A DNA stretch of 60,451 nucleotides, the filler included. It is 5 parts of 5 records of this genome, joined end to end, with 100 filler letters (N's around TTAATTAATTAA, not from the genome) between each part and the next. Parts side by side here need not be neighbours in the genome. Positions count along the whole stretch, not along the records: positions 23,366 to 37,176 come from SRR31147125_57519; 4 more parts are not named here. The stretch is one strand, 5' to 3'. Shown in pieces: positions 1 to 60,451 of the stretch. Below the pieces are notes generated by a model. The model saw nothing but the letters and a program-made list of their open reading frames with translations. It was not told where the DNA came from and made no database searches. Numbering within the stretch: the stretch's first letter is position 1; each line of letters begins with the position of its first letter. A program made the translations under genes and the position numbers.

Positions 1-34
1 CTGCTGGAAACGAGACCTGCCTGCCCGAGCATCA

Positions 35-732
35 TCATCCGCTCCGAAACCAGACCGGCAAGTCCCCGAGGGCTGTTGACGAGAGCAGATATGGTTCACG
101 AATTTCGACCGCGCGGCGGGCGGTCTCGCTGAGCAAAGCAGGAAGAGTTTGCCGTTCTCCCCCTTCGTCTTCTGCGAAATCAGTTCCGGACACATGTCCC
201 CACATGTGCTGGACTGCGTTTCTCCCATCCCCCTCACCGGGGCAGGAGCGCAGCATCACGACAAGAAGCGTTGCCAACTCGGCGAATCCGATCCGCTCTT
301 GTGCCACCTCACGGCCGATCTCCCGATACCGACGCTGGTCCCTGGCCAGCATCGAATACTTGTGATGGCTCCACAACTCCTGGATATTCTTCGGCAGACC
401 GATCCGACCGGGCTCCTTATCAACATATTTCTTTGCGAGGATTTCGTACTGAACAGCAGGCTCATCAATGAATATGTCGGGCCACAACGCATCGTACCCG
501 CTCACCGGAACCGGCGACCTGTCATTGAAACCGCGCAGCCGCATCTCGCAGGAGAGTTGGAGGTGGCGAACGGCGAGCGCCTTCAGACCCCCTCCCAGCG
601 CAGTGTTTCCGGATGACGTGAATATCCTTTCTTCCCGTGAGTCAGGATCGATACAATGCCATGGAGTTCCCGGTGCTCTCCGAGCAGACTCCGGTCGTTC
701 AAATAGCCCGGGCTTATGTCCCAGATTCTCAT
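35..732 (-). CDS. Pyrimidine-dimer DNA glycosylase-like N-terminal domain + DUF1722-like protein (1-nt frameshift at ~590)
   Basis: Manual translation from ATG at 732 gives MRIWDISPGYLNDRSLLGEHRELHG...HPETLRW. One missing G in the G5 run (C-run on + near 588-592) joins it to GLKALAVRH...EMRLRG and the 35..544 ORF (HKYSMLAR, NAVQHMWGHV). Confidence 0.7.
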
Positions 733-860
733 TCAGCCATCCCTCTGTTGGTAGATCTTACGGTAACCATCCTGAAAGGTTTTCTGAAACCTGGTATAAT
801 GGATGATCATACAACGAGCCTTCGGACGTTTCCATCATCAAACATCAGAAGAGGAGAATC

Positions 861-1508
861 ATGTACACCCTGGTCATCGGCAATAAAAACTATTCCTCCT
901 GGTCTCTTCGCGCATGGCTGCTGTTGGCACAGTTCGATATAGACTTTGAAGAAGTGCGTCTGGCCCTGCGGAGCGAAGCCTTTATACAGAATATCGGTAC
1001 GTTTTCGCCAAGCGGCCTGGTTCCCGTTCTCGCAGCCGGCGACATCAGGGTATGGGATTCGCTCTCGATCTGTGAATATATCGCTGAGCACCATCAGACG
1101 TTGCAGTGCTGGCCGGCTCAGCCGAACGCACGGGCCGTGGCGCGATCCGTCAGCAACGAAATGCACAGTGGTTTCACGCAGATCAGAACACTCCTGCCCA
1201 TGAACTGCCGTCGGAAGAAGCGCATCGGGGAAATCCCAGCGGCGCTGCTGAAAGAGATCGAGCGGGTCTGCGAAATCTGGCGTTCATGCCGGCAGCGTTA
1301 CGGCGGAACCGGTCCGTATCTGTTTGGAAATTTCACCATCGCGGACGCAATGTACGCTCCGGTTGTTCTCAGATTCAACAGCTACTGTATCGAAGTTGGC
1401 GACGTCGAAGCAGACTACATGGATGCAATCCTATCCCTTCCCTCTGTGCAGAGATGGATCGATGACGCGGTACTGGAGAGAGAGGTCATCGAAGACTATG
1501 ATGTGTAA
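861..1508 (+). CDS. Glutathione S-transferase family protein
   Basis: GNKNYSSWSLR, VPVL, DSLSICEY, EMHSGF, IADAMYAPV motifs; AGGAG RBS. Confidence 0.9.
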   Translation: MYTLVIGNKNYSSWSLRAWLLLAQFDIDFEEVRLALRSEAFIQNIGTFSPSGLVPVLAAGDIRVWDSLSICEYIAEHHQTLQCWPAQPNARAVARSVSNEMHSGFTQIRTLLPMNCRRKKRIGEIPAALLKEIERVCEIWRSCRQRYGGTGPYLFGNFTIADAMYAPVVLRFNSYCIEVGDVEADYMDAILSLPSVQRWIDDAVLEREVIEDYDV

Positions 1509-1516
1509 CCACGTCG

Positions 1517-2542
1517 TCAGGTAAAATCTAAGGTATAGCGCCGAGCGAGTTCACGGACCTTTGCAGCCGCATCGGCCAGACGTTTCTGTTCCAACAGGCC
1601 GCTTTCAACGGCAGAGGTGATCGCACCGGCAATCTGCTCTACCTGGTTGCCGGTATCGGCAATCAGCAGCAGATCCGCCCCTGCCTGCAGCGCCTGTACC
1701 GCTGTCTCCGTTATCGGGTTTGAACGCAGGGTTGCCGCAGAATCGAGATCATCGCTCATCACCACGCCGCCGAAGTCGAGTTGTTTCCGCAGCAACGTGA
1801 TAACCGCGGGCGAAACCGACGCCGCATGCTCCGCATCGATGCTCTCGACGATTGCCGGCCCGGTCATGACCACCTCCACATCCGCCTCGATCGCAGCCCT
1901 GAAAGGAATGAACCCGTCGACAAGCGAAGAGGAAGACTGGGTATTTCGTGAATCCGCCTCAACCGCGGGGTCCAGCGGAAGATGGGAGTACCCGGGGAAA
2001 TGCTTGGCGACCGCAGCGATCCCTTCTGACTGAACGGCGCGGATGAACCTCGCCGAGAGGTCTGCGATAAGCTTCGGGTCGGTGGACCAGGTCCTGCTCG
2101 ACAACCACGGGTTCACACCGGTTACGCAATCCAGAATCGGCGCGATAAAACAGGTGATGCCAAGCGATCGGGCGGCCCCGGCAACAGTCGAGAAAGCAGC
2201 GTCACTTTCAGCCGGTGTCATGTCGATGGCATCAGCCATTGACGGATACGACGGTACCAGTCGGTGCAATCTGCAGATGCCGCCGGGTTCCTGATCGACT
2301 GCCGCAATCACGCTGCCGGCACGGGATCGGGCCTCCGCGATCACGCCCCTGAACTGCTCCGCGCTCTCCTCTCCGATCCGTTGACCGGACATCTCCCGGG
2401 CGACATATTCCTGCCGACTCTCTCCCAAAAGAATCGAGCATCCTCCCCGGTCCAGAAACTGTTTGACCTGGTCACTGAGCCGAAGATCGGCAAACGCGGG
2501 AAAAAGAACCGCATAACTGTCTTCTGCTGTTGATCGGGGCAT
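1517..2542 (-). CDS. Glycoside hydrolase family 3 N-terminal domain protein (NagZ-like)
   Basis: AVDQEPGG, APILD, AKHFPG, VMSDDL motifs; start taken at MPRS because the longer ORF overlaps the upstream gene. Confidence 0.8.
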   Translation of the reverse strand: MPRSTAEDSYAVLFPAFADLRLSDQVKQFLDRGGCSILLGESRQEYVAREMSGQRIGEESAEQFRGVIAEARSRAGSVIAAVDQEPGGICRLHRLVPSYPSMADAIDMTPAESDAAFSTVAGAARSLGITCFIAPILDCVTGVNPWLSSRTWSTDPKLIADLSARFIRAVQSEGIAAVAKHFPGYSHLPLDPAVEADSRNTQSSSSLVDGFIPFRAAIEADVEVVMTGPAIVESIDAEHAASVSPAVITLLRKQLDFGGVVMSDDLDSAATLRSNPITETAVQALQAGADLLLIADTGNQVEQIAGAITSAVESGLLEQKRLADAAAKVRELARRYTLDFT

Positions 2543-2621
2543 CCACCTGCTCCATTTTTTTATCCGTAGTAGGCCGAATTGACCAAAGAACCGGAAACGT
2601 TCACTGCCTGAAGCGCTCTGG

Positions 2622-3506
2622 CTACCGCTTTCTCCCTGCATGCAGGATATCGGCGATATTCGCAGCCGGGTCGGAAATCGGCTGCAGCAATCCAGCACTG
2701 CAGGTCATGATCGTTGCAACTCCGGGACCGTGTCCAGCCCTGAGGCAGTCACTGTGGACGATGATACCAATAGACACCGCACCCTTTTTGTAGGCCCGGC
2801 CGTAGGAATTGTCATGATCGATCAGCGCAACCACATCGCCGAACCGCAACTGGTCGAGCTTGAATTCCGCAACGGTCTCAGGATCGCTCGTCATGATATC
2901 GTAATCCCCCGACGCCACGTGGGCGGAGCCGACGCCGGAACCCATACAGGCCGGTGGCACCATTGCTGCGACCGGAACCTGCAGTTTCCCATTCTGCTCG
3001 ACGAGGGTCATGCGCTCGAGAAGATCGGGATCGATGTTGAAAAGTTTGATCTCGGGATAATCCTCCAGTGCGAGCCCGACGCCGCGGCTGTGAACAATGA
3101 TTTTATCATCGTAGGTCATCCGCTCCATCACGTCGACGGGAAAATCGATCATTACGTGCTCAGACCCGCCGTGCTTGCCGGTCACAACACCGACGGCTCC
3201 ATCAACCTTGCCGCTCACCACGACCGCACGGTTGCCAATGCAGGCGTAAATCTGCAAAGAATTGTTGGGAAAATCAAAGCGCTTGTCGCTGTTGGCGTTG
3301 CAGCTTACCCCGGGCTCTATGTGATCACCCGCCAGCCCGAACGCTGAATCGCCGACCAGCACATTGGTGGTTATACCGCCGATGGAGGGGAGAATAAACG
3401 GTGTCCCGTTGAGGTCAACCTGGTAAGTCCCCCGTGTCCGCGGCTGTCCCGGCTGACACTGCAGCAGCATTTCGACGATCCGATCTCTGTTGGTTTTCAT
3501 ACTCAT
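2622..3506 (-). CDS. DUF4438-like family protein
   Basis: GGITTNV..GD...[32 protein letters not shown]...GHGPG. Confidence 0.75.
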
Positions 3507-3546
3507 AGCTTTTCCTGTGATGTGCGATTCGAGGTACGATTTTCAG

Positions 3547-3896
3547 TCAGTGTATCCAGGTTGCCCCTATCAGACAGTCGATGAGATCAGTGCATACATG
3601 CCACAGGCACCCGGTCGAAAAGCACGCACCGGCCATGACGGGACCAGGAGCAGCGCTGCATAGATGATGGTGGCTCCCAGCGAATGGAGCGGATGGAACC
3701 CGATGCTGCAGCGCTGCGGGTCATACACCGGGCTGGTAAGCAGGTGATCGAGATCGATGAGCATCGCGGCAACCATGATGACCCCGCCTTTCAGCCACCG
3801 CTCCTTCCAGAGGATTCTGGCGATCGCAAACGGTACGAGCAGGTGGAGCGAGTAGTGGATCACCTGTCTGACAGGCTCAGCAACCGATTCAATCAC
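3547..3896 (-). CDS. DUF6122-like membrane protein (3' frameshift at a homopolymer near 3620)
   Basis: HYSLH..., LIDLDHLL..P.YDP.RCSIGFHPLH; the shifted frame gives the expected GCLWHVCTDLIDCL end. Confidence 0.7.
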
Positions 3897-3937
3897 CGAT
3901 CATCCTGTCAGGTATTGTGCCGGTGATCCCGGACTCC

Positions 3938-4726
3938 CTATGCGTCTGCAACGGACTTGCGAAGCGCCTCACCATTCTGCTTCCACCAGTTGAACAAAAT
4001 GTTGATGTCGATTCCCAGGTTGAAATGGCGGACGCCGAGATCAATATAGTATTGAGCCTGATCCATATGCTCGATTTCCACCCGCGGATGGACGCCGTAT
4101 TTGAGTGCGGTTTCAATGACCATCCGCTCGACCGCTTTGACCTCTGGATGCGTCCACTCGCCCGGCCGCCCGATACTCATCGAATAGTCCGCGGGCCCCC
4201 ACTGGATCATGTCGACCCCGTCAACCGATAAAATTTCATCGAGATTTTCAACCGCCTCTTTCTTCTCGATCATCAACACCACGACGATGTCCTTGAGTGC
4301 CTGCACGTATTCGGGGGTACCGTAACTGCCCATGAACGCAAAGCGCCGCATACCGACACCATGGGTTCCGCCATCCTCCGGCGTCTCCGCACGGACGCTG
4401 TTGACGCATTGCTGAGCATCGTCCACATTCCGGCAGTCGGCGAACATCACACTCTGGAACCCGGAGCCGATACCGCGCTGGGAGAGAAAGCCTCGTGGCT
4501 CATGATCGACCTTGATCATCGTCGACAGGTTATACAATTCGGCTGCCCGGCAGAAATCATCGAGGGCATAGAGATCAAACGGTGCATATTCGGCCAGGAA
4601 TTCGACATAGTCAAACATGCCGGTATGGCCGAGAGCCTCGACAATCGATGGCCAGGTTGACTGAACCCGGGTCCCGAGGGTCGGTTTGTTGTCGTTGAGT
4701 AATTGTCGTAATACGTTCGCTTTCAT
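3938..4726 (-). CDS. HpcH/HpaI aldolase family protein
   Basis: DYVEFLAEY, LMIEKKEAVENLDEILSVDGVD, GPADYSMSIG. Confidence 0.85.
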   Translation of the reverse strand: MKANVLRQLLNDNKPTLGTRVQSTWPSIVEALGHTGMFDYVEFLAEYAPFDLYALDDFCRAAELYNLSTMIKVDHEPRGFLSQRGIGSGFQSVMFADCRNVDDAQQCVNSVRAETPEDGGTHGVGMRRFAFMGSYGTPEYVQALKDIVVVLMIEKKEAVENLDEILSVDGVDMIQWGPADYSMSIGRPGEWTHPEVKAVERMVIETALKYGVHPRVEIEHMDQAQYYIDLGVRHFNLGIDINILFNWWKQNGEALRKSVADA

Positions 4727-4864
4727 GACGTTCTCCGCAAAAGTGGTAGTCGATGGACAAGAAAAGGAGCTCGGCCTATTCCCCAGAATTCGTAGTTAAT
4801 GTGCCCCCTGAATCTCCGCCACCTTACTGCAAATATGCGCTCCCGTCATGTATCGATTTCACAC

Positions 4865-5188
4865 CTATCTCCTCCCCCTGCCGCCGCCCCACAACGGATC
4901 GTTTTCGAAACGGGCGTACCACCACTCTTCCGGAGACTGATTCCGGCCCACGACATCCTCGGTGAATGAATAGTGATAGGTGCTGCAGTACTCAATAATG
5001 ATCTGATGCGCCTCGATGATCTGACGCGTCATCTCGAGACAGGTTTCCGGGTCGTCTTCACACCGGTCCGGATGCCAGGCAGCCAGCAGTCTGCGAAAAT
5101 TCGCCTTGATCGTTTCCATGCTGACGGATTCCGGGAGTTCGAGGACTTCCCGCGCCCTGGATATCTTTTCGAATGCACTCATTTTCAC
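4865..5188 (-). CDS. Small J-domain (DnaJ-like) protein
   Basis: IKANFRRLLAAWHPD motif; C-terminal WW..RF..DPLW. Confidence 0.8.
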   Translation of the reverse strand: MKMSAFEKISRAREVLELPESVSMETIKANFRRLLAAWHPDRCEDDPETCLEMTRQIIEAHQIIIEYCSTYHYSFTEDVVGRNQSPEEWWYARFENDPLWGGGRGRR

Positions 5189-5401
5189 GGATTCCCCCTC
5201 CTGAAGCCTTCATGTGGTATGGACCCCGAACATCGAGTCGGTAAAACTCCACTATAATCATTCCGGTCACTCGGTAAACGAGGCCTTGGTTTCCGTGACG
5301 AAATTCATCCGGTCTGTCTGATGAACCCCGACCTTGATATACGTTGACGAAAAAGATAGATTTAATGCGCCAACGTTCCCCATTTCCTGGACAGGTGAAT
5401 C

Positions 5402-5554
5402 ATGAGCACGACGTGGCTACCGACGAGTTGTGTCCTTTGCGCACAGAACTGCGGCCTGCTGGTAATGAATCAATGTCAACCGTTTGACCCAAAATACACA
5501 CCGGGACCGAATCGCGGTAACACCGCTGCACCGCTCCATCCCCTGCCGGGTTGA
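5402..5554 (+). pseudogene. 5' remnant of a molybdopterin oxidoreductase (4Fe-4S domain start)
   Basis: MSTTWLPTSCVLCAQNCGLLV (CxxCxxxC), then unrelated sequence and a stop after 50 codons. Confidence 0.5.
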
Positions 5555-5609
5555 AAAAACTGGAGCGTAGCAAAACGGATTCCGCCCCATCGAAAAGGAG
5601 ACTGCCACG

Positions 5610-5789
5610 ATGAGTTCATGCAAAACGTGCAAATTTCGAGCAAAATATGACCGTAATCCTACCTCCATTCTCGGCAGGATCTGGCGCTGGCATATCGGAT
5701 TATGCCCCGGCTGGAAAAAATACTACTCGGACCTGCCCGAAGAGGAGCGGCAGGAATTGTCCCGCAAATACAGCCTGAAATCAACCTGA
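5610..5789 (+). CDS. Small 59-aa Cys/His/Trp-containing protein (absent from ORF track)
   Basis: AAGGAG RBS; MSSCKTCKFRAKYDRNPTSILGRIWRWHIGLCPGWKKYYSDLPEEERQELSRKYSLKST*. Confidence 0.7.
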   Translation: MSSCKTCKFRAKYDRNPTSILGRIWRWHIGLCPGWKKYYSDLPEEERQELSRKYSLKST

Positions 5790-5943
5790 TTTGCGACGCC
5801 GACGATACTACGATCGATTGATTACCTTGATTCAGATCTCATAAGCCGGTATGTAATGGGTACCTTGAGAAATTAAAAACCGGCGAGGACCGCCTCCCCG
5901 GAAATCCTTGCAGACACAATCCGGGGCATACAACGAACCACCG

Positions 5944-7182
5944 ATGAATGAAATAATTCTGATTAGCATAACCGGCCGGGACAGAAAGGGTCTCGATGCC
6001 CGCTTCACCGGGATTCTGGCAGAATATGGCGTCAATATCCTGGATATAGGCCAGGCAGTGATTCACGACCATATTTCCCTCGGAATTCTTGCGGAGATAC
6101 CGAACTCGAAACATTTTTCCGCAATCTTCAAGGACATGCTCTTCGAGGGGCACAATATGGGCGTCGAGGTGGACATCAAGCCGATCGATATCGACAGCTA
6201 CGAAACGTGGGTTCACGCTCATGGAAAAGAGCGGCGAATCATCACGCTGCTCGGAAAAACACTCTCGGCACAACAGATCGCGTCGGTGTCGTCGATCATT
6301 GCGGAAAACCATCTCAACATCGATTCCATCACCCGCCTCACCGGCCGGATTTCGCTCCGGGAACCACAGAACACCCCCAGGGCCTGCGTCCAGCTGTCTA
6401 TTAGCGGGACACCCGACGATATCGGTGACATGCGCCGGCGCTTCATGGAGATATCCCAGGAAACCGGCATCGACATCTCCTTCCACGTGGACAATATATA
6501 CCGGCGAAACCGGAAGCTGGTGGTGTTTGATATGGACTCGACGTTGATCCAGGCCGAGGTTATCGACGAACTTGCCAAACTGGCTGGGGTCGGTCAGCAG
6601 GTCGCCGAAATCACCGAGTCGGCCATGCGGGGTGAGATCGATTTCTCGCAGAGTTTTCGCCGTCGGGTGGCACTTTTAAAAGGGCTGCCGATAGAGCAGT
6701 TGACAACACTGACCCGGGAGCTCCCGCTGACCGACGGCGCCGACCTCGTTGCCAAGACCCTGAAAGGGCTGGGCTACAAACTCGGCATCCTGTCCGGAGG
6801 ATTCAGCTTCGTGGGTGAATACCTGAAAGAGCGCCTCGGGTTCGATTATCTCTACGCCAACGAGCTCGATATTGAAGACGGGATAGTCACCGGCAGGGTG
6901 GTCGGTGATATCGTCGACGGTGAGAAAAAGGCGGAACTGCTGCGCACACTCGCTGCCAGAGAGGACATCGCACTCGAACAGACCATCGCCGTCGGCGACG
7001 GGGCCAACGACCTGCCGATGATCTCCATCGCGGGCCTCGGGGTGGCGTTCAATGCGAAACCAATCGTTCGTCAGAAGGCCACGAATGCGATATCGAGCGT
7101 CGGACTCGACGGGCTGCTGTACCTGATCGGTATCCATGACCGCGAGATTAAAGAGGAGGTTCGGCAGTCAAACCGCTCGTAA
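5944..7182 (+). CDS. serB: Phosphoserine phosphatase with ACT domains
   Basis: Two ACT domains; HAD motifs FDMDSTL, SGGF, GDGANDL. Confidence 0.95.
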   Translation: MNEIILISITGRDRKGLDARFTGILAEYGVNILDIGQAVIHDHISLGILAEIPNSKHFSAIFKDMLFEGHNMGVEVDIKPIDIDSYETWVHAHGKERRIITLLGKTLSAQQIASVSSIIAENHLNIDSITRLTGRISLREPQNTPRACVQLSISGTPDDIGDMRRRFMEISQETGIDISFHVDNIYRRNRKLVVFDMDSTLIQAEVIDELAKLAGVGQQVAEITESAMRGEIDFSQSFRRRVALLKGLPIEQLTTLTRELPLTDGADLVAKTLKGLGYKLGILSGGFSFVGEYLKERLGFDYLYANELDIEDGIVTGRVVGDIVDGEKKAELLRTLAAREDIALEQTIAVGDGANDLPMISIAGLGVAFNAKPIVRQKATNAISSVGLDGLLYLIGIHDREIKEEVRQSNRS

Positions 7183-7420
7183 GCCAGGATTTGCCCATCC
7201 AAAGGGTGCCAGATCGTTATCCGCTGTGTACCTGCACGATCGACCTTCCTCACGCTACTAACCAAGCTCCTATAATCATTTTAAATTTTGGCCATCCCGA
7301 TTCTGACCGCAGGGGGCGGTTCCATCTTAACCCTTGACGAGTGGGGTTCTTGCCCGTAAAGTAACCGACTCGCATAATCACGGAGTTACACCAAGAACTA
7401 TTCAACTTGTGGAGACTATC

Positions 7421-8515
7421 ATGGCAAAATCTTACAACATTGCCGTCATCCCCGGCGATGGTACTGGACTTGAAGTAGTGAACGAAGGCCGCAAGGCCCT
7501 GAACGCAGCGGCGGACCGTTTCGGTTTCACTCTGAATATGACCGATTTTGATTTCGGCGGCGACCGCTATCTCAAAACCGGCGAAGTCCTGCCGGAAACA
7601 GCGGCGGACGACCTGAAGGCCTTTGACGCCATCTATCTGGGAGCCATCGGTCACCCCGATGTCAAACCCGGCATCCTGGAAAAGGGCATCCTGCTGAGTC
7701 TGCGTTTCGCACTCGATCAATATATCAACCTGCGTCCGGTGCGGCTCTACCCCGGCGTCGAGACCCCGCTCAAAGATAAGACTCCCGACGATATCGACTA
7801 TGTCGTAATCCGGGAAAACTCCGGCGGCATCTATACCGGCACCGGCGGCATCTCGATGAAAGGAACGGCTCAGGAAGTTGCCGTTCAGTCGATGGTCTAC
7901 AATCGCTTCCAGGTCGAGCGCTGCCTGCGTTATGCCTTCGAATACGCCCGAAAGTTCGGCAAGAAGGCACGCGGAAAAGGAGACGAAAACACCCTCGGCC
8001 TCGTGGGCAAGACTAATGTCCTGACCTACGTATTCGACCTCTGGGAGCGGGCATTCCACGAGATCGGCGAGGCGGAGTACCCGGACGTCAAGCGCGAATA
8101 CTACCACGTCGATGCCACCTGCATGTGGATGGTAAAGAGCCCCGAGTGGTTCGACGTACTGGTCACCTCCAACATGTTCGGCGACATCATCACCGACCTT
8201 GGTGCTGAGACCCAGGGAGGGATGGGTATCGCGGCCGGCGGCAACATCAACCCCGAAGGGGTGAGCATGTTCGAACCGATCGGTGGATCCGCCCCCAAAT
8301 ACACCGGCAAGAACGTCATCAACCCGCTGGCAGCCGTCTGCGCCGGCGCGATGATGCTCGAGACCCTCGGCGAGACCGAGGGAGCCGCAGCCATCGAGGA
8401 AGGCGTCAAGTGGGTAACGGGCACCAAGCTCAAGAGCCTGTCAGCCGGAAGGATGGGATACTCGACCAGCGAAGTCGGCGATCTGGTCGTCGAGCACATC
8501 CTCGAGAAGAACTAA
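7421..8515 (+). CDS. leuB: 3-isopropylmalate dehydrogenase
   Basis: [43 protein letters not shown] before ATG 7421. Confidence 0.9.
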
Positions 8516-8650
8516 CACATTCCGCATCACTACCGCAGACCGGCGACGCTGTTGCCGGTCTGCGGACTCTCCGCTATTCCCTCACTGACATCAGCAACTC
8601 GACAGCGCAGCCCCCGAGGTCCATGCGAACGGACCTGTTCGGTCGCCGCT

Positions 8651-8908
8651 TCAATACCTTCGTTCAAGCCTGACCACCCTGCCGGCGATTTCAACGTCGG
8701 TAGTGGGCTGGAGGCTGCCGTCACCGATATCCAGCAGCGGGACGTCCGACTGCGGCGAGAGCACGACGCGGCCGATGTCTATGCGTCCGTCATCGTGCAT
8801 GACCAGAATATAATCCTCACCGTCAATCCCACGGGTCGGATCAATCGTCACTTCGTCCCCTTCCCGGAACTCGCCGCCCATGCAGTTGTATTCAAGGATT
8901 ATCTTCAT
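8651..8908 (-). CDS. Small hypothetical protein, degenerate S24/LexA C-terminal-like fold
   Basis: NCMGGEFREGDEVTID...IAGRVV resembles GDSM.P....GD.V.VD...I.G.VV. Confidence 0.45.
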   Translation of the reverse strand: MKIILEYNCMGGEFREGDEVTIDPTRGIDGEDYILVMHDDGRIDIGRVVLSPQSDVPLLDIGDGSLQPTTDVEIAGRVVRLERRY

Positions 8909-9149
8909 CAGAGTCTTACTCTTTTCCCTCCCGATGGGATTGAGCTGACGCTTAAACGATAATACCAGCAGTCCCTGCTTTCATCCTGGCCGGAAGCAGC
9001 AGAACCGAAAACCGAATATCCCATAGATCATACTGGAAAAATTCGCAGCCATGCGGTATAGGATTTACGACAATTATCGACGCGCATCATACTACCTGTC
9101 GCGCATTCACGGAGTAGAAAACTCCCGCACCCTCTTGTGGAACATTCCA

Positions 9150-9338
9150 ATGAAAAAACGCGCCCTGTTATTGATCCCGCTTCTGCTGCTGTCACTGAAC
9201 GGCTGCGTATTGACCAAACTGGTAACCGTACCGATGCGTCTGGGGGGTGCCGTCATCTCGATCATCCCGGTCGCCGGCAACTCCGCCCACGACGCAATCG
9301 ATGAAGCGGCTGATGTTGTCGATACCATACCGCTGTAG
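9150..9338 (+). CDS. Small lipoprotein (DUF6726-like)
   Basis: Basic N-terminus, hydrophobic stretch, lipobox LNGC; TKLVTVPMRLGGAVIS. Confidence 0.65.
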   Translation: MKKRALLLIPLLLLSLNGCVLTKLVTVPMRLGGAVISIIPVAGNSAHDAIDEAADVVDTIPL

Positions 9339-9343
9339 GGTCA

Positions 9344-9535
9344 TCAGCAGCATTTCCCCTTGTGGGTTTTACAACTGCCCTTTTTCGCTCCCCTGATATC
9401 GCTCTGGTGTTTAGCGATTGAAACAATGGTCTTCAAGCGCTTGCGGGCTTTCTCCGACAGGTCGTCCTTTTTGATTTTATCGACTTCTTCACAGATGGCG
9501 GCAAACGCCTTTGAAATTTTATCCGTTGCTAACAT
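9344..9535 (-). CDS. Small basic hypothetical protein ending in Cys-Cys
   Basis: GAGG RBS; MLATDKISKAF...SIAKHQSDIRG...GSCKTHKGKCC. Confidence 0.6.
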   Translation of the reverse strand: MLATDKISKAFAAICEEVDKIKKDDLSEKARKRLKTIVSIAKHQSDIRGAKKGSCKTHKGKCC

Positions 9536-9691
9536 CGTATGGTCCTCTGCTGGTAGAGATGAGTGGTGAAGGTGAGATACCGTCTGCAGAATACAAACGT
9601 ATTCTGTGTACAATTCATAAGTATCTTTCAGCGGAAATCAAAAAAGTCATCCCGGCAACATAGCTCGGAGACACTCCAGCCCTGCTTAGAC

Positions 9692-9720
9692 TTGACACCG
9701 GCGGCGCAAAACTTTATAAC
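9692..9720 (+). promoter_or_regulatory. Sigma70 promoter for thiM-thiE
   Basis: TTGACA-N17-TATAAC just upstream of the riboswitch. Confidence 0.65.
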
Positions 9721-9739
9721 GTGACACTATAGTAGTGTA

Positions 9740-9816
9740 ATTGCAGGGGTGGCCCCCGGGCCTGAGATGATACCCATTGAACCTGATCTGGCTCATACCA
9801 GCGTAGGGAACCGCAG
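9740..9816 (+). ncRNA. TPP (THI-box) riboswitch
   Basis: GGGG...CTGAGA...ACCC..TGAACCTGATCTGG.TCATACCAGCGTAGGGAA consensus, upstream of thiM. Confidence 0.93.
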
Positions 9817-9911
9817 TCTTTCAATCGATCCATTCTTCTCCGGCCCAGAACTCCCGATTTATCGGATGCCGCCACCTGCAGGAACCAAGCCCTGTTCACC
9901 AAGGAGGTGTC

Positions 9912-10718
9912 ATGTCCGATCTTGCCGTCAAATGTGCAGAAAATCTTGAGAAAATAAGAACGAACAAACCGCTTATCCACAACATCACCAACTTCGTGGT
10001 GATGAACTATACTGCCAATATCCTGCTTGCCGCCGGGGCTTCACCGGTTATGGCCCACGCCGAGAATGAAGTGGAAGAAATGGTCGGCTTTGCCGGTTCC
10101 CTCGTCCTCAATATCGGCACGCTCACCGATACGTGGGTGGATGCGATGCTCAAGGCCGGACGCAAGGCCAGCAAACTGGGAACCCCGATAGTACTGGACC
10201 CCGTCGGATCCGGCGCAACCCGGCTGCGCACCGAAAGTGCGAAGAAAATCATCGCCGAGACCAATGTGACCATCGTGCGTGGCAACGCGTCCGAAATCCT
10301 CTCCCTGCACAACGAAGAGTCGAAATCCAAGGGGGTTGACTCGCTGCACTCCGTTGACGAAGCAGAGGGAAGCGCGATGATCCTCGCCCGGGAGCTTGGC
10401 GCAACGCTGGCAATTACCGGTCCAACCGATTTCATTACGGACGGCGAGCGCATCATCCGGGTTGCAAACGGGCATGCACTGATGCCGGTCGTCACCGGCA
10501 CCGGCTGTTCGGCAACCGCAATCATCGGGGCGTTCAGCGCTGTGGATCCCGACCCGGTTACCGCAACGGCGACCGCACTTGCCTTTTTCGGCCTTGCCGG
10601 GGAGAAAGCGGGACAAAATGTCGAAGGTCCCGGCTCATTCATGACGGCCCTGCTCGATGCACTGTACCAGGTCACCGCCTATGACATCAAAACCGGGTGC
10701 AGAATCTCTCAGGGGTAG
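9912..10718 (+). CDS. thiM: Hydroxyethylthiazole kinase
   Basis: PLIHNITNFV, GASPVMA, LNIGTL, LDPVG, RGNASE, TGTGC. Confidence 0.95.
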   Translation: MSDLAVKCAENLEKIRTNKPLIHNITNFVVMNYTANILLAAGASPVMAHAENEVEEMVGFAGSLVLNIGTLTDTWVDAMLKAGRKASKLGTPIVLDPVGSGATRLRTESAKKIIAETNVTIVRGNASEILSLHNEESKSKGVDSLHSVDEAEGSAMILARELGATLAITGPTDFITDGERIIRVANGHALMPVVTGTGCSATAIIGAFSAVDPDPVTATATALAFFGLAGEKAGQNVEGPGSFMTALLDALYQVTAYDIKTGCRISQG

Positions 10719-10721
10719 CCG

Positions 10722-11359
10722 GTGAGATTGGACTACTCACTCTACCTGGTCACCGACCGGACGCTGTCACGGGGACGCTCGACACGTGAAATCGTCGAGG
10801 CGGCACTCTCCGGCGGAATCACCTGCGTTCAGCTACGGGAGAAAGCGTGTTCCACGCGTGAATTCATTGCGGAGGCCCGTATCATACACCCGCTTCTCGC
10901 CGAACACGAAATTCCGCTGATCATCAATGACCGCCTCGATGTGGCCCTTGCCGTCGGTGCCGACGGCCTACACCTCGGCCAGAGCGACATGCACATCAGC
11001 GATGCCAGGAGGATCGGGGGAGACAGGCTGATAATCGGCGTGTCGGCGGAGTCAATCGAAGACGCCGTCGAGGCCGAAAAAAACGGTGCCGACTATATCG
11101 GCATCAGCCCGGTTTTCTCCACACCGACCAAGGCGGACACGGCCCCGCCGCTCGGCCTTGCCGGCGTGGCGAAGATCAGAAAACTCGTCGGCATACCGAT
11201 TGTCGGGATCGGGGGGATCAACAGGGACAATGCGGCATCAGTGACCGCGGCAGGGGCTGACGGCATCGCCGTCGTCTCCGCCATCGTCAGTGCCGATGCC
11301 CCCGGAACAGCGGCGGCCGAACTGAAAGCGATTATCGCATCGCCGGGTCCCCGCTCCCC
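10722..11359 (+). CDS. thiE: Thiamine-phosphate synthase (runs into gap)
   Basis: LYLVTD, VQLREK, IINDRLD, HLGQSD, TPTK, IGGIN. Confidence 0.95.
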
Positions 11360-11459
11360 NNNNNNNNNNNNNNNNNNNNNNNNNNNNNNNNNNNNNNNNN
11401 NNNTTAATTAATTAANNNNNNNNNNNNNNNNNNNNNNNNNNNNNNNNNNNNNNNNNNNN
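11360..11459. other. Artificial contig spacer
   Basis: N-run with TTAATTAATTAA linker. Confidence 0.97.
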
Positions 11460-12474
11460 GGGGCCCAGCTCATCCACCATGCCCAATAAAATACGGTCCA
11501 GCTGCCAATCCAGTTACCTTCATATCCCGGTGCGGTGAAAAGACTCATGGGAATGAAGTGGATCAAATATTGTCCGATGGCGTTGGTAGTCAGGTTGATG
11601 AGAAAAATGGTGGGGCCGAAGATCAGGATGAAAAACCAGACCGCCACAAACACCCACATATTGATATCACCGATCACCTTGACGCCCTTCTCCAACCCGG
11701 TATAGACGGAAAAGGTGAAAATGGCGGTGAGCACGCCGATGATGATATAGGTGCTGCCCGGCCCGAGTTGCATGCCGTATTGATATTTCAATCCACTGGA
11801 TAGCTGAAGCGCCACAAGCCCTGTTGTGGTGGCAAGTCCGCCAAGGGTGGCAAATACAGCGAAAATATCGAGTATTTTTCCCCAAGTACCGTGAACCTTG
11901 TCGCCAATAACATAGTAAAATGCACTGGAGAATTTCAAGGGTAGATTTTTGGTAAAGCAGGCATGCCCCAAGGCAACAGTCAAAAGTGCATAGATGGCCC
12001 AGGCGCTGAACCCCCAGTGGAAAAAAGAATAGGTCATGGCATTGGCCCCGGTTTCAGGCGTATTGGGCTCTCCGCCGAAATAAGGGGGCGGGCTCATGTA
12101 ATGGTAGGCCGGCTCGGCCGGTCCCCAAAAGACGATTCCGGCGGCAATGGCGGAACCGAACAGCATGGCAAACCATGAAAAGTTTGAAAACTCAGGCTTG
12201 TCTTCGGAAAGTCCCAGTTTCAGGTGGCCGTACCCCCCTCCCATGAGAACAAAGCATCCCACCACAAGGGCGAATGCAGTGAAAAGATAGAGCCCCCCCA
12301 ATAGGTGGTGGTCCAGCTGAAAACGGCGTTGACGGCGGCACTCATGTTCTCCGGCATCAAAACCGACCAAAGAACGAAAAGAACGGTTAAAGTGGCTGAC
12401 ACCCAGAATACCATGGGGTCAAAGGGTTTTTGTTTCGTGGATGACGTTGACACGATGCTCTCCTGCGACTTCAT
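11460..12474 (-). CDS. BCCT family (betaine/carnitine/choline) transporter, 3' truncated by gap, frameshift ~12295
   Basis: PEFSNFSWFAMLF, FWGPAEP, FFHWG...WAIY, WTVFYWAWWMSWA. Confidence 0.9.
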
Positions 12475-12558
12475 TAAAATTTCGGGTTATAATTTTTCAT
12501 CCAAACATTGTTACTTATAGATAGATAAGGATGATTGGTGTTCTAAACCCAGTATAAA

Positions 12559-12574
12559 AGCAGGTTGCGTACCA
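12559..12574 (-). promoter_or_regulatory. Sigma54 promoter of BCCT gene
   Basis: TGGTAC-GCAAC-CTGCT with -24 GG / -12 GC spacing. Confidence 0.55.
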
Positions 12575-12938
12575 AAGAATGTCGATTCCATCAAAACCGC
12601 CTCAAACAATTTTCCAATCCGTCAAATTCATCACTATTTAGCTGTTTTTTGATATTTTTTTTAACAACCGCCCCCTCTCCTTGAATACACATCGAAACGA
12701 AACAGAAAATTATTTTTCATATTTTACCCACCTAAAAGATAAATATTTTTCATATGAAAATTATTTTTACAGCTTGAAAATGATCATCCTGATTATTTCA
12801 TGACATCCGGGCAATACCTAATCATACCAAAAGCCTTGAAGTTTTATATGATGTCATGAATAATAATGATCAAGACACGTTGCTAAGTCCAAGAATGCAT
12901 GCCGAAAATCATTAAAACCGGTTTAATCAGGAGGTCCC

Positions 12939-15900
12939 TTGACTTTGAAAGATATCGAGGAAAAATCAACGAAGCAGAACGACAAAGAACTTCTCTACTT
13001 CAAATCCTTTCACGAATTGATGACCCTGCGGGTGGATGAAATCCTTCTGGTCTCCAGCCCCTACGATGCCTTTATCATGCAGGAAGACGGCCGTCTTTCG
13101 GAGCGGATCATCCATGAGTATCGAGGACTGAACCTTAGCCGTCCGCCGCGACTCACCTGGGTTTCCAGTTCGTCAGAAGCCTTGACCCAACTTGAAAATC
13201 GAATCTATGACATCGTCATTGTCATGCCCCATATCAGCGACATGGACTCCTATGATCTGTGTGAAAAAATCAAAAGCATATATAAGGAACTACCGGTCTA
13301 CTACTTTGCTTATGATGCCGGAAAACTCTTGGATAGCGACAAATGCTTTGATCGACGCATCATCGATCGCACCTTCATCTGGAGCGGCAACACCGATCTC
13401 TTGATGGCCCTGGTGAAAAACCGGGAAGATTTCATGAATGTGGATCACGACACCGATCTTGCCAATGTCCGCGTGGTTATTTTTGTGGAAGACTCTCCGC
13501 TCTATATTTCATCCCTTCTGCCCTACATCTACAAAGAGATCGTTATGCAGACCCAGGCGGTCATGGACGACTCTCTCAATGAAAAAGATCGAATTCTCAG
13601 AATGCGGGCCCGCCCCAAAATTCTGCTTGCGGAAAACTATGAGGATGCCTGGAATCTCTATAAAAAATATTCCGAATATCTGCTTTGCGTCATCTCCGAT
13701 GTCCGGTACCCCAAAGGCGGCAAAGAAGATGCCCATGCCGGACTGAAACTTCTGAGTCGAATCAAAGAAGAGATCCCCGACATTCCCATGCTCATACTCT
13801 CTTCCGAAGTGGAAAACAAAGCGAGTGCCGAAGCGATCCCGGCGTTCTTTCTGGATAAGAACTCCCCGGCGCTCCATGCCGACATCCGATACTTCCTGGT
13901 TCAATATCTGGGATTCGGAGACTTTCTCTTTCGCCGACCGGACGGATCGGTGGTGGCCCGGGCGTCAAACCTGCGCAGCATGAGCTCCATTCTTCACTCC
14001 GTACCGGACGAATCCATTGCCTATCATGCCGCTCGAAACGATTTTTCCCGCTGGTTCATGGCCAGATTTGAAATGCAGCTTGCCGCAAAACTCAAACCCT
14101 TGACTCTCAATGACTTCAGAGGCATCCGGGATGCCAAGGAGTATTTGATCAAACTCATTCGAAACAAATTGAAAATTCGGCAAAAAGGGCTGATCTCCGA
14201 TTTCATCAGTGAAAAGTTCGATGCCGAGGATGATTTCGTCAAAATCGGAAGAGGATCCCTCGGAGGAAAGGCCCGGGGGCTTGCATTCATCTCCAATCTC
14301 TTCCGCGAACAATCCGATTTTCAGGAGAAGTACAAGGATGTCTCCATCACCCTCCCCAAAATCGTGGTGATTACCACCGAAGGATTCGACGATTTCGAAC
14401 GGTTGAACGACACCCGGGAGTTTCTCAAAACCATCAAAAGCGACCACGAGATTAAAGCACACTTCAAAAAATCCCTTTTCCCGGAATGGCTCTCAAGGGA
14501 TCTGGCCATCTTTTTGAAACATGTCACCTATCCCCTTGCGGTACGCTCTTCGGCCATTCTGGAAGATGCCCACTATCGCCCCAGTGCCGGTGCCTACAGT
14601 ACCTACATGCTGCCCAACAATCACCCGGACATCGACGTCAGGCTTACCCAGCTCATCAAGGCCGTCAAGTTGGTCTATGCCTCCATTTACCAGGAAACTC
14701 CAAGGCTTCTGGCAAAACATTCCGTCTATCGACCGGAAGAGGATAAAATGGCCGTCATTATCCAGCAACTCTCCGGTACGGAAAACAACAACTATTTCTA
14801 TCCGGCCATTTCCGGTGTGGCGCAATCCTATAATTTCTATCCGGTCTCTTACATGAAGCCCGATGAAGGGGTGGCCCATATTGCCCTGGGGCTTGGGAAA
14901 ATTGTTGTGGACGGCGGCGTGGCATTGCGATTTTCTCCCAGATATCCGGAATTCCTGCCCCAGTTTTCTTCCGTGGACAATATCTTGAAAAACGCCCAGC
15001 GCTACTTTTACGCATTGAGAACCAAAGAACCGGCCACACAAGAAGCTGCCGCTCTCAACTACATCGAAGAGACCGACTTCGAACTGGAGCGGTTGGATGT
15101 GGATGACGCCGTCACTCATCGGCCCGTGCAACGGTTGGTCAGCACTTTCTCGCCGGAAGACAATCGTCTGAGGGATTTTTTCAATAAAAACGGCTATCCC
15201 GTACTCACCTTTGCCTCCATTTTGAAATTCAAGGAGTTCCCATTGGGAGAGATTGTTTCAGATCTTCTGGAGATCGGTAAAACCGGTATGGGGTGTCCTG
15301 TGGAAATCGAGTTTGCCGTCAATTTGTTCGACGATCAAAAACCGGAATTCTCCCTGCTGCAGATTCGGCCCATGATGGTGGCGCAGCACCACATGAATGT
15401 GGATATCAACGCTTTTGAGACAGAGCCGCAATTTGCCTTTTGTCATTCGGACAAAGCCATGGGCAGCAGTCAAATTTCCCCGGTCTGCCATATCATTTAC
15501 GTTAAACCCGACGCTTTTGACACGGCCAAGACCATTGAAATTGCGGAAGAGATCGAAAGACTCAATGCCGCATTCGGTATCTCTGAAAAAGAGCGATGCC
15601 GGATGTGCCGATTGGAGAACGAGGATTCCAAGCCCATTGAAGAGGATAAATATCTTCTCATCGGTCCGGGACGGTGGGGTACCACCGACAGATTCCTTGG
15701 GATCCCCGTCAAATGGAGTCAAATCACCCATGTGGGCACCATCATCGAAACCGTGTCGGACAAACTCAATGCCGATCCCTCCCAGGGAAGCCATTTTTTC
15801 CATAACATCACCTCCCTGGGGATCAACTACCTTGGGGTCCCGGCAAAGGATAAAAATTTCATCGACTGGGAGTGGCTCGATGCCCGGCCCGCCGAAAGAG

Positions 15901-16019
15901 AAACCCGATTTCTTCGCTATTTGAAACTGCCGCGTCCGGCCATTTTGAAAATTGACGGGCGAACCTCCACAGCCGTCATTTTGAAGGAAGAGGTCAACAC
16001 CGTTGGGGAGTGTGGTTAA
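12939..16019 (+). CDS. Receiver-like domains fused to PEP/pyruvate-binding (PPDK_N / PEP synthase-like) domain
   Basis: ILLVSSPYD, GGKARGL, AVRSSA..ED, EIEFA, LQIRP, GPGRWG, PSQGSHFFHN. Confidence 0.8.
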   Translation: MTLKDIEEKSTKQNDKELLYFKSFHELMTLRVDEILLVSSPYDAFIMQEDGRLSERIIHEYRGLNLSRPPRLTWVSSSSEALTQLENRIYDIVIVMPHISDMDSYDLCEKIKSIYKELPVYYFAYDAGKLLDSDKCFDRRIIDRTFIWSGNTDLLMALVKNREDFMNVDHDTDLANVRVVIFVEDSPLYISSLLPYIYKEIVMQTQAVMDDSLNEKDRILRMRARPKILLAENYEDAWNLYKKYSEYLLCVISDVRYPKGGKEDAHAGLKLLSRIKEEIPDIPMLILSSEVENKASAEAIPAFFLDKNSPALHADIRYFLVQYLGFGDFLFRRPDGSVVARASNLRSMSSILHSVPDESIAYHAARNDFSRWFMARFEMQLAAKLKPLTLNDFRGIRDAKEYLIKLIRNKLKIRQKGLISDFISEKFDAEDDFVKIGRGSLGGKARGLAFISNLFREQSDFQEKYKDVSITLPKIVVITTEGFDDFERLNDTREFLKTIKSDHEIKAHFKKSLFPEWLSRDLAIFLKHVTYPLAVRSSAILEDAHYRPSAGAYSTYMLPNNHPDIDVRLTQLIKAVKLVYASIYQETPRLLAKHSVYRPEEDKMAVIIQQLSGTENNNYFYPAISGVAQSYNFYPVSYMKPDEGVAHIALGLGKIVVDGGVALRFSPRYPEFLPQFSSVDNILKNAQRYFYALRTKEPATQEAAALNYIEETDFELERLDVDDAVTHRPVQRLVSTFSPEDNRLRDFFNKNGYPVLTFASILKFKEFPLGEIVSDLLEIGKTGMGCPVEIEFAVNLFDDQKPEFSLLQIRPMMVAQHHMNVDINAFETEPQFAFCHSDKAMGSSQISPVCHIIYVKPDAFDTAKTIEIAEEIERLNAAFGISEKERCRMCRLENEDSKPIEEDKYLLIGPGRWGTTDRFLGIPVKWSQITHVGTIIETVSDKLNADPSQGSHFFHNITSLGINYLGVPAKDKNFIDWEWLDARPAERETRFLRYLKLPRPAILKIDGRTSTAVILKEEVNTVGECG

Positions 16020-16149
16020 CGCGGCAAGTCCGAGCGACGCGGATTGTGCTTGCTACGACAGATTACGGAAGACCCAAATATTTGAGACGGTGCTTTGCAC
16101 GTCAAATCTGAACTGGGACAATGAAGAAGGCCGAGGGGTAGAGAGATAG

Positions 16150-16752
16150 ATGAGTGAGAAAGATCGCATTAAGTGGGAAAAAAAATACCAAATCCAAAAT
16201 GCTGAAAAAGAAAATAAGGAAGACGACGAAGAGAGCTCCCCATCTGAAATTCTTGTAACTTTTCACCGATTGGCACCCTCGGCCAATGCGTTGAATGACT
16301 TGAAGGCCCTGGATATTGCCGCCGGGAGAGGAAGAAACAGTCTTTTCCTGGCCGAGCAGGGCTTTGCCGTGGATGCGGTGGATATCTCCAGCGTCGCCAC
16401 GGACCAATTGAATGGTCGACATCCCAAAATCAATGCCATGTGTCAAGACCTTGATTCATGGGAGATTCCCAAAAAACAGTATGACTTGATCGTCAATGTT
16501 CGTTTTTTGGACCAACGGCTTTTTACCCCAATTAAAGAGGGGCTCAAACCGGGTGGCGTGCTGATTTTTGAATCTTTTCTTGAAGGAACCCAAAAAAGCG
16601 GCGGCGTCTCCCATTGCCCTAAATATCTGCTCCGGAAAAATGAATTGCTGCACGCTTTTCTGGGGCTCCATGTCATCTATTATGAAGAGCGAACAGAGAC
16701 CCGGACCCAAGCGGTTCATGCCATTGCCTCCCTGGTTGCCGTCAATGAGTAA
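16150..16752 (+). CDS. Class I SAM-dependent methyltransferase (TehB-like)
   Basis: ALDIAAGRGRN, VDIS, LKPGG. Confidence 0.85.
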   Translation: MSEKDRIKWEKKYQIQNAEKENKEDDEESSPSEILVTFHRLAPSANALNDLKALDIAAGRGRNSLFLAEQGFAVDAVDISSVATDQLNGRHPKINAMCQDLDSWEIPKKQYDLIVNVRFLDQRLFTPIKEGLKPGGVLIFESFLEGTQKSGGVSHCPKYLLRKNELLHAFLGLHVIYYEERTETRTQAVHAIASLVAVNE

Positions 16753-18241
16753 TTCCCACTTCTCGTTCATCGTAAAGAAGCGCGTCAATTTCTACGGCAA
16801 TGAGATTCTCAAGGTAGTAGAGTCGAAGCAGATTGAATCGTGCCTCGGCATAAAGCAGATTGAAATCTCCCAACCGGGTCAGAGTCATGGTGCCGGTCCC
16901 GTACATTCCCCTGGCGTCTTCATAGTTTCCATTGGAGAGGTTGACGCTCTCTTCCTGAAGGGCAATCCTTCTCTCCAAACTGATGGTTTCACTTTTCAGC
17001 TTATCCACGACACCGGCCAATCGTTGCCGCACCTGCGCCAACTGGGTCCGGCATTGCACACGCTCTGCCCGTGCGGCGTCAATGGCGGCCTCTTTCGCTC
17101 CCCCATCAAGGATATTCCAGGATAGCCGGGCTCCAACATTCCAGGAAGTTTCCAACTCAGAGGCGTTCTCCCCGCCATAGGCGCCGCCCGCCACAAGGGC
17201 GATTTCCGGCAGGCGTTCTCCTTTGGCCATCTTCAACCGGTTTTCGGAGTTGTCCAGCCCGCTTTCCGCATATCGTATATCCAGCTGCGCCCCATCATGA
17301 TAAAGAGATTCGATTGCTTTCAACGATGCCTGTGCCCCTTTTGCTCTTTGAAGTGTGCCTTGCGGGGTGATGACGTGATGGGTGATCGCTGGGTGGGTGA
17401 CGCCATTGAGATTTCGGGAATTCCCACTTTGCGATCCAGGTATGGATGGGGCTAAATCCCCACTACCGATGTCCGGAGCCCGGCCCAAAGTCAGATTGAA
17501 ATCAACGAGAGCCGTATGATAATCGTTCTCTCCGGCGCGAAGCTCATCCTGGGCCATGTGCAGATTGAGCTTTGCTTCCCGGACATCGAGATTGGTGACC
17601 ATGCCGGCGTCGAACAGATCCGACGCATCCCCTAGTTCATCCTTCCGCTGCCGGACCCGGTCCTTCATGACATCGAGACGCGCCTGCTGATAGAGGACGG
17701 TATGAAATGCGGTGGAGACCTCCCGGATCAGATCCCGGGTCATGGATTGCTCGCCAAGATCGGCAAGCGTCATGAGACTTTGCTTCAAGGCATGACTGAC
17801 AGGGATTCGTCCGCCCGCCCACAAGAGACGACTGATGGTGACGTTCGTCGTGGCCTCTCTGTCCGGATAGGTATAAAACAAGGAATCCTCTGCGGACGTA
17901 CCCAGCTCATTGTAGGAAAGGGCGGTGTCAATTCTTGTGGCGGTAAAGGTGTCCACCTGTCGGGCTTCGGCAAAGGCTTTTTCCCGATCGGCCCGGATTT
18001 CCCGGATTCGATCCGACTCCGACAGCGCCAATTGAATCGATTCTTCCAGCGTCATGGCGCAAGCGGTGCCTTTACTCGAGCATATCACGCTGCTCCCCAT
18101 CCACCGACTCACCGTTCCCCAAAGGATGTTGTTTTCACATGAAACATCGCAGGATAAATTGTGAAACAATAGGATGAGAGAATAAAAACAGATCCATCCC
18201 AAAGAGAATTGATCCCACAATAATTTAAGATTTTTCATCAA
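16742..18241 (-). CDS. TolC family outer-membrane efflux protein
   Basis: MTLEESIQLAL, helical repeats, LP.I.L..., W.ILDGG; downstream of RND gene. Confidence 0.8.
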   Translation of the reverse strand: MMKNLKLLWDQFSLGWICFYSLILLFHNLSCDVSCENNILWGTVSRWMGSSVICSSKGTACAMTLEESIQLALSESDRIREIRADREKAFAEARQVDTFTATRIDTALSYNELGTSAEDSLFYTYPDREATTNVTISRLLWAGGRIPVSHALKQSLMTLADLGEQSMTRDLIREVSTAFHTVLYQQARLDVMKDRVRQRKDELGDASDLFDAGMVTNLDVREAKLNLHMAQDELRAGENDYHTALVDFNLTLGRAPDIGSGDLAPSIPGSQSGNSRNLNGVTHPAITHHVITPQGTLQRAKGAQASLKAIESLYHDGAQLDIRYAESGLDNSENRLKMAKGERLPEIALVAGGAYGGENASELETSWNVGARLSWNILDGGAKEAAIDAARAERVQCRTQLAQVRQRLAGVVDKLKSETISLERRIALQEESVNLSNGNYEDARGMYGTGTMTLTRLGDFNLLYAEARFNLLRLYYLENLIAVEIDALLYDEREVGITH

Positions 18242-21200
18242 CGCTCTCCTTGAAGAATTTCGATTTGACTCCCATCTTTATCTTTTCCATCATTTCATAC
18301 TCCACAGGAATAATCAAAAGCGCCAGCAGCGTGGCGCTGACCAGTCCGGTGGCAAAGGCCGTGGCCATGGGTGCCCAGGTGATGGATTTTCTGGGAATTC
18401 CCACGGCCATGGGCAGCATTCCCATCATGGTGGTGGCGGTGGTGATCAGCACCGGTCGCATACGTGCCCGGCATCCGTTGATGACGGCCTCTCGGAGTTC
18501 CAACCCTTTTGCCCTCTGTTTATTCATAAAATCGATCAAAATGAGGGAATCGTTGACCGCCACACCCGAAAGCCCCACCACGGCAAGAAAGCTGCCGATG
18601 GTAAAGACGGAACGGGTAAAGAACATACCGAACACCACGCCGATAAAGGCGAATCCGATGGCCGTCAGAATCATCATGGGCTGAAAATAGTCGTTGAACT
18701 GAGAGGACAGCACCATATAGATGGCCATCACTGCGATGAAAAATGCAAACATCAAGGAGGTGTAGGCGCGGGAAGTACTTTCGAACTCCCCCCGAAATGG
18801 AGGGTCACACCGGGATACTCCGATGAAATTTCTTCAAAATAGCGGGATGCCAGCACCGCCACCCGCCCTGCAGAGAGCTGCGATCCCTCCCGGATGTCCG
18901 CCGTAATGGTCAAAGTGGGTTTACCCTTGTATCGATTTCGGATATCGGGCTCTTGAACATATGTCACCGCCGCAATATCTCCGATGGTAACCGGTGCCGT
19001 GCTATGCTCGATGACGGGCACCTCCAAAATATCGGTGGGATCGGTCAACCCCACATTGCGAACATTCCCCACATCCCCCTGCCGGGCCAGGCGAACCAGA
19101 AGGGGAATCTCTTCTCCTTCGGTACGATACGTGCCCACGTTCATCCCGTTCAGGGTTCCTGCGATCAAGGCAGTGGCTGCCCGACTGTCGAGACCGAACT
19201 CCAATGCCTTTTTCTGATCCACCACATGGCGCACCACCGTCTGGAGATCGGCCCGGTTGTCCGTCAGATTGACCAGATCCTTGAACGCGTCCCCATTCTT
19301 CAGGAACGCCATCATCCGATCGGTAACCATGCGGGAGTCCTCAATGGACCCGGCTGAGACCCGGATGTTGACGGCTTTCCCCACCGGCGGTCCGGTATTT
19401 TCTCCAAACACGTCCAGTACCGGCATGGCACCCCACTCGGTTTGGTGCTGCTTTGAAAACGCACTCAATCTATCCCGGACAATGTCCAGATAGGCATTCA
19501 CATCGTTGTTTTCAACACCGCTCAACTGCTGCCCCTCCAGGGGAGGAAGCTCCACCACCACCTGACCGTAGTGCTGGGCCCGATGACGAACATAATCTTT
19601 GGTTTCCATCATTCCGGAGGTGCCGTTGACACTTCCCACCTCTCCCTTACCGAACCCCATAATATACGTGGAGAGATCCCGAACAACCCGATCCGTTCCC
19701 TCCACAGAGGTACCCGAAGGCATCTCAAAGGCCACATGATATCGCAGATAGCTGTCTTGAAAAATTTCACTTTTATTAAAGGCGCGATACCGGTAACGGA
19801 GAGCAGCATCATGGCCACGGCCACGGCAAATACGACAAATATTCCCACGATGCTGATAAATTTGTGATTCAAAAGAAAGGTCAAAACAGTGTGGTACACC
19901 TTCCACATGAATCCGAAAAGCCACCGACTGAACCTGTTTTTCCCTTTGACGGCGGCTTTGTCTTTTACATGATTATCTTTGGCATGCCCTTTGGGACCCC
20001 AATCCAGCACATGAACCGGCAAGATGAAGAGGGCCTCCAGAAGAGAGGCAAACAACGCAAAACTGACGGCTTTCGGAATAACACTGAAAAAATCTCCGGT
20101 GGTGCCGGTCATGATCAGCATGGGGACAAATGCCAGGATGGTGGTCAACGCGGAACTGAAAACCGGCAAAATCACCTCTGCCACACCGTCCACCACCGCA
20201 TCGACGCGCCTTTTGCCCATCTCCATGTGACGGTAAATGTTCTCCACAATAATGATGGCATCATCCACGATGATTCCCGAGACCAACACAAATGAAAAGA
20301 GACTGATGGTGTTGATGGACTGACCGGAAAACTTCACGATGATCAAGGTCACCAAAAATGAGAACGGAATCCCCAGGGCCGTGAGCATGGCATTTCGAAA
20401 TCCCAGGGTGATCCAGAGAATGATCACCACAAATCCCATTCCCAGGATCATGTTTCCGCCAAGGGTCTTGACCGAGTCGTTGATCTCCACCGTGGAGTCG
20501 TAGGTCATGGCAATGGTGAGACCATCCGTTTTATGGGATGCCTCAAACCGACGGGCGATGGCCTTGGCTTTTTCGGCAATGGTGACGGCATTGGCGCGGT
20601 CCTCTTTTTGAACCAGCAGTTTGAGTGTGGTTTGACCATTGACCGATGAGATGCTGTCCGGGTCCCGATGGCCCACATTGGCGGCGATCACCAGATCCCG
20701 GATATGAATGAAATTGTCATCCCCATCGCGCCTGACGACGATATCCAGCACCTGCTTTTGGGAATCCAGGATATTTCCGGCATCCAGCATGAGGTTTTGC
20801 CGTCCTTTTCGGAAACGGCCGGTGGGAATCTTGGTGTTGAACGATCGGATGGCTTCGGCTGCCTCGTTGAATGAAACGCCCAGGTCACGGAGCTTTTCCG
20901 GATTCAAGGTGACGTGAAACTCTTTGTCATATTCACCAAAAACACTCACTTCCTGTACGCCGTCAACCTTGATCAAATTGCTTTTGAGCTCATCGCCAAG
21001 CAGTTTCAACGTGCGGTTACTTAAATCGCCCATCAGGTTAACGACGATAACCGGAATCCACATCTTGGTATCCACATAGATAAAAACCGGATCATCCGCC
21101 CCTTCAGGGAGCTGCTTTTTAATGTTGAGTACCCGGAATCGCAATTCGTCGTATTGTGCGTCGTAGTCGGTATCATCCAAGAATTTCACCTCCACATGGG

Positions 21201-21468
21201 AGCTGTTTCGACGGGATTGAGACAGGATATACTCCACATTCTCCAAGCCTTCCAGGGCATCTTCGATCTCATTGGTGACCAGATTCTCCACATCGTCTGC
21301 AGAGGCGCCATAGTAAATTGTGGAGATGAACACCTTTCCCATCTCCACCGGCGGCATGTTCTCCACCGGCGTGTTCAAAAGGCAGAACACACCGGCAATG
21401 GAAAGAATGACAAATGCCACATTGATAAGTACCGTCTGGGTCAATGTAAACCGAACAAAAGATTTCAT
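18225..21468 (-). CDS. RND efflux permease (AcrB-like), split by two frameshifts (~19762, ~18790)
   Basis: GASADDVENLVTNEIE, GIIVDDAII.VEN, R.RPVLITT.TT; joins reconstruct VKFFQDSY and HFGGEFEST. Confidence 0.88.
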
Positions 21469-21562
21469 TGCAGGTCACCTAAGAGTTGATGGTCTCGAAA
21501 AAAGTCAGATTTCAGCATTTTCTGGGGTGTAAGTGGTAAATCAATAATTGCTGACTCCCTTA

Positions 21563-22668
21563 TTACTGATCTATGAGAAGGGTGCCCGGCGAGAGCTTTG
21601 GATCATCGGCAATGATCACCCACTGGTTGAGTGCGTCCAAAATGGTAACCGTTACCGGCTCGGGGTCTCCTTTAATAAATACCTTGGGATTCTCGTAACG
21701 ATTCACCACTGCCTGTGATGGGACTTTAAGCCCCCTGGACCGAACCGTGAGAGGAATGACACACCGAAGCCCACCGCGATGTTCTCCGGCATATCCGTGG
21801 ATCAACAGTTTGAGATTGATTTTACGGCTCTGCTCATCAAATTCGGGATTGGTGTAATAGATGGTGGCGCTTACCGGCTGATTTTCCAAAAGCACCTGAA
21901 GTCCTGTGGCTTCGTCCTCTTGTTCTTTCCCTCTCTCCCTATTTTCTTTTCCATTTCGATTTTCTTTTTTCCATCCATTGCCAAGCCAATAGCCGATCGG
22001 ATGGCATCGAACTCTTCATTGGACACGGCCAGAGGCACCACCATTTCTCTGAAATCCTGAATGACGGCCAGGGGTACTCCCGCCTGGATTACCTCTCCCT
22101 GCTCCACCTTGCGATCCGTCACGATCCACCGAGAGGTGCCGGCGATGGTATGGCGCCGCTTTTGCTCCAAAAGTCGATTAATGGTCACTCCCAATACCCG
22201 TTTTTCAGCAGCCAGTTGTTCTCGCTCCAGAACGGCTTGATCAAGTGCCTGGGAAGCAGCATCCCGAATGACCTCTGTGGTTCGCCCCTTAGCAAACAGC
22301 TTTTCTTTTCGATCAAAATCCTTTTTCAGGTAAGCAATCCTGGAGTCCACCTGTTTGAGCCGGATGTTTAATTCGGATAGGGTCAATCGGCTGTTTTTGA
22401 TATCGAAATCGATAAAGGTGGCGTCAATGGTTGCAAACGGAAGATCCGATATCCGATCTCCGACATCGTAATTGATTTCAATAAGCTTCCCGCCCACTTC
22501 TGCAGAGATCACCGCACGTTTGACACTGCGGGTATATCCCCTCAGCGTCACCGGTTTTGTCGCCTTTTCCACAGTCCACTCTTTGGCCGCTCCAATCTCG
22601 ACATGGGTGGTGCAGAGAAACATGCAAATAATGATAATTGAAACTCTGGACAGCAGACACTTTCTCAT
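21563..22668 (-). CDS. RND periplasmic adaptor subunit (frameshift ~21890)
   Basis: N-terminal hydrophobic segment, ISAEVGG lipoyl-like motif, coiled coil, VEQGEVI; second ORF carries the VP..AV end. Confidence 0.75.
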
Positions 22669-23265
22669 ATAGTCTCCTTATGAATACAGGGTGTTTTGGG
22701 CCTGTTTTTTGTATGTTCTACACCCAATTTTTTTAATTTCCACTTTTTCCTAAATTTACTTTAATGTCCAAAATCAAGCCATGCGGTTATTTCTGCTTGC
22801 AGGGTCTACGCATTTGAAAACCGCCATAATAAATTCAGACAGTTAGAAAGGATACAAAAATGCTTCGGCTTTCTAACAACTTAAATTTACACAATTAAAA
22901 TGTTATGCCAATTCCAAATGCGTTTACCCTGTTTCTGCTTGTAGAAATCGTTGACATATCCCTAAGATCAGTGCTATTCATTATTACTAACTTCAATAAC
23001 GCCCATGGTTAACTCTCTACCGCAACGAAACAGGAAAGAACTTGATTTTAAAAAATGTTCTTTCATTTATCCTCTCATATAGCCATGGTAAACCTTCTTT
23101 TCCATCCCAAATAACGCGGTCTGTAAGAAGTAGATAACGGTTCTTTAACGACAATAACCCACCCATAAGTGGAAACAACAATGAACATGGAAAGCTGTGA
23201 TCAGCTATTTGCGTTCAATATTTTTCAGATAATTATAAGTACCTGGACAGATATTCACTGGAGCC

Positions 23266-23365
23266 NNNNNNNNNNNNNNNNNNNNNNNNNNNNNNNNNNN
23301 NNNNNNNNNTTAATTAATTAANNNNNNNNNNNNNNNNNNNNNNNNNNNNNNNNNNNNNNNNNNNN
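23266..23365. other. Artificial contig spacer
   Basis: N-run with TTAATTAATTAA linker. Confidence 0.97.
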
Positions 23366-23493
23366 TAAAACCGATAAGTGACGCTGTAGGGTTAACCTGG
23401 AATTTTTATTTGTATGCCGGGCTAAACGGGTACGGATTTCAAATCGGTCCCCGTTTACCGTTTACCTCCGTAAAGCGATGGACAGTCAATCGA

Positions 23494-24783
23494 TTATACG
23501 GTTCCCATCTCTACCCGGTGATATCGTTTTTTACCGGCCCTCAGCAAAATTCCGTTTTCATTGACCTGTTCTGCGGTGATCATCTGATCAAACGCCTGAA
23601 CCGCCTGATCATCGATGTAAGCGCCGCCCTGTTTGATCAGTCGTCTGGCATCTCCGGCGGACTTGCAAAGCCCCACCCGCTGAAACAGCTGATAGGCGGG
23701 AATGCCTTGGCTCAGCTCATTTTCGGGAATCCGGGTGGTTGGCAGGGTCGGGGGCGTGGCCGTTCTTTTCTCCCTCGGGATGGTGCTGGAAGGAAGCATG
23801 CCGGCGGGAATTTCCTTTGCGCCGAATGCTGCCGCTGTGGCATCCTGAGCTTTGAGGGCCTCTTGTCGACCATGGGCAAGAGCGGTCGCTTCAAACGCCA
23901 GTATCTGTTTGGCACTGTTGAGATCGGCGCCGGTGACGGTATCCAGCGCTTTGATTTCCTCCATGGGAAGAAAGGTGAACAGCGCCGTGAATTTGGCGAC
24001 GTCCCGATCATCGGTGTTGACCCAGAATTGGTAGTAATCGTATGGAGAGGTCTTCTCGGGATCCAGCCAGACGGCACCGCTGGCGGTTTTCCCCATCTTG
24101 CTGCCGTCGCTTTTGGTGATCAGCTTGAAGGTGATGCCGAATACGGTTTTCTGACGGGTGCGTCGAACCAGCTCCACTCCGGCCACAATGTTTCCCCATT
24201 GATCGCTGCCACCCATCTGCAGCATGCAGTTGTGGCGATCAAAAAGCTGCAGGAAGTCATAGGCCTGGAGCACCTGGTAGTTGAACTCGATGAAACTCAA
24301 CCCCTCGTCGGATTCGATTCTCTGGCGATAGCTCTCCGCCTTGATCATCCGGTTGATGCTGAAGTGTCGTCCGATATCTCGAAGAAAGGGGATATATTCC
24401 AGCGTCCTCAACCAATCGGCATTGTTCCCGAGAATCGCTTTTCCTTCATTGAAGTCGATGAAGTGGGAGAGCTGGCCTTTCAGCGCCTGAACGTTATCTT
24501 CGATGGTCTCGTAGGTCATCATCTTTCGCATTTCCGTCTTGCCGCTGGGATCGCCGATCATACCGGTGCCGCCACCCACGAGGGCAATGGGGATGTGACC
24601 GTTTCGCTGCATGTGCGCCAGAGACATGATGGGAATGAGATGGCCCACATGAAGACTGTCGGCTGTGGGGTCAAAACCGATGTAGCAGCTGCCGCCCTCC
24701 TTGGCGAGGTATTCGGCAAGCTCTTCTTCATGGGTTTGGTTTTCGATAAAGCCGCGCTCTTTCAGGATGTCTAAAACATTCAT
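23494..24783 (-). CDS. tyrS: Tyrosine--tRNA ligase
   Basis: YIGFDPTADSLHVGH, QAYDF, GGSDQWGN, KMGKT, C-terminal S4 domain. Confidence 0.97.
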   Translation of the reverse strand: MNVLDILKERGFIENQTHEEELAEYLAKEGGSCYIGFDPTADSLHVGHLIPIMSLAHMQRNGHIPIALVGGGTGMIGDPSGKTEMRKMMTYETIEDNVQALKGQLSHFIDFNEGKAILGNNADWLRTLEYIPFLRDIGRHFSINRMIKAESYRQRIESDEGLSFIEFNYQVLQAYDFLQLFDRHNCMLQMGGSDQWGNIVAGVELVRRTRQKTVFGITFKLITKSDGSKMGKTASGAVWLDPEKTSPYDYYQFWVNTDDRDVAKFTALFTFLPMEEIKALDTVTGADLNSAKQILAFEATALAHGRQEALKAQDATAAAFGAKEIPAGMLPSSTIPREKRTATPPTLPTTRIPENELSQGIPAYQLFQRVGLCKSAGDARRLIKQGGAYIDDQAVQAFDQMITAEQVNENGILLRAGKKRYHRVEMGTV

Positions 24784-24809
24784 TTTATATTTGTCCTATA
24801 TCTTGGTTG

Positions 24810-24850
24810 AAAAAAGGGCCGCATAGCCAAAAAGCTTTGCGACCCTTTTT
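24810..24850 (-). terminator. Intrinsic terminator (attenuator) in the tyrS leader
   Basis: Minus strand AAAAAGGGTCGCA-AAGC-TTTTTG-GCTA-TGCGGCCCTTTTTT, about 27 nt before the tyrS ATG. Confidence 0.8.
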
Positions 24851-24905
24851 AAAATATTTGGTGCCGCAGGCTTTGTGTTCCGCGGCATCTGTTTTTGATC
24901 ATGCT

Positions 24906-25001
24906 CTATTGGAGAGTGGGGATACCACGGTGTGTTATATATGAATAATATCGATAATAATAGTCATCGTTTTCAACATAGTTCATCTTTTGGCGTCCCA
25001 T
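24906..25001 (-). CDS. Putative Tyr-rich leader peptide of tyrS
   Basis: AAGGAG RBS; MGRQKMNYVENDDYYYRYYSYITHRGIPTLQ* with 7 TAT codons. Confidence 0.8.
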   Translation of the reverse strand: MGRQKMNYVENDDYYYRYYSYITHRGIPTLQ

Positions 25002-25026
25002 TCAATTCTCCTTGTTTTTTCAGATG

Positions 25027-25055
25027 TTAATAAGCCAACGCCTATTGAAAGTCAA
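25027..25055 (-). promoter_or_regulatory. Sigma70 promoter for leader-tyrS
   Basis: TTGACT-N17-TATTAA upstream of the leader RBS. Confidence 0.5.
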
Positions 25056-25150
25056 GATCATTTTCTTTGTAGCAGGCCGACGCTTATTAACCGTGAAAAG
25101 GATACTCCCTTTCGGGATGAGATAGAAGAAAAAAAGAGGGACTAATTCTG

Positions 25151-25195
25151 TGAACAATATGAACAAAATGATCTTAATAAATTTAAAACTCTTTA
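25151..25195 (+). promoter_or_regulatory. Tandem AT-rich 9-mers, putative DcuR/CitB-type operator
   Basis: TGAACAATA TGAACAAAA TGATCTTAA TAAATTTAA upstream of the dcu gene. Confidence 0.45.
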
Positions 25196-25240
25196 ATTTT
25201 CAAATATTTACCTTGCTCGAAAAGTATTGTACCTATCTTT

Positions 25241-25276
25241 CCGAATTCAAGTGAACAGGCGCCGAATTCAAGTGAA
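25241..25276 (+). repeat. 15-bp perfect direct repeat, 21-bp period
   Basis: CCGAATTCAAGTGAA at 25241 and 25262. Confidence 0.9.
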
Positions 25277-25396
25277 TATGCGGTTTGGTAATAAAAGCAA
25301 ACTGCAATGGTTCAAAGAGTAATGGAAGGGAGATTTTTTTGTCATTTATACATTGATTGACAATGCAATGCGTTTTCAGTCGAAGGAGAGTGTATC

Positions 25397-26722
25397 ATGT
25401 TGTATGTTCAGTTTCTATTTTTGCTTCTCATGCTTTATATCGGCAGTCGATACGGCGGTATCGGTCTGGGCGTCATTTCCGGTATCGGTCTTGCCATCGA
25501 GGTATTTGTCTTTCAGATGCCCCCGTCTTCGCCGCCCATCACCGTCATGCTCATCATCATGGCTGTGGTGACCTGTGCCTCCATCCTCGAGGCGGCAGGT
25601 GGGCTCAAATATATGCTTCAATTGGCGGAGCGGCTATTGAGATCCAACCCCAAGATGGTCTCATTACTAGGGCCCTTGGTCACCTACACCATGACCTTCA
25701 TGCTGGGGACCGGTCATGCGGTTTATTCCGTCATGCCCATTATCGGCGATGTGGCCCTTAAAAACGACATCCGACCGGAACGCCCCATGGCGGCCGCCTC
25801 CGTGGCTGCCCAGATGGGAATCACCGCAAGCCCCATCTCTGCGGCAGTGGTCTACTATCTTTCCCAATTGACGGACATCAGCGCGGATATCACCTTACTC
25901 TCCATTCTCGGCGTGACCATTCCTGCGACCCTCACCGGTGTCATTGTCATGTCCCTCTATAGTATGAGACGAGGGGTGGAGCTGAAAGACGATCCTGAAT
26001 ATCAAAGACGGATGGCAGATCCGGTGTGGCGAAAAAGAATTGAAGAGACCACGGCCACCACCTTGAACGAGGTGCTGCCGGCAGCGGCAAAACAGTCGGT
26101 CATTCTTTTTGCATTGGCGCTGGTTACCATCGTCATCATTGCCATGTTTCCGGAGATTAGAACCATTTCAGGCAGTGAGAAAGCCATCAAGATGTCCATC
26201 ATTATCCAGATGATGATGCTGGCTTTCGGCGGTCTCATCCTGCTTGTCACCAAAACCAATGCCTCCAAAGTACCCGAAGGGGTGGTCTTCAAATCGGGAA
26301 TGGTGGCGGCCATCGCCATTTTCGGTATCGCCTGGATGAGTGACACCTATTTCAAGTTTGCCCTTCCCAGTTTCAAGGCCGGTATCGTCGACATGGTACA
26401 AAACTACCCCTGGACTTTTGCGCTTGCCATGTTCATCGTATCCGTTGTGGTCAACAGTCAGGCGGCCACCTGTCGGATGATGTTGCCCGTGGCACTGGGA
26501 ATGGGCCTTTCTCCGGCATTGGTCATCGGGATCATGCCCTCTTGCTACGGATATTTTTTCATCCCCAACTATCCGTCGGATATCGCCACCTGCACATTCG
26601 ACACCACCGGAACGACGCGCATCGGGAAATACTATTTCAACCACAGCTTCATGCTGCCCGGTCTCATCGGAGTTTCCGTCGCTTGTTGTGTGGGCTATAC
26701 CGTGGCTCAAGTATTCATTTAA
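25397..26722 (+). CDS. Anaerobic C4-dicarboxylate transporter (DcuA/DcuB family)
   Basis: GSRYGGIGLG, GTGH, RPERP, ITASPISAA, NSQAAT, YPSD, GTTRIGKY.FNHSF. Confidence 0.92.
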   Translation: MLYVQFLFLLLMLYIGSRYGGIGLGVISGIGLAIEVFVFQMPPSSPPITVMLIIMAVVTCASILEAAGGLKYMLQLAERLLRSNPKMVSLLGPLVTYTMTFMLGTGHAVYSVMPIIGDVALKNDIRPERPMAAASVAAQMGITASPISAAVVYYLSQLTDISADITLLSILGVTIPATLTGVIVMSLYSMRRGVELKDDPEYQRRMADPVWRKRIEETTATTLNEVLPAAAKQSVILFALALVTIVIIAMFPEIRTISGSEKAIKMSIIIQMMMLAFGGLILLVTKTNASKVPEGVVFKSGMVAAIAIFGIAWMSDTYFKFALPSFKAGIVDMVQNYPWTFALAMFIVSVVVNSQAATCRMMLPVALGMGLSPALVIGIMPSCYGYFFIPNYPSDIATCTFDTTGTTRIGKYYFNHSFMLPGLIGVSVACCVGYTVAQVFI

Positions 26723-27410
26723 GTCCGGAGTCGAAATAGCGCCTTTCCGGGCGCCCCACACTGCCGTAAATCACATCGGCTTTGAGTTCTCCGGTGGTGA
26801 TCATGTACTCCAGATAGCGCCGGGCGGTGGAGCGGCTGGCACCGATCCGCTCTCCCACCTCTTCGGCGCTCATTCCCTTTTCAGGGGCGGGTTGAAACGT
26901 CTGTTTCACCTTCCCCAAGGTCAATACATCAATACCTTTGGGAACATCCGAGCGGGTGTCCGAGGGGATGGGCGGGAGGGAGTGACTGAGTTCGTCTATT
27001 CGTTTCTGATCAAGTGTCCCTTCCTGCTGCAACTGCTGTTGAAATGCCCGATAACGCGTTAGTGTCTGCTCAAATCGTGAAAAAATCACCGGTTTTACCA
27101 GGTAATCAAATGCTCCGGCCCGCAACGCCTGTTGTACATCCGCCACATGCCTGGCCGCCGTAATCAGTATGGCATCGACGGCCTTCCCTTGCCCCCTGAG
27201 TCGCTGCAACAGCGCCATGCCGTTGCCATCCGGCATGTAGAGATCCAAAAGCAGTAGATCCGGTGTGAGTAGATTCACAAGTTCTCCCGCCTGCTCCAGA
27301 TCCTGGGCAATGCCCACCACTTCAAATCCTTTGATTTTATCGACAAAATAACGGTGCATCTCAGCAATTGGGGGATCATCCTCGATGATCAAAAGGCGTA
27401 ACGGTTTCAT
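26715..27410 (-). CDS. CitB/DcuR family response regulator
   Basis: IIEDD, LLDLYMPDG, DYLVKP, KGID..TL, SR.TARRYLEY, YG.VGRP. Confidence 0.9.
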   Translation of the reverse strand: MKPLRLLIIEDDPPIAEMHRYFVDKIKGFEVVGIAQDLEQAGELVNLLTPDLLLLDLYMPDGNGMALLQRLRGQGKAVDAILITAARHVADVQQALRAGAFDYLVKPVIFSRFEQTLTRYRAFQQQLQQEGTLDQKRIDELSHSLPPIPSDTRSDVPKGIDVLTLGKVKQTFQPAPEKGMSAEEVGERIGASRSTARRYLEYMITTGELKADVIYGSVGRPERRYFDSGLK

Positions 27411-27509
27411 TAAACTCCTTGTTGAGCGTGTAGAGTAGATTTCTCAGTAATAATAAAATCAAACACTTACAAATTGGAAAATCACGTTTTTCTCTTGAAT
27501 CGAGACTTA

Positions 27510-29039
27510 TTATACAGACTCCTTAGAATAGAGTATTTTGGATTTTTTACCAAAATCGTCGGAATGTTTGGGGATACTCAAGGTAAAAAGTGCTCCGCCA
27601 AGTTCTCCCGTCGACACAGTCAGGAATCCGTTCATTTCTTTGACGCATTCATCAACGAGATATAAACCGATTCCGTGGAGTCTGTTGGTCTCATTATCAA
27701 GAGATTTTGTTGTGAACCCCTTGGAGAAGATTTTTTCCAGAAGCGCTATAGGGACACCACCTCCGGAATCTTCAATTTCAAATATGAGATCAATGCCGAT
27801 ATCGGTCATAAACAGCGCCACTTGTGCAGGCCGATCTGGATAGGTGGCGGCTGCCTCCAGTGCATTGTCCATCAGATTTCCCAATATGGTCACAAGCTTC
27901 TCATGATCAAATCCATTCGGAATGTCCGCCATGGAGCTGTCCGGATTGATTTGAAAATCGATTTTCATCTCATGGGCTCGATTGAATTTTCCCATGATGA
28001 TCGCAGCCAGGGAGGGGTGGGGAACCGCTTGAGACAAAAAAGCGATCAAACTTTGAAGTCCGGAAGATTCACTGGTTACAAGAGCGAGGGCGTCTCCGTA
28101 GGCTTCCATTTGAAGAAGACCCGCCAGTCGATGCAGTTTATTGGAGTACTCGTGGGACTGCACCCGAAGCATTTCTGAGAACTCACGGGTTTGCCTTAGC
28201 TCTTCCTCCAGCTTTCGAAGATAGAGAGATGAGATCTGTTTGGGTTCCATCCCCAGAATCTGACGTTTGACATACCCGGCAATCCCGGTGGCTCCCAACA
28301 GAACCACCACAAAGAGCATGAAGATGAGTGTGGCCGGTTCCCGCTGATGCCCCTTGACAATCTCCATGACATGGGTTTGCAAGTATCCCACGGAAACAAA
28401 TCCGATGATTTCCCGATCCTTTTTTCCGTCATTCCCCCCGGTCGCCTCTCCCTCCATCGACGCGCCGTCCATGGGGCTGAAAATCGGTACGATACTCCGA
28501 AGCGACGGCCCCAGCGTGCCCACAGCTTCGGAAACATAAGCCACGCCCTCATCAAGAGCCCGCCGCTCGTCTCCGCCGACAAACCGTTGACCGATTTTTT
28601 CCGGATCGGGGTGGGAGTAGCGCCGGCTCTCGGCATCGGCGATGACGATGAACTCCGCCTCCACCTCTTTCCGGATCTGCTCCGCCAGCTGCTGAAGTAC
28701 ACGGTGATGATCTGTTTTGACGCTCAATATCTGCTGCACGGAAGGCATTCGGGCAAAGGCGTGCCCGATATCCAACGCCCGTTTACTGATTTGAGACTTG
28801 GAGACATTGCCGATAAATGTGATAAAAATTGCGCCGCTCACAAACAGGCTTCCCAAGACCACCAAAAAGACCAGAATGAGCATTTGGCCTTGAAGGGTAG
28901 GAGGCGTGATGAGAGTGACAAGTCGTTTTACAATACGGATCGGCAGGGGCATTGTCGCTGCTGCTGCCGAGTTCCGGTCAAAGGAATTCATAAGTCGAAA
29001 AAAGTGTCCGTAGAAGTTGAAATTGAGTGGTTTCATCAA
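27510..29039 (-). CDS. CitA/DcuS family sensor histidine kinase lacking the cytoplasmic PAS domain
   Basis: Periplasmic RYSHP and GTLGPSLR; LR.QSHEY.NKLH; GNL.DNA, D.G.G, KGFTTK, G.GL. Confidence 0.88.
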   Translation of the reverse strand: MMKPLNFNFYGHFFRLMNSFDRNSAAAATMPLPIRIVKRLVTLITPPTLQGQMLILVFLVVLGSLFVSGAIFITFIGNVSKSQISKRALDIGHAFARMPSVQQILSVKTDHHRVLQQLAEQIRKEVEAEFIVIADAESRRYSHPDPEKIGQRFVGGDERRALDEGVAYVSEAVGTLGPSLRSIVPIFSPMDGASMEGEATGGNDGKKDREIIGFVSVGYLQTHVMEIVKGHQREPATLIFMLFVVVLLGATGIAGYVKRQILGMEPKQISSLYLRKLEEELRQTREFSEMLRVQSHEYSNKLHRLAGLLQMEAYGDALALVTSESSGLQSLIAFLSQAVPHPSLAAIIMGKFNRAHEMKIDFQINPDSSMADIPNGFDHEKLVTILGNLMDNALEAAATYPDRPAQVALFMTDIGIDLIFEIEDSGGGVPIALLEKIFSKGFTTKSLDNETNRLHGIGLYLVDECVKEMNGFLTVSTGELGGALFTLSIPKHSDDFGKKSKILYSKESV

Positions 29040-29057
29040 TGAATTGATGGGCAGATG

Positions 29058-30098
29058 CTACGACAAAGCGCGTGTGTTGCCTACCTGAAAAAAAGGGTCA
29101 TCAAAAACAATGGGCGTACCGTTTCGAACCTTTTCGCGAAGCCGGGCCATCTTTTTATCCAGTTCAACAAGAGAACGCATGCCTTTTCGCTCATTTTCCG
29201 ATGTCTCTCTAACGGTGACAATCCCTCCGTTTTTTATCACAATTCTCCGGTGACCGGAAAGGGCCAAGAGGGGATCGTGGGTCGCCATGACAACGATTTT
29301 CTCTTTATTGACCAATAGGGCCACCGCCTGAAGTCGATCCACCCCGGCATTTTCAATTTCGTCGATCAGCACGATGGGGGATGCGCTTAAGTGGGCCACA
29401 TCTGCGATCATGAGCGCCCTTGACTGTCCTCCGGAAAGGGCGGTCACAGCGGTGTCAAGGGTAAAGGGCTCTCCGGCCAGGGCCACGGCGGAATCGAAAA
29501 TACGGGTGATTTTTTCAGGAATTTCTTCAACCAAACGGCTTTCAGCATGCATTCTCAAAAACTCTTCCACCGTTAAATCCATCACAAAATTCATATTTTG
29601 AGACAGTTGTGCCACCATCTGAAACTCTCCTGAAAATCGGCGCTTCGCATCCGGTGGGATCCCGTCCAGTAATATCCGGCGGCCGGATGGCGTATCTCCC
29701 TGGGCAAGACATTCAATGTCTTCAAGCAGTCTGCTTTTGCCTGAACCGGTGGGGCCGACGACACTCACTACTTCTCCAGCGAAAAGGGTCACATCCATTG
29801 GTTCCATGTTTCCTGTTTTATCAAATCCTGCCTGGATGGTCACCTGTTGGATGGTGGTATTGTCCCTTTGTTGAAGATCCTCCATTTTATTTATAAAGTC
29901 AAGAACTTGACAAGACAACGTATGATGATCCAGTCCGAACGGTGACAGCTGACTATCGGGCAGGGAGAGAATGAATTTGTTTAATGAAGAGCTCTTGGAA
30001 GTGGTGGAGAGGGATAGGGCATTGAAAAAGTCGTTGAGATAGGGATACTTCTGGAGCAACACATCAAGGGGCTGATGCAATAGGTGTGAATCAATCAT
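29058..30098 (-). CDS. ABC-type ATPase with N-terminal extension
   Basis: GPTGSGKS, LSGGQSRALMIAD, LIDEIEN, ATHDP. Confidence 0.85.
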   Translation of the reverse strand: MIDSHLLHQPLDVLLQKYPYLNDFFNALSLSTTSKSSSLNKFILSLPDSQLSPFGLDHHTLSCQVLDFINKMEDLQQRDNTTIQQVTIQAGFDKTGNMEPMDVTLFAGEVVSVVGPTGSGKSRLLEDIECLAQGDTPSGRRILLDGIPPDAKRRFSGEFQMVAQLSQNMNFVMDLTVEEFLRMHAESRLVEEIPEKITRIFDSAVALAGEPFTLDTAVTALSGGQSRALMIADVAHLSASPIVLIDEIENAGVDRLQAVALLVNKEKIVVMATHDPLLALSGHRRIVIKNGGIVTVRETSENERKGMRSLVELDKKMARLREKVRNGTPIVFDDPFFQVGNTRALS

Positions 30099-30796
30099 GA
30101 AAAATCCATGGTTTTAATGTTTCCGATCTGGCAGTCGGGGCCGATTCGGGTTTCGCCCAGACAGTAGGAACAGAGGGCTGCCGGCATGGTAAATCGAAGC
30201 CTCATGCCATTGAGTGAATCAACGGCCGGTGCGGATTTAAAATGCTCGGCGATCAGCAGACTCCCCTGTCCGGTCAGTCCGTTCATCGGCAGCACCGATG
30301 CTTTGGCATTGGCCTGGCGGACGCGAAAGGTAAACACTTCACGTTCGGCCTGTGAGACAATATCGCCTTTGGTGAGCACCACGAGATCGGCATTTTTTAA
30401 CATGGGGCCGATTTTTCTCGGGGTATGGACGCCGCTTAAATGGTCGATGACGCAAACCGATAAAATTCCCTTGATATGAGGCGAGCAACGATTGCATAGA
30501 CCGGCGCTTTCACTGATCAAGAGATCAAAGTGTTCGCGTTTGGCCCATTGTAGGGCCTGTTCGATATTGGCGATGAAAAAATGATCGGGACAGAGCCCTC
30601 CGGCCAGACCGTTCTTGACCGGAAGATCGGCAGATGCGTATCTGTGGTGATCCTCCCCTGTAAGACAGTCGAACTTGACGATGCCAATGCTGAGTCCCTC
30701 GGATATCAACGGTTTTGCGATTTGGAGAATCAGGGATGTTTTGCCGCTGGACGGCGGCCCTGCCACTGTAACCAGCCGTATGGAAGATGCAGTCAT
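30095..30796 (-). CDS. G3E-family (HypB/UreG/CobW-like) Cys-rich GTPase
   Basis: GPPSSGKT, GLCPDH, ESAGLCNRC, TKGD, ALCSYC. Confidence 0.85.
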   Translation of the reverse strand: MTASSIRLVTVAGPPSSGKTSLILQIAKPLISEGLSIGIVKFDCLTGEDHHRYASADLPVKNGLAGGLCPDHFFIANIEQALQWAKREHFDLLISESAGLCNRCSPHIKGILSVCVIDHLSGVHTPRKIGPMLKNADLVVLTKGDIVSQAEREVFTFRVRQANAKASVLPMNGLTGQGSLLIAEHFKSAPAVDSLNGMRLRFTMPAALCSYCLGETRIGPDCQIGNIKTMDFS

Positions 30797-30807
30797 GGGG
30801 TTTAGCT

Positions 30808-32016
30808 TTAGGGTGCCAGAGGCATGAAAATGTCGTTGATTTGAGCATTGAGCGATACCAGATCATTATCGGTCAGATACTCCCATCCCAGCCACCTCAG
30901 CGGTTTTGACTGCACCTCGGCGGTAACGCTTGAGTGGGGAACCGGGAAACCGGCATTGGCAAGGGTTTGCGCCAGTTCCGCACTCACCAGGTAGTCAAGT
31001 ACCGGTTTCAACGCTTCCTTGCGGGAGGCTTTGACCTGAAGCGTGACCGGGCTTGCCAAGGCCCCGTCTTCGGGCCAAATGACTTTGATCCGCCCTTGAT
31101 TCCGGATGCGTTCGGCAAAAAAGGCAGGCATGACATATAGGGCTTCAGGCCTGTTTTTGTCAATTCGATTGACCATTTGGGCCGGATGGAGTCCCTGGGA
31201 AATATTGGCGGCCAGTGATTTCAATCCCGCTTCTCCGAATTGCTGAAAGATGGGGAGTAGGACGGCATGACAGTAAAATCCGTTTCCACCTCGGATAATC
31301 AGGCTTTTATTCCATTTCGGGTCGAGGATTTCCGCCCAGGAGTTGGGCAATTCCCTATGACCCAGTTGATCGAGGTTGGCAACGACGACCAGAGGATTGA
31401 CGCAAAGGATGGTGTAATCTTCCCTGGGATCCGGGATGCCTGCCGCTGTAAAATTGTCACCCGGATGAAATGTGCCATAGCCGGAAAAACTGCCCGGGGC
31501 CACAAAGCGCTCATGGAAGCGGCGTCCGTAAAAGACGTTGAAATCCGCAGATACAATGATATCCGGCAACTCGTCTTCGGATTCGATGGTCTCGACGTAG
31601 GAGTAGTAGGAGAGTTCCTGATTCAGATTTCCTTCCACTGCCGATTGTATGGACAGGGAATCCCGGGACTGCAATTGGTTTAAAAATTTTGAAAAGGCAC
31701 GGCTGAACGGCATTTTCAGTCCACAGGGCATTAAGCCCAGAAATGTCAGATCTCCTTGCTCTTCCAGAGATGACAAACCGGGAGCGTCAATGGCCGGCGC
31801 TTTTGTTGCGGCGGATTCGAGCAGCTCAATGAATTTCGGGATGTTCATGAATCGATGGCGAAGGGCCGTTCCCAAGGTTAAAAAGGGAGCCAATACTCTC
31901 AACCCCTCTTCACTGATCAGTGCTCCAAGGCCGTTGGTCATAAAAACGCTCTTTGTTTCCGGATAGCGTTGGATGATTTCATATAGTGTCAAGTCTGCGT
32001 GTATGCGAGGTTCCAT
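30808..32016 (-). CDS. DUF1858-like domain + solute-binding-protein fold, no signal peptide
   Basis: TLYEIIQRYPET..VF...G N-domain; LMPCGLK, PDIIVS, P.SW.EIL.P, WPEDGA..SP. Confidence 0.75.
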   Translation of the reverse strand: MEPRIHADLTLYEIIQRYPETKSVFMTNGLGALISEEGLRVLAPFLTLGTALRHRFMNIPKFIELLESAATKAPAIDAPGLSSLEEQGDLTFLGLMPCGLKMPFSRAFSKFLNQLQSRDSLSIQSAVEGNLNQELSYYSYVETIESEDELPDIIVSADFNVFYGRRFHERFVAPGSFSGYGTFHPGDNFTAAGIPDPREDYTILCVNPLVVVANLDQLGHRELPNSWAEILDPKWNKSLIIRGGNGFYCHAVLLPIFQQFGEAGLKSLAANISQGLHPAQMVNRIDKNRPEALYVMPAFFAERIRNQGRIKVIWPEDGALASPVTLQVKASRKEALKPVLDYLVSAELAQTLANAGFPVPHSSVTAEVQSKPLRWLGWEYLTDNDLVSLNAQINDIFMPLAP

Positions 32017-32088
32017 TTGCCCATCTCCTAATTCTATGGCGGTTTTCAGTTTGCTGCTGTTTCAGACTCATTTGATGATGTGAGATAT

Positions 32089-32104
32089 AGCAATTAAGAC
32101 GCCA
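32089..32104 (-). promoter_or_regulatory. Sigma54 promoter of the triad operon
   Basis: TGGCGT-CTTAA-TTGCT. Confidence 0.6.
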
Positions 32105-32251
32105 GAGCGAACAAAAATTGATCCAAGCATTGAGCTGAATGGGGAAAAAGCACTTGAATCATACGGTTTTTCAATTTTTCTTATATGTAAATCACAAAGA
32201 AGAGGGAAAATGATGAAAATAAATTAATTACAAATATGGGATGTGATCGGG

Positions 32252-34936
32252 CTATAGTTGCATATATGTATTGTGGTTGATCTGTTTTTTTTCAAGGGCA
32301 CGACGAATGGATACGGCTAGTTCATCCGTGAGGATGGGCTTGTCGATCATGGTGGCAATGCCGATCTCCCTGGATTGTTTATAAGAGACGGAATCGTGAA
32401 ATCCGGAAAGCAGGATGATGGGAGTATCCGGGCGTATTGCAAGAATTTTTTCCGATAATTGGATACCTGACATACCCGGCATGTTTTTATCCGTTACTAT
32501 AATGTCATACTGTTCCGGATTGGATTTAAACGCTGCCCACGCTTTGGTACTGTCTGAAAAACCGATGACCGTATACCCCAATTCCTCAAGTCTTTGTTGG
32601 CCGATTTCCACCAAATCGGATTCATCATCCACAAATAAGATGGTTTCAATACCGGTTGGAAGTTTTGATTCCGAAACTGATTCGTTTGACTCATTGGCAG
32701 TAATGACCGGCAGGAAAACGTTGAATGTGCTCCCTTTTTTCGGTTCACTGTAAACCTTGATGGCACCCCCATTATTTTTGACGATTCCATGAACCACTGA
32801 TAGCCCGAGTCCGGTGCCTTCCCCTTGCATTTTTGTTGTAAAAAACGGGTCAAAGATTTGATTCATATTTTCATCGGAAATACCGCAACCGGTGTCACTG
32901 ACTTTTAACAGAATATATTTGGCCGGTGCCAGATCAGGCAAAAAAACAAGGGAATTCTCATCCAACTGAACCTCTTCCACGCTGACGGACAACGTGCCGC
33001 CTTCCCCATGCATGGCATGGAATGCATTTGTGCACAGGTTCATTAAAACCTGATGAATTTGAGTGGGATCCGCTTGAACCATTCCGGTACTGTCTGAGAA
33101 TGAGGTTTTGATATCTATTTCGGGAGGGAGGGTTGCCCTTAAAAATTTTATGACTTCCTTTACCATCGGTTCTAATTTCAGAGGCGTTTTCTTATTTTCG
33201 CTTTTTCGACTGAACAGTAAAATCTGTTGGACCAGGCTTTTAGCCCGCTCACTTGCACGAAGAATTTGGGAGAGGTAATGTTCAAATTTGACATTATTTC
33301 CGGTACTTAACCGAGCCAAGTCAGCAAAACCGATGATGGCGCCGAGAATATTATTGAAGTCGTGGGCAATTCCACCGGCAAGAGTCCCGATGGCATCCAT
33401 TTTTTGAGACTGCTGTAGGGCGGTCTGTACTCTCTTTTTTTCGGTCAAATCGCGAACAAAAGCAAATAGGTGGGCTTCTTGGTTGGTATGAAATTGACTG
33501 CTGACTTCTACATTCAAAATAGTGCCGTTTCTGCAACGATATCGAGTTTCAAAACGCACCTGTTCTTTTTGTACAATTTCCGAGAGGCGATTTTGTATCT
33601 GATCGATGTCCTCATTTACTTCAATATCCGAAATGTCCATGGTCAACAGTTCATTCTCGTCATACCCGGTCATCCGACAAAAAGCAGGGTTGACATCAAT
33701 GAAATTTCCGGCAAGATCGGTCATGAAAAAACCGTTGATGGCCGCTTTCAGGATTGAGCGATGGCGCGTTTCACTTTTTATTAAGTTGTCTTCGGTTCTT
33801 TTTCTTCGGATCAAGTTCACCACAAGAAAGAAAATCAATAGGATTTGAAGAAAAAATAGGCTGGCGAACAACAGGATTTTATTACGGTGCTCCTCAAAGA
33901 ACGTATGTTTTTTATATCGAATATCGCTTCCCTTGGGCAGCATGGTTTCCTTGATATTCCACCGTTGCAGTTGTCGCCAATCAAATATGGGAGTTCCTGA
34001 CGTTTCAATACGTCTACCGGAAGCTTTTAGTGGATTTTCCAATAGTGCGGCTGCCAGTTTCACGGCCTCACTACTAATTGAGAGGGCTTTTATCAATCTG
34101 CCGCCTAGCGTGCCATAACCGATATGAGGTTCATAAAGGCTGAAAATCGGTGCGTTGGCCTTCTCGGAAACTTCATTGATGACGCGGACGGGGACGTATT
34201 TTTTGCCTGATATATCTGCAAAAAAGACGAGATGAAAAATGATTGAATTGTCAGGTAAATTTGCAACAGTTTGAAGGATTGTGTCATAGCTCAGATGAGA
34301 GAGAAAGTGAAAACGGATGTGATCATTATAACGATTGCGGACCCGTCGTAATTTATCTTCAGATATTCGACTCCCTTTTGTCTGTCCACCGATGACGAAA
34401 ACATGTTGGGTTTTAGGAAATAGATCTAACGCCAATTTCAAAGTGCCTTCATGATCGACTTCGTTTGTCACTACTGCAGATCGTTCCGGAATCGAATTTT
34501 TTAATAAATTGTACGTGGTTTTTGCTATGGAAAAAACAACAGGAATATCCTTGAAAACATCTGATTGCAATTCAATGCAGAAATAAGCGGACAAGGTGTC
34601 AAAACAAACAAGGACGTCCGGTGGATTGTCAAGATACTTGAGCCGGATCAGTTCCATCATTTTTATTCTGTATGTGGGGGTCAGTTCCTTGGCAAGATCT
34701 AGGTATTCAATATTCAACGAAAATTTGAAATTTTCAAACTGTTTGACGGCCTCACGGATATTTTGAGTCGTGGTCTTTACCCAAGGCAACTCACTGTCAT
34801 AGGATTGGAGGACCAGCATTTTTTTTCTGTTTTGAGTCGTGGGATCCGATGCATTTGAGTGGGGCGTGAACAGAAATAATGTTGTAATAATCCCAAAAAC
34901 AAGGGGGAGAAAACGCATTTCATTTAATTTGGACAT
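32252..34936 (-). CDS. Hybrid sensor kinase (periplasmic SBP-like domain, PAS, HisKA, HATPase, REC)
   Basis: AGGIAHDFNN, NLCTNA, FFTTK..GEGTGLGL, FVDDE, TDKNMP. Confidence 0.92.
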   Translation of the reverse strand: MSKLNEMRFLPLVFGIITTLFLFTPHSNASDPTTQNRKKMLVLQSYDSELPWVKTTTQNIREAVKQFENFKFSLNIEYLDLAKELTPTYRIKMMELIRLKYLDNPPDVLVCFDTLSAYFCIELQSDVFKDIPVVFSIAKTTYNLLKNSIPERSAVVTNEVDHEGTLKLALDLFPKTQHVFVIGGQTKGSRISEDKLRRVRNRYNDHIRFHFLSHLSYDTILQTVANLPDNSIIFHLVFFADISGKKYVPVRVINEVSEKANAPIFSLYEPHIGYGTLGGRLIKALSISSEAVKLAAALLENPLKASGRRIETSGTPIFDWRQLQRWNIKETMLPKGSDIRYKKHTFFEEHRNKILLFASLFFLQILLIFFLVVNLIRRKRTEDNLIKSETRHRSILKAAINGFFMTDLAGNFIDVNPAFCRMTGYDENELLTMDISDIEVNEDIDQIQNRLSEIVQKEQVRFETRYRCRNGTILNVEVSSQFHTNQEAHLFAFVRDLTEKKRVQTALQQSQKMDAIGTLAGGIAHDFNNILGAIIGFADLARLSTGNNVKFEHYLSQILRASERAKSLVQQILLFSRKSENKKTPLKLEPMVKEVIKFLRATLPPEIDIKTSFSDSTGMVQADPTQIHQVLMNLCTNAFHAMHGEGGTLSVSVEEVQLDENSLVFLPDLAPAKYILLKVSDTGCGISDENMNQIFDPFFTTKMQGEGTGLGLSVVHGIVKNNGGAIKVYSEPKKGSTFNVFLPVITANESNESVSESKLPTGIETILFVDDESDLVEIGQQRLEELGYTVIGFSDSTKAWAAFKSNPEQYDIIVTDKNMPGMSGIQLSEKILAIRPDTPIILLSGFHDSVSYKQSREIGIATMIDKPILTDELAVSIRRALEKKQINHNTYMQL

Positions 34937-35407
34937 AAATGTTATATCTTAATCTCAAGTTGTGAATTTCACAGGCAAGTGCCCATATCAGATCAGGAAA
35001 AATCTCTGACCTAATCTTCGGCATATTTTTTAATATACTACAATAAAATGCTATCTTTCGGCAATTTGTATTTTGAGTCATCAGCTATTTTGGGGATCAT
35101 AAAGGTTGCAAGCCTACCAGTCATAGGCGTCTTACCATCATTGATTCCATAAGTTGGCCAAATATCGAGTCCCTGTATTGGATGGCACTCAAGATGACAA
35201 TAAACGGCATCGATTTTACTGAAAAAAGTCATTTGAGACAAATATGAAGATGATTTCTCTGTAAATAGTGGAAAACTAAAATGCGTTGGTTTATTTGTTA
35301 TCAAAGAAAGAAACTGTAATTATGATACTCATATGAGTCATTCTCAACTGAATAATGTCTTTAATGAATCTGTAAAATGGAGAAAAAATTGATCTCAATT
35401 TTTTTCC

Positions 35408-35423
35408 CGGCACCTATTTTGCT
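35408..35423 (+). promoter_or_regulatory. Sigma54 promoter
   Basis: CGGCAC-CTATT-TTGCT. Confidence 0.55.
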
Positions 35424-35567
35424 ATATTTGAAATTTGTTTTTTGCATGGCCGAGATATCTCTAATTTCGGATAGTCACTTCAGATAATTAGGGATGGAAA
35501 ATGGAAAGGGCGACTTGCGGATTCGTAACCGCAAAAACATTGAAGGGAAATACAAGGGGAAAAAATC

Positions 35568-37176
35568 ATGAGCACTCTTACTGGCAGCATCCGGATTCAA
35601 TCGCGGCAATTATTTACAGAAGATCATGATACACCAATCTGTCGACATCTTGATAGGACAGGAAAAACGTTGAGGCTGGCGACGATGACGATGATGGTAA
35701 CATGTTTGCTGCTGTTCAACATTGCAAATAGTTACGCCGATCTTTCCGTACACGCGGTCACCTGTTCACTGGAGGATATTAAAGCGGCGGTGGACGAGGT
35801 GTATGACGGAGGGGGCGGAACCGTTTATGTACCTGCCGGGCAGAGCACTCACACGGATGTGCTCAAAATGCCGGACGGCGTCAGTCTAATCGGAGCCGGT
35901 GACGGCCAGACAATCATTACAAATGCCCGTATCAGGATTCTCCCCATCTATTACGGAGATCTTGATAAACCCTTTCGGGTGAGCGGGTTGAGTCTGCCGG
36001 GAGACAGCAGTATCCAGGTCCGGGGGTTGAAAATTTCAGGATCGATCATGTGACCATTTGTAATGGGAAAGGCGGAACCATCATCTCCGTGATGGAATCT
36101 CAATCCGGGGTGATCGATCATTGCAATGTCCTTGGCGTCAACGCGACTTACGGCATTGCCGTCACCATGGGGTATGACGTGCTGGTGGAAGATTGGGTGG
36201 AGGATGCCACAAAGATGATGGGTTCCGCCTCAGCCATTTTTATTGAAGACAACAGCATTGACGGTTGCGGCCACGGTATTGTCGGCCACGGACATGCCCA
36301 TTATGTGGCACGTTACAATCTGTTTACCGGTCATAGGGGACACGCCCTTGACGCCCATGGCAACGGCTATGGTCCACCCTGCGGTACCCGACTTGTGGAG
36401 GTGTATAACAATACCTTTCGGGATCCGGAGTACGCCTGGAAAGCGCTCGGTATACGGGGCGGATCGGCGGTTGTTTTCAATAACGTCATCGATTCCTATG
36501 ACAATGGTGTCGGCCTCCATCTGGAACCACACTCTCCGGAGCATTTGAACATGGCGCCCCATGACATTTGGATATGGGACAACACGTTCATCGATCTCGG
36601 CGGTAATGGCGAGGATGGGGATTCTTGTTCCAGAGGGGATTACCTTGACGGCAATCCCCACTGTAACGAGGTGTTCGTATGGGATATCTCCGAAACGGGA
36701 GATGTACACGCCCAGGATGTCATTCAGGAAGATCGAGACTTTTTTTTGCGTGCGCCGACCCTTGAAGAGGATGGTTTCGAATATGAACCGTATACATACC
36801 CCCATCCATTGACGACCCTGGAGATCCCAATGCCGTCAACGGATACCGAAGCCCCCGACATCCCGATGAATGTCACTGCAGAAGTGGTGGCTTGCAACCA
36901 AATCGAGCTGTCCTGGGATGCGTCCACGGACAATGTGGGGGTTGATGAGTATGACGTTCGCCGAAACGGGGAGATCGTTGCCGGCGTGACAGGAACGAGC
37001 TACATGGACCAGGGACTTGCCCAGGAGAGTTCATTTACATACACTGTGGAAGCCCGAGATGCAGCAGGGAATCGATCCGGTGAAAGTGTCGCCGTCTTTG
37101 CCGACACCATGACCTGCACCGTCGATACGGCACTGGTTTCATTTGACATCGTCGATTCCACGGGAGAGTTCGGTGA
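35568..37176 (+). CDS. Secreted right-handed beta-helix protein with fibronectin type III domain (frameshift ~36025, runs into gap)
   Basis: Signal-like segment, GGTVYVPAG, GVSLIGAG, xxNN beta-helix repeats, YTYPHPL, LSWDASTDNVGV..Y...RDAAGN.S. Confidence 0.72.
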
Positions 37177-37276
37177 NNNNNNNNNNNNNNNNNNNNNNNN
37201 NNNNNNNNNNNNNNNNNNNNTTAATTAATTAANNNNNNNNNNNNNNNNNNNNNNNNNNNNNNNNNNNNNNNNNNNN
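37177..37276. other. Artificial contig spacer
   Basis: N-run with TTAATTAATTAA linker. Confidence 0.97.
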
Positions 37277-37818
37277 TCCAGGGCGCCGAACGGCTCGTCC
37301 ATGAGCAGCAATCTGGGTTTGAGGATCAACACCCTCGCCAGGGCCACGCGCTGTTTCATACCGCCGGAGAGCTGACCCGGCAAGTAGTTGCGAAAGGGAA
37401 CCAACCCCACCATCTCCAGGTAGCGGTCCACTTCGATCGCCAGCGCTTTTCGAGTCAGGCGGCCTTTGAGGCCGAAGGCGATGTTCTCGGCCGCAGTGAG
37501 CCACGGAAAGAGGGCATCCTCCTGGAAGACCACACAGCGGTCGGCACCAGGTTTGGCGACCGGCCGCCCCTCGACCAGCACCCTGCCGCTGCTCGGGGCG
37601 ATAAATCCGGCGATGATCTTGAGCAGTGTGGTCTTGCCGCATCCGCTGGGCCCCAGCAGGCAGACCAACTCCCCGGTGGTCACATCGAAGTTGAGACCGC
37701 TGAGCACCTCGCCGGCAGAGCCTTCCATGGCAAAAAAACGGCACAGGTTAATGGCCTGAAGGGCCGGCCCGGCCTCTTCGGCAACCGGCTTGGCGACAAG
37801 CTTCAATCTCTGGTTCAT
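37277..37818 (-). CDS. NitT/TauT family ABC ATP-binding protein (truncated by gap)
   Basis: GPSGCGKT, FQE.ALFPW, LSGGMKQR, MDEPFGAL. Confidence 0.92.
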
Positions 37819-38597
37819 GGCACTCTCCGCGCACTTTTAAAACAGAGCTTCAGACCGGTTTTAAGCGCATCGTCGCTCAAACGCCCCAGCAATGCAATCG
37901 CTACGATGCCCACGATGATCATATCGATGCGCCCCAGCATGCGGGCGTCCATGATGATGGCCCCCAACCCGTCAGGTACACCGGTCAACTCACCCAGCAC
38001 CAGATAGGCCCAGGCGATGCCCAGGCCCAGCCTCAGACCGGTCACGATGCTCGGCATGGCGGCCGGCAGGAGAATGGCGAATATGCCCCGAAAACGCCCG
38101 ACCCCCATCATCGCACCGGATTGGTAAAGGATCGGGTCGACCTGCCTGGCGCCGCTGGCGGCGTTCAGGTAGATCGGGAAAAAGGCGGCCAGGGCCACCA
38201 GGAAAACCGTAGTGCGCAGCCCGATGCCGAACCAGACCAGGCCGAGCGGCAGCCAGCAGATGCCTGGCACGGCGCGTACCGCATTGATGGTGGCACTCAT
38301 CAACTTCTGAAAAATGGCCAGGCGCCCGGACAATAAGCCCATCGGCAGGCCGAAGAGCACGGCCAGGCCGAACCCCAGAAACACCCTCAGCAGGCTGGCC
38401 TGCAAATCGTTCCAAAAGCGCCCGGCGTAAGGCACGGTCCCGATCTCTCCCAGCATGTAGTGATAAGCGGCATGCAGCACTCTGCCCGGACCGGGCAGCA
38501 GATAAGCCGGTACCATCTTCGTCTCGCTGACCAGCGCCCAGATCAGCAGCAGAGCGGCCGGCACAATCCAGGGCAACAGGCGGTCGAGTCGCGGCAT
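37815..38597 (-). CDS. NitT/TauT family ABC permease
   Basis: SLLRV..GF, P...W.PL...WFG, LPAAMP.I..GLR. Confidence 0.92.
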   Translation of the reverse strand: MPRLDRLLPWIVPAALLLIWALVSETKMVPAYLLPGPGRVLHAAYHYMLGEIGTVPYAGRFWNDLQASLLRVFLGFGLAVLFGLPMGLLSGRLAIFQKLMSATINAVRAVPGICWLPLGLVWFGIGLRTTVFLVALAAFFPIYLNAASGARQVDPILYQSGAMMGVGRFRGIFAILLPAAMPSIVTGLRLGLGIAWAYLVLGELTGVPDGLGAIIMDARMLGRIDMIIVGIVAIALLGRLSDDALKTGLKLCFKSARRVP

Positions 38598-38606
38598 CGA
38601 TTTATC

Positions 38607-39545
38607 CTATCGCTTTTCGGTTTTTATTTTTTTAACGAACTTCAGATCGAAGAGCTGATCGTAGTCGGGTTGCCGATCGATCACCTTGAGCGCCTGCATC
38701 CGCGCCCCCAGCGCCTTGACCTTGGCAATGAACGCCTCGTCCATCTCCCAGGCCAACTCCATATTGGGCGCAGCCGCTTTCAAGACGTCCCTGTCGGTTC
38801 CGAAGGTGGCCGCCCGATCCAGCCACGCCTCCTTGTGCCCGTTCAAATATTCGGTGGCCCGGGCATGCGCCCTGACCATCTGCAGCACCAGTTCAGGATT
38901 CTTTTCGATGGTTTGGCGGGTTACGAGCATTCCGGCGTTGATGGCGCCAACCGTGTCGTCGTAGTAGGGGTAATCGAGGATGCGTCCATACCCTTCACGA
39001 ACTGCCAGAGTGGGAAAGGGCTCTCCCGACAGAAACGCATCGATGCTGCCACGGGCGAGAGCAAGCCCCATGTCGAAAAAATCGACGCGAATCAGCTGCA
39101 CGTCCCTGGCCGGGTCGATCCGGTTACGGGTCAACGCTTCCCTCAGCAAAATCTCATGCATGGTACCAGGGACATACCCTATTTTTTTTCCTTTCAGGTC
39201 GGCAATGGTACGGATGGCGCTCTCTTTTTGTACCACCAGGGCCGAACATTTGTTGCAGAGGGCAGCCACGACCACCACGGGTTGGCCCTGCACCGCCGAG
39301 TGGATGGCGTGGGCCAGGGTAGTGCCGCACATCTCCAGGCTTCCGGCCAGAAGGGCGGTTTTCTGGTCTGCGGGATTTGTGAAGGCGAACACCTCCACCG
39401 CCATCCGATCCCCGGCAATCTGTTGGTAGAAGAAAGGCTGGATGGTCTGGGCCGTCTTCCATGTCCCCACCTTGATCGCAGTGTCGGCGGAAGCCAGACC
39501 CGCCGCCAGTAGTATCGTCAACGCGCAGAACAGATATCGTCTCAT
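38607..39545 (-). CDS. SsuA/THI5-like ABC substrate-binding protein
   Basis: Signal peptide, DLKGKKIG, G.IDA...EP. Confidence 0.88.
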   Translation of the reverse strand: MRRYLFCALTILLAAGLASADTAIKVGTWKTAQTIQPFFYQQIAGDRMAVEVFAFTNPADQKTALLAGSLEMCGTTLAHAIHSAVQGQPVVVVAALCNKCSALVVQKESAIRTIADLKGKKIGYVPGTMHEILLREALTRNRIDPARDVQLIRVDFFDMGLALARGSIDAFLSGEPFPTLAVREGYGRILDYPYYDDTVGAINAGMLVTRQTIEKNPELVLQMVRAHARATEYLNGHKEAWLDRAATFGTDRDVLKAAAPNMELAWEMDEAFIAKVKALGARMQALKVIDRQPDYDQLFDLKFVKKIKTEKR

Positions 39546-39568
39546 CGTTTGGACCTTTACTCTTCAGA

Positions 39569-40567
39569 TTAAAAGCAGTTGGAGGGTAACAACGGGTCCA
39601 GTTCCATCTCCCGATGCAATTGATGACAGCGGGCAAAACCCTGCCCACGGCCTTTGCCGGTATCGGCCTGACCGTCCCTGGGGCTTGAGCCCACCTCCGG
39701 GAAAAATAGATTGGCGCCGGCCATTAAGGAAGCGCTGTGGGGTTCGTGGGTACAATGCGCCTGGGGCACATCTCCCATAACCAGCCTGGACACGGCCACC
39801 ATCCTGGCCATCTCCAACTCGCTGATCATGCCGTGCTCCTCCATGGGTGACCCCGGAAAATTAATCCGCCGCATAATACCGCTGTATGTCGCTCCATGAG
39901 TTCGGGCCAGCAACATCAACTCCACAATCTCCTCATGGCTGTGTTCGGGCCCCACCGGTTCGACGCAATTCATCCACTTCAGGCCGACATCCTTGAAAAC
40001 CTTGATGGTGTCGATGCGCTTCTCCGGGTTGAGCGGCGTATCCCGCCCCTCCCCGAGTCGTACCGAGTGGTAGGCGCCCACAAAACCGGCATCCAGCAGG
40101 GCCTCACCCTCCTGGTGGTTGATATCTCGTGTGTTAGCCACCAGACGGGTGGATACGTTGCGGCCCAACATGCGGCCGATTTCGAGAAACCGCTTGAACG
40201 AATAGTTGCCGGTCGTCATCAGGTTGATGGCGTCGGCCCCGTTCGCTTCCGCCTCTTTGGCCCACGCCAGGATCTGCTCTTCGTCGAACTCATGGGACTC
40301 CTTGAAGATGCCGGCTTTGATGGTCAATGAGCAGAACCGGCAATTGATCGGGCATGGGGCGACATTGACACCGATGTGAAAATGGTTCTCCCCTTTATGG
40401 CCGAACCGCTCCCGCGACATCTCGTTGGCGGTCTGCATCAAGGCATAGGTCTCTTTACAGTGCAGGGGAAGCGCCAGCAGCGCCAGCGCCTCTTCACGCA
40501 GCAGCCCTTCAAAGGCCGCCCCCTTTTTCAATATCTCGTCTATTTTAGATTGAAGCTGCCAGCCCAT
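39569..40567 (-). CDS. Radical SAM enzyme, BioB/PylB/HydE-like, function unknown
   Basis: CPINCRFC (CxxxCxxC); YHSVRLGEG; CVEP.GPEH; CTHEP; AGAN..F.E.G..PRD. Confidence 0.8.
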   Translation of the reverse strand: MGWQLQSKIDEILKKGAAFEGLLREEALALLALPLHCKETYALMQTANEMSRERFGHKGENHFHIGVNVAPCPINCRFCSLTIKAGIFKESHEFDEEQILAWAKEAEANGADAINLMTTGNYSFKRFLEIGRMLGRNVSTRLVANTRDINHQEGEALLDAGFVGAYHSVRLGEGRDTPLNPEKRIDTIKVFKDVGLKWMNCVEPVGPEHSHEEIVELMLLARTHGATYSGIMRRINFPGSPMEEHGMISELEMARMVAVSRLVMGDVPQAHCTHEPHSASLMAGANLFFPEVGSSPRDGQADTGKGRGQGFARCHQLHREMELDPLLPSNCF

Positions 40568-40862
40568 ACTACCTCTCTTCCGTTAATCGTTTTTAGCGTT
40601 GGTCGTGAAGCCCTTGAAATCATTACACCCCTGGGATAGGAACCGGACAGTCAGGAGATCGGCGCCGACTGGCGATTGAATTAACTGTTTATCAAAATAG
40701 CGCCGCTTTTAAAACTGTTTCGATTTTTGCCGTTCGTTTAAGAGCTGACACCAGGCAATCACCACAAATATTTCCGGTTGCTTTAAGCCCGTTTGCGGCC
40801 AATAGTGTTGCTGACGTATCAACCCTGAAACGTTCACTGGCAATTATCTATCTGGAGGCGAT

Positions 40863-42034
40863 ATGAACCCTGAGACCTTTGTCATCGGCGCCGCCGATGG
40901 ACGCTTGATCGAAATGGCCGGTCGCATGGGCAACCGGCACGGTTTGATCGCCGGCGCTACCGGGACAGGCAAAACGGTCACCCTGCAAGTGCTGGCAGAA
41001 GGCTTTTCACGCATGGGGGTACCCGTCTGGGCCGCCGACATCAAAGGCGATCTGTCGGGGTTGGCCGCCCCTGGACGACCGCATCCGAAAATTGACGAGC
41101 GTTTGAGGGCCATCCCCATGGCCGATTACCGTCAACAGCCGTCGCCGGCCCTCTTTTGGGACATCGACGGAGGCAGCGGCCATCCGGTGCGCGCCACCAT
41201 CTCGGAGATGGGACCGTTGCTGTTAAGCCATCTGCTCGAGCTCAATGACACCCAAACCGGTGTAATCTATGCCGCGTTCGACTGGGCCGACGACCAGGGT
41301 TTGCTCTTGTTGGATTTGAAGGATCTGCGGTCACTGCTCTCCTGGATGTCCGAACACCGCGCCGACCTCAAGAGCGATTACGGCAATATCTCCGCAGCCA
41401 GTGTAGGCGCTATCCAGCGCCGCCTGCTGGTCCTGGAGGAGCAGGGGGCGGACCGTTTTTTCAGCTCACCGACCTGATGCACACCGATTTCGGCGGGCGT
41501 GGCGTTATAAGCCTCTTCGACGCCGGTCGCCTCGTTCATCAGGCCCCGCGTGTCTACAGCGCTTTTCTGCTGTGGTTAATGGCCGAGCTGTTCGAGCAGC
41601 TGCCGGAAGTGGGTGATGCAGCGGTCCCCAAGCTGGTGCTCTTTTTCGATGAGGCCCACCTGCTGATCGCCAATGCCGGAGGCGCTCTGCTGGAGAAGAT
41701 CGAACAGGTGGTACGCCTGATCCGATCCAAAGGTGTCGGCATCTATTTTATCACCCAAAACCCGACGGACCTGCCTGAAGCGGTGCTCGGCCAACTGGGG
41801 CTTAAGGTTCAACACGCCCTCAGAGCCTTCACGCCGAAAGACCAACGCACAATAAAAGCCGTCGCCGACGGCTTTCGTCCCAATCCTGCATTTGATACGG
41901 CCCGGACCATGACCGAACCAAGCACAGGGGAGGCGATGGCCAAAAGCGCGGCCCGGGCCATCGGCAGCCAGATCGGCCGGCAAATTGTTAGGGGTGTACT
42001 GGGGGCGATTTTCGGCCGATCATCGCGACGATGA
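40863..42034 (+). pseudogene. DUF853/YjgR HerA-like ATPase, disrupted
   Basis: NRHGLIAGATGTGKT, FFDEAH, IRSKGVG, QHALRAFTP; frameshifting loss of the usual GEPAL segment near 41462 and apparent in-frame loss of the C-terminal middle near 41915. Confidence 0.65.
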
Positions 42035-42088
42035 GCGAAGCGGGAGGCTCGGAAGCATTCTCCGGCCGAAGAAGTTAAGCTTAAGGTA

Positions 42089-42625
42089 TTAGAAACCGTT
42101 CGCCTGAAGATTGTCATCGCTGCAAAAGGCTTCCGTGAAACGCTTCTCTATCTTGTAGGCCTCCATCTCGCGGACAAAATGCATGGTATCGGCATCCTCC
42201 CATCCAACCGGATGGGTTCCCCTTACCTTGTTTTGAAAATAGTGGGTCATCTCATGGGCCAGGATCGCCTGCCTTCTGCACGGTGAGAGAAAAGTGCCGA
42301 TATAAATAACACCTGAATCAACATCGTAAAGGCCTATGATTTCATCCAGATAGAGTTGAAGTATCTCTTCGGCACGCTCCTTCCCGTACTCGGTTTCCCA
42401 GCGAAGATAGGCGTTTTTGTTGTTGTCGATGAAAACCTGTTTGAGTTCCTCGCTCTCCACATACTGCACCGGAGGCATCTCGAGCTGTTTATCGATCTCC
42501 ATCTGATCGGCGGTCCATGCGAATATCTCTTCAGCCGTCAGGCAGAGTCCCTGCCCCGCCCAAAAGAGGATTATGGCCCCTGCCAACAGGGGAATACGTT
42601 TTAAAAAGGCGCTGTATCGTTTCAC
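42089..42625 (-). CDS. Secreted HExxH zincin-like protein (DUF6647-like)
   Basis: Signal peptide; GLYD....IYI; LAHEMTHY.Q...E.EAY. Confidence 0.65.
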   Translation of the reverse strand: MKRYSAFLKRIPLLAGAIILFWAGQGLCLTAEEIFAWTADQMEIDKQLEMPPVQYVESEELKQVFIDNNKNAYLRWETEYGKERAEEILQLYLDEIIGLYDVDSGVIYIGTFLSPCRRQAILAHEMTHYFQNKVRGTHPVGWEDADTMHFVREMEAYKIEKRFTEAFCSDDNLQANGF

Positions 42626-42718
42626 CGGGTCGTTCTCCTTTCAGTCTCTCTAAGAAAGGTATCGACCCAATGGTGGATTACTTTACAAAGGTGCTAAGAT
42701 TTCTTTGCAACAGCGGGC

Positions 42719-44221
42719 TCATTTGCCTTTGGATGCCGTCTCCCTCAACTGAAGCCAGTCGTGCATCTCCATAATCCCCTTGGAGAGGTTATAACGACCA
42801 TCGTCAAACACGCCGTAATCGCCGCCGCCGGCCATGGCGGAGACGAACCGCGTGGTGTTGGCGTAGAAAAGCCATGCGTCGCACCAGCGCCGCTCGATGG
42901 CCTCATCGAAGGGGCTGCCGCCTTTGGGCAGGCCTTTGGCATACCCTTTTGCCCAGGCGGTTTGCAGCAACCGGGTCGCCGTCTTCACCTGGGCGTTGGT
43001 GGTTGCCAGCGTGTTGTCCAGACGGGCGAAATGACCCTCCACCCATGAGGTGCCGTGGCAGGCCAGACATGTTCGCTGCATGGTTTTGCGACGCGCCTTT
43101 ACCTCATCGGCAGCGATTAAGAATTCAGCGGCCGGGGTGCCGTCCAGATCGGTGGGCAGCGGCAGGCCGGCGCCGTTTCGAATCGTCGTGGTATCCGGTG
43201 ACTTGGGCTGGGTGTGCGCATAAGCTAGGCCGAATAGGCGCCATCCCAATCGATCGCTCATTTTGTGGGTGCGCCGGCTGACGACCTCTCCGTTGTCGTC
43301 GACCACCAGGCTGATGTGACATGCAGCGCAGGTGGGCGCCGTGAAATCCCGGCCCACTGTCCAGGGGACGGCACTGAAATCGTAACGGCTGCTGTGGCTG
43401 GAAAAGAGATTGCCGTGTTTGCTGGTAATATACACTTTGTAGGCCGGCACATCCGGCCCCGAGTGACACTCCCGGCAGGTTTGGGGCTTGCGCGCCGTTT
43501 CAATGGAAAAGAAGTGCCGGGTGTGGCAACTGCTGCAGGCCCCACGGCTGCCGTCCAGATTGATCCTGCCCACGCCCTGGTTGGGCCACCCTTTGATGAT
43601 GGGGAACTCCAGTTCGCCGACGTCGGTCTCGCGCAACTCGGTTCCGGTCACGGCCAACCGGGTTCCGTGGCAGTAATAGCATGCCTCGGCCCTGGTCTTG
43701 CCATCGGGGGTGCCTATGGTCAAATGACCGTTTTTATATTCCGCTTTTCCGAGAATCGTCCGCTCGAGATCGTTGTAAAGCGCATTGTCGGCCAGATTGG
43801 TATGCGCCATGGCCATGATATTGTCGGCATACTGCGTGCGCTCCTCGGAATGGCAGGTGGCGCAGTCATCCGGACTGACGACGATATGGATCTCGTGGCC
43901 GTTATGTTCGAACGTATCGGCGTGAGCGTCGCCGCGCATCGTGTGGCATTCGGCACACCCCACCGCCGCGTTGCGCAGTGCCTCGGGCACTTTGCCGCTC
44001 GACACCTTGCGGGCCAACCCCTCGACCCGGAGGGCCTCCTGCACCGTTGTATTGGCGTGACGGCTCTGCTTCCAATCGGCCACGATGCCGGGGTGGTAGA
44101 CCGAATGGCAATCAATGCACTCCTCGGTGGCCGGGCTGATCGCCAATTCGGCCTTTACGGCCGCGTTGAATGTCATCAAAATAAGGGCACTCAAAACCAC
44201 AATAAAAACCGAACTGCGCAT
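42719..44221 (-). CDS. Octaheme cytochrome c, hydroxylamine oxidoreductase family
   Basis: Signal peptide; 8 CxxCH (CIDCH, CAECH, CATCH, CYYCH, CSSCH, CRECH, CAACH, CLACH); WPN.G.GRIN.DGS.G, SKHG, APTC. Confidence 0.88.
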   Translation of the reverse strand: MRSSVFIVVLSALILMTFNAAVKAELAISPATEECIDCHSVYHPGIVADWKQSRHANTTVQEALRVEGLARKVSSGKVPEALRNAAVGCAECHTMRGDAHADTFEHNGHEIHIVVSPDDCATCHSEERTQYADNIMAMAHTNLADNALYNDLERTILGKAEYKNGHLTIGTPDGKTRAEACYYCHGTRLAVTGTELRETDVGELEFPIIKGWPNQGVGRINLDGSRGACSSCHTRHFFSIETARKPQTCRECHSGPDVPAYKVYITSKHGNLFSSHSSRYDFSAVPWTVGRDFTAPTCAACHISLVVDDNGEVVSRRTHKMSDRLGWRLFGLAYAHTQPKSPDTTTIRNGAGLPLPTDLDGTPAAEFLIAADEVKARRKTMQRTCLACHGTSWVEGHFARLDNTLATTNAQVKTATRLLQTAWAKGYAKGLPKGGSPFDEAIERRWCDAWLFYANTTRFVSAMAGGGDYGVFDDGRYNLSKGIMEMHDWLQLRETASKGK

Positions 44222-44360
44222 GCAAGCCTCCTGCGGTGGGAGTAAAAAGTTCCGTTATGGCATATCCCTAATGCCCCGGGAATTCAACCTTTACCGGCAA
44301 CCCGGCCTCCAGCGGGATAACACGCCACCAATATCATGATCATTGCCGCATGAGCTGTTA

Positions 44361-44891
44361 TCACTCAGCGATCACGCCGCACGCCACCCGGTCGCCCCCG
44401 CCTCCCATCGGATCGGGATGCCCCATGTAGTTGTCGCCGCCGGCATGGATCATCAGCGACCTTCCTTTCAGGTCGGTCAATTTGAGACGCGGCGCCAGCA
44501 CGGGATGGGTTGCCCTTCCCTTCTCATCGACATAGAGCGCGGGAAGGTCGCCCAGGTGCCCCTCGCCATACGGCCCCGCGTGCACCCCGGTGCCGGCCGG
44601 ATCGTAGTGACCGCCCGCGGCCAGACCGGGAACCATCACGCCATCTTTTTCGGCAGGGCCGCAACTGCCCTCGGCATGCAGATGGAAACCGTGGAGTCCG
44701 GGTGCCAGACCGCGAAGGTTTGGCGTAAAAAGCGTGCCATAAGGTGTTTCGGCGACCTTCACGGTACCGATACGCGCCCCGACACCTTCGGCCGAAAGCT
44801 TATACAGCTCGATGGTATTGGGATCCTTGGGATTGCTGCAGGCCCAAAGAGCGGCCGCAAGTATTGCGATAAGCACAATCTGTTTTTTCAT
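44361..44891 (-). CDS. sodC: Cu/Zn superoxide dismutase, lipoprotein
   Basis: Lipobox LWAC; HGFHLH, AGGHYDP, H.GP, HLGDLP, IHAGGD, RVACG. Confidence 0.95.
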   Translation of the reverse strand: MKKQIVLIAILAAALWACSNPKDPNTIELYKLSAEGVGARIGTVKVAETPYGTLFTPNLRGLAPGLHGFHLHAEGSCGPAEKDGVMVPGLAAGGHYDPAGTGVHAGPYGEGHLGDLPALYVDEKGRATHPVLAPRLKLTDLKGRSLMIHAGGDNYMGHPDPMGGGGDRVACGVIAE

Positions 44892-44924
44892 ATCTCGATC
44901 CTCCTGGACGTTATCGGATTAGAT

Positions 44925-46250
44925 CTATTCGTTTTTTGCAGGCCAGCACGCACTTGTATAGCCCTCCAACGCTTTTGAAACGCTAAGCCTGGCAATGGCC
45001 TCCGGATGGGCGTGCAACGATTTGCTCACGACGTCGTCGTATAGATCGGGCAGATGCTCCTTGAGCAGAGAGTGGGGTATCGGACGGCGCAGATTCCGAA
45101 GCAGTCCGGCAACCGCCTCCCGCGCCTCGGGATGGGACCAGTAGTAGCGGATGCGATCCCGCAGGCTGTGGTGACGCAGGGCGTGCAGCTCTTCTTCGCT
45201 GCCCTGAAAATGGGAATGCCAATGGAACGGATGGGTCAACATCAACCGCTCCATCACCTCCGGCAGGCGAGCCGGGCTGGCCACCCCGGGCAGGGCCGTT
45301 TCGATCTCCCCCAAGGCGTACAGCGTCTTGCGAAGGGCAAACGTCAGGCATGGCCCGACCTTGAGCAGTGTGAAGTGATCATCGACCATCTGCTTCAACG
45401 CCTTCGGTTCCTGGTAATCGGTGGCATGCACCTCGTAGGTCATGCCAGCGGGCAGACGGGCATGGGCAGCCGATAGTTTTGCGGCTTGTGCAGGCCTGTA
45501 TTCAGCCACTTTGCGGTCACCGAACTCCACACCGGGTTGCACCACCACCGCCAGGGTCCTCAGCCACGCCTCCTGCAGCCCCTTTCGATAGAATGCCTGC
45601 TGAAATGCGTCCAGGGCGTCTTCCAGTTGCTGCGGATCGGTCAGGGTCACGGCCGTGTTCTCTTGCAGGTCACCGCCGGGCAGGGGCGTCTCGTTGCCGA
45701 TGACATATAGAGGCCGATGCTGGAGGCCGGCCAGCCCTGCTTCATCCTCGGCGGCAGCGCACAACTCGGCGGCGCGCATGGCGGCCAGTTCGAGGGGCAG
45801 CACCGGTCCGGGATCGTTGGCACAGCAGGCACTGGTATCGATGTGGATCTTGACAAAACCGGCCGAGACGCACCGCCGTACCAGCGTTTCGGTGAACGGC
45901 ATCGCTTCTTCCGCCGTCAGCCCATGCCAGAGGTGCGGCCCCAGATGATCCGCACCGACCAGCACCCGTCTGGCCGGCAACCCCTTGTCCCGCGCCAGAC
46001 GATTAAGGAAGTCGACATACACCTCAGGCGTCATCCCGGTATAGCCGCCGAACTGGTTCACCTGATTGGCGGTCGCCTCCACCAGCAGGAACTGGTCGGC
46101 GGCCCTTGCTTTTCCCATGGCCGACACCAGCACCACCGGATGGGCGGAGCAGACCGCGAACATACCGGGAGAGTGCCCCAGCAGATGTCTCTCTTTCAGT
46201 TTGAAAAGCCAGTGATTCTCCATGGCCGTTCCAACGTCCCACTGTTTCAT
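44925..46250 (-). CDS. GatZ/KbaZ family protein (tagatose-6-phosphate epimerase / aldolase accessory subunit)
   Basis: VCSAHP, EATANQVNQFGGYTGMTP, DHLGP, VVQPGVEF, E.H.TDYQ, LKVGP, DRIRYYW. Confidence 0.9.
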   Translation of the reverse strand: MKQWDVGTAMENHWLFKLKERHLLGHSPGMFAVCSAHPVVLVSAMGKARAADQFLLVEATANQVNQFGGYTGMTPEVYVDFLNRLARDKGLPARRVLVGADHLGPHLWHGLTAEEAMPFTETLVRRCVSAGFVKIHIDTSACCANDPGPVLPLELAAMRAAELCAAAEDEAGLAGLQHRPLYVIGNETPLPGGDLQENTAVTLTDPQQLEDALDAFQQAFYRKGLQEAWLRTLAVVVQPGVEFGDRKVAEYRPAQAAKLSAAHARLPAGMTYEVHATDYQEPKALKQMVDDHFTLLKVGPCLTFALRKTLYALGEIETALPGVASPARLPEVMERLMLTHPFHWHSHFQGSEEELHALRHHSLRDRIRYYWSHPEAREAVAGLLRNLRRPIPHSLLKEHLPDLYDDVVSKSLHAHPEAIARLSVSKALEGYTSACWPAKNE

Positions 46251-46364
46251 TCAGGTTGAAAACTAAAAAACCATAGTGATCCAATTTAATTTGTGCAACC
46301 GCAAATATAACTACAGGTGATCAGGAACAAATTCGTACCCGAAAGCGGCAAAAAAGGTAATCTA

Positions 46365-46464
46365 NNNNNNNNNNNNNNNNNNNNNNNNNNNNNNNNNNNN
46401 NNNNNNNNTTAATTAATTAANNNNNNNNNNNNNNNNNNNNNNNNNNNNNNNNNNNNNNNNNNNN
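46365..46464. other. Artificial contig spacer
   Basis: N-run with TTAATTAATTAA linker. Confidence 0.97.
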
Positions 46465-46511
46465 CCGCAATGGATCGGGTTAAATGTCCCGCCGAGCAGT
46501 CCGATACGCAT
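46465..46511 (-). CDS. nadD: Nicotinate-nucleotide adenylyltransferase, 5' end only
   Basis: MRIGLLGGTFNPIHC; canonical position after proA. Confidence 0.8.
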
Positions 46512-46612
46512 AAGCCCCTCGTCTCCTGCAGCTTTCACAGCAGGAGAATCTGAAATCTCAAATTTGAGATCGGGAAAACGGATTTCAAAAGCTATAAATC
46601 CGTTTTCCTGGT

Positions 46613-47872
46613 TTATTCTCTGATCTGCCCCTCGCCGAGAACGACGAACTTGCGCGTGGTCAGATCTTCCAGCCCCATCGGTCCAAAGGAGTGCAGCTTT
46701 GTTGTTGAAATCCCGATTTCCGCACCGAGGCCGAGCTGATTACCATCTGAAAAACGCGACGATGCGTTGACCATCACCACGCTCGAATTAATCTCTTTCA
46801 GAAAGCGCTGAGCAACCTGATAGTTTTCCGTCACGACAACTTCGGTGTGCAGGGAACCGTAGGTGTCTATATGTTCTTTCGCCTGCTCAAAAGAATCGAC
46901 AACGCGGACCGCAAGGATCAGGTCGAGGTACTCAGCGTGCCAGTCCTCCTCTGTTGCTGCTGAAATCGTCTCCGCCAGTTCGCAGGCTCTGGCACATCCT
47001 TTCAGCTCAACACCGGCAGCAGACATAGCGGCGGCTATTTGGGAAATAAATCGGGCAGCGGCATCCTGATGAACAAGCAATGTTTCCATGGCGTTACAGA
47101 CGCCGGGGCGCTGAACTTTGGCATTCAGGCAGATCTTTTCAGCCATGGTCAGATCCGCAGCACTATCAACATAGGTATGACAGACGCCCTTGTAATGCTT
47201 GATTACGGGGATCCGCGAATTCTCCGAGACAAAGCGGATCAGTCCTTCGCCACCACGCGGGATGATCAGATCAATCTGATCTTCCAGCTTGAGCAGCTCT
47301 GTAACCGCGTTCCGATCACTGGTGGTGACAACCTGAAGCGCCGCTTCCGGCAGACCAGCCTTGACAAGTGAAGCCTTCAGCACCTGTCCGATCGCCTGAT
47401 TGGAGAAAAGGGCCTCGGAGCCACCCCGCAGGACTACGGCATTGCCACTTTTCAGGCAAAGGCCGGCGGCGTCAGCCGTGACGTTCGGCCGCGATTCGTA
47501 AATAATCCCGATCACCCCCAGAGGGATACGCTGTCGCCCGACTCGGATACCGTTCGGTCGCAACCACATTCCAGTCACTTCACCAACCGGGTCAGGAAGA
47601 GCGGCGACTTCTCGCAAACCATCGGCCATCCCCTTGATCCGATCCGGCGTTAATGCCAGGCGATCCACCATCGCTGATGCCATGTTATTCTCGCGAGCGC
47701 GCTGCAGATCCTTCTCATTCTCCTGCTGCAGCTGTTCCTGCGACTGCTCCAGCGCCGCTGCCATATCGAGAAGAAGGTCATTCTTGACCTGAGACGAAAG
47801 ATTGGCCATCGACCGGGCTGCCTTCTGTGCGGCCACAGCCAGCTGATGCATCTCCTGAGCAATATCCATCAA
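46613..47872 (-). CDS. proA: Gamma-glutamyl phosphate reductase
   Basis: [38 protein letters not shown]. Confidence 0.97.
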
Positions 47873-49010
47873 TGATCCTCCTCATTTTTCTCAGCCGTCA
47901 GGACCAGGTTGTCACGGTCGACGACTTCATCACGATATTTATACCCCAGAGTCTTTTCGATTTCCGCACTCTGCTTTCCCATGATTTGCAGCGTCTCAGC
48001 CAATGAGTAGCTGATGACTCCGCGGGCAAATTCAGTTCCGTCCCGGTCGCACAGGCGAACGGCATCACCACGGTCAAAGCCACCTTCAACGCCGCAGATT
48101 CCGGAGGGCAACAAGCTTTTACCACGATCGATGACCGCTTTACGTCCACCATCATCAACAAGCAGTTTCCCGCGCGGTTTTTTGAAAAAGCGATCCAGTG
48201 CTTCTTCGCTGTCAACTTCGACTGGGCGGGCAGAAAATAGGTCCCAACGTCTTCACCAGCAAAGATCCGCTGCAAAATTCCAGGGCTGCGCCCATTGACG
48301 ACCAGAGTCCCGACACCGCTCAACGCCGCTTTCTTCGCAGCTTTCAATTTCGTGGCCATTCCTCCGGTTCCCAGAGATCCCACGGATGTCCCACCCATGG
48401 CCTCAATACTCGCAGTCACCCGCTCAACGACCGGAATCAGCTGGGCATCATCGTGCTCGCTGGGATTTTTATCATAGAAACCGTCGACATCGGACAAGAT
48501 AATCAACATATCCGCTTCCACAAGGTTCGTCACCAGGGCCGAAAGATTGTCATTGTCACCAAATCGGATCTCCTCGACAACAACGGTATCGTTCTCATTG
48601 ACGATCGGGGTGACCCCGTAATCGAACAGAGTCATAACCGTATTGCGGGCATTCAGATAGCGCCGCCGGTTCGACAGATCGTCACGGGTCAAAAGAACCT
48701 GAGCGACGTTGTACTTGTGCTCCTGGAAGGTTTCCCGATAGGTGTGGATGATGCGAGTCTGACCGATCGCAGCAGCGGCCTGCTTCTGGGGGATGGTCTG
48801 TGGTCGTCCCACGATTCCGAGTTGACCTTTGCCCGCCGAAACCGCTCCGGAAGAAACAAGAACCACCTCAAGGCCACGGTCAAGCAATGCGCAGACGTCC
48901 GTTGCAATCGCCGCCACCCGATCTGTCTCGAGCCCATCCTCATTCGATATAACGCCGCTGCCGATCTTGATGACAACACGCTTAACATGTGAAAACAATG
49001 CCGTTCTCAT
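47869..49010 (-). CDS. proB: Glutamate 5-kinase (frameshift ~48180 before PUA domain)
   Basis: VIKIGS, VSSGA, NENDTV, GDND.LSA, GTGGM.TK; PUA domain in shifted frame. Confidence 0.93.
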
Positions 49011-49062
49011 AACCCCTCAAACATATCATTCAATAAAGACAGCTCCAACCGGAGCTGATCAT

Positions 49063-50093
<1,031 letters not shown>

Positions 50094-50260
50094 TTAACCG
50101 GCGAGAGATTCCCTCACCCTAGCCCTCCAGGAAAGAAGGGAGGTTTCCATGCAAAACGGGGCTTGTTGGATTGCTGGCGACAGCGAAGCTCCAGGGACGT
50201 GCTTACGCGGCCCTTGTCAGCGGTCGCACAAGGTCAACGCCCGTACAAAATCCCAGGAAC

Positions 50261-50296
50261 AGAAAAACCCGACAGTCTGCTGACTGTCGGGTTTCT
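50261..50296 (-). terminator. Intrinsic terminator after rpmA
   Basis: AAACCCGACAGTC-loop-GACTGTCGGGTTTTTCT on minus strand. Confidence 0.8.
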
Positions 50297-50319
50297 CCGG
50301 TTGTTTCTGTTGGACCAGT

Positions 50320-50574
50320 CTAGCCAGCGTAAACGCTAACGTGCTTACGACCCTTGGCTTTGGTTTCAAACTTGACCACACCGTCGATCAGTGCGAACAG
50401 GGTGTAATCCTTGCCACAACCGACGTTGTTACCAGGATGAAAGGTCGTTCCACGCTGACGGACCAGAATGGATCCGGCGGAAACTTCCTGACCACCAAAA
50501 CGCTTGACGCCCAGTCGTTTACCGACACTGTCACGACCGTTTCTTGAACTACCGGCAGCTTTCTTATGAGCCAT
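50320..50574 (-). CDS. rpmA: 50S ribosomal protein L27
   Basis: [21 protein letters not shown]. Confidence 0.98.
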
Positions 50575-50586
50575 GAGATCGCCTCC

Positions 50587-50895
50587 TTAAGCTTCGATTG
50601 CCGCGACTTTAAGTCGGGTTATTGGTTGACGGTGGCCGTATTTCTTACGGTACCCTTTGCGCCGCTTGGATTTGAAAACAAGGATCTTCTTGTCTTTTTC
50701 CTGGGCAACGATCTGTGCCTTAACTTTGGCACCTGGTACGAGAGGTGTTCCGAGTTTTACCTCTGCGCCACCGACCATGAGGACTTGATCGAGTTCGACG
50801 GTCTCACCGACCGCGCCTTCGATCATTTCGACCTTGAAAAGGTCGCCTTCGGAAACTTTGTACTGTTTTCCTCCGGTCTTGATCACCGCATACAT
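50587..50895 (-). CDS. rplU: 50S ribosomal protein L21
   Basis: MYAVIKTGGKQYKV...GHRQ; AGGAG RBS. Confidence 0.97.
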   Translation of the reverse strand: MYAVIKTGGKQYKVSEGDLFKVEMIEGAVGETVELDQVLMVGGAEVKLGTPLVPGAKVKAQIVAQEKDKKILVFKSKRRKGYRKKYGHRQPITRLKVAAIEA

Positions 50896-50964
50896 TGTTG
50901 ACATTCTCCTATACAAAAAACATTATTCCGTACTGCGGACGCAGATATTGCGCCGCAAACGCGG

Positions 50965-50993
50965 ACTATAGCGGCCCGGCATTTTACTGTCAA
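50965..50993 (-). promoter_or_regulatory. Sigma70 promoter of rplU-rpmA
   Basis: TTGACA-N17-TATAGT. Confidence 0.75.
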
Positions 50994-51017
50994 GCGAAAA
51001 TCCGGCTTCTTGTCTTC

Positions 51018-51368
51018 TTATGACCCTTCAAATTGATCCCAGGCGGTCAACGCTTCACAGCCATAAACCACTGAAGGGCCGCCGCCCATCAGAACCGCAA
51101 CACCGACAGCTTCAACAAGCTCACTCTTAGTCACACCGGCTTTCATCGCATCGTGAACATGAAAGGAGATGCAACCGTCGCAACGGACCGTGATGGCAAT
51201 CGCCAATGCGATAAGTTCCTTGGTTTTAGCCGACAGGGCCCCTGATTCCAGAGCTCCCTTATGCAGTTGCATGAAACCACCCATCGCTTTCGGGTGATCA
51301 GCTCCAAGCTGACCCATCTTCTTCTGCAACGTCTCCAGTTTTTGCGGATAACGACCGCTGTTTCCCAT
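51018..51368 (-). CDS. Carboxymuconolactone decarboxylase / AhpD-like protein
   Basis: KELIALAIAITVRCDGCISFH, LMGGGP; GGAGG RBS. Confidence 0.88.
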   Translation of the reverse strand: MGNSGRYPQKLETLQKKMGQLGADHPKAMGGFMQLHKGALESGALSAKTKELIALAIAITVRCDGCISFHVHDAMKAGVTKSELVEAVGVAVLMGGGPSVVYGCEALTAWDQFEGS

Positions 51369-51514
51369 AACCTGCCTCCTGTTCCGAACACACGGAACCC
51401 TCCTGGCACCAGTCAAAAGCTACATAGGATTCTACCAGTCTTAAAGATTATCTCAGGGGAAGGACAATGCAAGACGGGGCCAGGCGATGGCGACCTGACC
51501 CCGATGGATATTAT

Positions 51515-52855
51515 CTACTCCCAGGGCCTGATGACCCCGGACTCAAGAGCCGCCCGTTCAACCGCAGCCGTCACCGCCTGATGGACTTCAGGGTGAAGCA
51601 GCGACGGAACCAGTTCCGTTTCTTCTGCATACTTGGCAATGGTCTGTGCAGCGGCAATTTTCATCTTATTATTGATTCGGGTCGCGCGGACATTCAGCGC
51701 CCCGCGGAAGATACCGGGAAAACCGAGAGCATTGTTGACGCTTTTCCCGTCGGCGGCAAAGGACGCTCCATAACTCATCGCTTCTTCCGGCTCAATTTCA
51801 GGATTAGGATTTGACAGCGCCAGAATAACGGATCCCTGACGGACCATGTCCGGCTTGATCAGACCGGGGCAGCCGGTTGTTGCGATCACAATGTTACTGT
51901 TCTTCATCACATCATCAAGGCTGCAGGACTGACCACCGGCGGTATTGAGCCTTTCACAGGCCTCTGCATCCAGATCAGTTCCGATCACCTTCTTGACACC
52001 GTAGGACATCAACAGCTTGCTGATCCCCATTCCGGCAGCGCCAAGGCCGATGACTCCGATCACCGATTTACGCAGCATCAGTCCGGAGAAACGAGTCGCA
52101 TTGAGCAAAGCCGCCAGAACAACAACCGCGGTTCCATGCTGATCATCGTGCATAACCGGGATATTCAGCTCTGCGTCCAGGACATCTTCAATTTCAAAGC
52201 ACTCGGGCGCTTTGATATCCTCCAGCTTGATCGCGCCAAAGGTCGGCGCAATATGACGAACAGTATCGATAATCGCTTTCGGGTCGTGATTCTGAATCAG
52301 AATCGGCACGCCGCTGACACCGACGAGGTGATCAAACAGGGCTGCTTTACCTTCCATGACCGGCATTCCGGCCACAGCACCAATATCACCAAGGCCAAGA
52401 ATAGCCGTTCCGTTGGTGACGATGGCAACCTGGTTCGGGATCGCTGTATATTTGAACGCAAGGTCTTTCTTCGCTTCAATGTCTTTGCAAATCGCCGCAA
52501 CTCCGGGGGTATAAATCTTGCGAACATCGGCGATTGTCTTGATATCAACGCGGCTCTTGGTCGCGATTTTCCCGCCCTCATGAATCTGGTGGACGAGATC
52601 GATGACATCTTCAACGATGATGCCACTCAAATTCGAGAGAATATCGACCAGCTCTTCCAGCTGATCGTCAGACGAAACAAAAACAACAATCTCCCGCGTG
52701 TTGTGTGTTCGTCCCACACGGACCAGACGAATATCACCGACACTCGCTTTGTTCTCAGCGATCGCCGCCGTTACCTTGGCCAGATGGCCGGGCTTGTTGT
52801 ACAGCAACACCCGCAGGCATTTGGCAATTTTGCCTGTTCCTCGCTCAATTTCCAT
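51515..52855 (-). CDS. ACT-domain NAD(P)-dependent malic enzyme
   Basis: N-terminal [48 protein letters not shown]. Confidence 0.92.
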
Positions 52856-53005
52856 AGCCACTCTCCCAGATTGGATCATAAAAAATCATAATAACAACAT
52901 AAGGTACAAAATAATTTTTAGAATCTACCACTCAAGGCAAGCTCACACAATGGGTAACCCACGAAACAGTCTGTTTCAGCAAACACTTTTCACACACGGA
53001 CACCG

Positions 53006-53521
53006 TCAATGCTCGTGCGGAAGACCTTTCAAGTGGCGTTGCAGATGCTCTTTAGCCTCAAGCCCGTCAATCCAGCCATTGGTCGCATCGGCCTTAACAT
53101 CCAGATCGTGAACATAGGGCTTGATGTCGAGCAGCGGCGTCCCATCAAACACATCCAGTCCGGATGTTTCAATCCGATTCCCATCAATGCTCTTAATCTG
53201 GACAACACTCAACCCGATCGGATTGGGCCGCACCGGAGACCGGCTCGCGAAGAGGCCAACCCACTTCCCTTGTGCCCAGGGCGGAGACACTTCCATCGTC
53301 AATGGCTTCGTCTGTCTGTGCAGATGATAGATGACGTAGATCCACTTAAAAGCATCAAGATCCCGCAGCCCATCACAGTAGCATTCTTCCAGTTCAAGGG
53401 AAAAAGCCTGATCGTCTGTCTCGACCGGCTGATAAGGGGCGCTGTCGCTATAGGGTGTCCGGATGATTCCGATCGGTTGCATCGTCAAATCAGGATATTT
53501 CATTTGAGAATCGGTCTTCAT
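53006..53521 (-). CDS. tsaA: tRNA m6t6A37 methyltransferase TsaA/TrmO family
   Basis: PIG.I.TP, GLFASRSP.RPNPIGLS, DGTPLLDIKPY. Confidence 0.88.
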   Translation of the reverse strand: MKTDSQMKYPDLTMQPIGIIRTPYSDSAPYQPVETDDQAFSLELEECYCDGLRDLDAFKWIYVIYHLHRQTKPLTMEVSPPWAQGKWVGLFASRSPVRPNPIGLSVVQIKSIDGNRIETSGLDVFDGTPLLDIKPYVHDLDVKADATNGWIDGLEAKEHLQRHLKGLPHEH

Positions 53522-53630
53522 AATTATAATTCTTTACACTCTGCCGAAAGATTTTCTATTCTTGATGCTCAACAGCCTACTCAATCTTCGGGTGCTGATC
53601 AACAACCCTTGCCATTTAACGTCTCGAGCC

Positions 53631-54997
53631 ATGAAAAGACTTTTTCTCATCCTCATAATTCTGACCGTCTTCTCCGGCCAAACAGTCGCCGAACCATTCG
53701 ATTTTTATCGCAAATCGGGAGAAACGTCAGGGCCGACCCTGCTGGTCATCGGCGGAATTGACGGGGATGAACCAGGAGGATTTCACGCCGCTGCCATGTT
53801 GCTGACCCATTACCAGATCAGTCGTGGGCACTTATGGGTCGTCCCAAACCTGAATGCGTCCAGCATCATCAAGCGGCAGCGCGGCCACCTGAACCTGAAG
53901 TTCGCATCCCTGTCAAAGACAGACCCGGATTACGCCGCAGTCACATCGGTCCAGGAAATCGTCAAGCGACCCCAGGTCGACCTGATCCTAAACCTGCACG
54001 ACGGCAGCGGTTACTACCACCCGGAACGGATCAGCAGTCAACGCAACCCCAGGCGCTGGGGCCAGAGCTGCGTCATAGACAGGTCGACCGTCGCAGCAGG
54101 GCGGTTCAGCGACCTGGAAGGGCTGACAAACAAGGTTATTGCCAGAGCCAATCAGAGCATCAGCAGCAACGATCAGAAGTTTCGACTCAAACACGCCCGG
54201 ACTGATCGGACAGACAATGACATCCCGGCACGCAAATCCCTGTCCTACTACGCGATCCGAAATAACAAACCAGCTGTCGCCATCGAAGCCAGCAAAAAGC
54301 ACCCAGTTCACCTGAGAGCGTTCTATCATCTGTTGCTGCTGGAGAGCTACCTAACCGAGTCGGGAATCACCTTCAGCCGTGACTTCCCCCTGACGCCTGA
54401 CGAGGTGAAGCGCGCCATCCGCGGCGATGCATTGATCTCCATGGCCGAGGGCCGAATTCAACTGGAAATGAACAACATGCGTCCGACTCTTAAAAACTTC
54501 CCTCTGATCTCTGGAGACGCTCCCCTTTTCACGGCCGCAAACCCGCTCGTTCTCCTGCGCCCGGAAGGAAGCCGCTACCGGATTCACTACGGAAACAACC
54601 GCTACGCCCTTCTGTCACCACGACGCTACACCCTTGATCGCAGTCTGGACAGCGTTCAGCTGCAGATAGACGGGCGGCAGCAGGCTATTCCCTTCGGCAG
54701 CATTATCCCGGTGACAAAGCAATTCCAGGTTTTTCTGCCAGCCGGATACCGAACCAACGTTGTCGGTTTCGCCAGAAAGGGGATCAGCAGCGACGAGAAC
54801 GTAGCGATCAGCCTGAAACAATTGAACAGAGCCTATTCCATCGACAAAGCCGGAAAGCTGTATCGGATCGAAGTCTACAAAGGAGATCATTTTTCCGGGA
54901 TGATCCTCGCTGATTTCCGGCCTCAGAGCCGAAAAAAGAGCCGCTGGTCGCCCAGACGGCTCAGAGACGCTCGATCAAAATCGAACGACACAATTAA
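53631..54997 (+). CDS. M14/M99 (Csd4/Pgp1-like) peptidoglycan carboxypeptidase; probable 3' frameshift at A-run ~54932
   Basis: Signal peptide; GGIDGDEPGG, VPNLN, LNLHDG.G.Y, P.RWGQS..ID, IEASK, YSID...YR.EVY...F.GM. Confidence 0.78.
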
Positions 54998-55047
54998 CTC
55001 TATTCAGCTCGCCGCAATAAGCGCAGCAATGTGGATTATATCTCCCG

Positions 55048-55989
55048 TTACCTTCGCACCCGGTTCATCATCTTCTGAAACTTATCCGCAACCTTCTCGT
55101 CGTTTTTCGCCTTCAGCTGTAATCTTCGAACGGCTGAACTTAACGATGAAACATCGCGCCCCAGCTGTTCTCCCAGGGCCGTCAGGGTGGCACACCCCGT
55201 TTCCATATAGAGCCACGCCAGATAGGCACGGGCCTCGGCACAGAGGCGGTTTTTACCGGGAGCAGATAATTCTTCCATGCTCAGCTTGTAGCGCTCAAGA
55301 ACAATGCGGTCAAGCCGCTCCGGGTTGATTCTCGGCTGATAGCGTTGGCGAGAAAGCTTCATCACACCGCGAACAAACTCTTCGTCACCCAGAACCCGCG
55401 GATCTCTTTCGCTGCCCCGGGTAAAGTCGAAACGTGCCGGGGAACCGGCGCCCTCATTGACCAGGGAATGAAATTTCATCATCGCCCGGATTCCGGTCTC
55501 CTCTATCTGCAGAAAAGTCCGGTCTGTCGACAGCCAGAGAACATTCTCGCGACCACAGTAAGCGCGATGACTGCTCCAGAGAGCATGCATCGGGTCACTT
55601 TCAAGGCCGGCCCGAACCGCTGACAGATGAACCTCTTTAACCAATTCCAGCAGGTAGACTTCCGGGTCAACCAGAATCGCTTTGTAACGCCCCTGGAACA
55701 AATGACCAGCTTCCTTGTGCCAATCATTGAACCAGCGCGTGTAGCGGAAACCGAGTTGCTGCATGATTTTTGCCAGTGGAACATCCGCAACTTCAACCAC
55801 GAGCTGGAGATAGGTCGGCATCAGATTGTAGGCGTGAACCTTATGACCAAATTTTTCGATCCCCTCCTGAAGCAACAACAGAAAACGGGTTCTGTCGGTT
55901 GCATCAAGAAAAATAGTCCGATTTCCGTTGCCATGCAGGGTCACATGATAGACAGCCCCCGGGAAATGCAAGCGAGGTTTACGTGCCAT
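55048..55989 (-). mobile_element. RAYT/IS200-like (Y1) transposase homolog with C-terminal HTH; catalytic residues degenerate
   Basis: MARKPR..FPGA.YHV, GHLFQGRYKA, WSS..AY, EAR......L..LG..LGRD.S.LS..VRR. Confidence 0.8.
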
Positions 55990-56167
55990 CGACTCCTCCT
56001 AAATCAACAATTACAAGCCTGCCCCCTCGAAAATCTATATTACAAGGAAAAATCTGAATATCCAATCAAAAAAAGCAGGACTTCTGCTGCCCGGATTAAA
56101 AAAGAGCTATGCCTATGCGACCACAATTGATAAAAAGAAATGATCCACCTCGCGAGGAACCTACACC

Positions 56168-57508
56168 ATGCCGACCGGTTTTTTCAAACAGTATAGAGTC
56201 CTCCTTCTTCTTGGCCTGGTTCTCTTTGCCTGCGGCTGCGGAAACGCCTCGGCGAATCAGCAACTGCGCATCCTGACCTCTTTTCCTCCCGGCTTCTACA
56301 CCCCCTTCATCGAACAGTTCGAAGCGCTTCATCCCGAGATCACGGTCTCTGTTCTCAATAAAAAAACAACCGCTGCTCTGGAAGAAATTCTGCGTGGCAA
56401 CGATCGCCGGTTCGACCTGTTCTGGTCTTCGTCCGTCGATGCGTTTGACCTGCTTAAATCTGAACAGAAGTTGAGGCCTGCAGAGATCCACAATTTGAGC
56501 CCAATGCTCAGCCTGCAGAATATCAATCTGAAGGATCCAGAGGGATACTTCTTCGGGTTTGCCATCTCCGGTATCGGCTGGATGTGGAACCAGACCTACC
56601 TGGAAAAGGAAAAGCTGCCCATCCCGAACCATTGGGAGGACCTGCAGAAACCGATCTATTATGGGCACCTGGCCATGTCGACTCCGTCCCGCTCCGGGAC
56701 AACGCACCTGATTGTTGAGAACATCCTGCAAAAATTTGGCTGGGACGAAGGCTGGAGTTACCTGGCCAGGATTTCCGGTAATTTCGCAACGATCACGGCG
56801 CGCAGCTTCGGTGTCCCGGAAGGGATCGAGAGTCACCGTTTCGGCGTGGGTTTGGTGATCGACTTTCTCGCCCGGACAAAAGGGCAGAAGGATCTGGGCT
56901 TCCGTTACGGACAACCAGCCTTCCCGGTTCCAGCCGGCATCGCCGGGCTGAAGAATTCGGCAAACCTGAGCTCAGCGGATCAGTTCATCCGCTTCATCCT
57001 CTCCCCGCAGGGACAGGAAATCCTCTTACAGCCCGAGATCAATCGCCTCCCCGTCAATCCTGAACTGATTGCAAATCGGGAAGATAAAGTCTTCAAGTTG
57101 CTACAGCTGATCGAAAACAAGAATCTGCAAAGTTACGATGTCAACCTGTCACGCCAGCGCTACCACTTGGTCAATGAACTGTTTGATCAGATGATTACCT
57201 TCCATCTCCGTGAACGCCGCAATGTCTGGAAAAAACTGATTCAACTGGAAAGCGAACTCGGCTCGGACAACCCGACATTTCTCAATCTCAGAAAAACAGT
57301 GCTGGAACGAATCAGTGCGCTCCCCGTTTCGCGACAGCAGAGCCTTGATCCACAGCTTGACAAAATTCTGAACTCACACGATTTCGAACAGGCCGGTTAT
57401 CACCAGAGGCGCGACATCCTTGCCCAATGGGACCAATTCGTTATTCAAAACCTTGAACACGCCAAGCAGGTTCTGAATAACGCTGAATTGACCCTGACGG
57501 CGAACTGA
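56168..57508 (+). CDS. PgtC-like periplasmic binding protein (probable lipoprotein)
   Basis: ILTSF, D.FW.SS.DAF, P.RSGTTHL.VE..LQ..GW..GW, TITARSFGV. Confidence 0.75.
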   Translation: MPTGFFKQYRVLLLLGLVLFACGCGNASANQQLRILTSFPPGFYTPFIEQFEALHPEITVSVLNKKTTAALEEILRGNDRRFDLFWSSSVDAFDLLKSEQKLRPAEIHNLSPMLSLQNINLKDPEGYFFGFAISGIGWMWNQTYLEKEKLPIPNHWEDLQKPIYYGHLAMSTPSRSGTTHLIVENILQKFGWDEGWSYLARISGNFATITARSFGVPEGIESHRFGVGLVIDFLARTKGQKDLGFRYGQPAFPVPAGIAGLKNSANLSSADQFIRFILSPQGQEILLQPEINRLPVNPELIANREDKVFKLLQLIENKNLQSYDVNLSRQRYHLVNELFDQMITFHLRERRNVWKKLIQLESELGSDNPTFLNLRKTVLERISALPVSRQQSLDPQLDKILNSHDFEQAGYHQRRDILAQWDQFVIQNLEHAKQVLNNAELTLTAN

Positions 57509-57509
57509 T

Positions 57510-59894
57510 ATGCAACCCTTCTCCCTGGGCATCTGGACCCGCCTTCTACTTGCATTTGCAGCGATCTCGATGATGACGGTCATCGCTGGTCTGGCCGCAA
57601 TTCTCCTGTTTGAGCATTCGAACGACCTGTTCACGACCATTACCGATGAGCACCTGCCGGAAGTTATCCAGACCGCCGAGTTTGCTGACATCGGTGCTCA
57701 GATCATTGCTGTGGCCCCGGGCCTGGTCACCGCACCGGATGAAAAAACACGCCACAAGATCAGCGCTGATCTGGATCGTCTGTTGGAACGTATCAGCCGA
57801 CAGACCACCTCCTTCGGAACCAGGCCCAATCAGTGGCAGCAGGACATCAGCCTGCTTCTGGATAAAATGAAGGTCAACCTCAAAGATCTTCAGCAAGCCG
57901 TCGACAGGGGGCTGACCCTTGAGCAGCGGATGACGAAACATACTGAAAAACTCCGTTGGCTCTACGCCGATCTTCTGGATGAAATCGACCCTCTGAACCA
58001 GGATTTTGCCTATAATCTCGATGCTGAAATTGAACGCCTGATCGGCGCTTCACTCGACGGGAACCAGAAATTCTCGGCGTCACGGTTACGCGCAAACCGC
58101 GTGGCCAAAGAAGCGGTGGAAAAGATCGGCGACAACAGCGTGCTGCTGGTCAGTCTGATCCTTCAGATCCCAACCGCTGCAAGCAATGAGCAGATCGGTG
58201 AATTGCAGACCCTTTCGGCGGACGCCATTTCGCTGTTGCGCCAAAGCCTGTCCGAGCTTCCCAGGCAAGCGACCACATTCAGCCTCAGGCAGATTCTTAC
58301 CGATATTTTTTCCCTGGCCGAAGGAGAGGACTCTGCCTTTGCCCTGAAAAAGCAGATGCTTGCTGTCCGTGTCTCAAGTGAAAATATCCTTGCTGAAAAT
58401 CGCGATCTGGTCTCCCGGCTGCGCGTCATTATTGATCAGATTCTCGAAAGTTCCCGCTCTGATGCGTTTTCAGCCATCCAGCGCGCTGACAGAAACTTCA
58501 ATCAGACCCGTGGCATCCTGATTCTGATCGGGCTGCTGAGCCTGCTGACCGCCGCCGCAGTCATGTGGTTCTATGTCCGGGGCAACATTGTCGCGCGATT
58601 GAACAAGCTCGGCACCAGCATGCAGGCGATTGCCGAGGGTGACCTCAAACATCCACTTCCCCCGGTTGAAGAGGATGAAATTGGAGCGATGACCGCAGCG
58701 CTTGAGGTTTTTCGCGACACCGCCCAGACCGTTGAGGATGCACACGCACAGACAATCATCGACAACACGAATGTAGGCCTGGTTATTACCAGCCCGGCCG
58801 GCAACATCCTGTTCATCAACACAACCGCAGCCAAACTGTTCAGCCTGAAAGCTGAAGAGGTGATCGGGCAGACATTGACAACTCTTGTCCTGCCGAGAGA
58901 ACGTTCAAAACTGTCAGCCCTTTTACGCGAGGGGAGCAGTCGTTTTAAACGATCCCGCAGCGCGACCTTCCACAGTTTTGTTCACGATGGCGACAGCGTT
59001 CCTGTCGACCTGACCATCCGCCCGGTCGAACAGCGCAACCAGCAGCGCCTGATCATCACCCTCCACGATGCAAGCGAGCGGGAACTGGCTCAGGAGCTTC
59101 TGCAGAAGCGGGTTCGCCAGAAAACAGAGCACCTCAGCCGCATCAACATGAGATTGCGGGACGAAATCAGCGAACGCAAAAAAGCCCAGGACGAACTGAT
59201 TCAGGCCGGAAAACTCGCAGCCCTTGGCCAGATGTCAACCGGGATCACTCACGAGCTCAATCAACCGCTGGCGGCGATCGGCCATTACAGTCACAACGCC
59301 CGACGCTTTCTCGACCGTGGCGATGTCACCACTGCGGAAGAGAACCTGGAACGCATCAGCGACCTGACCGGTCGAATGGCAACCATTGTCAATCATCTGA
59401 AAAACTTTGCCCGGCGTCCCACCAATCAACTCTCTCCCGTTTCTGTTGCGACGTCCGTTGAACGGTCACTCTCCCTGCTGGCGGTCCCGATCGAAAAAGC
59501 GAGGGTCAGCATCAACAGTGAAAATCTCGCCCCTGATCTCAAGGTTATGGCAGAAGATATCCGCCTGGAACAGGTCCTGGTCAACGTCATCAGCAACGCA
59601 ATCGACGCGGTTATGGACAACCCGGAGGAAAAGCGCAACATCACCATCGGAGCCTTAGAGCAGGAAGACGGGATCAGGATTTCCGTTGAAGATACCGGGC
59701 CAGGGATTCCGGAAGCCGAACTGTCCCAGATTTTTGACCCCTTCTACACCACCAAAGACGTCGGTAAGGGGCTTGGACTCGGGCTCTCAATTTCCTACAA
59801 TATCATTAAGGACTTCGGTGGACAGCTGGGGGCGACATCACACCCACCGAACGGAAGTCAGTTCTCCATCACTCTTCAGAAAGCAGCGGAATAA
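57510..59894 (+). CDS. PgtB/DctB-like sensor histidine kinase (helical sensor, HAMP, PAS)
   Basis: Two TM segments, HAMP DEIG, QAGKLAALGQM..GI.HELNQPL, RLEQVLVN, G.GLGLGLSIS. Confidence 0.88.
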   Translation: MQPFSLGIWTRLLLAFAAISMMTVIAGLAAILLFEHSNDLFTTITDEHLPEVIQTAEFADIGAQIIAVAPGLVTAPDEKTRHKISADLDRLLERISRQTTSFGTRPNQWQQDISLLLDKMKVNLKDLQQAVDRGLTLEQRMTKHTEKLRWLYADLLDEIDPLNQDFAYNLDAEIERLIGASLDGNQKFSASRLRANRVAKEAVEKIGDNSVLLVSLILQIPTAASNEQIGELQTLSADAISLLRQSLSELPRQATTFSLRQILTDIFSLAEGEDSAFALKKQMLAVRVSSENILAENRDLVSRLRVIIDQILESSRSDAFSAIQRADRNFNQTRGILILIGLLSLLTAAAVMWFYVRGNIVARLNKLGTSMQAIAEGDLKHPLPPVEEDEIGAMTAALEVFRDTAQTVEDAHAQTIIDNTNVGLVITSPAGNILFINTTAAKLFSLKAEEVIGQTLTTLVLPRERSKLSALLREGSSRFKRSRSATFHSFVHDGDSVPVDLTIRPVEQRNQQRLIITLHDASERELAQELLQKRVRQKTEHLSRINMRLRDEISERKKAQDELIQAGKLAALGQMSTGITHELNQPLAAIGHYSHNARRFLDRGDVTTAEENLERISDLTGRMATIVNHLKNFARRPTNQLSPVSVATSVERSLSLLAVPIEKARVSINSENLAPDLKVMAEDIRLEQVLVNVISNAIDAVMDNPEEKRNITIGALEQEDGIRISVEDTGPGIPEAELSQIFDPFYTTKDVGKGLGLGLSISYNIIKDFGGQLGATSHPPNGSQFSITLQKAAE

Positions 59895-59897
59895 ACC

Positions 59898-60451
59898 ATG
59901 AAAGTTCAGGGAGACATCTACCTGATTGATGACGAAACAGAAATATTGGAAGCCTGCCGTCAAACCTTTGAGCTGGAAGGATACCGGGTGCGCACGTTTC
60001 AATCCGGGCATGAACTTCTTCCGCTTCTTGAACAGGACTGGCCGGGCGTTATCATCTCAGATGTCCGCATGCCTGGAATCGATGGCCTGACCCTGCTGGA
60101 GAAAGTCAAACAAAAAGCTCCGGACATTCCGGTTGTGCTGCTCACCGGACATGGTGACGTTCCGATGGCGATCAATGCGATCAAAGCCGGAGCTTACGAC
60201 TTTCTCGAAAAACCTGCCCCGCCTGAATATCTCATCGAGGTGGCCAGGCGCGCGTTGACAGCCCGCCAGCTCAGCCTTGAAAATGCACGCCTGAAAGAAC
60301 GACTCGCTGACTGCGATATAACGCTGATCGAAAATCGGATTCTCGGCAGCGCACACAAAACTGTCGCGTTACGCGAAATGATTTCAAATCTGGCAACGGT
60401 TGATGTCGATGTTCTGCTGATTGGAGAAACCGGCTCTGGAAAAGAGCTCGC
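59898..60451 (+). CDS. Sigma54-dependent response regulator (PgtA/DctD-like), truncated by window end
   Basis: LIDDE, SDVRMPG.DG, LTGHGDV, DFLEKP, LIGETGSGKE. Confidence 0.9.
   Translation, partial: MKVQGDIYLIDDETEILEACRQTFELEGYRVRTFQSGHELLPLLEQDWPGVIISDVRMPGIDGLTLLEKVKQKAPDIPVVLLTGHGDVPMAINAIKAGAYDFLEKPAPPEYLIEVARRALTARQLSLENARLKERLADCDITLIENRILGSAHKTVALREMISNLATVDVDVLLIGETGSGKEL

Follow-up and report, generated by a model that had tools for sequence, protein, structure and literature searches.

The locus raises the question of whether the production of a tyrosyl-tRNA synthetase can be governed by a ribosome translating a short, tyrosine-rich leader ORF upstream of tyrS. Leader-peptide attenuation is known for the Trp, His, Leu, Ile/Val, Thr, and Phe operons and for pheST, and tyrS is a classic T-box gene; to our knowledge, tyrosine is the missing aromatic case of this type of control. 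The mechanism itself is not new. As for its targets, neither tyrosine nor tyrS was found described in the literature searched, which yielded no Tyr leader-peptide attenuator and no tyrS leader of such a kind; the original prediction's statement that none was known held within that literature. On the sequence evidence assembled here, the leader is probably (at about 0.77) a ribosome-mediated (leader-peptide) transcription attenuator coupling tyrS expression to the supply of charged tRNA-Tyr and, within a wider family of aromatic leaders in Desulfobacterales, a Tyr-only derivative.

The window, meaning the whole stretch of 60,451 nt that was analysed, carries tyrS and its leader on the minus strand, and segment numbers 0 to 5 count 5′ to 3′ along that leader. 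Its parts are the following.

25055-25027, minus strand: promoter-like site read from the sequence (TTGACT at 25055-25050, a 17-nt spacer, TATTAA at 25032-25027)
25013-25008, minus strand: leader Shine-Dalgarno sequence AAGGAG, 6 nt 5′ of the leader ATG
25001-24906, minus strand: leader ORF MGRQKMNYVENDDYYYRYYSYITHRGIPTLQ, 31 codons plus stop
24999-24991, minus strand: segment 0, able to pair with segment 1 across the Tyr codons, weakly so in the window
24980-24978, minus strand: further TAT codon of the leader ORF, outside the main cluster
24962-24939, minus strand: putative regulatory Tyr codon cluster (codons 14-16, 18, 19, and 21, all TAT)
24930-24921, minus strand: segment 1, CCGUGGUAUC, at the 3′ end of the leader ORF, partner of segment 2
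24889-24880, minus strand: segment 2, GAUGCCGCGG, common to helices 1:2 and 2:3
24889-24861, minus strand: hairpin 2:3, between the leader ORF and the terminator
24869-24861, minus strand: segment 3, CUGCGGCAC, partner of segment 2 or segment 4
24850-24810, minus strand: predicted intrinsic terminator (A-run, arm 4, inner stem-loop, arm 5, U6)
24845-24838, minus strand: arm (segment) 4, GGGUCGCA, the 5′ terminator arm
24823-24816, minus strand: arm (segment) 5, UGCGGCCC, the 3′ terminator arm
24815-24810, minus strand: U6 run, directly after arm 5
24797-24794, minus strand: tyrS Shine-Dalgarno sequence AGGA, 10 nt 5′ of the ATG
24783-23494, minus strand: tyrS, tyrosine--tRNA ligase, 429 aa, with its ATG at 24783

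The product of the downstream gene matches Pfam tRNA-synt_1b at 293 bits together with SYY_C-terminal, and the NCBIfam tyrS equivalog TIGR00234 at 407.9 bits against a cutoff of 113.8. Within the leader ORF, TAT stands at codons 8, 14, 15, 16, 18, 19, and 21 (seven TAT, no TAC). The ORF, its Shine-Dalgarno sequence, the seven TAT codons within codons 8-21, and the five complementary segments lie on the minus strand where the original prediction had placed them, as does, before tyrS, a GC-rich hairpin followed by U6. This terminator was not listed by the consensus scan, whose simple stem rule does not accommodate its inner loop. The promoter claimed in addition, TTGACT-N17-TATTAA, fared less evenly: its letters are in place, but the consensus scan did not list it, since the -10 hexamer ends in A and lacks the T at position 6. 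The promoter call therefore rests on the sequence and on boxes read by eye in relatives, namely TTGACx -35 boxes at comparable places in L001, L008, and L061 and weaker -35-like hexamers in L002 and L003 (L numbers denote other tyrS loci and related leader loci). A GGAG or AGGAG motif 6-9 nt 5′ of a TTG or GTG start is present in all seven homologous leaders. The window has 26 nt between the U-run and the tyrS ATG, and the consensus scan lists no promoter-like site between terminator and gene.

From these parts we infer how stalling, timing, termination, and read-through would follow one another. Transcription would start about 20 nt 5′ of the short, well-initiated ORF with its seven Tyr codons. 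With Tyr-tRNA plentiful, the ribosome would pass segment 1 and reach the stop codon while the polymerase makes segments 2 and 3; helix 2:3 would then form, arm 4 would remain free, and the 4:5 terminator would form and stop transcription at the U6 run. With Tyr-tRNA scarce, the ribosome would stall in the YYY-R-YY-S-Y cluster, upstream of segment 1, which could then capture the emerging segment 2, while segment 3 would pair with arm 4 as an antiterminator. Once this 3:4 helix had formed, the polymerase would read into tyrS. One search of sequencing runs for this sequence listed a DNA run containing it and no RNA run.

Across all six frames of the 60-kb window, a single stretch of 14 codons without a stop contains seven or more Tyr, and 60 first-order Markov simulations gave none; the Tyr cluster is not chance. 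Its recurrence was followed in a tyrS locus set that drew on the best 80 loci from each of two collection scans. Among the loci listed, at least four Tyr in eight codons within 500 nt upstream of tyrS were found in 12 of 191 upstream regions, 11 of which are the window and ten other loci. These represent eight distinct leaders: the window, L002, L003, L008, L061, L084, L111, and L112 (L081 and L061 are the same place, as are L085 and L008, and the L119 leader is identical to that of L111). The seven homologous Tyr-rich leaders (L002, L003, L008, L061, L084, L111, and L112) are 26-27 codons long. In 12 of the regions, TyrS is at least 68.0% identical to that of the window, and 11 of these carry the uORF, whereas below this value only L176 has one; the Tyr leader is absent from about 180 other Desulfobacterales tyrS loci among those listed. 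A covariance model, R1, was built from the eight tyrS leaders, and when it was scanned against the window and the 188 loci listed, strong matches of 108-173 bits were confined to the same nine sources. The window is itself one of the eight building sequences, so its own score of 108.2 bits holds by construction. The leader-bearing TyrS proteins form one clade together with L001 (SH-like support of 99 with 86 rows, SH-aLRT of 100 with 13 rows); in this lineage, at least one genome has another tyrS besides, while in others no further copy was found. Desulfosarcina alkanivorans PL12, a cultured strain, possesses the L061 element as well as a second tyrS that lacks a leader. The conserved Tyr-codon uORFs that the original prediction proposed to seek before related tyrS genes are thus present in one TyrS clade only, and what recurs in its eight distinct sequences is the Tyr-only ORF together with segment 1, the 2:3 hairpin, and the 4:5 terminator.

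At 59% TyrS identity, the region of L176 came through the uORF filter by virtue of MPVNRLIYIYVYSNYR and was rejected as a chance occurrence. It has no Shine-Dalgarno sequence and no GC-rich hairpins, scores 14.7 bits with R1 (E 0.72), and lies in an AT-rich spacer directly after the apparent end of the upstream gene.

Each of the eight tyrS leaders contains four to eight Tyr codons, no Trp, and no Phe save a single Phe in L008, and a TATTATT core is invariant in their alignment. The leader codon make-up matches the regulated gene, being Tyr-only before tyrS and mixed Phe/Tyr/Trp before aromatic-pathway genes. The kind of Tyr codon bears on what would be sensed. Slow reading of UAU would give the same read-through if the attenuator responded to tRNA-Tyr decoding capacity (queuosine-34 or ms2i6A-37 state, tRNA-Tyr abundance, or translation speed) rather than to tyrosine supply. 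All seven Tyr codons of the window leader are TAT, against five TAT and eight TAC in tyrS itself, and TAT outnumbers TAC by 41 to 7 over the eight leaders; moreover, miaA defects derepress classical attenuators in enterobacteria, which we take as favouring a decoding sensor. The TAT bias, however, may merely reflect an AT-rich leader, and the regulated gene, tyrS, raises charging directly, which fits a charging sensor. We therefore consider sensing of decoding capacity in place of tyrosine supply unlikely. Charging and decoding-capacity signals are not mutually exclusive.

The attenuator reading requires two alternative folds, and both are conserved. Counts were taken from an R1-based alignment of the eight sequences (a MAFFT alignment had arm 4 of the window one column off). 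In the terminating fold, 2:3 plus 4:5, 92.8% of 208 cells are paired, against 39-60% with the partners slid, a figure that the relatedness of the eight sequences favours. Eight of its pairs changed on both sides, and its covariation score of 0.320 (0.197 ± 0.023 for shuffles) was reached by none of 500 shuffles; helix 2:3 is paired in 90.6% of cells and helix 4:5 in 94.6%. The competing fold, 1:2 plus 3:4, was tested on the alignment fitted to the terminating fold, and its structure was derived from one of the same related sequences (L111), which likewise favours the count of 86.2% of 167 cells paired, compared with 34-60% when slid. Its covariation score of 0.218 (0.154 ± 0.020) was also reached by none of 500 shuffles, and three pairs changed on both sides, all of them in 3:4, where 83.3% of cells are paired. 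Helix 1:2 is paired in 90.1% of cells across the eight sequences and displays no two-sided changes among them, only G-C/G-U alternation. Covarying helices, which the original prediction had named as a check, are accordingly found in 2:3, 4:5, and 3:4 (four, four, and three pairs) and not in 1:2.

One position changes in concert through four segments, as C/U in segment 2, G/A in segment 3, C/U in arm 4, and G/A in arm 5. It reads C,G,C,G in the window, L008, and L061 and U,A,U,A in L002, L112, L111, and L084, as well as in L003 save for a G in arm 5 that gives a G-U pair. On the best TyrS tree this position requires three changes of state, of which strongly supported branches force only one. 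The nucleotides at the core of segment 1 are kept even though the leaders read them in two different frames, with four sequences in each; an invariant G there falls at codon position 1 in four leaders and at position 3 in the other four, which argues for a constraint at the RNA level rather than on the peptide. The claimed Tyr-sensing attenuator is thereby backed by recurrence in eight leaders with both folds conserved in register.

The window leader has an MFE of -60.3 kcal/mol (z = -4.66; none of 200 shuffles as low), and the MFE structure contains both 2:3 and 4:5. That pairings 1:2, 2:3, 3:4, and 4:5 are all possible, as originally claimed, is borne out by their duplexes in the window, which range from -15.8 to -25.5 kcal/mol. 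With z values calculated against shuffled partners, 1:2 reaches -17.9 kcal/mol (z -4.6), 2:3 -15.8 (z -2.6), 3:4 -15.9 (z -4.1), and 4:5 -25.5 (z -7.6), and the terminator hairpin alone about -19.5 kcal/mol. The z value of 1:2 is weak in L112 (-0.8), L084 (-0.2), and L008 (-1.5). The full-length MFE of the window also pairs segment 0 with 24927-24919. As a duplex, 0:1 amounts to -12.0 kcal/mol with a z of -0.3 in the window, no better than chance, and to a z of -2.5 or lower in six of the eight leaders; an untranslated window leader may therefore read through rather than terminate.

Folding under constraints that mimic ribosome occupancy, another check that had been proposed, gave a divided outcome. 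In full-length leaders at equilibrium, no fold switch under ribosome masks was seen in any informative case: seven of the eight sequences adopt 2:3 plus 4:5 under every mask, and P(4:5) in the window is 0.99 under all nine mask conditions. Any switch therefore has to be kinetic. Classical attenuators act in this way, and for that reason the equilibrium result is not counted against an attenuator, nor does it lend support to one. In contrast, when the ribosome mask is placed on a Tyr codon in the middle of the cluster, a partial transcript of the window adopts 1:2 plus 3:4, with ten pairs between segments 1 and 2. Partial transcripts masked in this way give 1:2 in the window, L111, L002, L003, and L008, and 1:2 together with 3:4 in the window and L002, with L008 forming both less cleanly. 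The 2:3 hairpin (-17.6 to -23.8 kcal/mol) remains the MFE of partial transcripts with segment 1 free in five of eight homologues. For L061 and L008, the terminator was set by hand as the downstream hairpin, the automatic pick there being the 2:3 hairpin. The claim that the ribosome covers segment 1 when Tyr-tRNA is plentiful stands in part: for a footprint of -15/+12, a ribosome that has reached the stop codon in the window covers the last three of its ten bases, and the other seven lie outside. Masking of segment 1 would therefore have to come from ribosome transit or steric hindrance.

The closest relative of the window, L001, whose TyrS is 90% identical and is the only one found in its genome, has lost the Tyr codons and segment 1 from its leader and kept the hairpin and terminator. 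The terminator arms and U-run recur there with two bases changed in the loop, and a promoter-like site matching 10 of 12 positions lies between terminator and gene. L001 thus seems to be a natural loss of the attenuator, its tyrS apparently using the promoter downstream of the terminator. With such a neighbour, the window element could itself be a decaying relic that terminates or reads through constitutively, the more so as its 0:1 pairing is at chance level and the U-run after its 2:3 hairpin is lost; read by eye, this run is present in L111, L003, L112, L061, and L008, and as four U in L084. Against decay, the window has kept its Shine-Dalgarno sequence, the ATG, every Tyr codon, segments 1-5, and the U6 run; its helix 1:2 is stronger than 2:3, its 3:4 duplex is significant, and no promoter-like site is listed between terminator and tyrS. 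That the window attenuator is a relic is highly improbable.

Beyond tyrS, R1 also matches independent relatives at 36-78 bits over its full length, located before genes for ADH synthase and DAHP synthase and before pheA and aroE, where the leaders mix Phe, Tyr, and Trp codons. Leaders of tyrS and of aromatic genes share the core ...GG(G)UAUUAU...AUACCGG.CUG..., followed by one or more hairpins and a U-run, and a related unannotated leader is found in 65 of 151 sampled Desulfobacterales genomes, roughly two in five. The leader before trpD, which carries WWW, matches only the 3′ part of R1 (positions 37-161) at 51 bits, and with this partial match its kinship to the family is weaker. No Rfam model reached its gathering score on five related leader loci (L195, L196, L198, L111, and L061). 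Compared with the tyrS leader, the leaders of aromatic genes are homologous RNA with a mixture of Phe, Tyr, and Trp, while the tyrS version is Tyr-only and precedes a synthetase. It is likely that in Desulfobacterales a single evolving RNA scaffold, working by ribosome-mediated attenuation, has come to sense different aromatic aminoacyl-tRNAs as its codons were replaced, with mixed Phe/Tyr/Trp at the shikimate entry (ADH and DAHP synthase), Phe-rich Phe/Tyr at pheA, WWW at trpD, and a Tyr-only form captured by one tyrS lineage. Desulfobacterium autotrophicum potentially uses a pheL gene, according to one report (PMC3082878).

This distribution also weighs on the idea that nothing is sensed at all, the small ORF encoding a functional Tyr-rich micropeptide, or the region being an sRNA gene with an ordinary terminator, and tyrS being transcribed independently. 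Such an arrangement would account for the strong Shine-Dalgarno sequence, for a Tyr-rich core kept as peptide (YYY.GYY or YYYRY), and for the apparent use of a promoter 3′ of the terminator by tyrS in L001. However, the C-terminal half keeps its nucleotides across two frames and not its peptide, and the short distance from the U-run to the tyrS ATG in the window holds no listed promoter-like site. Furthermore, the element stands only before tyrS of one clade and its relatives only before aromatic-pathway genes, with matching codons, and the complementarity of 1:2 and of 3:4 would be left unexplained. A micropeptide or sRNA gene is therefore very unlikely, and the leader-peptide attenuator is retained as the preferred reading.

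Synthetase genes are often controlled by other RNA elements, an operator in the case of thrS in E. coli and a tRNA sensor in the T-boxes of Firmicutes. The conserved hairpins of the tyrS leader could accordingly form an operator bound by a protein or by uncharged tRNA (TyrRS autoregulation or a T-box-like element), with the uORF incidental. Yet cmscan with Rfam listed no T-box in window positions 24600-25400 at E up to 10, and no family reached its gathering score on the whole window, L111, or L061, for which reason a T-box or other curated RNA family was rejected. Thr_leader is the best Rfam match of the window leader; aligned over hairpin 2:3 and the terminator, it scores 19.8 bits, with a gathering score of 55. 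Nothing resembling an anticodon or a specifier was seen in the leader, and an operator would leave the Tyr-only cluster and the ribosome-position-dependent segment 1 unexplained; we regard it as scarcely probable. In Bacillus subtilis, the tyrS T-box, reportedly associated with the work of Henkin et al. in 1992, increases read-through when tRNA-Tyr is uncharged, via competition between terminator and antiterminator. This is the same job as that proposed for the window leader, but a T-box acts by direct binding of uncharged tRNA and works without translation, whereas the window has a Tyr-codon ORF in its leader.

Other parallels are found among ribosome-mediated attenuators. The his operon leader of enterobacteria alternates between helices A:B, C:D, E:F and helices B:C, D:E; as in the tyrS leader, each segment can pair with either neighbour, and a stalled ribosome shifts the register and removes the terminator, as is predicted for tyrS. 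In six of the eight tyrS leaders, the 0:1 helix flanks the Tyr codons and would yield a his-like terminating state with three hairpins, although this helix is weak in the window. The two differ in that the tyrS leader has Tyr rather than His codons, precedes a synthetase gene rather than a biosynthetic operon, and reaches no Rfam leader family. In E. coli pheM-pheST, as in the window, a synthetase gene follows a short ORF with many codons for the cognate amino acid and an intrinsic terminator; the competing antiterminator of that system has a predicted counterpart in the window. The signal there is how far the matching tRNA is charged, and it would be the same in the window leader. The latter differs from pheM-pheST in relying on Tyr instead of Phe, in preceding tyrS, in showing no detectable sequence relationship, in its host (Desulfobacterales rather than Gammaproteobacteria), and in its five to six alternating segments, where the classical scheme has four. 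In PMC1262725, pheST is cited as the paradigm of leader attenuation of a synthetase gene, and candidate classical attenuators are predicted by comparative genomics before trpS2 in Streptomyces avermitilis and before leuS in S. avermitilis and S. coelicolor. As described there, these candidates resemble the window in being predicted leader-peptide attenuators of synthetase genes outside the Gammaproteobacteria and differ from it in amino acid, gene, and phylum. For the tyrosine genes of Actinobacteria, the same source reports no conserved RNA structure (PMC1262725).

For annotation, the related leaders in 65 of the 151 sampled Desulfobacterales genomes, which are currently unannotated, come into view. 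If the reading of one re-coded scaffold is true, the window would hold the first Tyr-specific leader-peptide attenuator and the first on tyrS. The family would then offer a natural series for studying how attenuator specificity changes by codon replacement, from mixed-aromatic through Phe-leaning to Tyr-only on one scaffold, and the loss-and-bypass variant of L001 would show how such elements decay. Ribosome sensing outside the Firmicutes would thereby meet the same need, the production of more synthetase when tRNA-Tyr is poorly charged.

Positions 25100 to 23490 were read on the minus strand and their ORFs listed, which confirmed each element that the original prediction had placed there (promoter, ribosome binding site, Tyr ORF, hairpins, U6 terminator and tyrS):

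25055-25050, minus strand: promoter-like TTGACT, followed after a 17-nt spacer by TATTAA at 25032-25027 (sequence reading)
25013-25008, minus strand: AAGGAG (sequence reading)
25001-24906, minus strand: 31-codon leader ORF MGRQKMNYVENDDYYYRYYSYITHRGIPTLQ (ORF listing and sequence reading)
24889-24880 with 24869-24861, minus strand: hairpin 2:3, GAUGCCGCGG with CUGCGGCAC
24845-24838 and 24823-24816, minus strand: terminator hairpin arms 4 and 5, GGGUCGCA and UGCGGCCC, then U6 at 24815-24810
24797-24794, minus strand: AGGA, with the tyrS ATG at 24783

The leader ORF carries TAT at codons 8, 14, 15, 16, 18, 19, and 21, and the gene downstream encodes a tyrosine--tRNA ligase, as judged by a Pfam tRNA-synt_1b match and by the NCBIfam tyrS equivalog (407.9 bits versus a cutoff of 113.8). 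Only one stretch of 14 codons free of stops and holding seven or more Tyr exists in the six frames of the 60-kb window, and 0 of 60 Markov simulations produced one. The minimum free energy of the 227-nt leader is -60.3 kcal/mol (shuffles -40.5 ± 4.2; z -4.66; 0/200 equally low), in a structure containing both the 2:3 hairpin and the 4:5 terminator. All four pairings claimed for the window are possible, with duplex energies of -17.9 (1:2), -15.8 (2:3), -15.9 (3:4), and -25.5 kcal/mol (4:5) and every z at or below -2.6. A consensus scan reported neither the leader promoter, because its -10 hexamer ends in A, nor the 4:5 terminator. An Rfam scan of the leader region found no T-box, its best match being a sub-threshold Thr_leader (19.8 bits versus 55).

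Divergent from the leader lies a gene for a DcuA/DcuB-type anaerobic C4-dicarboxylate transporter (25397-26722, plus strand). It shares 8 nt with the 3′ end of a response-regulator gene that runs convergently (26715-27410, minus strand) and encodes a DpiA-like HTH. About 130 nt downstream of tyrS, at 23300-23366, TTAATTAATTAA is flanked by two runs of N, and in many related loci the contig ends soon after tyrS, which together point to repetitive DNA at this place, perhaps an rRNA operon, as the cause of assembly breaks. Elsewhere in the window a TPP riboswitch (RF00059) was found at 9735-9826 on the plus strand (64 bits; gathering score 54.3).

The distribution of the leader was examined in the 500 nt upstream of tyrS at 190 loci (the best 80 from a species-genome collection, 30 from an order sample of 401 genomes, 340 of which had a TyrS match, and the best 80 from metagenomes) and in the window, with at least 238 nt present in 182 of the 191 regions. 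An ORF of 8-70 codons with at least four Tyr within any eight codons was found in 12/191 regions: the window and loci L119, L002, L112, L061, L081, L008, L085, L003, L111, and L084, together with L176. The last was discarded, having neither an SD nor GC-rich hairpins and scoring 14.7 bits with the leader covariance model. Since L081 duplicates L061 and L085 duplicates L008, and the L119 leader is identical to that of L111, eight distinct leaders remain. Applied to other residues, the same filter retained 21 regions for Leu, 17 for Arg, and 11 each for Ser and Pro, so that by itself it is not specific. Specificity rests instead on how the Tyr ORF is distributed by TyrS identity: where TyrS identity to the window's is 68.0% or more it is present in 11/12 regions, and below 68.0% in L176 only. 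The expectation that the Tyr-codon ORF would be conserved was thus borne out within a single clade, comprising the eight leader-bearing TyrS and that of locus L001, with an SH-like support of 99 in a FastTree phylogeny of 86 of 163 distinct full-length TyrS (the 60 most similar plus one in four of the others) and a support of 100 in an IQ-TREE phylogeny of 13 rows. One chromosome, that of Desulfosarcina alkanivorans PL12, bears two tyrS genes some 200 kb from each other, L061 (73% identity to the window's) with the Tyr leader and L044 (64%) without it; carrier genomes G001 and G004 gave one tyrS match each. In some genomes the leader-regulated tyrS may be an additional, inducible gene, and in others the sole copy. 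Two TyrS matches were also seen in genome G238.

All eight leaders share one anatomy. An SD and start codon are present in 8/8, the start being TTG or GTG except in the window, and the Tyr-rich core takes the form YYY.GYY.Y, YYYRY, or YYCGY. A conserved stretch, CAUAUCCGG..UGCCGUGGUG, includes segment 1 (24930-24921 in the window) and is followed 8-13 nt later by the stop codon, then by the first hairpin (2:3) and the second (4:5), the latter with an A-run 5′ and a U-run 3′ in 8/8. By eye, at least five U also follow the first hairpin in L111, L003, L112, L061, and L008, and four in L084, so that most relatives carry two terminator-like hairpins in tandem; the window and L002 have no such U-run, and in the window the second hairpin alone qualifies as terminator-like. 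The invariant G of the segment 1 core falls in codon position 1 in the window, L002, L008, and L061 and in position 3 in L112, L111, L003, and L084; read in two frames, this core is conserved at the RNA level. A Tyr leader before tyrS is real and conserved.

Both folds were assessed on alignment A3, obtained by realigning the sequences to a covariance model built from the eight-leader alignment with the terminating structure (2:3 with 4:5). The terminating fold has standard pairs in 92.8% of 208 cells (39-60% with partners slid by 1-3 columns), 8/26 pairs changed on both sides (17 cells), and a covariation score of 0.320 versus 0.197 ± 0.023, reached by 0/500 shuffles. The competing fold (1:2 with 3:4), to which the alignment was not fitted, is paired in 86.2% of 167 cells (34-60% when slid) and scores 0.218 versus 0.154 ± 0.020 (0/500 shuffles), with 3/21 pairs changed on both sides, every one in helix 3:4; these counts come from eight related sequences, with the competing structure taken from one of them. 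Helix 1:2 is 90.1% paired with one-sided variation (G-C/G-U), and the covariation anticipated for the helices accordingly holds for the terminating fold and 3:4 but not for 1:2. One position changes in concert along the chain (C/U in segment 2, G/A in segment 3, C/U in arm 4, G/A in arm 5), reading C,G,C,G in the window, L008, and L061 and U,A,U,A in L002, L112, L111, and L084, with a G-U in arm 5 of L003; the best TyrS tree places three changes here, just one of them forced by well-supported branches. The terminating fold does not need segment 3 and arm 4 to be linked; the putative antiterminator predicts such a link.

Energetically, the 3:4 duplex has z values of -1.8 to -5.6 across the eight leaders, and 1:2 stands out in five of them (z from -2.2 to -5.1), those of L112, L084, and L008 being weak. 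The Tyr codons also lie within another helix, 0:1 (z ≤ -2.5 in 6/8), which in the window does not exceed chance (z -0.3) and in L008 is weak. When a 28-nt ribosome footprint was masked at any Tyr codon or the stop codon, full-length leaders kept the terminator in the equilibrium ensemble in 7/8 sequences, with P(4:5) = 0.99 under all masks in the window. Truncated transcripts, ending ahead of arm 5 or of segment 3, were folded as well. Those of the window formed 1:2 and 3:4 whenever segment 1 was unmasked, and 2:3 with a ribosome placed on the last Tyr codon, where it masked part of segment 1, so that in the window the predicted alternation is seen among partial transcripts but not in full-length equilibrium folds. 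L002 matched this behavior in both sets and L008 did so less cleanly. L111, L112, L061, L003, and L084 (5/8) retained a very stable 2:3 in the equilibrium folds of transcripts ending ahead of arm 5; L111 and L003 formed 1:2 only if the transcript stopped short of segment 3, and kept 2:3 once that segment was present. As the terminator and 2:3 mostly persist at equilibrium, any switch must be kinetic, like the classical cases. With this footprint, a ribosome at the window's stop codon reaches just the last three bases of segment 1, and we infer that the block on 1:2 must come from transit and bulk: when tyrosine is sufficient, the ribosome would cross segment 1 during synthesis of segments 2 and 3, and its bulk between segments 1 and 2 would also hinder 1:2.

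A natural loss is offered by L001, the closest relative (TyrS 90% identical to the window's). It retains a TTGACA box, a hairpin resembling 2:3, and terminator arms with a U-run that match the window's, with two bases different in the loop. It lacks the stretch that holds the Tyr codons and segment 1, the ORF reads MRCDNDNHAAEH, and about 100 nt are inserted upstream of the terminator. Between the retained terminator and tyrS, for which no second copy was found in that genome, lies a strong promoter-like TTGGCA-17-TATACT (10/12; positions 2355-2383 of L001). L001 looks like a decayed attenuator with a putative bypass promoter.

A search of five carrier genomes with the leader model returned, beyond the tyrS leaders, weaker full-length matches at 36-47 bits. 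Leaders MTIRKTDSYYFYFWYYFYTGLPVLR and MNFCKADRFYFYFWYYFYTHLPVLR are each followed by a hairpin, a U-run, and a DAHP synthase gene. Leader MVRSLFTDFFYFYFGYYFNTGLLRVFPM, from the genome nearest to the window, precedes two hairpins and a gene for chorismate mutase-prephenate dehydratase. L196 and L198, both before DAHP synthase, have the first (2:3-type) hairpin only. In a set of 151 genomes sampled from the order, matches at E ≤ 0.001 occurred in 65, the tyrS kind in genome G002 only. Among 29 other loci fetched, 22 have the leader before a protein of about 265 aa with a common N-terminal motif (by eye), one of which, L199, is a 2-amino-3,7-dideoxy-D-threo-hept-6-ulosonate synthase (TIGR01949, 372 bits versus 299); three precede DAHP synthase, one shikimate dehydrogenase, and one, the WWW leader L216, a TrpD-like gene, with two unassigned. 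Family leaders stand before ADH synthase (the alternative shikimate entry), DAHP synthase, pheA, and aroE. They mix Phe, Tyr, and Trp codons, typically as ...FYFWYYYF.TGLP.VR, and in the tyrS leaders 4-8 codons are for Tyr, none for Trp, and, apart from one in L008, none for Phe. Codon content, as read from these predicted leaders, follows the regulated gene on a common RNA scaffold, which is the strongest indirect argument for the codons as sensor. No Rfam family reached its gathering score on the mixed-leader loci scanned (L195, L196, L198). The predicted leader-peptide attenuators with mixed Phe/Tyr/Trp codons form a family that is widespread in Desulfobacterales and apparently uncurated.

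The full-text literature searched, mostly open-access and covering leader peptides in Desulfobacter as well, describes no tyrosine-codon leader or attenuator on tyrS, in keeping with the novelty originally remarked on, and an earlier mention is possible. PMC1262725 proposes, as candidates, classical attenuators for trpS2 and leuS of Streptomyces, cites pheST as the precedent from proteobacteria, and lists T-box control of tyrosine genes in other species; PMC3082878 reports a possible pheL in Desulfobacterium autotrophicum, and tyrosine is not covered in the part of PMC2659441 consulted. With a probability of a little over three in four, the best explanation is the Tyr-leader attenuator originally proposed, in which stalling at the Tyr codons would favor 1:2 and 3:4 and read-through into tyrS, working like pheM-pheST and the his leader. 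Judged by sequence and predicted structure, the tyrS leader is a member of the Desulfobacterales aromatic leader family, which Rfam did not detect on the loci scanned. The mechanism itself is not new; the value of the finding lies in annotation and in the study of how attenuator specificity evolves.
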